Origin: Podarcis liolepis
Lineage: Eukaryota
Assembly (NCBI GenBank): GCA_965112155.1
Contig: OZ218098.1
Direction: 5' to 3' (one strand)
DNA length: 64,000 nt
This document shows, piece by piece, positions 1 through 64,000 of the stretch (positions are counted from its first letter, which is position 1; the number at the start of each line of letters is the position of its first letter). Under the pieces are notes generated by a model. The model saw nothing but the letters and a program-made list of their open reading frames with translations, was not told the origin of the DNA and searched no databases. The position numbers were made by a program, and so were the translations under genes.

Positions 1-411
1 AACTCCCTAAGATGAGAAATAGGGAGGAATACTCCTAAGGTGGAATCACATCACTATACATGTGAAAAGCCTTGTGATCCTTGCCTGGTACATTAAATGT
101 TATTAATTAAGATCTGACAGCTGTATACACCTGACACTGCTCCTATGCACCTGTTCCAGAATATCTGCTTGAAATGCCATCCCAATACCCTTGTGAGTTC
201 AGTGTACTTCCAGAATTGGTAATACTTCTGCAGTTACTCCAATGCTTAAAAACCATTTTGTTTGCTTCTCTTAAGTTAATCTTTAATTTTTTTTCAGATT
301 AATGGATCAACATAGTCTAGTTTAAAATGCGGACATTTACCAACATTTTATTAACAGCTAACGTATTAATGATACACATTTTCCATTCAAAGCAATTAAT
401 AATGTAAGTAC

Positions 412-450
412 CTGTTTAGAAAGCCACACTTCAGATGTAAACTCATATTT
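412..450 (-). CDS. DPP10: DPP10 coding exon (approx. exon 12), 39 bp
   Basis: ttctttttag|AAA TAT GAG TTT ACA TCT GAA GTG TGG CTT TCT AAA CAG|gtactt; KYEFTSEVWLSKQ versus recalled human KYEMTSDTWLSQQ; phase 0-0. Confidence 0.92.
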
Positions 451-799
451 CTAAAAAGAAATAGATATAAAGTTATAAAATACATATACAAAATCTTGCT
501 AATTGAAAATCATTGCATTTTGCATTTTCCTCTGTTACCTAGTTAAAATGCCACACAAACAGGAATAGCAGCAGGTTGCACTTTGAACCACATAGTTCCT
601 ATAACACAGGCAATTAAGATGGCCTTTTTTAGAGAGCGCGCGCATGCAATTTCTTTGTTGAAACACTGCCTTTTGATTTATTTCCAGGCATCAAAGTGCT
701 GCTGCTGACCTTTGTTTAGGATGCTGAAGAACCACTTTTCCCTGCTGGAGTCTGCTTGCCAATTGGGCTAATCTTTGGAAGCTCTCCTGTGTGTCTCAA

Positions 800-1166
800 C
801 ATCCCCAGAAATATGCTTATTTGAGACTGAGGGAGGACTCTTTTTTTTGGTAGCTGCACCTAGGCTTTCAAACCAGATTCCAAGGGAAACCCATGTTGTC
901 TCCTCAGCAGTGACCTTTCAAAAACATCCCCTTTTTAGAAGGGGTTTTGGCTGTAAACTGCTGGAATTGGTATTAACTGTAAATATTTGAATTTTTTAAA
1001 ATTGATGCATTGTGTTATTATATCCTGCTGCTGTTTTAATGTTAGGTTGTAAAGTATACTTAAGGATTTTACATGTTTCTGGATAATTTATGTTTTTATT
1101 TTCTTTTGTAAGGTGCTTTGAGCTCTTCAGAAAAAAGACAGGATACAAATATTTTAAAATAAATAC
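800..1166 (+). mobile_element. Degraded L2-type LINE 3' end
   Basis: T-rich UTR ending TGTAAGGTGCTTTGAG...GGATACAAATATTTTAAAATAAATA, an L2-like tail; boundaries approximate. Confidence 0.5.
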
Positions 1167-2616
1167 ATGAAGTGGTATCCTAAAGAAGATTAAATTAGCT
1201 ACTGACCCTCTCAGGTGCTAAGACTGGCAGGAGGGCTTTCTTTGTTGTCTCTCCCCCCCCCCTCTCTCCCTCTCTCCCACACACACACACACACACTCCT
1301 ACCCCTGTGTGCAGGGAACAGTGGCCTGGAAGAGGGCTTTCACTGTCGAACCCCCAAATTGCAGAACTCCCTTTTTATAGAGTTGCATCTAGCATCTTCT
1401 TTGTATAGCTTTTGCTGTACGACGAAGAAACATCACTTTTTCCTGGCTTTTGACAGTTAAGGGGTTTTGATTTATGGGACCTTCTTTTGCTAATTTTGTA
1501 CTGTTCTGGCAATAATGGTTTTACTTGCTTTTATAACCGTAACTGTTTTATCTGTTCCTCTAAATGCCTGTTATACCTTATAAACAACTGAATAGGTAAA
1601 TTAAATAGCATGTACTCGGTACTCAGCTCTGATCTAACTCCTGGAAAGTTTTGGATTGGTCACCACTAATTTGAGTAGGAAGGCTTTTAAAAACATATGT
1701 CATTTGTTTGGGAGTGAACGTGTATTTTGATAGCTAGCATTTCAATGATAGTATATCGGAAGCATACAAACAATGAACAATACACCTATATACAGTGTCT
1801 TTGCAACATAGCTCTGTCACACAATATCAAATAATGTTTGATTTTATTATTTCAGCCCATCATGACTGAATATTTATTTTATGGTTCTTTTGCTTAACAA
1901 TTATACATCAAAAGGAAATATTTAGATTAGCTAACTGTTCAGTGAAAAAAGTGAGCAAATGCGTGTGCTTGAATAATATTTACAAAAAGTGTGTTATTAG
2001 GAAACATTTCTAAAATGCATGTAAACAGTAGTAAGGCTGAAGTTCTAAATCTCCTGCTATTTTTTATGATTCTCAGCCTTACTCTGAGAGTTGAACTCAA
2101 ATGTTTTGCTTAGACATAAATCACACTTATGTCAATAACTCTGATAATGAAGAGTACTCTTGTGGTTACTAACACTGCTGGAACACAGATTTATCTTTGG
2201 CTAAAGGGCCAATTATTGGCACTGCTGTTTGCTAAGTGCTTCCAAAGACCCTACTGAGAATCCAAATGTTTCCTCGGTGTATTGAATTTTGGCAGGTAGA
2301 AATCTGTGTGGAACTCATGCTTCCTCTCCACACACCCAGCAGCCCTCCCTACTAGATTATCATGCCCAACTTTTGAGAGGAAGTAAAAGCATGGCAGCGG
2401 AGCAGGTGTTTGTGTGTTTTTCCATTCAGAACAATGTGTTCCACATTATTTCAACCCCAAGGTGAATTCTAACTCATGGAAATAAATTGGCCTCTGGCAC
2501 TGGCAGGAAAACAAGCAAACAAATTAAAAATAAGGACCAAAAGCATGTGCTCTGCATACAGGGACAATAACTGTAAATCTATCCTATGAAAACGATAACA
2601 AAAATAAATTGCATAC

Positions 2617-2740
2617 CATGCTACAAGCACCAGTTGTCGTCTCGCACACTGTAAGGATGGACAGGTTCTGAGGTCTGTTTAACCACCGCACGACAGTTTT
2701 AGTATTGCTGACCCACTTCACCATCATTATGTAATATTCT
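2617..2740 (-). CDS. DPP10: DPP10 coding exon (approx. exon 11), 124 bp
   Basis: tctgccatag|A GAA TAT TAC...AGC ATG|gtatgc; translates (R)[41 protein letters not shown]. Confidence 0.96.
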
Positions 2741-2939
2741 CTATGGCAGATACACATTTAAAAATACAGTGGTTATATTGTTCCCACATAAGCTGTGAAA
2801 TTACATCCTGCGCACTGCGATAAAGGACACTGATCCATTATTCCACTCAGCATTATACTGGTAACAAACCACATTCCAAGACCGCATTCAGATTCAACAT
2901 GCAAAACATACATAGTGAAATTATTGTACAGTGACTGTA

Positions 2940-3148
2940 CAGTGGTACCTCTGGTTACGTACTTAATTCGTTCTGGAGGTCCGTTTTTAACCTGAAACTG
3001 TTCTTAACCTGAAGCACCACTTTAGCTAATGGGGCCTCCAACTGCTGGTGCGCTGTTCTCATCCTGAAGCAAAGTTCTTAACCAGAGGCACTATTTCTGG
3101 GTTAGCAGAGTTTGTAACCTGAAGCGTATGTAACCTGAGGTAACACTG
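2940..3148 (+). mobile_element. Tc1/mariner-superfamily (Tigger/pogo-like) MITE family A, copy 1
   Basis: TA|CAGTGGTACCTC...GAGGTAACACTG|TA termini with TA duplication; homologous to four other copies in the window; internally shortened (209 bp). Confidence 0.9.
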
Positions 3149-4659
3149 TACTGTATTTTACAAAACTGACATAACAATTGGTTTACTGGTTACTGGCTGT
3201 CATGTTGCTCTTAACAACTTAAGTTGCCTTATGTTTTACAGTTTTGCTTTAGGTTTTGTAACAAACAGTAGTGTTTTCAGTGATATGAAGTAGTCAGAAA
3301 TAATGTAAAATGCCAAGGACATTCTGCAAACACCCTGTGCAAAAAGGGTAGCCGACAAAGCAGCACAGATACTTGCGTCCATGGAAAAAAAGAAAAGAAT
3401 AATAATAATCCCCAGCACTGTATTGCCAAATAGATTGCCTGCCTGCAAACATTTGTAGCTAAATCGGTTTTATCAGTGCTCCAGAAAAATGCTCTCTCCT
3501 TCTAAATCCTTGTTAGATTGCCATGATGAAACTGTTACCAAGACCACCTAGTACAATCTGTCATGTCTAGGCAGTTCAGTATATTATTTGTGGCTACTGA
3601 CAAACAGCTATCACCTATCATACTCTACGAGCAGACTCCTTACCCACCAGACCTTCTATGAGAAATGTGGGCTGTTGAGGAGGCTGCGACACTCAGTGCT
3701 AGTACTGGGGGCGGGGTTAAGGTAAATGAAGGATACGCATCATTGTAACCTCATTAAGGTAAGTATCACTCCCAATCCACACACCCCAAAATTTCAGGGA
3801 ATATCTTCACATTTTCTCTCATTTTTACAGGGAATTCCCAATGTTCAGGGGTGTTGACTTTTCACCTTTCTCTTCCACACAAAAGCCTCAGAAACAGCAC
3901 CCCCCTAATTTAAGCTACTCTAGGAACCTGGGATGCAATTTTCAAGTACTGTACTGAGTGAAGCAAAACTCTATTATCTTATACAATGCTACACAAAAGA
4001 CAGTGGCTTCAAGAATGCAACTCTAAGCACATTTTAGATCATAGCATATGGATAACATGACATTAATGTAGTTTTGATTAAATATTCATTATTGTTTTTA
4101 CTGAAATATATATATGTATATTTCCAAACTGTAGGAATGATGAATCACACTTATGTATAGATATAGGTATAAACACACACACACAGACACACACGAGGTA
4201 TTTCTACAGATGTGCATGCAAAGACTGAGAGATACAGTTCAGAACAGCATAGCTGAATGAATGAATGAATTCATAGTTGAATATGCCCTGACATCTGTGG
4301 CATTTGGGAATGTTTTACTACCCATTCTACCTGATGTTTAGCACCTATTTGATTAGCAATGAACTTTAACAAGTCATCTTTCTATGCATCACATACCATC
4401 TCTTTGGGAAAGTATGTTTTGGTGCTTTTCCCCTTTTAATTTGATGATTCAAATTGTTTGTATTAAAATGCATTCTAATACATTTATTAGAATAAAAAAA
4501 CTGTCAGAATCCAGCCTGGGTCATCCAAACCCCAGCAGCACAGAGCAAGACCAAGAAAGAAATCTTAACATACACAGTCATTAGAGTAAGGACTGTTTTC
4601 AATGTATATACAGTAACACACAATTTCTGTGGAGTGGGGGAAGAAAGGATAGAAATTGG

Positions 4660-4662
<3 letters not shown>

Positions 4663-4733
<71 letters not shown>
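4663..4733. repeat. Compound (CT)n/(CA)n microsatellite
   Basis: Direct reading. Confidence 0.95.
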
Positions 4734-6130
4734 CTTATATATGAATGGTTTATACTGCTTTAGAGCAGCAATATTCAGTAACCAGAGCATGATTTCATAG
4801 ATAAAATGGATTTTCCTAGAAATGTACATGGTCCTCAAGGCTTCTGTAAAGTAACAGCAGAATGGATTTTTAAACGATCTCCAACTCAAAAAGAATATAT
4901 CAAATGCATTGAGCTTTTAGTAAGAATGTATGAACCACAGTTTTAAAAACAAGACTGTTGTCACTTTGATCTGCAGCATTCTTGCAATCTTCCAGCTGGT
5001 GGGATATTACTTATGTGCCTACACTTGGTTGAAATGATTAGAGAAAGCCATGTTTGATAGTCAGAGCCAGAAGGATGAGTTAGAAGCATTTCCAGGTATG
5101 ACTGAGTCTTGGTATGGTACAATCAGGTCACATCTACACTATATGTGCACATTTCTACCACTTTCACAGGCTTGGCTTCCCTCAAAGAATCCTGGATGGG
5201 CTTTACTAAGGTAATGGCTACAGGTTCTAGTTCTGGGATTGGTCAGTTTCCATAAATAACTTTGTGCTTAAAAGAGAAGGGAAGCATCAATATTCTAGGA
5301 ATTCTATAAAAACTTTATTGGAATACAAGCCTATGAGTGGGATTACCAGTTTAAAGAGAGTGTCAATTTTGGGCATTAAATATGCAAAGAATTATCTGTG
5401 TTTCCAAGTAAGAAAAGAGATGGAACAGAAACTGGCAAGCTGTAACTTAGTGGCTATAGTCTCCTGATACTGGTTGGCTATGATGTCAAGAGAACCTGAA
5501 CAGAGGTGGCCATACTCTGTAATGGTCCCTTGTGCAAAATCCTCTTCTTTTTGTAGGGGAGGCTCCAAATTGAGTTTGATGATATACCTGTATCCAACTA
5601 CATACCTTCTGATCAGAGGTGAAATATGATTATGAAGAGAAGACGTTTAATTAAATATAATGTCTGTGTCTTCACTATCTAGAAATCATAGATCCATATT
5701 TATATTTAATATTAACTAACATGACAAAGCTATATTAGAATAATAATCTAATTAACACCAGTAACTTTAAATTCGTTCAGTTCGAAATTTAAGGATATTT
5801 GTGAGCTGGGTGGGCCCCTTAGATCCTATGGGCCCCATGCATCTCACTCCCAGTATGCTGTTTATGACAACCACTAAATCTGGACCAAGTTATTATGCAG
5901 AAAGGATTGTACTTCAGTTCCATTGCATTGTAATACATTGGCCATTACAAGCCTTATAATAAAGATACAGTCTATTTAAACCCAAGCTGATAGTCCTGCT
6001 GTTTTTTCCAGCTACATGTTACTTCCAGAAAACTGTTGCAGGACTGTTAACTTAAACCGAGATTAACTTCAATTTATTTGTGCATGTAGAGAGTCACAGA
6101 TAGTTAATTTTCAGATGACATACTGCTTAC

Positions 6131-6228
6131 CTTGATATAAAGCCATCTGGTGGCATGAGTTCCAATGTATGTGTTGGTCCATACAGATTGACTACGTATA
6201 ACTTGACTGTTGGATTCATTTCTCCTGC
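6131..6228 (-). CDS. DPP10: DPP10 coding exon (approx. exon 10), 98 bp
   Basis: cttttcaaag|GCA GGA GAA...TCA AG|gtaagc; translates AGEMNPTVKLYVVNLYGPTHTLELMPPDGFIS(R). Confidence 0.96.
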
Positions 6229-6449
6229 CTTTGAAAAGAATGGATGAATAAGAGTGATATGTATTTGCAAAGACACAGAGAAGAACCACAGCTGTATGTC
6301 AAAATGTTAAAAGATGGATAGCATAGCTAACCAATTGTCATCGAATACATACATTAGTTGAATTCATGTGTCTTAACCAATTGTTGAGAATGCACAACCC
6401 TATGCTCCCAGCTATGAGGCCATGAATGACTACATACAAGAAAACATAT

Positions 6450-7231
6450 TGTCAGGGGTTCAGGGACAGAGGCACAGGGGAGGCAGGAGATGGAGAGCGA
6501 TGGGGATGAATCGCAGGACAGCGAGGAAGAGGATGACAATGACTCAAGGCATTCCATGAGTCTTTCCAGCAAATCAGAGGATTCCCAGAAGGGGGCGCCG
6601 GTGGTCAAGGCAAGGGGAGCCCCAGGGGGGACGTGTCAGGAGCAGGGGGCCAGAGGGGGATCCCAAAGTGGCAGCTGGGCGTCTGGACCAGCCTCCCCGC
6701 CAGAGTGCAGCAAAGGGGGTGGAGGTTCCAGTGTATCAGGAGAAGCAGCTCCGGCAGGAGAAAGGGAAGGGGGGTCGGAGCAAGCCACCCTCCCGGAAGG
6801 GGAGGGGAGTAGTGAAGGGAGTAGTGTAACTGTCAAAAGGAAGGTTAGAGGTTGGGCGCGCGCGCCAAGTTCAAATGTGGAGGCGCACAAGAACAGGGAG
6901 CCCGGAGGAGGAGCCAAGTCCCAAAGCCCGCAGGAGGGAGGGAGAGCAGTCTGGGGATTCCCCGGCAGGGGAATGCAGGAGGGGCGAAACCCCAGCGGGC
7001 AGGAAGACCCTGCGGAAAAGGAAAGAAAGGAAGAGGTGGAGCAGCGCAAGCCTCTTAAACTGGTGTAGGGGAGGGACGGACTCAGAGGGGACTTCAGCGG
7101 TCTAAGCGTAACAGACGTGGGGCTGCACGCCTCAGTTGTGGAACCAATAATGAACTGCAATAAACATCCTTGTATATAAGAAGAACTTGGCGTTGGTCTT
7201 TTGTGAGCTGAGACCTGAGGCAGCCCTGACA
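6450..7231 (+). mobile_element. Solo LTR (Gypsy-like), 782 bp
   Basis: Begins TGTCAGGG, ends CCCTGACA (8-bp terminal inverted repeat, TG..CA); perfect 5-bp TSD CATAT at 6445-6449 and 7232-7236; AATAAA near 7159; abrupt GC/purine-rich composition against AT-rich flanks. Confidence 0.88.
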
Positions 7232-8957
7232 CATATATTCCTGTAGGCCTGGTGGAATGTATTACATATCCAGAGTAAAATGATTTAAAAACATGGATTT
7301 TAATCTAAAATGGGGGGAAAGAACAACTATTATTGAAAACATTTACTTTCTGGATGGACTATTCTGACTCCTGTCTTTGTAGTTTGGGGAAAATGTGTAC
7401 TGCATACACAAAATATTGTAAAAGTGGAGATCAGGCTTTCAAGTTAAGCTGTGTAAAAAGAAAGAAAAACACCTAACCTTAGTTATCACTTGCTTGCAGC
7501 CCAAATATGCTGCTGCCATGGTGTTACTTTGGTGTGTGTTTTTTAATCTTCTTCGTTGCTGACTGATTCTAGCTAATCAGGAATTATATAGTGACTACAT
7601 TATCAAGGCATCAGAGAGCCAATCAGGACCACTTCACGACACCACTGAGGGCAAATGAATCTCTCAGATTGTCCTTATTCTGATGGGCGATGGATGTGTC
7701 ATCACTGCTGCAGAAAGCAAGCAGTCTGGCATTCTTTTCTCATTGCATATGTGTTTTCACTGAAATAATTCAAGTCATAGATGGCCAGCTGCATGGCAGA
7801 ATTTGGGCAGAACCTGAATGTGGATGTCATCCATATGCATTTCATTCCTTTCACTGAAATGTCCATTTGAATGTGTAATGCCATCCCAATAATGTTGCAC
7901 TGAATCAACTACATATATTATGAGATTAGGATGAGGGAATGTTGCCTAAACAAGAGGGATGTGCTCTGTCTTCCCTGACACCCATCACCTTGTAAACACT
8001 TTTCACAAGGGGATGTCAAAGTTGCTGAAAAGGACTGGTGCTTTTTGTATGGGATGAAAGCATTTGTAAAAAGTGCCATGGAAACCCTATTTTGGCTCAG
8101 CAGCAGTCATAAATATTCCAGTAGTAATGAAGTGGAATACTGTACTGCAATAACAAAGTCCTTTGTCAATATTACCAGATCACTAGCTTCATAATTAATT
8201 ACGGTGAATTGAAAGCTAACAGAAGTATTAAATAAAGGTAAAGGTTTTATTACCATAATTCTGCATTGCCTGTGATAAATGGAACTAGACTTTCATTTCC
8301 TCTTCCCAAAGCTTAATTTTATTGTACAGCTTGTCTTTAATTTTGTTTTCCTTTTGGCACTATAGAATAAGACATTGCTAAAGAAAACTAACAAAGCGAT
8401 TCTAGAGATTAATTTTCCTGCTACTGAAAAGAAACAGGATATCAACTGATTTATTAAGTAAAAATAGTGTTGCCATTCAGTTGTAGGCACTGTCATATCA
8501 TTTAACAATTTAATTTAGTTAAATGGAATAATTGTAACTGTCAAACAGATCCTATTACACGATAATATTATTAACTTGTTATGTTTATATTAGTTTTTAT
8601 TTATGATTTACTAATATTGATAGGTGAATTCAAATATTCACAGCAAAAAAAATCCTTGAAATCTTGCTGATCCAAATGCTTGTAAAAAATACCCAAACCC
8701 TCCTGATGTGCATCATATGTAGTTATATTAATATATTATGTTGTCCTATACTAAACAAAAGAGCTTTTGCTTTGTTCTTTAATCCAGAAAAGAACAAAGC
8801 TTTTGTGGCTTTTTGAGAAAACAGTGTGTACAGTAATTTCTGTAAAAACCATGACAACAAAAAAATGGCTTCCTTTCCTTTTTGAAATAACTGTTTTGGT
8901 AACACTGAACACTATACCTTATGCAAGTAATGAAGATTGTATGTAAAGTTTCCTTAC

Positions 8958-9112
8958 CTTTGGATAAGGGTACTGTTTTCCTCTGGGATACAGGAATCCA
9001 GTAAACCGGGGAATAACCATGTTTGGTACCAATGAGTCGTTTATCATAAGAAATGCCAGCCTCTCTCCATCAGGTGACCACCAGTGAGTTATGTGAGAAT
9101 GAAGGAGCTCCT
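8958..9112 (-). CDS. DPP10: DPP10 coding exon (approx. exon 9), 155 bp
   Basis: cctcccccag|AG GAG CTC...CCA AAG|gtaagg; translates (E)[51 protein letters not shown]; WWSPDG and YPYPK are family motifs and ELLHSH is DPP10-like rather than DPP6/DPP4. Confidence 0.97.
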
Positions 9113-9787
9113 CTGGGGGAGGGGAGGGAAAATGTTCTTAAAACCCATGAAATTAACAATTTTCATATATAATTCAGATCCCAATCTGAGGGAAGAATCC
9201 CAATCCACTGGTGCCCACAACAGCTTCACCACTTTCTCCACTGTCGTCTAAAGTCTGACTGAAGATTGCTTTATATACACATTTTGCTACTGTTGGCAAA
9301 CTTCCTACTGTTAAAAATAAATCAAACAGAGCAAACAGACAATGCTACATTATTTTGTACCAGTTAGGCCATAGCACAGCCAGGAGGCTGTGATTTTGTA
9401 TATTCAATTAGATTAGTACTGTTTTGAAATCTGTTCTTCAATATCTCAAAAAAAAAAATTTTTTTTTTACTGCAAAAAGGCTTTTCTTTTCCTTTTTCGT
9501 AGATCTCATTCTCAGAATACTTAGAATTTCTGTGATTGTGGGGTTTCAGCTTACTTTATTCTTTCGAGCTGACCCAAGGTGGTGTGTCTGTTTCCTCTCC
9601 AGTAAACCTTTCTGCAGTCTCCTTAGCTGCTCACACTTCCTGATCTGAAAACACTCAATTGGAGGAGTAACCTCATGATATCTTTACCTAGTCTTCATCT
9701 GTGGAAAGCTGGAGAGGCTGCAGAGTGAAGACCACTGGTGGGATGATTTAATGAATGAAAGAAACAGACACCTGAGAATTTCATTGA

Positions 9788-9789
<2 letters not shown>

Positions 9790-9842
<53 letters not shown>
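9790..9842. repeat. Compound (TC)n(TA)n microsatellite
   Basis: Direct reading. Confidence 0.95.
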
Positions 9843-10449
9843 AGTGGCTGTATCTCCTTCCATAGTCTTGTGAAAAATATAAATTGAGATGCTGCAGGAA
9901 GAAATGTAAAATGCCAACAGCTTTTTAGCTGCCTTGCATGAACCACAATTTCTAATGCTTGTCTTTATAACCACAGATTACTTCCAGGGCACTGTTGGGT
10001 CCCTTATTATTCTGCATCCCTATATTTATTTGTATCAGAATAGTTATATGCAACCAAAGTATAATATTTGTGATGCAATGCAAAACTAATAGTCATATTT
10101 ATAAGTTGAACATAATCATATACAATTTCTGCAAATATGCCAATGAAAAATAGGTGGAGTAATTTTCAGGGCTGTTATGCAAAATAATGTATGTTCTTGT
10201 TCTGTTCCCTTCCCCATACAATAGTTTTCTTCTTGAAACAAGAAAATAAGAAGGATTTTGACAATTTAAATGATCACAAACAAAAGCTTATATATAGGCA
10301 TCCCTTTGTTATAATGCAGACAATTTTGCAAGAAAGCATTAAAAAGAAAAATCAACAGCATTGTCCTATAATGAACAGATTGTTCTCAGAAAAATTGAAT
10401 GCATGTATGTCCTCTGCATTTCTAATAAAGTTGCATCTGTGCAATTTAC

Positions 10450-10570
10450 CTTCATATAACCAGTCTGCAATTCCGTTAAATACAATTCCTTCTTTTCCAG
10501 ACGATGTTAGTCGCAATGAGCTACTCTTTACATCAGGCTGGTAGTAGATGTTATTTTCAAAAATGTAAAT
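10450..10570 (-). CDS. DPP10: DPP10 coding exon (approx. exon 8), 121 bp
   Basis: ttaatttag|ATT TAC ATT...TAT GAA G|gtaaat; translates IYIFENNIYYQPDVKSSSLRLTSSGKEGIVFNGIADWLYE(E), with the DPP IV-family NG.xDW.YEEE motif completed by the next exon. Confidence 0.96.
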
Positions 10571-11935
10571 CTAAATTAAGTAAGAGGGGGAAAGGTTTAA
10601 TGCAGAAGCTAATGAATATTTTCAAGTTCAGTGACAGGGGAAAAAATATGCAGTTTAATAATATTTTGTACTGTAAAGGATAACTCTAGTTTTCCACCAG
10701 CCATTTCCTTCCATTTACTGCTTTTTATTGTGATGTAGATTCCAGACATTACCAGAATGTGGAAGTGGATAGAAGCTGAATAACACACATTCACATTCAC
10801 CCTGTTGACCCTCTCACAACTCCAAAATATTCTCATTCATCTACATAGCAAATGTTGTTTTGCTTCATGCTGTTCCTGAGAGGGACCAAGATAGTAGGGC
10901 TGTATGCTGAAATAGGACTGAAACTGAAGGACATAGCTGATATCCACAAGCTAAAGCTTATTTTGCTATTTCATCGTCTCTATATTCTAGTTTTCTGGAA
11001 GTCCTACAACCTGTGTTATGGCCACCCAGCTGTGTCAGCTGTCCTCCTGTCATTGTTGGACCATAAATATTCCATCTGTTAGTGGAGCTGAGAGTTGTTA
11101 GTGCACAGTAGACCTAATGCACTTTACAGTTTAGTTGCTGAATATCCCGTCCCTCTGTGAGCTGGGCCCAGCAAATCCCCTCAGAACCCACCTCACCAGA
11201 GCAGCTCCCTCTGCCTCTCCCTCCCTTGCAGCTGGGCTCCAACTCCAACCACGTCACAGTGTAGTGACCCAGCAGCGAAATGTGTAGCCCCACAAGAAAC
11301 AGGAAGGGAAGGGAGAATGTGCAGTCATTTCCTAACCTCGCCCCATGATGTGCTCGGCTTTCCCTCTCTGCCCTTGCCACCTAAGATCAGTTCCTCCTCT
11401 CCAGATATCTGGTAAACATATCCATTCATAATTATATTTATTAATCTACCTGTGCTTTTTTCTAGAAAAAAAGGTGCCAGTACATACCACCAGAAAAAAG
11501 AACTGGTCCCACATATATGACTTTTTAGTTACCATTCTAATTCCAGGGTCCACCAGCCACCATATGCATATAAATTGATTTGATGCATGTGTTCTTGTTG
11601 TTTTGCTCTCTCTCTGTATACTTTTAAAAAAAAGTATTTATGGAAATATTGTAACTGTTTATATGTTTTCATTATATTGTAATTCGCTTTGGGATGCCTC
11701 GTGTGAAGAGAATCATAAATGAAATAAGCATATATCTCCAATATGGATACTAGCACTCCAAACCAGAACTGTGAATTCTCATTTCAGAATAAAAAAACTA
11801 TAGTTCCACACAGTATACACAAAGGGTTGTATACTGGATCCCTTATGGACAGGCCATGAAGTGTTACAGCATTAGACCAAAAATGGTGGTCCTCTAATAA
11901 GTGGCTATTTTTTCCTAGGTTTTTAAAAACATTTA

Positions 11936-12268
11936 CAGTGGTGCCTCGCAAGACGAAAAGAATCCGTTATGTGATTCTCTTCGTCTAGCGGTTTTTTCGT
12001 CTTGCGAAGCAAGCCCATTGACAGATTAGCGGATTAGCGCTATTAGCGGCTTTTAGCGGCTTATCGGCTGATCGGATCAGCTGATAAGCGGATTAGCGGC
12101 TTAGAAAAAGGGGGGGAGGGAAAAAACCCGCAGGAACTCGCAAGACATTGTCGTCTTGCGAAGCAAGCCCATAGGAAATTCGTCTAGCGAAGCACCTCCA
12201 AAATGGAAAACTCTTTCGTCTAGCGAATTTTCCGTCTTGCGAGGCATTCGTCTTGCGGGGCACCACTG
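11936..12268. mobile_element. Tc1/mariner-superfamily (Tigger-like) MITE family B
   Basis: TIRs CAGTGGTGCCTCGCAAGACG / CGTCTTGCGGGGCACCACTG with TA on both sides; CpG-rich; repeated CGTCT(T/A)GCG motif. Confidence 0.88.
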
Positions 12269-12290
12269 TATTCCTTTCCTTATTCATTTA

Positions 12291-12987
12291 CTGTATATAC
12301 TCGAGTATAAGCCGACTTTTCCAGCACATTTTTAATGCTGAAAAAGCCCCCCCCCCATGGCTTATACTCGAGTGAGGCCGGTGGCAGCGGTGGCGGAGGG
12401 ACGAGCAGCCCGAAAGGAGCCCTTTCTCACCGCTGGTCCCGCCACCGCCTCGCAAGAGCAAGCACAGGAGCCATGGTTGGGAGAGGTGCTGCGCTGCACT
12501 GTGCCTCTCCCAACCGCGGCTCCTATGCCTGCTCTTCCGAGCAGCAGAGGCAGAAGCGGAGGGACGAGCAGCCCAAAAGGAGCCCTTTGGGGCTGCTCCT
12601 TCCTCCTCCACCGCCATTGCTGCCACCACCAGGTTTGTGGTGTGGTGAACCGGCATATACTCGAGTCAGTAAGTTTTCCCAGTTTTTTCTTCTAAAATTA
12701 GGTGCCTTAGCTTATATTCGGGTCAGCTTATACTTGATACAGTGGTACCTCGGGTTAAGTACTTAATTCGTTCCGGAGGTCCGTTCTTAACCTGAAACTG
12801 TACTTAACCTGAAGCACCACTTTAGCTAATGGGCCTCCTGCTGCCGCTGCGCCACCAGAGCACGATTTCTGTTCTCATCCTGAAGCAAAGTTCTTAACCT
12901 GAAGCACTATTTCTGGGTTAGCGGAGTCTGTAACCTGAAGCGTATGTAATCTGAAGCGTATGTAACCTGAGGTAACACTGTATAAGG
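12291..12987. mobile_element. Non-autonomous Tc2/pogo-like DNA element, right TIR interrupted by MITE A
   Basis: Left end TA|CTGTATATACTCGAGTATAAGCCGAC; right end GTCAGCTTATACTTGATA[MITE A]TATAAGG|TA; internal copies of TATACTCGAGT; internal ~32-bp direct repeat near 12393 and 12556. Confidence 0.75.
12740..12980 (+). mobile_element. MITE family A, copy 2 (nested in the right TIR of another DNA element)
   Basis: TA|CAGTGGTACCTCGGGTTA...TAACCTGAGGTAACACTG|TA. Confidence 0.9.
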
Positions 12988-14246
12988 TATCTTTTACAGT
13001 CTCTTACTATTTTATTCTCTTTTGGACTCAAAGTTACTCATTAAAGTTGTCCTTTCCTATGTGCTTGTAAACAGCAGCCACAAACAGCTGTGTTTCCACA
13101 TAACTTACCGTAATTACTTTTTATAATTAATTGCATAACAGAAGAGAGCATACTAGCAATAGTGTAAAAAAACAATGCACTTCTGATACTTTAAAAATAC
13201 ACAGGTATCTATCACTATAATCAGTTTAGGAGAACACAAAACCTTCTCATCTTTACACATAACAGTATGATGATGGTATGACCTTTGCTCCTTCAGCTCA
13301 AACACTCAGGGCTTCTGGGGCACAGCACTCCCACAGAGAATGTCAAGCAATTTTGGTTTAAAGAAACATGCCCCCTAAAGCTCAAAGCAATACACTATTT
13401 CCTATCTCACACACACATTTTATACTTTTATTTGAACATTTCTATCAATCTATTGTTCTCTGGCCAATCAGGTCTATACAGCACTCAGTGTATCCAAATC
13501 CCAAAGTACAGAATGACCCAATTTCTAAGCAAGAGGAATGTATTTAGAAGGACTTTAAATGATTTCAACTTTTTGAATAAATCCATGAGAGGCACTGTTA
13601 AATAAATGAGAGGACTGTTAAATCAGTAGTTCTACAAATATTAAATAAAAGAAGTGACAGCATCCAGTTTTAGGAAAGATGTGAAACTCATGTAATAATT
13701 AAAATAATGAAAGGCTACATAACCTACAGGCATGAAATGGAAGTGTTGCTTGTTTCTCTAGCCTTCTAAAAATATTACTATGTATATTAGATTGTAGCCC
13801 CAAGGTATAAGATTCACAGGTTTAAGACTGAATGTTGTGTAAGCAGACTTCTACCTGTGCCGTGGGACTTCACCTTCCTCTCCTTCCCCACTGTACCCCC
13901 AAAATCTGCCCTGGAAGATCTTCCAAAGATGAGAAATCTATTCCACCAATTGTGTCCATTCCACTGGTGAGCACTGTTGAATTGCACCCAAAAGTAGTAC
14001 TGTATGTTATTTATAGGGCTAATGAAGATAATATTAATTATTTATTTTTAATACTAATCTCAGATACCAATCTACTCAATAAAAGAATTGTTTTCTGTTT
14101 CTCTACTCCTGTATCATCTTGGAAAAGATGCAAAGCATTCATAAACTTTCACTTAAAAGTTCTATTAGCTATGCTTATCAGATCCACAAAAGAAACTAAA
14201 GCCAAAGACTAAGTAGGATTTTTTTAAAAAAGTTGCCCTCTGTTAT

Positions 14247-14348
14247 GGGACTACAATTCCCATCATTCCTGACCACTGGTCTTGCTAGCTAGGAATGATG
14301 GAAGTTGTAGTCCAAAAACAGCTGGAGACCCAAGTTTGGGAAACACTG
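14247..14348. mobile_element. Partial copy of the palindromic hAT-type MITE seen at 28967
   Basis: Shares GGACTACA...CCACTGGTC...GTTGTAGTCC...CAGCTGGAGACCCAAGTTTGGGAAACACTG; left end missing. Confidence 0.75.
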
Positions 14349-15611
14349 GTCTAATTGATATGATATAATTTATGATCATGAGATGACTACGCAAAAATGT
14401 CACTAATAGGTATAGGAAGTTGTATTATTCAGGTCACAGTGCTCAATCCAATATAAATTTTGTGCATCTTCCAAAGCTTAGATATCTGACTGTCAGCTCA
14501 CCACTATCGTCGTATATAATATTTAGAAGAATTTCTTGTGTTTTCCTTACCCAAATTAGTCTGAGTGTAATTTGCACTGCCAGCACTTCAAAGTTGTTGT
14601 TTGCTATGTTATTAATAAAGCTATGGCCCTTTAACCTCATATGGTTGTCATGTGTGTTCATTCTGGTGTGTGGGTGTGAGAGGGACATCACATCTGTATA
14701 GCACTTTCATGGTTTTTAAAGTGTTTCACAAACATTATCAAGTTGTAATTCTTACAACAGCCCTGTAGGGTAAAGCATCAAAACAATGTGAGGTATATAT
14801 TTCTTTTTCTGTAATTTCTTTCACTGTATCAATACTATATTGCAAGTACTGAATGTTCAGTGCAGTCCTATATATTATGATGATATATAGCATAATTCTG
14901 AAACTGCAGTTCTCCTGAAAATAGTTGAAAGAGAAATTGCTTACATGGTATCATATATAGATTCAAGTGTGTTCTCATAAATTTATTGGTGGCTTTGTGC
15001 CTAAAAAGCTTTCCCTGATTTTTGGCATGAAGATAAGAAATAAATTGAAAAAGGCAAGAGGTGGAACCAGGCTATATTACCTTGCATGAAAATCCTTCTT
15101 TTTTTAAAAAAAGCTTTTCTCCTAACTGTCCCTGTGTGAAGACTAATACCTTTGATTGCAATTTATTTAGTGATTAGTAAATTTGAAATATTTACAAGCT
15201 GGGACACAAATACATGCACACACATGCATATTTCCATGTTACATCACAGAGCTCTTATCCTTTGGCAATCCCATTCATGTACCATTTTGTTATTTAATAA
15301 ATATATCTTTGGAAATTAGGATTAGAGGGGTCTTAAGAGTTTATCATAATCACATTTTTATGATACTGTGAAGAATTAAGGGCGCAGTCACATTAACATG
15401 GTACCTCTGTAAGGAAGCCTCCATGATACTGTATATTTATAGTTTCATAATAAAATGAAATGTTAATCATCCAGCTAAAGTAATTGTCATCTCTATGATG
15501 ATAAAAACAAAGGTTTCAGGACCCAGTTACTGGTTCACATGCCGTTATCTGAACAGACATTAATGGAATTGCTGATTTCATGGTTTGGCAAGAGCTTCTG
15601 ATACTTCAAGG

Positions 15612-16392
15612 CAGTGGTTTTCACCCTTTTTGAGTCCAGGGCTCCCTTGACCAGCTACGTTCTTTCTGTGGCTCCCCTGGGAATCCTCACTTATGCAAGG
15701 GTTTCATTCTGGACCACTGTTCACATCGCCAGGATGAGAGTAAGTGGGGATCCTCTCTACTCTGTCCCTGCCCCACCCCTTTCTAGTGCCATTTTCAATG
15801 TGTAAGTGGGAGTGTGCGTGCTGATTGTGCACAAGTGAGGATTCCCCTGTACCAGGTAAAAACTTGTGTTGTTTTGCCTTTTAGTGGTTTTGCATATTTT
15901 TGTTTTGGGGCAAAGGTGCCCTGCCTGACCTCACCTTTGTGTTTGGTATGGATCTCCCCACCCCCCTCTGCCTTTGATGCAGTGGAGAAGGAGAGCTAGG
16001 AGGGAGAATAGAGAGAGAAGCTACTGTTTCTGCAGAAGCATGTGCATTTTATCTTTAATGTGGGGTGGCAGGGGTTCTTTGCTTTTTAAAGAAGAGGGTG
16101 TGAGAGGTAAGGGCACACACATGGAGAGGGAGACAGGGAGGAAAACGAAGAGGGAGTGATACAGAAAGGAGCTTCTACATAGTGCACCAGAATTGTACAG
16201 GGGGGAGGACTAAGAATCTAGGACATATCTGGGAGAAGGCGGTGTGGATTGGCGAGAGTAGGCAGGAACAAGGAAGGGAAAGGGGAAGGCGGTGGCAAGG
16301 AGGAAGAGGAGGGAAGAAAGGTTGGCTGTGGCACCCCTGAACATTCTTCAAGTCTCCCCAGTGAGCTGTGGGTCACCAGCTGAAAACCACTG
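15612..16392. mobile_element. Non-autonomous hAT (Charlie-like) DNA element
   Basis: TIRs CAGTGGTTTTCA / TGAAAACCACTG; 8-bp TSD CTTCAAGG / CTTTAAGG (1 mismatch). Confidence 0.82.
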
Positions 16393-17644
16393 CTTTAAGG
16401 AGAAGAATTCTTAGTGCCCACTGCAAACATTAATCAAATGAAGAGAATAGCATCACCATTTCCAAGCATGTGCATGCACACACACTCTCTCTCTCCAAAG
16501 ACAATATAAAAAGGCAAGTTAAAAGGCAGTTTGAGCTAGAATACCATAGCATGATATCTCTAACCTATTTTGGCTCCATTGTCTTCTTAAACTCAAGCAA
16601 TCAGTACTCATCTAGGAACAGTAAGCTTATTATTATGCAATCAGGTTACCTCACAAGTTCTTGACAAACACACCCCTTGCAGATACAGGACAAAGGAAAT
16701 TCTCTGCCACAATGTACTTCAAGCCTTTTCCTCTCTAAAAGTACTGCATAAGCTTTATGCCATGAGGTGAGATCGCTCAGGGATGGTGTTTATGTTAGAC
16801 ACACTCACAAGAATCAACGGGTTGAATGAGCAGGTGCCCTTCTGTAAGCTGAAGGCCTCTTCTGCATGCAAAAGAACTTTTTCTGCCTCTGTTCAAGACC
16901 ACTGTGTAAGAAGAGAGAAAGACTATTGAAATGTAGAGGTGTACTTACATCTGTGCCAGGCATTGTGCTTTCTTGCACAAGGTCTTTTTAAATTCTCTCA
17001 GAATTTTTTTATTATTATTATTACTTAGCAGCCCTTTTTGTGGCTTTTTATATGCTTTTAAATATTGCCCAACCCCAGGCTTCTTGAAGTTCATCTTTGC
17101 TGTGGCAAATTTTGTATTGTAACTGTGTTTCCATGGTTTTGCATTTCATGTTACATTTCATGTTACATTTTTACATGCTCTACCCAGAGCATTTCGGTTA
17201 TAGGCTGACATAGAAATTAGGACTGTGCACTGGGATCTAGCCGAATCCAAAACTGAGTTGGGCTAATCTGGGTAGATCCCACCTTTGGCCAGCACGGGTT
17301 GATAGAGCTCAGGGTCGGCCAACCTGAAGCAATCTGGGGTAGTCTAAGGATGTTATAAGATGGGACATCAGGTAGCGGGGGGGGGGGGGGGATAAGGAAA
17401 GGCAGGCAGCTTCTGCAAAGAGTAGTGCAGAGCCATTTGCAAAGGGGCTTTCAATCAGTCACACGCTGCACTTGGCTTTGTGTGCCTGTTCCCAGTAGGG
17501 GAACATCAGTACACAGTCAAACTGAGCAAAATTGAACCCAAAATTAAGCACAAAAATGGCTGAAAGTCATATTCCTTTTCAGGAGGTCAATACAGATGGG
17601 TTGTATTTAGGCACTGAAGGCGGCAAAATGTTGAGCAGAGACAG

Positions 17645-18224
17645 ACTCGCCAAATGTCCCTATTTTCCAGGGATGTCCCTGATTTAGAGAAGCCATCCCA
17701 GTTTCTGAATTGATCCCATAATGTCCCGCTTTTTCTTAGGATACCCCTATTTTCATTGACGAAATATTGGAGGGCATGGAGTTATCCAACACCTGAGCTG
17801 TCTGAAGGAAGCCCTATACAGTGGTACCTCAGGTTAAGAACTTAATTCGTTCTGGAGGTCTGTTCTTAAACTGAAACTGTTCTTAACCTGAAGCACCACT
17901 TTAGCTAATGGGGCCTCCTGCTGCAGCCGCACCGCCAGAGCACGATTTCTGTTCTCATCCTGAAGCAAAGTTCTTAACCCGAGGTAATATTTCTGGGTTA
18001 GCGGAGTCTGTAACCTGAAGCATCTGTAACCTGAAGCGTATGTAACCCAAGGTACCACTGTATAAAGATGTTTTTTATGTTTAATGTTTTATTATGTTTT
18101 TAATATAGGAAGCTGCCTAGAGTGCAGGGTCAACTCAATAGGATGTGTGGGGTATAAATAGTAAAATTATCATTATGCAATGGGACGTCTCCCTATTTTC
18201 ATCAGTAAATTGTTGGAGGGTATG
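17645..18224. mobile_element. Degraded DNA-element/composite repeat hosting MITE A copy 3
   Basis: Repeated TGTCCC motifs and a duplicated end motif CCCTATTTTCAT...TTGGAGGG(C/T)ATG at about 17745-17778 and 18191-18224. Confidence 0.4.
17819..18060 (+). mobile_element. MITE family A, copy 3
   Basis: TA|CAGTGGTACCTCAGGTTA...TAACCCAAGGTACCACTG|TA. Confidence 0.9.
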
Positions 18225-21200
18225 CAGAAAGTGAGGGAGGAATAGGCATAGGCTTTTGCACAGCATCAAAAGCACAGAAGAGGCCCTTGGGATTCCTAGG
18301 CTGAGTGTAAGTGTGAATTTAGCTAGGTTGATGGCAGAGGAGAAAGATTTTTTATCACACCGTTCCATCCGTTAGATTACTCCCACCAAATGGCTTTCAA
18401 TACAAAAGTCACAAATGCAGTAAAAACTATTCAGACTCTTGCTGAGGTACTTTGGACCCAAGCCATTTAGGGCTTTAAAGGTCAGTGTCAGCATTTTATC
18501 AGCTGATTGATGGCAAAAGAGGATTGCAATTGGATAAGTACAATGCACCATCAAAGATAATGGAATTATTCATTGTACGTTTCAAGGATCAGTAGGTTTT
18601 GTGACAATTTACCCTCTGCACACCAGGTTTGATAACCTCCTTAAACTTAATGTTCTAGACTAATAGATAATAACAAATGTCTGATGTCTTGATGTAGTGA
18701 GTACACAAGAATTCACACCTCACTGAAACTTTTTTGTGTGATTTGCAATAAACATATGGGAATATTCTAACCATAGTTTATTGCTGAGAATATTAATCTT
18801 GTATTCTTGTCAGTCGTGCTTGTTTATTTTATTGTCTTATTTCTTATATTTTTTAACTTTTGTGTATTATATAATATTGTAAGACAGGACTAGTACTGGG
18901 CCCACAGAAAAGTGAAACAAAGTGCTGAAAAGAAGTTGTGTGTCAAACAGTGGTGAAAAATCAACCCAAAAGATCACTGAAGGGGAGCACATTTCACAGG
19001 CAGGTAAAATGTTCACAAAATGGGTATTTATTAAGTCAAAATAAAAGCGGCAGAATCTTTGGTTCCATCAGACTAAAATCTAGTTTTATACAGAATGAGG
19101 ATTGTGCAAAAATATAAAAGGGTCAGTAAAAATATTGTCACCTCAAGTGTGTAAATACTGAAAGACGTGTAATAAAGGATCTCATTGTTTAGTTTGGACT
19201 CTTCCATTTTCCTAAAAATGGAGAACAAATAGGAACATCAAAAGGAAGTGAGCTGAACAAGGTCAACGGAGCATGGCAAATCTAAATGGTGAAGTCCACT
19301 GCAACATGATGAAGATCATTTTATTATTGAAATTACTGGATGGTTACAAAGTGAAATATACTCCATGTTGATTTCCAGGAATAAATGTTGTCAGGATATC
19401 CTGCTTATATTCAGGTAATCAGCTTTTCTATCATCCATGACACGAATAACTAAACATCCAATTCTTCAGCTCCCATTACATTAAAAGTCTAGCCTATATG
19501 ACATCTCTCCTTGATGTGATATTGCCAGCTAATTAGCTGAATGATTTAAAGCCTTCAAGATGTTTTCCCATATGAGCTAGTTGCATATCCATTTGTTTTT
19601 TCCCCTGTTCCTGTGTATATAATTGAGCCAACCTCAAAAAGAGTGGATGAAATTAATCCATCACAAGTAAATGGACAAGAATCATGTTGTCCTGGTCATC
19701 AATATGCAATGCTCAACATTGAGATAAAACATGAATTTCTTTGAAGTTTGGAATAATTATTAACATGTTTCTTTACCATGCAATCCTATACACATATATT
19801 CAGAAGTATGCTGAAGTCATCTTGAGTTCCATGAAGCTTAATCCAAGATAAGTGGGTTTCAAATTATAAACCCAATGTAACAAAATAAGAAGGGACCAAA
19901 CGTTTTATACAGGTGGTAACCATTTTAGGTATGTCCAATTGCAGCATGATTGCTTACGTCCAGGTCTTTTTGGACCCAGAAGGGGGCAGGGTGGGGTATA
20001 ATGGGGCGGGTCACACTTATGCACACTCCGCTGGTGCACACATGGGTTGGGAAGAGAACCACCACACAAAATGGCCACCACCTGTATTTAATATGTGCAG
20101 ATAATTCTAGACATGCAAACTCAGATGCTACTCCAGTGAGTTCAATGAAACAGATTTCTAATAAAATGTGTATAGAATCACAGCCTAAGCCAGCAATCCA
20201 AACCTGCTGATGTGACCACTTAGGCTCTGCTGATCAACCACTGCATCCACAGTCCAGACATTCACTCCTTGCATCACTAACTGAATACATATGCCATGCT
20301 AGACAAGGGAGAGTAAAAGATAAAGAGATAAAGGAAGGCTGGCTGTGTAGATCACAACTTTCATTACTAAGCTTTCAGCCATCATTTGACATGCACTTTC
20401 AAACTTTTTTGCCCCAGGCTGGAAACATACATCGATACAATTAAAGCTGAAATTCCAAAGAAGCTATATTCTGAATCAGATTAGATTCTGAATCTGGATT
20501 TGAATCTGAATGTGTATAATCTGAATCTGGATTTGTTATATCCTATACCCCCAGAATTACAACCTTTATCTTAAGACCAAAGTGAATGCTCGACATTCAT
20601 CCTTAGTATATTTGGGGCAACCCATCATATCCTTATTTATAATCACAGTATTCCTGGTAATAATAAAAAGGCACCATAAACAGGAAAAAAATGTGACACC
20701 TTAATTGTGGAATGCTCTCCCTTTTGAAATTTAGCAAGTATCTACTCTGTTTTCACTCAGATGTACCTTAAAATGTGGCTCTTCAGTCATACCTTTGAAA
20801 GTTAATGATGCCCAGCTGGAATGACAGTGTTCTTTTACAGTTTCTGTGATGAATTGTTAGGTGCATTTTATTCTGCTCCTAATTATTAGGGAGTGTACAT
20901 TTTAAGACTGATATTCTTTTCACCGGTCACAAAATCTCTGGATGTTGGGTGGGGTATAAATGATACAAATAATAATAAAATAAATGAATAAATAAAAATA
21001 TCCTGAAGGACTTTTTAACTTCTGAAACATGTCATCAAATCCTAGTGATCTAAAAGGTTAACCTTAAAAAGGAGTGTGATCATCAAATCTTCCCCTTGCT
21101 TCAGAAATACAGAGATAGCAGAAAACTTGTCCATGTCTTGTAAGTTTTGTGTTCAAAACCTACATGTAACATCGACAGTGACACAACTATCAAATAACAA

Positions 21201-24200
21201 TGCGCAATCATAATAAATACCAGCAATTATTTCACCCATTCACCAGAGGTACTTCTTCTTCTAAGTGAATGATACAATTACAGCTTGTCACAGTGGGAGT
21301 CCTTAATTAAAACAAAAGCATAAAATATATGGGAGTGGGAGAGGTGTATTCAGATAGGTTCATTAAAGGTACTTTGTTTCTTTCTCAGAATCTCATTAGT
21401 CTATCACAGCTCATTGGGCAAAACCCCTAAATGTGGCTAGGATAAGTGTGGCATATAGAATCTTAAGAAAACGGAAAAGGGCTCTGTATTATTTCTGCTC
21501 TGCTTGAGTTGCAGCAATGCCATTATCTATCTGACAGTTGTGCTTTAGCATTATAATTTTTACAACTGCACATTACCTAGAGGACTATTACATCTCAATT
21601 GGTGTTTCATTGGTTACGCATATCCGGGACATGGAATGACACATATTCATCAGAACACAGCTAGAAATGTCTCTCCCCACCCTCAACATACAGACATACT
21701 ATTGAATAAGCTGAGTTGTGGCAAGAACTAACATAAAGCAGGTCCCAGGTGGTCTCAGAATTGCTTGTGCAAGTAAATATACTCCAAATCTTTGGAATTG
21801 GATATGAGACAGGCCACTGTTGTTGTAGCCAAAACATAGTCATCATTATGGAGACAATGTATGGCATGCAGTTTGAAGCAAATAAAAAATACTGTTTATG
21901 GGGGGATGCTCTGAGTTTAGTCAGGCAGATGCAGCTTTTTGCATTTAATTGTGGTTTGAACATACATCTGCTGCTCAGGAAAAAACCCCCACCTAGCTTG
22001 GAATTCAGTGACCCACCCTGCCAAATTTAGGAAGTATTTAATGACACAGTTTGAAAGAATTGAGGCAGTGAAGGGGCAAGAATCAATGCAGAAATTGATC
22101 TCTAAAGAATGCAACAAAGTCCACGTTCAAAGCTGATTTCCCTGTGCAATGGCAGCTATACAGATATAGCCTCCCAAAGTAAGAATTGCTGGAATTGCAG
22201 AATTTCTGCTGCTACAACAAGGTATTGCTCTTTACAGGATCTGCTTGCTTTGTGTTATTTTCTTGTGAAAGTCAGTGCTTATATTAAAATGTGAAGCTCT
22301 GGTAATTAAGTAAATAAATGATGAATTCACACCAAACTGGCTTTGATGTATCTGAAAGGAACAGTTGCAGACTCCTTAAGGGTTCTTATTAGATGAGCCT
22401 TCGTCATCTAACCATGCATTTTTCTCACAAATAATCCCTCAGATGCGCCAATAAGTCACATATAAAGACAAGTGCACACAAATGCAATTAGGTGGCATGG
22501 ATGGAAACTCTTTACCCACATCCATTAAAAAAAAAAATTCCTGGGGTTGATTCCTAATTACAACTCAGTTATCAACACATGGTTTTCATAATATATTCAA
22601 TAAGCATTTTATCTTTCTGTCACTGCTATTACTATTTGTCTCATTAGGACAAGAATGAAAAATAAGTATTCAGGAAATCTTTTGATAGTTCTATTCATGA
22701 TTTAATGCTGTTTCATCTAGCAGCTTAGCAAAAGGCTTTGAAAAAAAGCAACCACAAATAAAAATAGCACCTTTAAAATATTTATTTATAAAGAGGCTTC
22801 ATTATCATTAATTAATTTCCCACTTGGCTCATGAACTTTGTCATATTTTCCCCTCTTTGCATTGCAAATAAATTTTAAAAATCCCAACAGAGTATTCTAA
22901 AAATTCCAAGGGTACTAAATACTAATTGTGGTGATATAAACATGTAACTCAGTATCTCCCCCCCCAAAAAAAACAACACACACCAGATGTGTTGCATTGT
23001 GTGATAACTATATTTTGAAAGTTGGAATATGTTATATAACTAATAGGATTTAAGCTTCTACAATAAAATGATTTATCCAGAGTGCTATTCCACCGTGATT
23101 CCTAAGGATGGAAGCAAATGCAAGAATCAGGGACGCTAAACCTTTTTACACAGGTTTTTTGGAGAATTTCCAAAGATTTAAAAAGTGAACAGAAGTAGAC
23201 CTGGTTTTCAGCTAACATTAAGTCAAATCATGGCTAAACATAGGTGCATGAGAATGTGGTTACTAACAGGAAAATTCATGGCTGTTTTGCTCCTCCTTCT
23301 GAACTGCTCCTGTACTACTGGACCTAAGCCATCATTTGGTTTAGCATTACATTAAAACTCAGGCTTGTGGTTTGTCTCTGTGAGAGACAAATATTCATAT
23401 CTGCTTCTGGGTGTTTCTTCTAATCCAATTTTCCAAACTGGAATGGAGCAATTGCATTGGGATTTTTTTTAAAAAAAGTGAACCCTTTCCTCCGGTGTTG
23501 TTTTCCCAATTTAAATTGCCACCACTGCCTGAAAAGCTGGTATTTGTATCTATTCAACTATATATGTCTTATATTTATGCTATTCCTTTCTTATTATCCT
23601 TTGTTTGACTGTAATATAGCATGTGTTTATCTGATTTAATAGAAAAGTGAACTTTTAAAAAAATAAACAAGGGCAGAATTAATTCTTTTCAGAAAATCAG
23701 AGTTTAGAAAATAAATATGCAACACCAATGAAAAGCCTAAATGTTTAAGAGACCACAAATGCTCTTGGAAGAAGCCAGAACTCGCACCAGAAGAAATATA
23801 TGCTTTCTTTTTAGGATAAAGGAAGATTGGAAGGATGGAAAAGATCCCATTCCTGAGACAATATACAGAAGGCAAATAGCATATAGCTGTCTTGCTATTG
23901 TCTTCCCTGTAACTCAGCAACTGCCTCACTGCTGTGGAGTGAAGATGGGAAGAAGCTAACTGTTTCCTTGAAAACTTGCTTTGGGGACAACTGAGCTATT
24001 AGTGTTCCCTAAAAAGTGACAATACTTTCTGCAACACATCTTCTAAGTTGTCCCCACTCCCCTTTGCTAGCAAACAAAACCAAAGACAGAAAGAGCAGGT
24101 AACATGGAGAAACCATAGCTTAATGTGGCATTACCATTTGCCAAGTGGTAACTTACCACCATATACATATAAAAGCTGGTTGTCTGGATTGCAAGACCAA

Positions 24201-24907
24201 GCACAGTGAGCCCAGGTTCACTGGGGACAGGCGCTGTGAGAGTACCAGTAAAGATAGGAAAAGAGCTTGAGATAAATATAGCCACAACTTGCTGGTTGTG
24301 GTTGATTGCTCCTTTAGGGTTGATTCTGGGTTAAAGGATCCTCCCGTGTTCAGATCAAATGAAGGCAGACCTGCTACACCACCACTTGTGACATTTTAAA
24401 GCCTGTTAACCCCTGTCTGGGCCTCTGGACAAAAGTTTTTCCTTGGACCCCTTTACCAGAGTACCCTTAACATCTAGTTTCAGTTTTGGCTCAGGATTCA
24501 GGTGCCAGAACTAATTTTGGAGTGCACAGAGGGAGGAGGAAGCTCCGTTGCACAAATGGACATCCTCCTGTGGCACTTCCGCTGATGGGACTGGTTAGGT
24601 GAATCCTGCTTAACTAGTTTAGATACACATTTTGCTAAAGTTTTATATTCACCCAAACAATTTTTAAAATAGGTCATACTGCACTGTTACAGTATCACAA
24701 GCTGATATTTTACATCAACACAACCGTGCACCTCTTAGACAATTGCTTAAGGTTATGATTTCAAGTCTACCTTTAACCAAAATGCATGACATTAGCCTCC
24801 TTTTTCCACAGGAATCTTAATTCCCAGCCATCTTGTTTATCTGTTCAAATACTTCCCTACCCTTCCATACATAACAATTAGACAAAATCATTCTTCGCTT
24901 CCAGTGC

Positions 24908-24911
<4 letters not shown>

Positions 24912-24948
<37 letters not shown>
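24912..24948. repeat. (AC)n microsatellite
   Basis: Direct reading. Confidence 0.95.
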
Positions 24949-24950
<2 letters not shown>

Positions 24951-25739
24951 CTTTTTCAAATGTTTCAGGGATATGCAATTTGATGAAGCAACAGTCAGTC
25001 ACAAGGGGTGTTCTTGGTTATGTTCCATTATATTGTTAGCTGCCTGTGTTATATAGCCAAGTGTGAAGAAATAAGCCCACTCTTCCTGGAAACATCTTGC
25101 AGCATATATAGGGAAACCTTTATGTCTTCTGTACTTTTACCTGCCTTTCTGTCAAGAGTGCATGCTACAGTTAGCTGCTCTCCTCATATTTCCGACATAT
25201 TTAATTTTGTCGTTATGCTCTGATGTATTGATAAATTAGCATAGTTAATTATTTAAACATTACCAATCATGTTCCAGATGGATGCAATTACTTCTCCCTT
25301 CAGCACTGTTTCCTGCCCCTATTTGTTTAATGTGATGCATCCTAACCAGAGGCATTTTTCACCATTCGTGCAATCTTGATTAACGATACATGAAGCAGTA
25401 TATCCTTACCAAGTGCTTGGCTGTATAGACTATTAGAAAATTTCTGTCTCTTATCAGAAGCTGCATGTGTGTGCCCAGCTCCAAGATCACAACCCAAGGC
25501 AACAATAAAACATACTCATTTTTGAATATGTGTGTGTTTGCACCAACTCCTAGGGGCCCAGGTCCCTTCGACCCACCTCAATAAAGTATTTGACCTACCC
25601 CCCTCCACTGATGGGCATTCCTTTCTTTTCAACATTTGGACTTCATTTCACAACAAGCCCTGTAAAAGAACTTGTAAAAACGTTGTTGGATGGCAAGAAA
25701 GCTGGGATTGGGCCAGCTGATGACATGGCTCCTCAAATT

Positions 25740-26589
25740 TCTTTTCTGATGAGAGCAGCTTTTGCATCTCATTTGGAAACCAAGGACCCAGAGTCTGGAG
25801 GAAAAATGGGGAGGCACACAATGCCAGATGCTTGAAGTCCAGTGTGAAGTTTCCACAGCCTGTGTTGATTTGGGGAGTCATGTCATCAGCTGGTGTTGGT
25901 CCACTGTGCTTCATTGAGTCCAGGGTCAACGCAGCCGTCTACCAGGAGATTTTGGAGCACTTCATGCTTCCTTCCGCAGACGAGCTTTATGGGGTTGCTG
26001 ACTTCATTTTCCAGCAGGACTTTGGCACCTGCCCACACTGCCCAAAGTACCAAAACCTGGTTCAATGCCCATGGGATTACTGTGCTTGATTGGCCAGCAA
26101 ACTCGCCTGACCTGAACCCCATAGAGAATCTATGGGGCATTAACAAGAGACAGATGAGAGACATGAGACCGAGCAATGCAGAAGAGCTGAAGGCTGCTAT
26201 TGAAGCATCCTGGTCTTCCATAACATCTCAGCAGTGCCACAGGCTGATAGCATCCATGCCACGCCGCATTGAGGCAGTAACTGATGCAAAAGGGGTCCAA
26301 ACCAAGTACTGAGTACATATGCATGCTTCTACTTCTCAGAGGTCCAATACTGGTCTATTTGCAATCCTTGTTTTGCTGATTTCATTTAATATTCTAATTT
26401 TCTGAGATTGTTAATTTGGGGTTTTCATCAGCTGTATGCCATGATCATCATAATTATAACAAATAAAGGCTTGGCATATCTTGCTCTGCATGTCATGAGT
26501 CTATCTCATATATTAGTTTCACCTTTTAAGCTGAATTACTGAAATAAATGAACTTTTCCACGATATTCTAATTTTCCAAGTTTCACCTG
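25740..26589 (+). mobile_element. 5'-truncated Tc1 transposon: DD34E transposase pseudogene plus right end
   Basis: FSDES motif near 25743, then VKFPQPVLIWGVMSSAGVGPLCF...FQQD; a +1 frameshift (gac tttggca); then LAPAHTAQST...DWPANSPDLNPIENLWG...MPRRIEAV...TKY* ending 26312; 34 residues between the second D and E; ends ...TTTCACCTG|TA. Confidence 0.93.
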
Positions 26590-26663
26590 TATTTATATTT
26601 CTTTGCAATTATACTCGCTTTTCCTCCCTGGGAGCACTCAAGAGATGTCACTTAGACAGTAAA

Positions 26664-26948
26664 TGTGGAATCCCTAGACTTGTCTCTCAGAGCTACTGAG
26701 CTCAGGATAAGGACAGGGACTTGTCCACTTCAACAAGAAAAACTAATAAGCCCAAAGGGATGTGAGAGGTGTGAAGGATACGTGGCTTACTGTGTGGGCA
26801 GAGGTGCCATTCAGCCAACTACATCACAAGTTCATGGGGATGCTGGTAGACAGGTATATATATATCACAACCTACTGCAGGTTAATTAATGAATAAAGTT
26901 GTATCTCTTATTTAATCTGAAATCTAGTGTTTAGTCTCCTTATTTTCA
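26664..26948 (+). mobile_element. Possible short solo LTR
   Basis: TG...CA ends with TATATATA then AATAAA in LTR-like order; no clean TSD. Confidence 0.3.
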
Positions 26949-27135
26949 AATGTTTGTGCAGTCTACTCAAGTAGATCCTTATTTGAAAGGAAACCTGAAG
27001 TGGATTAGAACATATAAAAGGACTAAATGCTTAGAAATCCATAATAATAACCATCATTCCTTTATATTTTATCCCCCCACTTAACAGCCCCTTTAAAGCA
27101 CAACCGCAGATAAATATGAAAATTATTTGTCTTAC

Positions 27136-27217
27136 CAGTTGCTGGCCTTGTACACCCCATGCTGCATACTGTAAAACTGAATCCTCTACCTCCGGAGGGT
27201 TTAACTCCCAAACTTCC
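27136..27217 (-). CDS. DPP10: DPP10 coding exon (approx. exon 7), 82 bp
   Basis: ttttttcaag|G GAA GTT TGG...CAA CTG|gtaaga; translates (R)EVWELNPPEVEDSVLQYAAWGVQGQQL. Confidence 0.96.
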
Positions 27218-27299
27218 CTTGAAAAAAGGTAAACATTTTACTTGAACACATTTGCACCATTACATGGCACAGAACAGCATCGATATAACACCATCTTAC

Positions 27300-27352
27300 C
27301 TCGTACGTATGTTATATATCACATATGAAGCCGTATACGAGTAATGAAAAAC
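27300..27352 (-). CDS. DPP10: DPP10 coding exon (approx. exon 6 by human numbering), 53 bp
   Basis: Minus strand ttttacag|GTT TTT CAT...ACG AG|gtaaga; translates VFHYSYTASYVIYNIRT(R), matching recalled DPP10 IFHYSYTASYVIYNIHTR; phase joins the next exon. Confidence 0.95.
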
Positions 27353-28966
27353 CTGTAAAACAAGGAGAAAAAGTAGACATGAGCACCGTCATGGGATACA
27401 TTTGGAAAACTTGGGGAGAAGAAAACTTTTATTCATGATGTTAGATATCCCATTGTCTAAATTGACATGGCAGGCTTGCATAAGTGGGCTTGGTCTGCGC
27501 TAAGCTGTGCTATCTTTAGCTGTTAGTACTCTTTGTTCCAGTTCACAAGTACCGGTACATGTTTATTGTCACTTAATGAGTATAACACCATTCAGTGACA
27601 TGCATCTTTGAATATGCACCACAGATCAAATACTAAAGATTGAACTTTCAAACATTATCATGAGCACAATACTTCCCAGTGGAATCATACATTCAGCTGA
27701 GTTATGAAGCATTAAATAATCACGAAAAGAGAAGTCAAGAGAGGTACTTGCATGTGTGTGAATACGGTCAGGATAAAGTGTCACTGGAGACCACATGATT
27801 TTTGTGCTGAATTGTAGCCTAGATTTTTTTTTCTTGTTCGTGCAGTTCAAACAAATAAACACAAACACCCTTGGGATCTCAACATCCATAATTCTACCTT
27901 TTAAAACATTTTTTAGTTCTAAAACCACTATGAATCATGCCTGCAAAACTGCAGTAAAGATAAATAACTGCCCTTGGAAACCTGCTGCTTGTACTTTTGA
28001 TTCAGAATAATTATTTTATCCAAACATATTTGGCTAGGGGGAAAAACCCATTTGTTACACTGAATTCTTACTAATTATAATAAGGTTTTCCAAAGCTTAA
28101 TCTAAATTTCAGCTGAAGCAGGGAACTACAACCACAAATTAATAAGGACAATACTCCATCAAAACTATTTCTGTAGACCAACAAACTAAAAATAATTCCT
28201 ATATGAGATGTTTTCAAACCTACAGGCACATTATAAATTAAGTACTTCAAATATTTTCCCCAGAATGTTGATATGTAAGCAGCATTTAATAAAGCACAGA
28301 ACTGTATTAGCATTCAATTAAAATAGAGGCTAATATATGCAATACATGGACAGCTCAGAACAACTACAAAAAAGAAGACACTCAAATTTCTGGAATGAAA
28401 CTCTAGATACAATTTCCCACCTTACCTGGAAATTCCCAAATTGCACCCAAGCACAGTGAGGGTGGGAAACACTGCTGTTTGACTTCAAACAAGCATGGCT
28501 GTACAGCCACTGCAGCAACGAGAAACAGCTGGGTTGGAATGTGGACAAGCCCAACTTCAGGTGGGTAATTGGCTTCAGATTGGCTTCCCAGGGGAGGGGA
28601 GGCAGGCCTGGGAGTGGATTAGCTTTTCTCTGGTTGGCTCATGGTCTAGTAAAATAGGCAGAGCCCAGTGTGATAAAGACTTCGCCAGTCTCCTTCCCTA
28701 GTTACAGAGGTTGTACTTTGTTTTTGTTTATCTGGTTCATTTTGCTATTTTGCTTGCTCCTCAAGATACACTGTGCTATGGTATTAGTCAGACACTGGTT
28801 ACTTTTACCTGTGGGCTTTTTGCATTCCTTACAACAACAGTGCTATATGATATTGATATATATTTTTCTTTCACAATTTCCCTTAGCAGTAGAGGCATTG
28901 GCCAAGATCTATTGTTGAGTAAAGCAAGGGATCAGCTCCCCGCTCCCCAGTGGAAGATCTTAAAGG

Positions 28967-29102
28967 CAGTGTTTCTCAAACTTGGGTCTCTAGCTGTTTT
29001 TGGACTACAGGTCCCATAATCCCTCACCACTGGTCCTGCTAGCTAGGGATGGTAGGAGTTGTAGTCCCCAAACAGCTGGAGACCCAAGTTTGGGAAACAC
29101 TG
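28967..29102. mobile_element. Palindromic hAT-type MITE
   Basis: Near-complete inverted repeat CAGTGTTTCTCAAACTTGGGTCTC...GAGACCCAAGTTTGGGAAACACTG; imperfect 8-bp TSD CTTAAAGG / CCTTAAGG. Confidence 0.82.
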
Positions 29103-29364
29103 CCTTAAGGGATAGTGGGATGTTGCCTTGTGCTGGGTTGCAGCACTCCCAAGCTGCCTGGGACTAGACTATGCTGATGGGGGCCTATATACTTCAGCCC
29201 ATGAGCTAGGGGCCCTGGACACTGGACAGCAAGGGGGCTGCACAATGAATGGATCTTGCACTCTGCCATGGTTGTTGTAACCAAAATAAAAGTTGCGGCA
29301 TTGTTCAACCCATCAAAGCCTCTGTCATTTACTGCTCTGACACCCTATTCTGGACACGCAAACA

Positions 29365-29525
29365 TCAACACAGGAGCTCAAGGTGGTATAGATGCTTCTC
29401 TCCCCACACCTCCATTTTATTCTCACAAACAATCCTGGTTGGCTGAGAAACACTGACTGGTCCAAGGTCACCCAGTGGGCTTCATGCCTCAGTAGGAATT
29501 TGAACCCAGGTCCAGCACTCTAACT
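29365..29525 (-). mobile_element. tRNA-derived SINE (MIR/CORE-like), minus strand
   Basis: CATTTTATTCTCACA...CCAAGGTCACCCAGTGGGCTTCATG...GGAATTTGAACCCAGGTC (reverse B box); related to the SINE at 33636. Confidence 0.62.
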
Positions 29526-30685
29526 GGCAGTCCAACAACTAAAGTAAGTAAATTTTTATTTATACCCTGCCCTCCCCAGCCAAGATGGGGCTCAGGGCAG
29601 CTAACATCAAATGTCAAATACATTAAAACACAAACAATTGATTAAAATACAGCTTAAAAATTAGAATCAGGATAAAATTAAATGACTGCCCAAGAAATTA
29701 CAACCATAGGGGTCGGGAACCTCAAGTATGCATCAGTGCCAGCTATCTATGTATGCAATTATGCTAACGAACTGGAGTTCCAATGACATTCTGTGGCAGG
29801 CTTTAAAGTCATCGTCTTCTTTAAAGTGGTGTGATACCAACATAAAGCCACTGAATTTGAAATTAATTAGTTTAAGTAAATGTTCATTATAAGAACCCCA
29901 GTCTGTGTGGAAACTGGTTCGTCCCCACATGGTGAGGAGAGCACAGTGTCGAATGAGACAACATGTTGGTGGGGCAATCATTTGGGTCAATGGAATGCAA
30001 AATAGCATGGGAGGACGTTAAAGGTTCAATGACAAAGACCAAGTGTACTCACTTGATCATGCCCACACGGTTGCTGCTTTCAAATGAACTCTCAAGTCAT
30101 ATGGAAAAAACATCATGGAAAAACAACTCCAGCTATCATAGAAAAGCAGCCATACTTGCAAGGATGACTGCAGGTATGATTTAACAGGTAATTAGTACAG
30201 TATCATCAGTAATATAAATATTAAAGTCAAAGAAAGATTACATGCATAATTTAATATGGTGATCTTTCTAGGTTTAAATGTGGAAATCAGAAACTTACTG
30301 TATTTACAATAACATACATTTGCATGTTTATATTTAGTATTTCTAAAAGGCTGCTATTGTGTTGCCAACAACTTATATTTTAAAAAGTATTAGTTGTCAA
30401 ATGTGCTTTAGAATAAATTATATTTTATATACATGCAGTAAGGTATTCTATATTCCATTTAATTAATCTGCATTTATGTTTAGTGAAAAATCTTTTAAAT
30501 ATTTATGAGGCTTTTGCTGAAAGTACCACTTATAAACTAAAAAATGCAGATTTTATAGATATCTTAGAATTACACTTCAGCCCTCAGTGTGAACAGTTGT
30601 TTATTTCAAAGCATTACTACAATAATTAAACAAAGTCAAGGTGCCTCCTTTTCATGGTGTCATACTGAATATAGGGTTACAGTAC

Positions 30686-30763
30686 CCTATGCATTGCAGG
30701 GGGTTAGACTAGATGAACATTGGGGTCCCTTCCAGATCTACAATTCTAAGATTCTATGATTCT
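30686..30763 (+). mobile_element. CR1 extreme 3' end
   Basis: GGGGGTTAGACTAGATGA...GGTCCCTTCC...ATTCTAAGATTCTATGATTCT octamer tail. Confidence 0.78.
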
Positions 30764-33663
30764 GTACTTCACTGATACACACAAAGAAGGCATCAAACCT
30801 TTCTGTTGTATTTGCAAATAACTTCACTAAATACAAAGAGTGTTTATCTAATTAGAGGTTCAGTAGTAGGTGTAAAATGGACAGACAGATGTGTTATAGA
30901 AGTAAGAAGCTATTAGCTGCTGATGCAAAAAGGAATAAAAGAATTATAACATTTCCCTGCAGTTTTGTTTAATATATATATATATTGTGATGATATTTTT
31001 TATTTTCAGTCAGTTAAACAGAGATTACCAAATCTGTATCTTAAGGCACTTCAACATTTGTAGTAGACACCCACTCTCAATTTCTCTACCCTTTGATTTC
31101 ACTCGATTACAAGCACCTTTAATCTTTACCCAGGCAACTCAAGTGCCCTGATCACATCCTCTATATCTGTTGCTTAGCCTCTGATCCAATTTCCCTGTTA
31201 TTTGATCTCCATTGACTTGTGACATGCAGCTGACGCTTGCTTATTCCATTCCGGTAGCAGACCCATCCGTGTTGTTCAGTCACCTAGCAGTACCAAAGAT
31301 GAAGACAACCATAACAGTCTACAGAAACAATCCTGTAAACTTTGGAGTAAATCCCATTGGACACAATGGGGCAAATTACATTTCCCTAATACCATACTAA
31401 AAGGAATTAGCAACCCCTCAACAGACAACCTTAGAATAAAAGAATATACAAATTTATTATAGAGAAAGAGAAAGATTGATTGATTGGCAGGCAAGTCCTT
31501 AAATAAAAGATTTGTGACTGCTCAGCAACCCTAAGAATAATTTCAAGGTTCTTGGAAGAAATAAACATGTCCTAAGGCCAAGTGGAGGGAGATAGATATC
31601 AGGTGGTGTCTTGTACAGGGGTGTTGGACATATTTCAGCCTGAGGGCAGTATTTCTTGGGTTAGGTGGGCAGAGCTGAAATTGTAAATTAGCCACAAACT
31701 AAAATTAGCGTATCTGAAACTGCTCCCAAACTCAGCAATTTACAGTTTCATAAACACCCTGACCCCAGAGGATCCCAAACTAGCACTCCAGTTTTATAAA
31801 ACTCAGCATGGGTTGAAACATTCCTGTTTCAGCAAATGTCATTGATGGAGCTGCAGGAGATGCCAAGGTACCAATTAATCCTGACTCGGTGGGATTGCAA
31901 ATTCTGCCTCTGATCTGAAATCATTATACAGAATACAGAATCAAACATAAACACATGATCACAAAGGAAGCATTATCAGCCCCCCCCCATGATTCAAGTT
32001 TCCACTATCAATTTTTCCACATAACTGTGGTGAAAGAATTGCACCTGAAAATCTACATATGTAAGTGCTGATGGGATATGATACTGTTCCATTTTTATAA
32101 TGATACGAAGAAGAGTAACTTCTTAATGATATATTTTGAGTCTAACATGAAAGAGGCAATGAAACCCTTTGGTATTGGCTTAGAAAACTAGACTCCTACA
32201 CCAAGGACAAAATACCCACCCACATCTCAAAATTTTATTGGCCCATTCCTTTCCTACAACAAAGCAATATTCTATACTTACTCAGCTTTAACTTATAGAT
32301 ATCTGACACTGCTAAGATTGCAGTATAAAGAAAATAGAATCAGTACTTAATTTGCCCAGAAAATTTTCAAGCAGCAATAAAAATGACTTATTTTTTTCCT
32401 TGTTCTGTCTAAGGGAGAACTGTAGCTTTCCTGTTACTAAAACATCTGATGCAGTTAATAAATTGAAATTAGTAGCAGCATGTCAGTTGCCTATGGCAAT
32501 GTAGAACTGATAGATAGTAAGAAGAAAATCTCCACTCCAGTTCACAGTGCATCTACTAAATAAATTAGTAAGACCATCAATAAAGTTTAAATTCATTTTA
32601 TGTTGAAGCACCATTATCAATATAAGATGCAGTCCTTGGCTTGGTAGACTCATTGGGGCAAATAGTCCCATGAATCTCCAAATGTTGGGTTCTAGAGAGA
32701 CACACATGCACTCCTTTGGTGAACCTGAGAATTCTCATATGGATATTGGTTTCCAATGCCATGACTCTCATCAGCAAGGAAATAATGTATGAAGTTCTAA
32801 GACTTAAAATTGATAACCAAGAGATTTAATGCCATATACCTTGCCAGAGAGAATGCATGGGCCCTAAACTGAAGCTGGCATTTTTTATTTTGCCTGTTTC
32901 TAATAATTTACATGCTTCCAAATTAGATTTGTAGGCAGTGCTCAATAGGATGCTTGCATTTAAATGCCACTGGTCTGGAAGCTCCTTAGTATTTCCTAAT
33001 TCCCCATGGAGTACAGTCACAAACATACTGCTCCCTGCATGTCTTGTTATTAGGCTTATTCACCAGTCTTCAAGCTGTTTGTTTCTGTACCAACTGGAAG
33101 CTTTCAGAGAACTCAGAGTTTCTTGTATTGGGCAATAGACATAAAGCAGCATACAGAAAAGTTCATTGTGTTACATTCACTGAATTGAATTCCACTCAGG
33201 ATGCTCCCCTTAACAGAAAGAGGGGAGGAAGTTTCACCAAGTTCCCCTTTCTCCTGCCACCTCAGCATCACACTATTTCAGAAGCATCTTCTGGAGAAGA
33301 CATTCAATAATATAGGGAGCTACAGGGAAGGCACTCAACAAAAATAGCCTCCCTCTCCATTCTGCTAATAGAGTTTATCAGACAGATCAAAAGCCTTTCA
33401 TGGATGAAAGCCCTTCCATTTGTGGAGAACAAAGTCTGGATTCAACCCATTGGGCTCCAGTGTACTGCAGGTAGGGTCTCATTCATATTTCTATACTGAA
33501 AAACATAAAATGTAAGTTATTTTATCTAACTGGGGAGGTGATTAGCTACATTAGCCCATTACATACTATATTGTCTCAATCCACCTAGAACAGAATGCAT
33601 GAACTAAAAGAGTTTTGAGGACCTTTTTTCAAATAGAGAGCTACCATGGTGTAGTGGCTAGAT

Positions 33664-33829
33664 CAGAACTTTCCAAACTGTGTGTCACAACACGTTAGTG
33701 TTAGCTCATCCCAAGGCTGGAAAAGGATCAATTTAACCTCTGGTTTGCTAGTAAAACTGAATTACTGTGTCATGAAATGATGCATGTCTGAAAAGTGTGT
33801 CACCAACATGAAAAGTTTGGAAAACTCTG
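33664..33829. mobile_element. hAT-type MITE
   Basis: TIRs CAGAACTTTCCAAACT / AGTTTGGAAA(A/G)CTCTG; 8-bp TSD GGCTAGAT (33656-33663) / GGCTAGAG (34118-34125). Confidence 0.78.
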
Positions 33830-33830
33830 G

Positions 33831-34097
33831 AAATTAAGAGAACACTGTAAACAACTAAAAACCCTGGCAGTATTTGAGTAATGCTTATAATGTATGAAAA
33901 AACATGGAAAAATGGATTGCTATTCTTTTAACAAATTATAGAAAATATGATAAGCAGTTGGAAAAAAAGATTGATAATGGTAACCATGGAAGGGCGGTGG
34001 GAAGTCAAAGGATTCAGGGAATCCTAAATGAAGAGGTGAATGATTTGTTTGAATTTAAATTTGTTATGTAAAATATATTTTTAAAAAGGGCAAAAAA
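33831..34097 (+). mobile_element. L1-like LINE 3' fragment with 21-bp TSD
   Basis: Flanked by GAAAAGTTTGGAAA(A/G)CTCTGG at 33810-33830 and 34098-34118; short ORF end REHCKQLKTLAVFE*, UTR and degenerate A-tail. Confidence 0.65.
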
Positions 34098-37000
34098 GAA
34101 AAGTTTGGAAAGCTCTGGGCTAGAGTGTTCAACTAAATCCAGGGAAACTGAGCTTCAAATATCGCTCAGAGCAAATATCGCTAAGCTCATGGAGTGATCT
34201 TGAGGAAGTCAATTTCTCTCAGTCTGAGCTACCTCACAAGATTGTTGTGATGATAAAATGGATAATGGAAAATCATGTATGTCCTTATGACCTTACATAG
34301 CATATTGGATATAACACTGCTTGCTTTATATTTAATTTCAATTCCTGAATCCAGATAATTGGTTAGCTGCCTGGTTTGGAAGTGGTTGTACTCTCCCTGA
34401 AGTATTGTTTGTTTTGAGAACTATTTCATTTACTAATAAGCAGCACTCAGAATTGCAATACAAAGATCACACAAATAATCCTCTTAGAAACTGTTAGAAG
34501 TTTCAACATAAGAATGAAATTAGAAGATCAAATTATTAAGGGACCAGTTCACTATCGGCCAGTAATATATTCATCTCATTGAGTAAAACAAGATGGCATC
34601 AGTACGAATTACTAGCAGATCAGTTGGAGTGTGGCACTTCTGATATTGTTTGCTATTCAAGAATTCCTTCTTATGAATAGCACCCAGCCAATAGTTACCC
34701 AGCCTAGCAAAAAGAATCAATATGCTTTGAATTAGAAAATCAGGGATAAGAACATTGAAACAGAAAACACTGCAAGAAACAGACTATTTTGCTTTTCTCT
34801 GCCATTTTGTCTACTGATTCAATTTGATGGCCTAAAAAGTGCAAACTAGCAGTTTTTTTACCTTCACTTCCAGGAATTTATAAAGTTATGTGGGTTCCTA
34901 CAGAAGCATTATTGGGTGTCTTAAAGCACAGCACCAGTTCGAAAAGAAAAGAAAGAAGAGAGGTGATTCCAAACAGATACAATGAAGTTAAATGACAAGG
35001 TCATAACCTCCTAAAGCATCACATTTATTTTATTCAATCAACATCAATTACTTGTCATGATTGATGGCAACTATTGCATATCATTGGACAGAATTTATGG
35101 ATAGTATTAACACTTTTGGCTGTGAAATATTGCTACCATAACAACGATATGCTGCCAAGCCAAAATAAATATAAGAGAGGGAGATTTCTAGACATCTAAT
35201 TCATCTAACAAGAAAAAAGGCTGTCAACCAAGACTAAACAAAAAAAGCACATCTAGAAAATCTGCTTAGGCTTATGCTGCACTACTTATCATTTTTCATT
35301 AAGATTAATTATCTCATGAAAAAAGTCATCTTCTTTGGAGTGTTAATTAATTCACAATCAATTAAACTCAATGCAGCTAACCAAAAGTTCAAATGTGATA
35401 CACACTGCAGATGAATACTATTTTAGAGAAACCCAACTATGCTTGCTACTATTTCTACAAGCATTGAGATCCCTAGTCCTGTATTTGAACACATATTTCA
35501 ATCATTTCTCTTTTAGTACCTAACCATTTGAGATGAGTGAATTACTCAAAAAATGTTTCCCATTACCACATTTGAAAGCGTCATATATCACTGTCAATGG
35601 AAATTCTTTTACTACATTATCTTGTAAAAAAAATGCCTCTTTTGGAGTCTTTGCAAGAAAAATAAAACCAAACCATAAAATATGGAAATAAGTTTAATGT
35701 CAAGTGATATAAGAAGCACCGCCCATGACAACATTCACAGGTGTTGTTCACAAATTACTTTCTAGCAGAGATGGAGATTTTGTTCAGTCTAAATTTTTCA
35801 GTGAAACAACCTGATGATGATGATGATGATAAATATTGAGACCATATTTAAGAAGTTCAACTTTTGTTAATCATTCAGTGTAGCACTAATTAAAGTGATT
35901 GTAATGAGAAAAGGTTCTAATTCTAGATCATCACTTCCCTTTCCTCCCTACCACAAAATGTGACGGAGTACAAATTGCAGGGAGAGGAAGAAATCCCCAT
36001 AGAGTGAAAATAAGGAACAAAAGCAGCAGCAAAACAAGAAGCATTCCCTCTAGAAATTCAATAGATAAAGAAAACAGAGTTGTTTGATTGCAGCAAGAAA
36101 ATGAAGATACTGTACAAGTGCAAGTTGTGAGAAAGCATGAGGATGCCAGAGTCACATATGCTAGGAAGGGAAAAGTATAGTAGGGAAGGGGGAAAGTCGA
36201 GTGACAACTTGCATGAGAAGGGTCAGAACTTCAAGGGGATGAGTTACAGGGTAGGAGGCAGCAGAAGGAGCTATGTGGATGTGATAACCGAAGCACACAC
36301 ATCACAGGAAAAAGCTGCAGTATCCCAAGAAAGAAGGCTGCCTGCAGCACATGGAGCATCATCCTGTATCTATAGAGAATAAAGTCAGAAAGCCAGTAGC
36401 AGCCAGCCAGTCCATTTGCACCCACCAACCTCCCCGTTGCCTCCCTTCCCCTTTCAAGTAAGCTGTAGTGGTAGAATCACCCAGAGCTCACTATGCCATC
36501 CACTACTGCATGAAGCGGAACCAGAAAAGAACTTGCTCTATTCCTCTTCCTTTGATCGACAGTCTTCAAATATCTTACACCTGGCAATGAAACATAGTAC
36601 AGATTATGAGCACAATCATTTCCCATTCCCAACAGCAGTGCTCTGTGGAGTGGCAGGACCACATAGAAAGTGGGGTAGCAGGACCATTGGGTTTGATGCC
36701 GTCACATGACAGCACTGTGACCAGCTCAGGAGCTAATGGATTTCAAATTGGCTCTGCCCATCTCTCTACCAGACTTTTAATTGCTCCACTTCAGGGCCAT
36801 CTGCTATCACTGGTTTGCATTCTGCCAACAGCACTCCTGTCCACCCACCCATTTGACAGCTGGAAGGGTGAGTGTGTGCACCAGCAGCCTGCAGAGGGCC
36901 CGCTTAGGCAGGAGAACTGGGTGGAAGGACACTCCACCCCAAGCCTGGTTTAATGAGGAGGAAGGTTGGATTGTTCACTAACAGAGGAGTTTGAATAACA

Positions 37001-37671
37001 ATGGTATTTTGAGAGGAACTCCTCCACACTATTTTACCATACTTTAACAACCCCAATTGCCTAATGTAAGGAAAAGCTGTTTTAATGATTGCCTAACCTG
37101 CATTGCATAATGACAAGTATGAAAACGTTGGCATTAAACCATATGGTTGGTTGTAAAATCAGAAGACGGATGTATCATTTATGTTAATCTGGAATAAGTG
37201 GGAATATGATTTTGCTAATTACCATCATGCCAGCTCAAAGAAGGATCAACATCAGGCATATTGCTCATATATTTAGAATAAATTGTAATAGTGCTGGTAT
37301 CATTAACCAGGACTCTGGTTTATCCATTATAAAGATTATTTTCATGACAGTTTACATAATAGCGGAGAGATTAAATTATAAATTTCAAAATATTATTAAG
37401 ATCATATTTATTGACTAATTCCTGGTAATAAGCTCTAAAATGACCCTTCTAGAGATGAACCAGGGTTAATTTCCAATATCTTACTCTCTTTGTGGTTCCA
37501 GATTAATTTAAATATAATTACTCCAGCTTCTTGGGAAATACTAAGGAGCTTCCAGACCAGAGCTTCTTGTCTCACAACCAATAATATGGATTAAATTAAA
37601 TGTTTCTATACTAAAATTAAATAATAATATTAAAATGATATGGATTGTTTTAGTTGTTAAAATACATGCCT

Positions 37672-38302
37672 TCTGCAACTACATTTGGGATACCATGCAC
37701 AGTTCTGCTCACCTCACCTGAAAAAAGGATTTTGTGGAGTTGGAAAATGTTCAGAAAAGGGCAACCAAATTGCTGAATTGGATGGAGCAACTTCCTTACA
37801 AGAAAAGGTTCCAGCATTTGAGACTTTTTTGGTTTAGAGAAAAGGTGAGTAAGAAGTGACATGATAGAAGTTTAGAAAATTATACATGGTATGAAGAAAG
37901 TGGATAGGGAAAAGTTTTGACCCCTCTCCATAACCCTAGAATCCTTTAACATTCAATGAAGCTGAATGCTGGAAAATTCAGGACTGACCAAAAAACAACA
38001 GCCACAACAACCTCCTTATGCATGGAACTTGCTCCCACAAGAGGCGGTGGTGGCCACCACCTTGGATGGCTTTAAAAGAGGATAAAGTTATCAAAGGCTA
38101 CACTCTTTCTCCCTGGATGGAGGCAGCATACTTCTGAATACCAGTTGCTGGTAAATGGAGGAGGGGAGGATGCTCTTGTGGTCAGGTCCTGCTTGTATGT
38201 TTCACACAAACCTCTGCTTGGCTACTGTAAGAACATGATGCTGCACTAGATGAGCCATTGGCCTAATCCAGCAAGCCCTTCTTACGTTTTTAGGTGTTCT
38301 TA
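37672..38302 (+). mobile_element. CR1 LINE 3' fragment
   Basis: Degenerate ORF2 C-terminus (PHLKK..VELENVQKRATK..MEQLPYKKR) followed by a CR1-type 3' UTR and short tandem tail; boundaries approximate. Confidence 0.82.
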
Positions 38303-40828
38303 ACATGCTTCTGTTAACAGTTCTTGCTGAAACTAAGCACTGAAGTTCAGTGTTCTACTTATTAGCCCTGAAAGCAATTGACCACATAAATGTAGCTGAA
38401 TAATATATCAACAGTCAAGAATGGCTTACTTGTTGCGTTCTGCATTTCATTAGTAAAACAGGAGAAGAAATATGTAGAGAAGATGCTAGGATGGTCTAGA
38501 AGACTTGTGTATTTTGGTACACCCATGTTTCAAGCCTGAGTCATTTCAATTTAAGATATGATTATTGACCCTTGGGTCATTTTATTGCTCTTATTGTTTT
38601 GTGTGTCAACATTAGTCACTTTTAGAACAGTATTTTGTTGCTATTTACACATTTAATGACAGCGTTTTAATTCTTCATAATGCAATACAAAGTCATGATA
38701 GCAGGGTTACTCATTTCAAGCATTGCTAATGCCTTTGCTGTGGGATTACTTCATTATGATCTCAAACACATTATAACATACTGCCCTACCAACAAAGCAC
38801 AATACTTCACTAGAGACAAAATCCTGTGCTCTGTTTTCCAAAACTAAATTTTGTATTATAGAATGGCAAAGTGATAGTTATTCTCCACATATTAAGCTCA
38901 CTAGGGCTGTCTGTTCTCCTTCAGATTACTTTAGATGCTTGTGCCTTGCCAAAGTTAGAGGGGAATGAGTTTTCTAGGAATCTGTACCTCTTTGATTCCA
39001 GCTGGACTCAAACTGATTGAGGCTGTTCTCCTTTCCTACATGTAACTTTAAAAGCTTGTGCCATGCCAGAGGTGAGAGCCTATTGGTACCAGTCCAAGGG
39101 CAAGAACGAAAAATCTGTTTGTCTGGGGCCCATGTCCCGGCAAGAAGAGAGAGGGAGCCCAGTACACTCCTCGAAAGGCACTATAGAAAGACATTATCTG
39201 AAATACCCGACTTGGAGAAAGGATATTGAAAAAGAAGTCAGTGCTAAGCTATGACAGATCTTGCTGCCTGGGAGTAAGCTGGTCACTGAGTGAAGAAGAC
39301 TGAAGCCCCATCCCAGAGAGAGTTTGCCAAGTGGCAGAGGGCTGGTGCTCATCTGATATTTTTGAATCAGAGCTTACCATAATCCAAAGATGTTATTTTA
39401 GGCAGCCTTAATTGTTATCTGAGCCAAAAGAACTAAGAACTCTGCATGACCACATAGCCATGCCAAATCTCCCAATAAGCATGCTGGAGTGTAGGGACCC
39501 ATTTAATGAAAAAGGACTTACTGGAATATAAGCTAGAATGGTATCTAAGGGCAGTCAAAAAGTATTTCATATTCATTTCAGAATGAACAAAGAACTTTGC
39601 AGCTGATGGGAAGTTTCTCGGTATGAGTCAATTTGAAATAAGGAAATGTGCGTTATAGTTAATGTCTATGTGTAGCTATATCCAGTGAATGACACACAAT
39701 GGGAGTGTGTCCTACACAAAATAAACATGTTTAAAGGAAGGTATCGGGCTTGGCAGATTTATAACCCCTTTTAACTGAAAGCCTATTTTTTAAAGAAAAT
39801 CAATAAACATTTTAGACATTTTAGAGATAGTACAACTTATAGCCAACAAATCAAACATCCTCCTTTGTCTAATATAGCATATTTTCTCTACCTTTGGTGC
39901 ATATAGTTTAAAACATTTCTTATACTGGCAGATCTGATTTAAAAGGACTTGGCTCTGCATTGCATTTCAAAGTATTCAGTCCTTTTTCGAAAATCTTCAA
40001 AAACATTTTTGGTTTATCTACAGCACAGAAATGGAGCTAACTGTTATTCTCTTGGGATTCCGCTATTCAACAGTTCCTTTTTCAACAGGTCTCTTTTGTA
40101 CATTCAGGTATGCAGTGTTTAGAAATGCAGAAATAAAAGTGTATAGCAGCTCCCCCTCCACCCCAGGTTTTGGGAATAGTCTTTTATACTAGCAAACAGA
40201 ATAAAACCAGCCATCATTAAGAGGCAATCATGGCCTTCCTATATCTGAAAGAAAGGGGCTAGCTCACCAGGACAGGATTACTTATTTTTTTACAAAGAAA
40301 TTAGGAGGAAGGGAGCCACTGAATCACATTCAAATGCCATGCCTGCAGCAACTTTGTTCAGCAGTGTAACCTCTGTTGAAGTCTTTAATTTTGCTTCCTC
40401 TTTTTCGTTGTGCAGGACATCCCACAAAAGGGTTCATGATAATTTGATTCTTTCCCACCCACCCAAGAAGAAATTAGTACATCAGGAAGCTGCCATAGTT
40501 CCTGTTAAATAAAGAATTAACTGTATAGATTTCAGTTACCCAATCTGAGGATGTGGACAAGGTTCTGGGAGAGATGGGGCCTGCCACTTGTGAGCTTGAC
40601 CCTTACCCTTCTTGGTTCATAACACTGAGCACATAACATTCTGAAGGCTGAATGTATCCTGCTGGTGTGCCTGCCTGCTCCTCCCCATTAGCATCCCAGT
40701 ACTCGGCAGTGACTCCACTGCCAGGAGGCTCTGTCCATGTTGTTGCACCTCCCCCAGTGGCTACTCCTGCTGGAATCAGGTGTGTTGAACCAGCCCTGCC
40801 AAGCTTAAAGAATCCCAAAGTAACAATA

Positions 40829-41054
40829 CAGTGGTACCTCGGGTTAAGTATTTAATTCGTTCTGAAGGTCCGTTCTTAACCTGAAACTGTTCTTAACCTG
40901 AAGCACAACTTTAGCTAATGGGGCCTCCTGCTGCCGCCGCGCCACAAGAGCATGATTACTGTTCTCATCCTGAAGCAAAGTTCTTAACCTGAAGCACTAT
41001 TTCTGGGTTAGCGGAGTCTGTAACCTGAAGCGTATGTAACCTGAGGTACCACTG
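40829..41054 (+). mobile_element. MITE family A, copy 4
   Basis: TA|CAGTGGTACCTCGGGTTA...TAACCTGAGGTACCACTG|TA. Confidence 0.9.
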
Positions 41055-41214
41055 TAATGAAATAAGATGGGTAACAGTAGTTGAAAAGGTCAGCTCTGTG
41101 TAAGCTTTGTGGAGACTTAGAACTTGCAAGGTGGCCTCACAGAGTAGCACCACTTCCAAACAGGAACATGCATAAAGAGGCCAGTTATGCTATTTTGTAT
41201 ATGCCCCCAAAAAG

Positions 41215-41698
41215 GCATCTTAAAAAGTAGAGGCATCACCTTGCCAACAAAGGTCCGTATAGTAAAAGCTATGGTTTTCCCAGTAGTGATGTATGGAAGT
41301 GAGAGCTGGACCATAAAGAAGGCTGATCGCTGAAGAATTGATGCTTTTGAATTATGGTGCTGGAGGAGACTCTTGAGAGTCCCATGGACTGCAAGAAGAT
41401 CAAACCTATCCATTCTTAAGGAAATCAGCCCTGAGTGCTCACTGGAAGGACAGATCATGAAGCTGAGACTCCAATACTTTGGCCACCTCATGGAAAAGAC
41501 CCTGATGTTGGGAAAGATGGAGGGCACAAGGAGAAGGGGACGACAGAGGACGCGATGGTTGGATAGTGTTCTTGAAGCTACCAGCATTAGTTTGGCCAAA
41601 CTGCGGGAGACAGTGGAAGACAGGAGTGCCTGGCGTGCTCTGGTCCATGGGGTCACAAAGAGTCGGACACGACTAAACGACTAAAGAACAACAACAAC
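41215..41698 (+). mobile_element. BovB (RTE clade) LINE 3' fragment
   Basis: Peptides TLPTKVRIVKAMVFPVVMYGSESWT and RVPWTARRSNLSILKEISPECSLEGQIMKLRLQYFGHLM...AWRALVHGVTKSRTRL; (CAA)n tail; flanking ATATGCCC direct repeat (41199 and 41699). Confidence 0.93.
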
Positions 41699-44064
41699 AT
41701 ATGCCCAAAGTGAGCAACATAAGGTATTTCAGATGCTGTGTGTTATTCCAGAGTTTTCGTGTGCTAGAATGAATAATTTATACCAGAGGCATAAATATTT
41801 ATACTAGTGTATGTGACCCTCCAGATGTTGCTAGCAAATGTTCAAGGATAAATACACATTTAATCCAACAATATGGAGGTGGGGCAGTTTTTCCATATCT
41901 GGCTCAAAGACTCTCTATGAAAACTCTGGTGGAATGAAGACACTTGATTTAGCTCAGTTCCGCTCTAGTGCACTAATTCTGCATAGTATGCACTCAAAAT
42001 GTCAAAACTACTGTATCTCAGAGGCTACTCCAGTCATTTGTCTAGGGACCAAGAGCATCTAACTCCATAATGAAAATGGCACCATCTCACAGCAAGGTCT
42101 TCATATTTATGGAGCATATACACTCAGTCATAGAATTAGATATCAATATGTATGTTTGCATATTACATACAAAATCCAAGAAAGTAACTGTTACTTTTGA
42201 GTGTAACTCTTTACAATTCTGGTATGGCTATCAGCATCAAGAATAATTTCTTTGGAGTTGCATCTGGTCCATGGACACCAGTTGGCCATCACTGACCGAC
42301 ACCTTATACAGTTTGTATGATGCAAGATGTTTAGAGACTGTGAACCTCTTATATTTTTTGAAACATCTGTGAAGGCACCAACTCTTTTCATTTCCTTTAT
42401 TTATTGCCTTGTCAAGCCAGAGACAAAGGTGATTTAAACTCTCAGAGCATGAGTTTCTAGAGAATAGAACAACTGTCTATGTTTTGTTGTGCCTTCATGT
42501 TAGCTGGTCCTGAATACATTATATCAAATGTGTAGGTCATAGGTATTTCAGCACAAATTGATAGTGCAGATGGTGCAGCCTATATTAATACAGGGCTCAA
42601 GGGAATTAACTTTATTTTGCTCATGTTCCTTTGTCTTTCAACATTTGATAATTTTGTTGATGTATTTATAGAATCTGAATTTCCCATCTGTCAACAGGCT
42701 GGTTTCTTGTTTCCATCAAGTGAGATTGGTTCCAAACACATTATTGTGCTATTTTATGAAGCCGCGTTCCATTGTCACAGGATGTTTATCAATATATACA
42801 AAATCCACTGGTGGCCACTTCACTTATCACTTTGCAATGCAGTATCCAGGAATGTTTTAAACTACCTATATTTATTAAATAACCAATAACAATTTCATAA
42901 TGTTTAATGCCAAGAGGAATTCCAAGGTTACTCTGCCAACTGAGTTGATAAGCACTCAAGGATAAAGCAAATCTATTTCGTTGATTACCCTTGAAAAATA
43001 ATTTGCAATCATCTATCTGGGGAAAAAATCAGTGTGTGTAAAAACCAGTTTCAACATTATAAGTAGTTCACTAAATTTGTATGGAAAATCCTTAGTAATA
43101 TTAACTGTAAGTTTTTAATGGATGGGCTGAATAAACTCATTGCTTATAGCTACATAATGAAGTTATTCTGCTGGATGCAGAATATAACTTAAATAGACAT
43201 TGCTTTGAATTTAATTTTTTTTGTTGATTGACCCACAATCCTTTGCAGGGTGAGACAGTGAGTTTCATTTATATGAAGTTCAGGTAGTAGGGCCTGGTTA
43301 ATAGAAATAATTTAATTTTGTTTCTCGTTTGCTTTGATGAAATAGTATGAGATACATTTATTGAATTTGCTATTAGCAGTTTCAGCCTTCCTAGTAACAG
43401 TTCAGTACAATGGCAAACAAAAGTGAGATAACCAATGAAGCTTTGTGTGTATGCCACATTTTATTCAACCACTTATCAAATGTGTAGGAGAGTTGCCATT
43501 AATGTTCTATAGCCAATATTGCACAAGCTCTAAACTCACCAGATCCCATCATCATTCTTGTTAGAATTATCATTAATTATCATTAAATATACCGTATTAA
43601 CTAAATTATACTAACTTCTTTAGTACTTCCTATGCCAACATGGTAGCAGACTTTCAGCAAACATTGTCATTCAGTGCACTTTTCATTCAATATTTCTGTC
43701 TATAAGTACTTTCAACACAACTAATAATATATAATCCATTTAATCCTTGGATTTTGCAATGTTGCCAATAAAATCAGAACCAGAATGAACATCAGGATGA
43801 TTTTATTGATATTTTCAATATTTATTTCATCTGCCAAAATGTGGGAATGAAACATTCTGGCTCTGTCAGCCTCATTCTGTGCAAACAGGTTTAGCAAGGA
43901 GGACTGTAAAACAATGTAATGTTGCTGACAGATTTAGTTTTTAGGAGCAAAGAGTGAGTTCAGCCTAAATCTCAAGTCTAACAAAAACACTAGATAAAGG
44001 ACCTACAGAGGAAGAACTAGGAGAATATAAACAATCTCATCTAGGATATCAGTGGGCAGTTTAC

Positions 44065-44290
44065 ACTGAGAACTAGTCAAAATAAAAAAATTCCTTCCAG
44101 TAGCACCTTAAAGACCAACTATAGAAGGATCTGGCAACTTCTGTTTCAGTGTATCTGAAGAAGTGTGCATGCACACGAAAGCTCATACCAAGAACTAACT
44201 TAGTTGGTCTTTAAGGTGCTACTGGAAGGATTTTTTTTTATTTTGACTATGGCAGACCAACACGGCTACCTATCTGTAACTGAGAACTAG
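44065..44290 (+). mobile_element. Penelope-like element terminal remnant with inverted partial repeat
   Basis: Core CTGAAGAAG...CACGAAAGCTCAT...TTAGTTGGTCTTTAAGGTGCTACT...GCAGACCAACACGGCTACC resembles reptile Penelope-like pseudo-LTRs; 48-bp inverted arms 44074-44121 and 44201-44249; 12-bp direct repeat ACTGAGAACTAG at 44065-44076 and 44279-44290. Confidence 0.78.
44151..44188 (+). ncRNA. Minimal type I hammerhead ribozyme motif
   Basis: GUAU-CUGAAGA-A-GUGUGC-AU-GCACAC-GAAA-GC-UC-AUAC: conserved boxes CUGANGA and GAAA, stem II GUGUGC/GCACAC, stem I GUAU/AUAC, palindromic AGCU in place of stem III, UH site (UC). Confidence 0.68.
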
Positions 44291-44865
44291 GTCAAATTAG
44301 CTATATAGGTAGACTTCCCGTAGCATGTTTTCCTCCATGCTGAAAAAGTCTTCTAATAATAAATTCAAACTCAATTTAAACATGACAAAGGGTCTGTATG
44401 GTGAAGTGAGTTTGAGTTTGTTGACCCTTATCCAGTGCAGAAAAAAAGACTTTCTTGTGAAGTGAGTATCTCATAGGAAATAGTCTGAGCCCTTTTCATC
44501 TCATGTATTTTTGCGTGATCAATACCATGATCAAGCAAGGAGTGGATCTGTTCATTTGTGCAATGATATGACAGATGGACCCTAGAAAATGAACCTAAAG
44601 GACTGAACTGTACAACTTGTGTGAGAATGCCAGGAGGGTCAGACTAGAACTGAACATATTCTATTCTTTATGCAGTTGCCCCGTGCACTGCCATATAAGA
44701 ACTACACTTTGGAGTAACTTCATGGCAGTGAAGTATTCTCTGACTCTAGGCTAGCCTGACCCACCTAGGCTAGGGAGAAGGGGGCTATAAAAGTTTTCCT
44801 GGTAGGGATTTTGTTTGAGAAACAAGATCTTCCTAGCTTTGATGTGCTTCGATTGATTTGGACCT

Positions 44866-45001
44866 CATAGAATCATAGAATTGCAGGGTCATGGGAGTTG
44901 GAAGGGACCTCAAGGGTCATCTTGTCCAACCCTCTGCAATGCAGGAATCACAGCTAAAGCATCCATGACAGATGGCCAACCAGCCTCTGCTTAAAGACTC
45001 T
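44866..45001 (-). mobile_element. CR1 3' end (minus strand)
   Basis: TCATAGAATCATAGAAT...GTTGGAAGGGACC...GGTCATCTTGTCCAACCC is the reverse complement of the CR1 tail. Confidence 0.8.
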
Positions 45002-48000
45002 GCAATCTATTGAGGGAGTACTGACTTACATCTGACAACTCCTTATAGCTCAACCTTGGGGGCCAGGGCAGAGAGATCTTATACCTTATTTTACATATTG
45101 TAAAAAAACTGAAAGTATTAGGATTGAGGTGTGTGTTTGCATTATACAGGGATATCTTAAGGCAAAGAAAGCACCCCTTTCCCTTTGCAGCTCTCCTGAG
45201 TATTTCCTTTTCCATCCTGCAATATAGTATACAATGTTGGTAGCCACATCAAATCTGAGCCCTCTATTCCTAAGTAGCTCAATAAGGAAATAACTGGAAA
45301 TATGTGATTTCCCCATTCCTTTTATGACCCCTCTCTCCAAATAAATAAAGACAGTCTCCTGCTACAGGGTATGTAGAGCTCTGAGCAAATGCAGTGCTTT
45401 GGGGGATTGGGACACATTACAAAAAATTCATGAAGGTTGCACTGATTTGACAGTCAGTTCACATCCATTATTTCAATATGAATAATTAAATGATTAAACC
45501 AAAGTAATTATATATGTAATGAGGAGATGCATGTTATCAGCCCCTTACAAAATTCAATTTAATTGGTGGGAGTTGTAAAATTGGTAAAGTACTATTACTT
45601 TAATTCACAGTTGTTTTCTTGTCCTAGTCTTAATAAAAATAAATTACTCATCAAATCAAATAAAACTTCTCATGCTTTTCAGTAAGTTCAAGCTAATTCA
45701 TTATACATTATTTAAAACACTATTTGATGGTATCATTTAGAACCATGTGGAATTAAATTTCCTACAAAACTGGTTCACAGTTTATTCTTAAATATGCTGC
45801 TGTAAGAATGGGGACATACATAATATAAAATAGATACTTTGAACCTGTATTTCAGAAATTGCTTCAACTGAATCATAACCAATACTACAATGTAAACAAG
45901 CTACAAACCTGCTTCTTCCAGGGAAGTAGAACCTCACCTGTAACCATCTTCTCACCTCCAGGACTCAAGGACTTGGAACATATAACACCACTGTCTTTTT
46001 GGGACTGAGCTTCAGTTTTTTGGCTCATATCCAGCCTATTACTACCTCCAAGAACCTATCTAGTACCTCAGCCTCTCCTGATTCAGATGGAATGGAGAGA
46101 TAAAGTTGGGTGTCATCCACATATTGGTGATGCTCCAAATTTCCAGTTGCCTACTCCCAGTGGCTTCATGTAGGCGTTAAATAACGTGGGAGACAAAATG
46201 GAACCTTGCAGGATGTGAAAGGAAAGCTCTCATGGCAAGCAGTTCCCCCACCTCAGAACTACTTTCTGGAAATTGCCCCGGAGGTAGGAACAGAAGCACT
46301 AAAGTAAAGTGACCCCCAACCCCCATATCCCTCAGCCACTCCTTAAGAATACTGTGATCAAATGGTATCAACAAAGGAAACATCTTGCAAGTTAGCAAAT
46401 GTGGGATTGCAGCTTTATTTGTGACTGTGTTGATTTCAATGGAACTTAGTTTCAGGTGACTTTTGTTAGATTATGCAAAAAATGTTATCAGAATAATGCT
46501 ATCTCTCTGTCCCCTTTCATTACACAGGGACAGGATAAAGAGGGGATATCACTGCGATTGGGTTAGCATAGGAACAGGGTTTAGGGGAAGGGGAATTCTG
46601 TATTTCTAAGTTGCCTGGAACTGCCCTTATGTTTCCACTGATATTTCTCTAAAATAATATGAAAAATATATTACTGCAAGCAGGTGAAATGACAAGATCA
46701 GCAGGAAACCTAGATACTAGTAAATCATTTCCTTGCTCCATCAATCTCAGCCACTCTAGGAAGCAGTTTGTGCTTGGAAAAGGCGATCTTGCCGTGGAAT
46801 CCTATATTATGCCACGTTTCAAACTGCTCAGTTAAATACGTATATCTAATAGGCAGCATATACTACTGTACCAAAATCTCTGATGACTTTCATTATTCTA
46901 CGTTGGCTTTGGCATGGATTAAAATTGTGACAATTGCTTTAAAAATCTATAGTTTGTTACTCAGATGTCTTTCTACTTTCTGTAAATTTAAGATGATTAC
47001 ATATTAATGTTACTGTAGTTTTAATATCCTATGTACACAAAAATGCACTTCTATGAGGTACCATTCTTTTTATGTGCCACTTATTGTGAAAATCACAATA
47101 CAAATGGATCAGTGCATTTATTTCCATATACTATCCAGAAGGCTGCTCAATATCTTTCCACCTCAGTTAGAAAAATGACTGAAATTATGATCTGCTCAAC
47201 AATTTAAAATCATTACTTTGCATAGGCAGTAAATACATGGCTGTTAAGGAATAAGTGCTGAAACCCATTTTGGTTATTATACCTGTCAACTAGGCATTTA
47301 GTTACCTTTTATTGTTTTCAAAATGCCAGATAACATTGCATCTTTATAACTATGGAAGATAAATAGAATGACTGATTTAGAACTAAGCTTGTTGATATGA
47401 TACTTCATAAAAAACCACCCAAAATGTAAATTGATAATATGCATGTTAACAATAATCATAAGAGAGTATGGAATGATTAGACAGTTTCCTAAACCTAAGG
47501 AACTAGGCCCTATAACCAATTCAGAAGCCAACTCAGGACCTCCGGATTCTATTAGGCCATGTAAGAACATCAACCACATCCATTTACACATCTTCCAGTG
47601 AACAGATATCACCTTCTTTAGAATTTAAGCTGTATTATGCACCCATGTTTTTAACTGGACAACTGGTGTTTTAACTTCTTGCCTTAATTTCACATATGCT
47701 TTGTTATTGCTTCTTTTGTAATTAAAAAAAAATGAGAGCGTTGCTAAAGAAGCAACATGCAAATATGTTTAACAAATGATTAGAGAACACATTTGATATT
47801 TGAAGATAATAAATGAGCTGAAAACCATGAGGTAATGTTTGATAAAAACTGATGGTAGATAACAAATAATTATTCTGCTTGTATTTCTGTATGAGGTTAT
47901 GGGCACACACAAGTTTTCAAAGAGATTCTTACTTGGAATGATGCAAAATCTCTCATTGAAATCTAAATGTCCCTTAGTTTTCACTTGTCAGCCAAAAACA

Positions 48001-49790
48001 CGTAGCAAAAAAGGCAGCTTCTTCTAACATACATCTCATAAGGGCATGTTATTATATTGTTATCCTCTAGGTGCCTGCAGACTGATTGCTTTATTATCAG
48101 CTTCAGTGAAAAATCCCATGGCGAGGTTAAAGTAGGTGATTTGTAATTTTCAGAATCTGTCGGTATTGTCTGAGCGACTCCCTTTGTTTTCTTGCTTTTC
48201 TGATATTTATATCCACTTTGTTTCTTTCCTTCCATTTTGTGACTTCTCTGTGGCTGAGTATTTGGCTTCATCTGTTAATTGTAGTTTCATGTCCTTTTTC
48301 TACGAATTTGATTTTCTCTAGTTTTATTTCTGGAGGACAAGGCAAAGACATCATTTCATCCTAAAATAAATTATAACACTGTGAAGGAATTTTTTGCCTT
48401 GGAATCTAAATGCTATAAAAGCAGAAGGCAGACTTTGCCTTTCCCCCAGCAAATGGAAAAGTCTATTCAGAGAAGAGGTGCCCTATGTAGTGCCCCCCCC
48501 AAACGTTGGACAACAACTCACACTATCCCTGAACACCGACCAGGTTGACTGCAGCTTGTGGGAGCTGTATTCCAACAATATCTGGAAGGCACCACACTGG
48601 CTATTGGTACCCTAGATGATTTGGAGGACCTGAACATCATAGGATGGGGTATATGTGATGTGGAAACTGATGAGGAGGCGGGAATTTCATAAACAACATT
48701 GCAGAGGGAACTGTGGACAAAAAAGCCATCTTCCAGTATCTTCCATCTGCTCGTTGTTCTCAGGACCCAAGTCACTGAGACTGTCATAAAAACAAAATAA
48801 AACAACATTCCAAATATATGTGCAATTTGATTTTTAGAATTTTCAGGAGTCTGCAGCTGGGCTTATGAAATATATCCCTTCACTTGGTGTGTCTAAGATG
48901 TCTTAAAGCACAGGATTCCAGTTTGTCTCTGAGCTGAATCCTTGCCACTTCGGCTGAAAAGAAAGGAATCAAATGGTGATGGGGAATTTCTTTTCTCACC
49001 TCCTCCTTTTATTACTTGTTAAAGGCACTGGCTCTGCCAGAGGTATGGCAGCACTAGTCACTGCTATCTTCCTTTCCAGAGCCAATATGCAGCCAGCAGG
49101 GTCAAAGACTTTAAGAAATTAAAAAAAATAACAACTACTAACCTATACTTACACCTGCCACATACCGCCCCCCCCAAAAAAATGGGGATCCTATAGTGTA
49201 TTAAGAAGCAAGGCAAAGTAATTGAAAAGATCTGACAACCATTTGAAAAGGCAATAGTGAGTCTGGAAGCAGATGTTTGTTGCCTTGGCTCTGTAATAGC
49301 TTCACAGAACAACCAACCTACACAGACACAGCAAGCCTCTAGCTGACCAGTTCTGGACCAGTGTAGGCCTGTTACCTTGGCTTTGTTAACTTCTACTAAC
49401 ATATTGTCTGGCTTTACAATTGCACTGGGTCCCCTCTCACACTGGAACACACACACACACACACACCAAACTTGAAACTGCTGGGAGCAGTACCTGTCCT
49501 TGCATTGTTTGACATCAGGAACAAGACCTTCCCACTGGGAAAGATTTCTAGTCCTGGAGATCGCAATTTTTTGTCTGGCTGCCAAACTCAGCAAGTATTT
49601 GTAGATCTCTGGATATGATTAATCTAAAAAAGTATGATTATATCAAAGGTAAAGAAAGTCCAATTACATTAATAAAATCGAAAAATAATTTTGCTTCAGA
49701 TGTTTCTATTCTGCATTTTGATCAATTTTAAAAGTAAGGATTCTGAGGTGTTTTAACTGGTGGAAGTCACCAGATGAAGCCTATGACACT

Positions 49791-49816
49791 CATCAATCAA
49801 TCAATCAATCAATCAA
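49791..49816. repeat. (ATCA)n microsatellite
   Basis: Direct reading. Confidence 0.9.
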
Positions 49817-52800
49817 CAAGCTAAATCAACTCCACCATTAATCAACAAATAAATGTACAGACTGAAAACAAATAATAATCAGCCAGAAAGAACAATATAA
49901 ATAACTCATGATCCAGTGCTCCCCAGTCTGTTGGTGTGGTGTTTGGGTCCACAGATGCAGCTTGGAGGCTGGGACTCACAGCCTTTGGATGCAGCTCAGG
50001 GAAGGAAGGAAGCAATTTGAAAGGTTTGCTGCAGCGTCATTTTTGGGGAAACACTTGGGAATTAGTAGCAAAACGAAAAGATAAGCACTTAAGAGGTAAA
50101 TCAAATCTTCACAGATGCAAAGATGCTGAGACAAGATATTTTCACACCTCTACAGTGCCCACAATCTGTTCTGCCAGCAGCAGCTTTCTGAAGCCCAAAG
50201 AAGGAAATTAAGCAAATCAAAGCACTATTTGGATAATTTTGTAGCTTAAAAAGTTGGGTGTATGTTTCAACACTGATTAAAGGCTGAGGCTGAATCATCA
50301 TCAGGTTTCAGGCAACATTAGTTGCAAAAGACATTTCTTAAACACACACACACACAAGAGCAACAAAAGACATGATATAATAATTTGAGTAGAAATACTC
50401 AGTGGTGTTGTAGTTAGTACACTTCTTCACTTTGATAACATTTACCGGTACTTCACTTCTAGAAACCTTTACTACTGAGCTTAAAGTTGAATACTGAATA
50501 TGTTCATATTCAATTTCAGCATGATGTAAAAATCTACCATTTACTAAGTATATGGAATGCTAATTTCCCATGATCTACCAAAATATACATCTAATTCTCT
50601 ATTGAAGAGTTAAACACCTCAGTTTTTCTGCACATTCAGCAAAATTATTATGCAAAGCATTCTATACTCTACAAATACAGTCACATACTTTGATTTGTAG
50701 CAGAATGATTTTCATTTTTACTGCCATTAAGAACAGCATAGATTTGACGTAATATAGGTATGATGTTTAAAAAATATATAAATATTCTAAGGTTCTGATA
50801 CACATTGGGAACATTTAACTAATGAGTCACATTAGCAGAAACTCTACATAAGCACTGTCACTTGTGCAATGGGATTTGACCCTCCTCTCCTCCTGCCACA
50901 CATCCCAAAATTGGCTCGGGGGGGGGGTGTAAGGAGAGTCTCCAGAACAGCACATGGAGGGGAGAGGAGAGGAGGAATCATTCGGTCTCGGAGCCAAAAT
51001 GCTTACCCTGAAGGAATGATTGTCTTGGCACAAATATAGGTACATAAGTATAGGTGCATATTGATACAATTTACCAGCCTTTACAACAATGTCAATCTTT
51101 ATTGCAGATATTAATATTGCTCAGCTTGAAGCAACAGGATTAATAAAAACTGACTCCTCTTAGAATAAAAATTGTCCAGTCCCAAAATAGGGCTTCAAAG
51201 CTTTACTAACAGAACTTTCTTCAGAACAAAACATAAAATAATTATGCTATATCCAGATAGTTGCATAAGATCATGTGCTTGTCCAGGTACAGGTTCTTCT
51301 TCTTACAAATATGAAATACAGTACTGTTATAATCTGAGCTGATAGAGCTCTGTCTCTCCCAGAGACTCCATTATCCTAAAGGCTGTTTTCTCTCCACACC
51401 TTTGTCTTCTGTGGCTTGAAAAAAAAAAAGGCTCCCAGAAAATGGAGATTTGCAACAGAATAACATGTGATCTAAGTTAGACACACGGAGGGCCAGCAGA
51501 GATACTTAAAGTTAATTATCAACCTGGTGGCACTTAGACAGCTCCTAGTTTAGCTCAATGGAATTTTCCAAACCCTTTTAGCAATACACATACAGAGCTA
51601 TTTTCCATTTCAACAATTAAACCATCATATTTAACAATCTTTTACTAAACTAAGGGCTGCCCAAGACATCACGGTTTGTAATCTTAACGCTTTGTTATTG
51701 TTAACTTTACAATTTTGAATTCTTCTCTGCTCATGATGGATTCCATAGAGCAAATGCTGATCCCTCTCCTAAACACATTAAACTTGAAATATCACACGCA
51801 CACACGTCAAAGATTGGTGGGAGGTCAAAAGTATTTTTCTCCTGATATCAGCCATACTGTTTACATCAAATTTCAAATGAGTAAATGATATTTTATCTGC
51901 TGGTAGATTATTAATCAAACAGAAATATTCAATTGAAGTTTCTCATTCTAATTAAACTTTCACTTTGCATAATATGCCATTTACTTCATATCTACAGTTG
52001 CAATCACTGCTACATAAAAGAAATGTCAACTTCAAAGTAAGTGTTCCTTTCAGATAAGGCTTTCTGCCTCTATGCATTATGTGTAGCTGACTCTCAAAAT
52101 AATTTAAACTTGGATGAACTACATTTTTCATTGCATCGAACGGACATTATGCTCAAGATGATAACATCAACTAAGGCCATTAGATTTTCAAATTAGAAAT
52201 AACATGCACATCTAGAAAATTATCAAGCATGGCATCTGAAGCTAATGTATAATAAAACTCCAAAACATGTATTGAGTATATGCCATTTTTTCCACAGAGA
52301 CTTGCACCCATGATAGGTAAGATCCAACCATTCAACCCTACTCCTTTGCCTCAGAAGACATCAATATCTGTAGCAATACAAGTGTACAACATTTATATTT
52401 TTCTACAGCCACCATTGCATAATTAATATCATTTGACTTTGGTTGCACAGTCCTAATATTTATTATTCAACCTAAATGACTCCTGAACTGGGTGGTTAAT
52501 TCAGAGTGGAACCATTGAAATTAATGAATGTGATTGACTTTGGTCCAATAATTTCAACTGTTCTAGGGTAAAACTTAGTTGAATATCACCCACAGTCTCC
52601 AAAGTGTTGCAATTATTAATCACACCACCATATAAGGGGAATGTCAGGGTGGGGAGAGAGGTAGTAGGGGAACTGGACTTCACTCATTGAAAGCTTCCAA
52701 TCCAGGGGTAGAAGCTCAGTCAACACTTTCCAATCACTGTACTTAGATGGGAGGGATATAATCTGTGCTAAGTTTTCTGTGTGTTAGTAGTCTGTCTTCT

Positions 52801-55192
52801 GTTTGTGTCGGTAGGCCTTGTAGGAGAAAAGTAGCATATAAAAAACTCTGGTCAGTCACCCAGCCCTGCTACTTCAGAGAAACCAGGCAGGCAGGCGGGC
52901 AAGCAGGCACTGGCATAGAGAGGCAGGCAGGCAGACAAGGGAGAAATACTCTTGCCAGGCTGGCATCCACAGACCCCATATGGCAGTGCTGAAAAAGCAA
53001 CTAAAGTTGAGCTACTATACTGGAGCATGAGAATTGGCAGGATTGGCCAGTGCAAGTGATTAGGAGTACCAAAGATTTGGATTTGTAGAGCAGGACAGAA
53101 CAATTTTTGTGCTGAGTCGGGGATGGATCTGGATGTATTAATTCAATCCCAAGCAAGATCAAGGAGGCTTGAACAAACAATCCTAATAAAAGAAAAATGT
53201 TCTTAATACAAGTACCAATTTCCCACATTTGTATTCTAATGCTTACCAAACACCACTTTCTAGCCACATTATTTTATGAATTAAAATGAAGTGCCATTAT
53301 TTGTGTTGATTGGAACTATTCTGGCATATAATGGGAGAGAAATATAACGGCAGAAGCCCTATTTAAGTCAGATACCATAATCGTTGCTATGAAAAGAAAC
53401 AGCTATAAAACAGTGTGCCTCCAAGCGAGAGTCCAAGACAACATGCAATCCATTACTCTTTTCAGATATCTCTTCCCTGGATTTTGCATGATGCAAGGAG
53501 AGTTCAGGCAATTTTTCCATTTCACTTAGATCACCTCAAAAAAGACACTCTAATGTGGGCATTTGAAATCCTTAAATAAAATTATATGTTTCCCTGTATT
53601 TCTCTCTGGGATAGAAATTCTCACAGCATGCTAGAAGCAAAACCCTCTCATCCTTATTTCACCAGGCAAGCACAAAATCACACTTTATATACAGAGAAAC
53701 CATACACTGGATTCTCTGTTACTTTTATTCACAGCAGCTTGCTTAGATTCTACTACGTACTTCTGCAAAACAACCCAAGGTAATTTTTTATGGTAGCAAT
53801 AGCATGCCTATCAAACTCTTCCTTTCTTAATATGTTTTCCAGGGTATATCAATAGGAAAGCAGGATTCCAATCAATAAAAATACCTACCACTCATCCTAT
53901 CTTTTTATCCTGCTGTTATATACTTTTAGAAATACAGTTTCATATTCCATTCCAAGTCCTGTTTTTAGTTTGGGTTCTTTTCAGTCTGCAAATAAACAGT
54001 GGGTAGTCGATAGGCCATTATACTACTCGACAAGGCTAATAATGATGATCCAGCTCTCTCTGCTCCCTTCTTATAACATTCAGATAGTTTCATTTATTAT
54101 TTTCCCCATCTTATATGTCACACTCAAGAACTGGTTTTGATCCCACTAAAAGGTGAATACAACATATCCCTTTGTAGCTAAATCCTTCTGTATCTGCATT
54201 ATGTACTCATATCCCAACAACATAAAAGGTTCCTGTTAAAGAATGCTCCTTTTCCCCAATCACAAAGACTTTTTTTATTGTGAACACAGAACAGAAAGAA
54301 AAGCGTAATATTACCACTTATATGATCCTGCTGTTCCAGTACCTATCTTTGCCCAATTTTCCTTAATTTTTCATAGTAATTATATTAAATATTAAATATT
54401 AAAATAAAGAAAATCCTGTTTTTTAAAATAATAATTCAACTGTTGAGGAATTGTTGAGAAGATTTATTTCTGTACTGAAAGGATCCATTTGTACTGATAG
54501 CATCAGTCCTTGCGGAACTCATGTTTGTTGGATATGTGTGATATGTAGGTCTGGCCTGATTTTATTGGGGGGGGGGGACACAATGCTACTTCAGTTTAAC
54601 ATTTTAATACATACTTAGGGTCCCACAAACCCTTTGTTCCATGTTCCTCCTTTCTGCAGCGATGGCTTCTAGGCAGCATTTAGGCCTTTTGGCTGAACAT
54701 TCTAAGCTCTGAATAAAGGTTTTACAAAGCTGTTACTGGCTGCAGCCTCCTTCTCCTTGTATGAGAAAGAGCAGACCTTGCCCTCAACTACCGGTACTTC
54801 CTGGCACCTCCCAGGAATAGTAACCCCCTCAGGCTGTATTTAGTAATTATTTCCTTGTTACAGTGATAGTCCAAACCTCAAGTCACTTGCATTTAAACTT
54901 CTGCCTATTGTATCTAGGCATTCAATTTTTCCTGATTACCTAGCACCTTTTTTACTTCATAAAAGGCAATTTTCCCACCTATATCCATCTCTGAAATAAT
55001 AACTGTCTCAAATTGAAGGGTTATGGCTCTGCTTTGCATGCAGAAGTTCCTAAGTTCAGTCCCCAGCACCTTGAGGTTAAAATTAATGCTCTCTAACAGG
55101 AGAAAACTTGTGTGAATGTGATTATTGTTGTTTGTTATTCAAAAGCATTTAAGACTACCTGAACATTTTCTATGTGCCTAATGCTTTCTTTG

Positions 55193-55269
55193 AGATGGTT
55201 ATTATATTGTCAATAACTTCCTTTGAAAGTTATTGGTTAGATGGTTATTATATTGTCAATAACTTCCTT
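55193..55269. repeat. 31-bp perfect direct repeat with 15-bp spacer
   Basis: AGATGGTTATTATATTGTCAATAACTTCCTT at 55193-55223 and 55239-55269. Confidence 0.92.
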
Positions 55270-55957
55270 CCTTCTATCTATGAAGAAGGAAACTTTATTT
55301 TTATTTTTCTATCGATCGGTCAGGTATGAATCAATATAGAAATATTTTCCTTTGTGAAACAATAAAACAATTATTGCTCTCTACTGTGTAAACAGGAGAA
55401 GGAGAAAGTGAAGGAAGAGATGTTTCATATCCAACTTATTGGAAAACTAGTCTTAATACACATAACAACCATTCAGGTGAAGAAAAGCACACCTGTAACT
55501 TAAGAGAAACCACAGAGAAAAGTTGTACAATTCAGCAATTTCACAATACTTCGCTCTAATTGTTATAGGTGCAAAGCATTCCCTAGGGACAATATAAGAA
55601 GAGAACGGATCTTGGTAACCCGTCATTAACTCCTGGGGGAAAGCAGCTTTTTCAGCTCACCTTCAAATCCAACTCAGAAAATAAAAATCTATGTCAGGTG
55701 GTGTCCATATATTCCTTTCCATGAGAAGAAAGGCATTTTTTGACAGCCTTGTGTTAAAAACACAGAATTAAATTTAGAGGTGTGTTTACATTTGTGCAAA
55801 ACATTGCTCAATATTTTCTACAGGGTCTCTTGAACAAAGTCCCAAGATGTGTGCTAGCGCAAGTTATTTCACAGCAACACGAAATAGTTTCCAAGGTATT
55901 TTCCTACTATGGTACTCAAATCATTTGGCAATGCTAGCAGATATCTAAAAATCCAGA

Positions 55958-56048
55958 GAGCCACTGCCACTCAGTGTGGGCAACATTCAGCTATATGGAC
56001 CATTGGCTAGATTCAGTACAAGGCAGCCTTATATGTTTCTATGTTCTA
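55958..56048 (+). mobile_element. CR1-type 3' end fragment
   Basis: ...TGGACCATTGG...CAGTACAAGGCAGCCTTATATGTTCTATGTTCTA tail. Confidence 0.55.
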
Positions 56049-56567
56049 ATAGTCTAGGTATTTTAATTCTGGAATTTACTTTAATTCTTAGCTGCAAACT
56101 TGGTATACTCTTTTGTAATCCAAGATCAACTTGCAAGCACTCGTGATCTCTGGCTGAAAACATGGCCAGCTTCCTGCCACGCAGGACATTGGACAAAATC
56201 TCTAGTGTTGTTTTTTTGGCAGGAAGGGAAGGATCTTGTATCCTTTCCCTATTCATTGTTCCACTTGACTTCATATAGGATACAGAAAGTGGCATTTGTG
56301 AACTCCTAGCTCCTCAGAGAACATTGTGTTAGACATACAAATGCTAAGAATAAATAATGAGTAGGAGAACAAAAACAACCTCCATCCTGCTGAGGGCCTC
56401 TTACCCATTCTTGCCATATAATAGGCCCTCAGGACCTTTGTTGGCCTGAGGGTATTATTCATTCATGGGCAATTACCTAAACCACATACCAGTTGTGGAA
56501 GACCAGCGATAAAATTGGATAAAATTGGTTCTTACCTTATATATTAGTTTACATTCTAATCACGACA

Positions 56568-56568
<1 letters not shown>

Positions 56569-56613
<45 letters not shown>

Positions 56614-56630
56614 GATAGATAGATAGATAG
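56569..56630. repeat. (GATA)n microsatellite
   Basis: Direct reading; one 3-bp GAT interruption. Confidence 0.95.
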
Positions 56631-56878
56631 CCAAGGAGGGTGTAGAGCAGGGCTGCTGAGGGGTGTGGTCCAAAGGCCAGACGGAGAGACCTGGAATATG
56701 TCTTCATCTCCTGGTTCTGAGGTTCTCCATCTCTGCCCTCAGGGGCAGCCCATCCAATTTCATCATCCAAAGAGAAATGGAAATTACTATCTCCTGCCCC
56801 ACTTGCTGTTCTAAATCCCACCACCAGACCCACCACCACCAGACCCTCCTTACGCTGAACTCAGCAGGTGCCAGGGCA

Positions 56879-56945
56879 TTCCTCAAAGTATTGTGTTCCT
56901 CAAAGATATGTGTTCCTCAAAGTATTGTGTTCCTCAAAGATATGT
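56879..56945. repeat. 17-bp minisatellite, about 4 units
   Basis: TTCCTCAAAGTATTGTG and TTCCTCAAAGATATGTG alternating. Confidence 0.9.
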
Positions 56946-57512
56946 CACATGCCAGAATGCCTCCCTTGTGGTGAACAAAGCAGTGAGGTGAATGCCACTT
57001 CTTGTACCTCTGCTGCCTGAGTCAGGTGCTTCACACCGCCTCATGGGTGGACCAGCACTGCCTGCCTTACAAGGACACTCCAAAACTGCAGGGAACCATA
57101 TGCCTTCTGTGGCCATAGATCTGTTAAACAAACTTGCACAGCCAGTAGATAACACATTAGTCTAGGCTTTGACAGTCAAGGATGGAGGCCACAGACACAC
57201 AGTACTTACTCATGAAAGGTTAGCTTCATGTGACCAGCGGAGCTCACATGAGGTCTCCTCCTGCTTAACATTTAGCAGCCAAGAATTGGAAAGGCTTGTA
57301 AATTCGTACAATCTGTGACTGATATATGGAGACGGTCTCCTAATTTAGACTGTCTTGCAAATGTCCTAGAATCTCAAGGAAATGGCTAGGTTTAGTTCCA
57401 AGCCAATCTGAGGCATGTCACAGGTCTGTCAGTTATCTTTGAGAAGAATACAATAGAAATCAGATTTTCATTTCATGAAACAAATTCAATAGGCAATCCT
57501 GAGCAGTCCATA

Positions 57513-57754
57513 CAATGGTACCTCTGGTTATGAACTTAATATGTTCCGGAGGTCTGTTCTTAACCTGAAACCGTTCTTAACCTAAGGTACCACTTTAGCT
57601 AATGGGGCCTCCTGCTGCCACCGCATCACCGCCACACGATTTCTGTTATCATTCTGAGGTAAAGTTCTTAACCCGAGGTACTACTTCCGGGTTAGTGGAG
57701 TCTGTAACCCGAAGTATTTATAACCCGAGGTGTTTGTAACCCGAGGTACCACTG
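57513..57754 (+). mobile_element. MITE family A, copy 5 (more diverged)
   Basis: TA|CAATGGTACCTCTGGTTA...TAACCCGAGGTACCACTG|TA. Confidence 0.88.
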
Positions 57755-58819
57755 TATAATAAAGATAAGAGAAACCTCCTGTACCAAAATAATTTCACAG
57801 TGTTTGCTTTATAACACAGAACTCTTAATGTTAGAAAATATGACTAGCCTGAACATTTTAAGGTGTTGAAGCACTTAAGATCTGAACTTTATTGTTGTTT
57901 GCATCAAGCTCCATTAACTCCTCTCCATGGGATATCTCAGCATGTTATGCTAGTGATCTGTTACGCAGTGTGTGGTTGAAATAAACAATGAATATAAGTG
58001 TGGAAGTGCTCTTGGATGTTTCTTCTTTCAATAAATTGTTTTGGCAGAGTTTGAAAAACTTCAGAACAATCCCTGTTTTTCACAGGACCCAAAACATGGT
58101 AAAACTATTATTCTGTTGTCTATGAAGCCAAAGAGGAGAGGGAAAAAGTGCCAGGATTTAATCACTCTTCTATTTTATGCTACAGTAAAGCTCTGTACTT
58201 AAGATACTTCCAAGCTTTTTCTTTGAGGCTGAGGGTATCATTGTGAAAGCCACAATGGATCTTGATTTGTGAAAATGTCGGGAGAAATAACAGACAACCC
58301 ATTGATTTGGCCACCCATATGGGATTCCACAGCCAACTACAGATGAGACAACTACACACATTCAATGGAATGCAGTACTGAAACTGCCTCCCTAAAACTT
58401 GGTGTGTACATCAGACACAGCATGGGGGAGGTGAACTTTGGGAGCCAGCAATCAAATAGGGCCTAGTCCAGGCTACAACCCAACTACTAAAGGAGGTGGG
58501 TGTAGGATATTTAATGAAAATTATTTCCCTGAGTCTCAGTTCTTAGAACGAACTTGTTCAGTTAAACATCAACAACAATATCTGAACTACACCCTGACCA
58601 ACTAAAGATGAATTAGGTTCATTTTGGGGTAGAGCTTCAAGAATTTCAAGTTCATTTTCACATCTGGCCTGAAGGAAGTTGCAGAAGTGATGGTAGCTCG
58701 CTATTGCTCGTTTGCAAAGCACTTTGAAGGTAAAATTGCTTGAATTCACTGGAAGCTTGACTCCACTGTTACAGCAGATAACTTCAAGGGTGTCCGGAGC
58801 ACTGTCTAGTGCTGTTGTA

Positions 58820-59003
58820 CTGGATGTGTTTGGGTCAGGGAGGTGATTGATGGCTCCCTGCAAGATAGGGTGGTCCCTGCCTGCTTGAAGGAGGCAATGG
58901 TAAGACCACTCCTTAAGAAGTCATTTTCATTTGTGGGATGCTTTCCCTAGAGAGGCTTGCCTGGTGCCTTCATTACATATATTTAGGTGCCAGGCAAACA
59001 ACA
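58820..59003 (+). mobile_element. L2 LINE remnant with large internal deletion
   Basis: SLQDRVVPACLKEAMVRPLLKK (pre-RT motif) directly followed by a WDAFPREACLVPSLHIFRCQAN ORF2 C-terminus-like segment. Confidence 0.65.
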
Positions 59004-59769
59004 TAATGAGGCAGATATATAGGTACTGCTGTTAGTAAGACTGATTAGTCCCTTAATCACTGTTGCTAAGCAATTCAAGGGAAGAAATCTGAAGCATTTC
59101 GAGTATCTTTCCTGCTGAAGATATTTGCACTCTTCCAACAGGAGCAGGTTGCAGTAAGAAGTACAGGTAAAGGAACAAAATGAATTATGCCCTGTGTCTA
59201 ACAGCTGTGTGGCTGGCACATATTAAATTGGGTAAGTTCTTTTCCAGTTCTCTTGGCATTCTTTCTGTCAGAAATTTTATTACTTCTGTGTGGCCCCTAA
59301 TTTACTTTTGCCCCTACACTTCAGCACAACAGCTTGTAACATTCTCAATACTATATTTAATTTTGGTGTCTTTTTTTCCTTTTCGCTATGGGTGATCTTT
59401 TTTTGTGAACCAAAATGTTCATCTGGATGAACGTGTACTGAGCTAGCTTCTTTTAGGGAAACTGAGCTGCAACTAGTTCCTTTTGGAAAATGAATATTTA
59501 ATGAATTCCTATTAAAAAAAACACACCTAATTTTCCAAGCATTTTTGTATCTATAGATCTGTTGTCCAGATCCTATGAGTGAGATTCACCTAATGAACCA
59601 CAGCAGTAGAAGCCCTTGCACAAGGGCTTCCACTTGCACAATGGGCCTTTCCAATCTTTCTTCCCCACCTTCCAAAATTGGCTCAGGGGGTGTCAGGGAG
59701 ATGGCTTCAACTAGCAAGCTAATATGCTTGAGCAGATGAAATTGTTGTAATACCGCAATGTTGAATTCT

Positions 59770-60520
59770 ACCCTGCAGTCAGCAGTAAGTTGAATACCCT
59801 GACACAACTTAAGCCAGTAGTCGCTGGCACATTGTCTGGCAATCTGCTGAGCATTGCTCATTGCCTTTCTCAGTGCAGCAAGTGTCTTCTCATAGGACAC
59901 ACATTTGTAGTTCGCAGGAGCCTAGCACTATGCAGTGACAACAGGTTCAATGTCTTTAATGCCAGTCAGGGATCTGCTGCTATCTTTTGCTGAAAAAGGG
60001 CATAGCTGTATTATAGGTTGCCTCTTTGATGCACTTCCAGCTGATTTTGACACTGTCTCTAGGGCACTTCAGTAGTGCTGGTTTGATGGAATCAGAGGAG
60101 CATTCACAATGTTCAAGTATGACTGCTCTGGAAGTGTTGATTTGAGGCCACACTTTCTGCTTTGTGCTATAGGCGGTCTCTGGCTGGAGAAGGATCTTGC
60201 TCACCACCAGGGAGTGATCCATGTCACAATCAGCACTGTGGTAGCCTATGTGACATGAACACAGTTCAATGCCAATTGCCTCGTAACAATCAAGTCCAGC
60301 TGGTGCCAGTGGCCTAACCTTGGATATCTCCAGGACACTTGCCATTTTGCCTTGGCAGAGAAGAATGTGTTTGTGATGCAAAGGCTGTGAAACGAGCACA
60401 ACTCAAGCAGACTTTGTCCATTCTCATTCGTGCTGCCAATACCAAAGTGCCCTGTGCAATTGTCCCATGTGTGATGATTGACCCTAACTCTGGCATTGAA
60501 ATCTGCTATCCAGAATAGGT
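59770..60520 (-). mobile_element. Degraded RTE-clade LINE fragment (AP endonuclease region)
   Basis: Frameshifted peptides DFNARV...NENGQSLLELCSFHSLCITNTFF...SWRYPRLGHWHQLDLIVTR, SADCDMDHSLV and AQQIARQCASDYW, typical of RTE endonuclease and linker; boundaries approximate. Confidence 0.85.
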
Positions 60521-63500
60521 GTTTGCAGGCCAGAGGTACATTCCATAAGCAATGTGATCTGCACCTGTCCATGAGATGTTGAGGATGTGTACTGAAAGCA
60601 TATAAGTGACACTTGAAATATAAACGACACTTGAAATGACTGATCAATCCAATAAAGATCTACTGTGGTTTCTTTGCTACGCTCTGCCCTGTGTAATCCA
60701 TTATATCATCATTACTGCTTTAAAAGGGCACCTACTTCCTTATAATCTATCATCCCTCAGTGTAGTGTATCAGAGAGAGAAAGGAAAGGGCAGGCACAGC
60801 CTTGGGAAACAATCATGTTACAATACCATGAGTAGCATCTCTTACGTAACTTGAACAAATAAAGTAACTATTATCCATAAAATTTACTTCTCTGACTTGA
60901 ATTTTAGTCAGGATATGCACTCTTCCATAGATTTCCAATTTGGGCTGGAAGGGAGCCAATGTAGCTTTGCTTGAAAATCATTAGACAATATCCTTCCTTC
61001 TATCAACTTAGGTTAAAGTGTATATCAAATTATACACTTACAAATTAATCCATGTCATATTGATGACAGTGTGCCAGAAGTCGAAAAGAACAGTGTGTCT
61101 GTTACAAGAGCTCAGATATGACTGAAAAGTGCAGTCATAGTTAAGGTAAAATGCTTGTTCTTCAGAGATGAAATATCTACTTTAAACCCTCAAAACGTGT
61201 TATTATACTTCAGTTATACACTTACAATAATTAATGTAGCTCGTACCCAGTCTATCTTGCCTGTAAACTTTATTTCTGACCTTTTTGGAGACTTATAATT
61301 TCAGTCTACTAACAACTGTTGATGCTGTTGCTGCTCCTGCTGAGTTTACTCATTAAGGAAGAATATTGCCAACAGTTTGTTTGATTGTGTTCACCTTTGA
61401 TGGTCAGGGGGATTTACTAGGACTAAATTATAATGAGCAAATAACACTATTTTCCATCCTTGTATGAGTGCTTATTATGTTTGATGCAAGATAGAAAATC
61501 TCCACTTATACAAGCCCTGTTAATTTTAATTCTTTTATCACTTATTTTATTGCTTTATTTGAAAGCATTTATATGCCACTTAATATTTCAAAAATCTCTA
61601 AGTAGTTATTATACCCCCGAATCCTGTTGTAAACATGGTCCTTTCTAAGTAAGGAGTGAGGTTGCTACACAAAGCCAGTGGAATTTACGCCACAAACAGT
61701 TTAGCTGTGGGAATTCCAACAGAAAAAGAAGGGTGTGTACAAAATTTTGCAGCAGGCTTGAGGAACTAATGTTTTAGAATCTAGATGTTGATACATGCTG
61801 CCAACCTACACCATCACTGCTCAACCATATTTGTACTTGAAGCAAAATAACCCCTATGGTTAGAGTGTTACATGACTGGGGTGCCATCACGCACATAAAA
61901 ACCTTTTATTTGGCAGTCATTCAGCTCACCATGGATGACAGTGGTGTCATTAGAAAGCCCTCCAGTGAAGTTATATGACTAGGTAAAGATAAAGGCAGGT
62001 GGTACTTCAAGTACTCTGGTCATTCACTTAATAGTCCAGAACAGACTGGTAAAGTGCAGCTAGCATTGTATAGGCACTAACTGCTGTTTCTCAACAGTCT
62101 TCAAAGGTTGTTTCACATATCCCATGGTTGTCGAATCTGGAGACTACTAGAGTATGGATAATTTACAAAATGATATATATTACTATTATCTCTTAATGCA
62201 GTAAGAACATTAAATAAATGCAAAATACAAAAGTTATTTTAGATTGTTGTATAAAATTAAAGAATGCTACTAACCAAAGTACGCATAAAAAGGAATGTTA
62301 GCAAAGCTATACAGTTGTTTTTCTTCTTTAAATGCAAAAATTATCAAGTTTGTTTAGCAGAGGCATACATATGGGTCAGTGAAACCTGTGCACGCCCAGG
62401 GTGTGGGTGTGTGCAAAATTCACCTATCAGACTATAGACTACTGAATATATGACATATATGTGAGTGCCGACGCACCACTGATATTGCCGTGAGATCAAA
62501 CATGGGAGAGAAGCTTTCTGTCCTTCTTGCACTGTGGCACAAAGGCATGTGGTGGTGGTGGTGGTTGCCCTCCTAGCCTCGTCCTCGCTCATCCTTGCCT
62601 TGTCCTCACTCCAGATGCTTTGATGACTTGGGTCGCATAAAACGGAGTAATTGCTAAGGTGGCTATTGTGGAATTGTGATTTTTTGTGGAGGAGGGACTC
62701 TTTGCTGGGGCTGCCAGCGCCTCTAGGTACACCTCTGCTATTTAGTACCCCATGGTGCTTCTGTATAGGCTGTCAGTAAGATTGAAATTCAGAATACTGT
62801 GATTCAATATTTTTTTAAGATTAAGTGTTCACTTGCAGCTAAATTTATCAATACTAATGGCATATTGTTTAAATATTTAATGCACGAGACATAGTACACA
62901 CCACATTCTCTGCAGCAAGCTACTGCAGATTTTCAACCACAACACAGTATTTATTGACATATTTAATTTAAAAAAGCATTTTCTAAAAAAATTGGATTTG
63001 CTAAAAACGTTTCGTACATTAAAATGGAAAGGTATGCTGTTGTTAGTGAGGGCAATTTTCCAGGATTGCCTGGCTTTGTGCCTGTAGATAAAGGGAAAGA
63101 GTTTGTGGGGATCGTTAAAATGAGCTCTGATGAAAAGGATTTTGTAGAACACTTTAGCACGCACAGTGGCGTCACTGAGTCCTACCAACAGCAGCTCCCC
63201 TGACTCTCAACGTGGTGCTCTTGAAAATCAAGAGGATCAAGGAGTGACTTCAGATTCCCAATGGATGTACAATTCTAATTATATCACGTAACGGCTTTCA
63301 AACACACTGTGTAAAATCATTTTTCAGAGTCCTATATGACAATGTAGATATCCTGTGTAAATTACTGATTTATTCATCAGCAGACTTTGTTCATCTGACC
63401 TCCCAGAGTGTGGTATGTATGCATGAGCCAAGCTCACCAAACTTAACTCAGTATGATCCATCAGTAAAAGACTACTAAAACCCTATAGAACAGCTATAGA

Positions 63501-64000
63501 AGCCAACTCCGCTGTATCTAAAACATCGAGAAAGTATACAAATGCAAAACACAGCAGGGCTAAAAGGTAATTCCCACAGAAAATACCAATATATTTTCTG
63601 AGTGTTAAGAAATACCATTTAGTTTGTACAGTATTTGAAATACATTTTAATACCCAAATTTTCAGTACTACCCACCTATGAAACACAACAAAAGTGTTTA
63701 TTCAGTAGAATTATTAGTACAATTTTGACACTGAATGTGTTATTTGAATATCAGGCCTAACATACACCATTTTGTTATTTTTTTGCTTAGTTAGCCAAAC
63801 AGCAAGAGGTTCTACTGCATTCCATATGCACTATAGCAGGGGTTCAAATTTTGATTCTTAAGTGTTACTATTCTCTTGTGCTAATATAATAGCAAATCTG
63901 GAACATTCAAGATGGGCTTAGTTCTAGCATTAACTTGCAGCTTTACTCTGCATCTTACAGCCACTTACCCGGAAGTAAATGTCACTGAACTTAATGGGAC

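Follow-up and report, generated by a model that had tools for sequence, protein, structure and literature searches.

The motif studied here lies in a 64-kb window of the Podarcis liolepis genome (the whole stretch of 64,000 nucleotides that was analysed; all positions are counted from its first letter). The host gene was named from the exon at 8961–9113 on the minus strand, whose best PDB match is DPP10 (E = 3.5e-29, versus 3.7e-17 for DPP6), and further DPP10 exons were located at about 27346, 27201, 10564, 6204, and 2718. The exons flanking the motif are at ~27,350 and ~70,400 (window coordinates), which delimit an intron of ~43 kb. In agreement with an earlier note on this DNA, the motif is therefore intronic in DPP10 and antisense to it, with the gene on the minus strand and the motif on the plus strand.

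A direct check of the sequence located all the bases listed in that note at 44151–44188 on the plus strand. The sequence and its fold correspond to a minimal type I hammerhead with a predicted cut after C44184, and fit the description of the minimal hammerhead (min-HHR) in PMC4209133. Stem I (4 bp) is formed by 44151–54 and 44185–88; the core CUGANGA box (44155–61) is followed by an extra A (44162), stem II (44163–44176, a perfect 14-base palindrome), the GAAA box (44177–80), and the AGCU palindrome of stem III (44180–83). Both boxes, a UH cut site, and helices I and II are thus present, and the features shared with the min-HHR (PMC4209133) comprise the core, the extra base between 9 and 10.1, the G10.1–C11.1 pair, the 4-bp helix I, and the palindromic 15.2–16.2 without loop 3. 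Stem II had been described as a perfect 6-bp helix. The pairing is present, but the 6-bp form has a 2-nt loop, and folding of the motif gave a stem II of 5 bp with a 4-base loop beside the 4-bp stem I (z = −0.44). No other motif with a long stem II of this kind was found within the 64-kb window. The Rfam hammerhead models did not match the locus at E ≤ 10, and the top local match in Rfam was a MITE-like hairpin model below its threshold. An Rfam match to mir-559 (40.8 bits, cut-off 95) was rejected as a reflection of the inverted repeat of the insertion described below.

The hammerhead is carried by a 214-base fold-back stub, in which an inverted arm and a forward arm lie inside a 12-bp target-site duplication. 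The left copy of the duplication (44065–44076), which the inverted arm overlaps by 3 bases, is identical to the right copy (44279–44290), which overlaps the tail end by 3–4 bases. The inverted arm (44074–44121, minus strand) is by its sequence a copy of the end repeat with a short tail; it corresponds to 44201–44249 and is devoid of the hammerhead, and the locus has a single hammerhead. The forward arm (44120–44281, plus strand) is a 5′-truncated pLTR with a long tail, and its differences from an intact unit (L219) are confined to the T-run and the tail end. The two arms are joined through 2 shared bases (microhomology), and the inverted repeat within the locus spans 43 bp. Comparison with intact units placed the remnant of a TATA-like box, a putative promoter element, at 44120–44125 on the plus strand; the box of the intact units starts at the equivalent of 44118, and its first two bases are missing at this locus. 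The ends of the family copies define a copy-start zone at 44147–44154 with an Inr-like TCAGT, a candidate transcription start on the plus strand. The 3′ ends of the family and the intact units define an optional tail (44249–44281, plus strand), which consists of the first ORF codons and lies between two reverse-transcription start zones (44237–50 and 44274–83). In two contig sets from one sample, the alignment of the left flank ended at 44064 with 56 letters remaining and that of the right flank began at 44305. An empty allele is suggested because an empty site would give just these ends (44279–44334, a 30-base overlap). One flank contig is identical to the window over 1,825 bases. It is likely that the empty allele resides in a near-identical haplotype and that the insertion is polymorphic. 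In the DPP10 pre-mRNA, the insertion (44074–44249) would form a long double-stranded hairpin (predicted at approximately −98 kcal/mol over 241 bases), a possible editing substrate.

The exact 38-mer of the motif has 9,879 matches in the genome, or about 0.4 per 64-kb window, and the reversed pattern used as a control has 0. The motif is neither a chance match nor rare. A 33-mer downstream of it has 14,679 genome matches, and longer copies continue upstream into the end of a GIY-YIG domain. Intact tandem units of 3,008 bp contain a 926-codon frame with reverse transcriptase (RT) and GIY-YIG parts, and both RVT_1 and the C-terminal GIY-YIG of this single ORF exceed the Pfam cut-offs. The segment linking RT to EN (L073/L219) reads CX4CX2C, which fits the CX2-5CxxC pattern, and such a linker marks Neptune and Nematis in the available part of PMC8557442. 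The family is a Penelope-like retrotransposon (PLE) with a Neptune-type linker, from which a putative Neptune clade is read. Its hammerhead lies in the pLTR, ~60 bases upstream of the ATG (44249), and tandem units, an inverted 5′-truncated copy, a one-sided tail, and target-site duplications were all found for the family. The proposal of a Penelope-type minimal type I hammerhead is accordingly upheld: the pLTR that contains it belongs to an RT + GIY-YIG element present in thousands of copies. Overall, we assign a probability of roughly 85% to the reading that the motif is the standard hammerhead of a young PLE end repeat and that this copy is a likely functionless fold-back insertion.

The 5′ ends of 100 arms (the first 100 matches to the anchor along contig 1) were counted. 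Forty-two fell at 44147–54, 15 of the 100 arms beginning at 44149, while 23 fell at 44155–93 and 35 further upstream; the excess of 42 starts in 8 bases over 23 in the next 39 bases has p = 2e-17. None of these 100 arms begins at 44185. With genome-wide junction patterns, in which a 7-base window had to be preceded by four foreign letters, 1,238 arms were detected at 44143–49, 32 at 44127–33, and 142 at 44179–85, and arm ends thus fall ~39-fold immediately upstream of the pile-up. Junctions at 44183–93 were tallied by hand among the first 100 of 187 matches listed and included 44185 (n = 25, the most frequent), 44190 (n = 18), and 44193 (n = 14); 11 of the 25 at 44185 among these 100 listed come from six perfect palindromic fold-backs. 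In such targeted tallies, any excess at the cut site is slight and confounded. Arms beginning at the cleavage site make up at most about 1%, and a small cleaved fraction may exist among the templates. The TATA-like box starts 30–31 bases upstream of the pile-up. The 3′ ends of the arms fall in two zones in this family and in the second one described below. One long-tailed arm is paired with one short-tailed arm in 36 of 40 fold-backs, that of the window included (p = 9e-8), and 35 of the 40 pairs are flanked by an 11–14 bp duplication.

A loose-pattern search for further hammerhead families yielded mostly chance matches (89, with 334 in the control) and revealed a second young PLE family (L215/L218; C1 at 22.50 Mb and 75.28 Mb). 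Its intact tandem units of 2,962 bp have a 915-codon frame without the linker finger and with the ATG at stem II, and its hammerhead has an ACGU palindrome and a stem I of only 2 bp. This family inserts into (TA)n and has 2,013 exact anchor copies. Among 63 arms from 50 loci, 16 begin at −37 to −31 from the core, 9 at −30 to +36, and 24 further up, and the remaining 14 reach the end of the fetched sequence. The TATA-like box starts at −66, and the pile-up occurs 30 bases after it. Since the two families have equal spacing to the TATA-like box and unequal distances from the hammerhead, the pile-up follows the box and not the hammerhead.

These positions suggest that the pile-up is the transcription start and that the templates are mostly uncut RNA, the latter because the cleavage site is the starting point of no more than ~1% of arms. 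Each insertion probably involves two rounds of copying of the RNA, as far as the transcription start. In the mechanism we propose, an intact tandem unit would start its RNA ~30 bases downstream of the TATA box in its pLTR, 2–3 bases before stem I, and the hammerhead would thus be placed at the RNA 5′ end. The element protein would cut both target strands ~12 bases apart, one cDNA would be primed on each target end, from the near and the far internal start site respectively, and microhomology would join the two cDNAs in head-to-head orientation. Synthesis of many cDNAs would end by run-off at the start of the RNA, its hammerhead still uncut, and this would scatter solo hammerheads in the genome. 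The forward arm in the window extends past the start site and would probably derive from the downstream pLTR of a read-through RNA. The full scheme, in which genomic stub ends would chart the Penelope life cycle in a vertebrate, with a TATA-fixed start, a protein dimer priming at two internal sites, uncut run-off, and a hammerhead that would fold solely at the RNA 5′ end and clip a capped 37-base leader rather than tandem precursors, is tentative, and we hold it at somewhat worse than even odds. If it is true, leader clipping by the hammerhead would act as a switch that diverts the RNA from translation or copying. The PLE protein of an anole (PAc) cuts and extends both strands, has two internal start sites, and uses uncut RNA; PAc hammerhead mutants insert normally, and cleavage requires the protein (PMC11167929). 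Counting against the scheme, an antisense template and self-priming are argued for in the available part of PMC3846280.

Transcript data were taken from RNA runs that all come from a related organism and not from the species of the window. There, 85–91% of the RNA reads aligned to the intact unit run on into unrelated sequence, and read starts or ends are not piled up at its cut site. Loose read ends occur at the equivalent of 44147–44154, and no pile of molecule starts was seen at the candidate start in four runs of this organism.

Instead of a transcription start, the pile-up might mark the 5′ edge of the hammerhead as a place where the reverse transcriptase stops, where RNA is processed at a splice acceptor, or where ends are joined by microhomology. 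The copy-start site is a perfect look-alike of a 3′ splice acceptor (a pyrimidine-rich CAG), a GTGT stretch with microhomology to stem II underlies part of the peak at 44149, and an intron of Drosophila virilis ends at helix I (PMC4209133). However, the pile-up of the second family is 36 bases from its core and ~10 before its AG, and is again 30 from the TATA-like box. Arms that stand alone, with no inverted partner, begin at the pile-up too, no common upstream exon is joined to the copy-start junctions, and the steep fall in ends just upstream likewise speaks against such processing. We regard this explanation as unlikely, at about one chance in five, and keep the TATA-fixed start as the preferred reading of the pile-up.

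A self-propagating non-autonomous family (retrozyme or MITE-like), making circular RNA through the hammerhead, is a very improbable identity for the short fold-backs. The very high copy number and the sub-threshold MITE-like hairpin match would suit such a family, as would a back-joint in two single-cell runs of the related organism, in which reads over L219:6648–6839 join 6839 back to 6648, the candidate start, and could stem from a tandem copy or a circle. Against it, the inversion junctions vary from copy to copy, which argues for an independent origin of every stub; no stubs arrayed in tandem were seen among the fetched loci, and few ends lie at the cut site. Non-LTR retrozymes, as described in the available part of bioRxiv 10.64898/2026.07.22.740005, are likewise non-coding, hammerhead-bearing, and PLE-derived, but consist of units repeated in tandem, every one of which has a hammerhead; the single fold-back stub with one hammerhead at this locus does not belong to that class.

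As for the copy in the DPP10 intron, its motif looks intact because the family is young (<1% diverged). The word "intact" in the earlier note, in the sense of retained function, finds no backing: this is one of ~10,000 young identical copies, and the core positions had 3 changes in 814, versus 22 in 2,294 elsewhere in the motif (p = 0.12; 74 motif-spanning arms out of 100), which is not significant conservation. Nor did the covariation of stem II expected across copies appear, as there was no compensatory pair among the first 100 of 14,252 variants listed, while four loop changes among the same 100 break the stem II palindrome. Between the families of this genome (only 2–3), stem II and the palindrome (AGCU versus ACGU) differ with pairing kept. 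In the local context, the predicted probability of stem I is 0.01 and the fold is dominated by the 43-bp inverted repeat; the probability is 0.53–0.67 with 0–3 upstream bases and at most 0.13 with 5 or more. These predictions support the idea that the weak stem I would be favoured at an RNA 5′ end. A specific upstream "anti-core" hairpin was rejected, as shuffled upstream sequence lowers stem I equally (median 0.02; 45 of 60 shuffles gave 0.1 or less). For two copies of the motif, an energy model that ignores the hammerhead core favours pairing by the stem II palindrome (−28 to −31 kcal/mol) over a stem III dimer (−13 kcal/mol). It is possible that a dimer would cleave in vitro.

Least probable of the alternatives, with barely any weight in our estimate, is that this copy is active and, paired with another copy, cuts a transcript antisense to the DPP10 intron and so affects DPP10. 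Its catalytic bases are complete, low cleavage of dimers has been reported (PMC4209133), and partner transcripts are plentiful in the related organism, where repeat-derived reads occur on both strands in two RNA runs and host RNAs contain the motif in either orientation. Against this stand the predicted near absence of stem I within the inverted repeat, the predicted preference for stem II over stem III pairing, the truncated TATA-like box, the likely polymorphism of the insertion, the lack of cleavage without the element's protein in PMC11167929, and, weakly, the absence of reads on the unique flanks of the insertion in the same two runs (~12% of each, tissue unspecified). An exapted intronic hammerhead conserved by the host, which would be single-copy, fixed, and conserved, is dismissed by the 9,879 copies and the probable empty allele. 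The copy is likely to be a functionless passenger.

Both the motif and the type of insertion are already known. The min-HHRs, reported in turtles and snakes, also occur as thousands of solo copies and opposite-strand pairs, but are heterogeneous (PMC4209133), whereas the present family is nearly invariant and has a stem II that is a perfect 14-base palindrome. As in PAc, a Poseidon element of Anolis carolinensis (Frangieh et al. 2024, PMC11167929), the optional tail at the beginning of the ORF is set by two internal RT start sites, and both strands appear to be cut and extended on uncut RNA. Unlike PAc, the first family has the CX4CX2C linker and an ATG ~60 bases past the hammerhead instead of at stem II; the second family is the PAc-like one of this genome. 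Head-to-head arms, a one-sided tail of 30–40 bp, and a short target-site duplication are shared with the inverted-pLTR insertions in the available parts of PMC3846280 and PMC8557442, in contrast to which copy ends were here counted against a TATA-like box in two families. A putative TATA and Inr in the pLTR were remarked on for the rotifer Adineta in the available part of PMC3846280, and that of PMC2377424 describes an internal promoter without TATA for Penelope of D. virilis. Beyond the Adineta remark, no earlier count of TATA-linked copy starts was found in the literature searched, with subscription papers and supplement figures outside its scope. The addition made here is that, within one genome, two unrelated families have the same distance from TATA to start. 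The locus itself is minor, one of thousands, and the family-level lead is modestly useful: the pattern across the family is relevant to the role of PLE hammerheads and to the way in which PLEs insert, lends in-genome support to the in vitro finding that the template is uncut RNA, and would account for the abundance of solo minimal hammerheads in genomes. It also provides exact positions of the TATA-like box, the start, and the two RT start zones for two families with intact copies.

Other repeats were noted in passing. Elsewhere in the genome, an older PLE-like hammerhead (L195/L196) differs in stem II but is similar in its tail, and a third RT + GIY-YIG-like family (L216/L222) has a 746-codon frame and repeats in which the descriptor used detected no hammerhead. 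Within the window, a piecewise fragment at 25554–26312 resembles a Tc1/mariner transposase, and those at 41117–41684 and 59586–60659 resemble non-LTR retrotransposon ORFs, all three labels being tentative. A high-copy repeat at 44895–44995, 600 bases from the hammerhead insertion, is abundant in the RNA reads as well. A MITE-like short inverted-repeat element has five copies in the window, at 2930–3153, 12730–12985, 17809–18065, 40819–41075, and 57503–57759.
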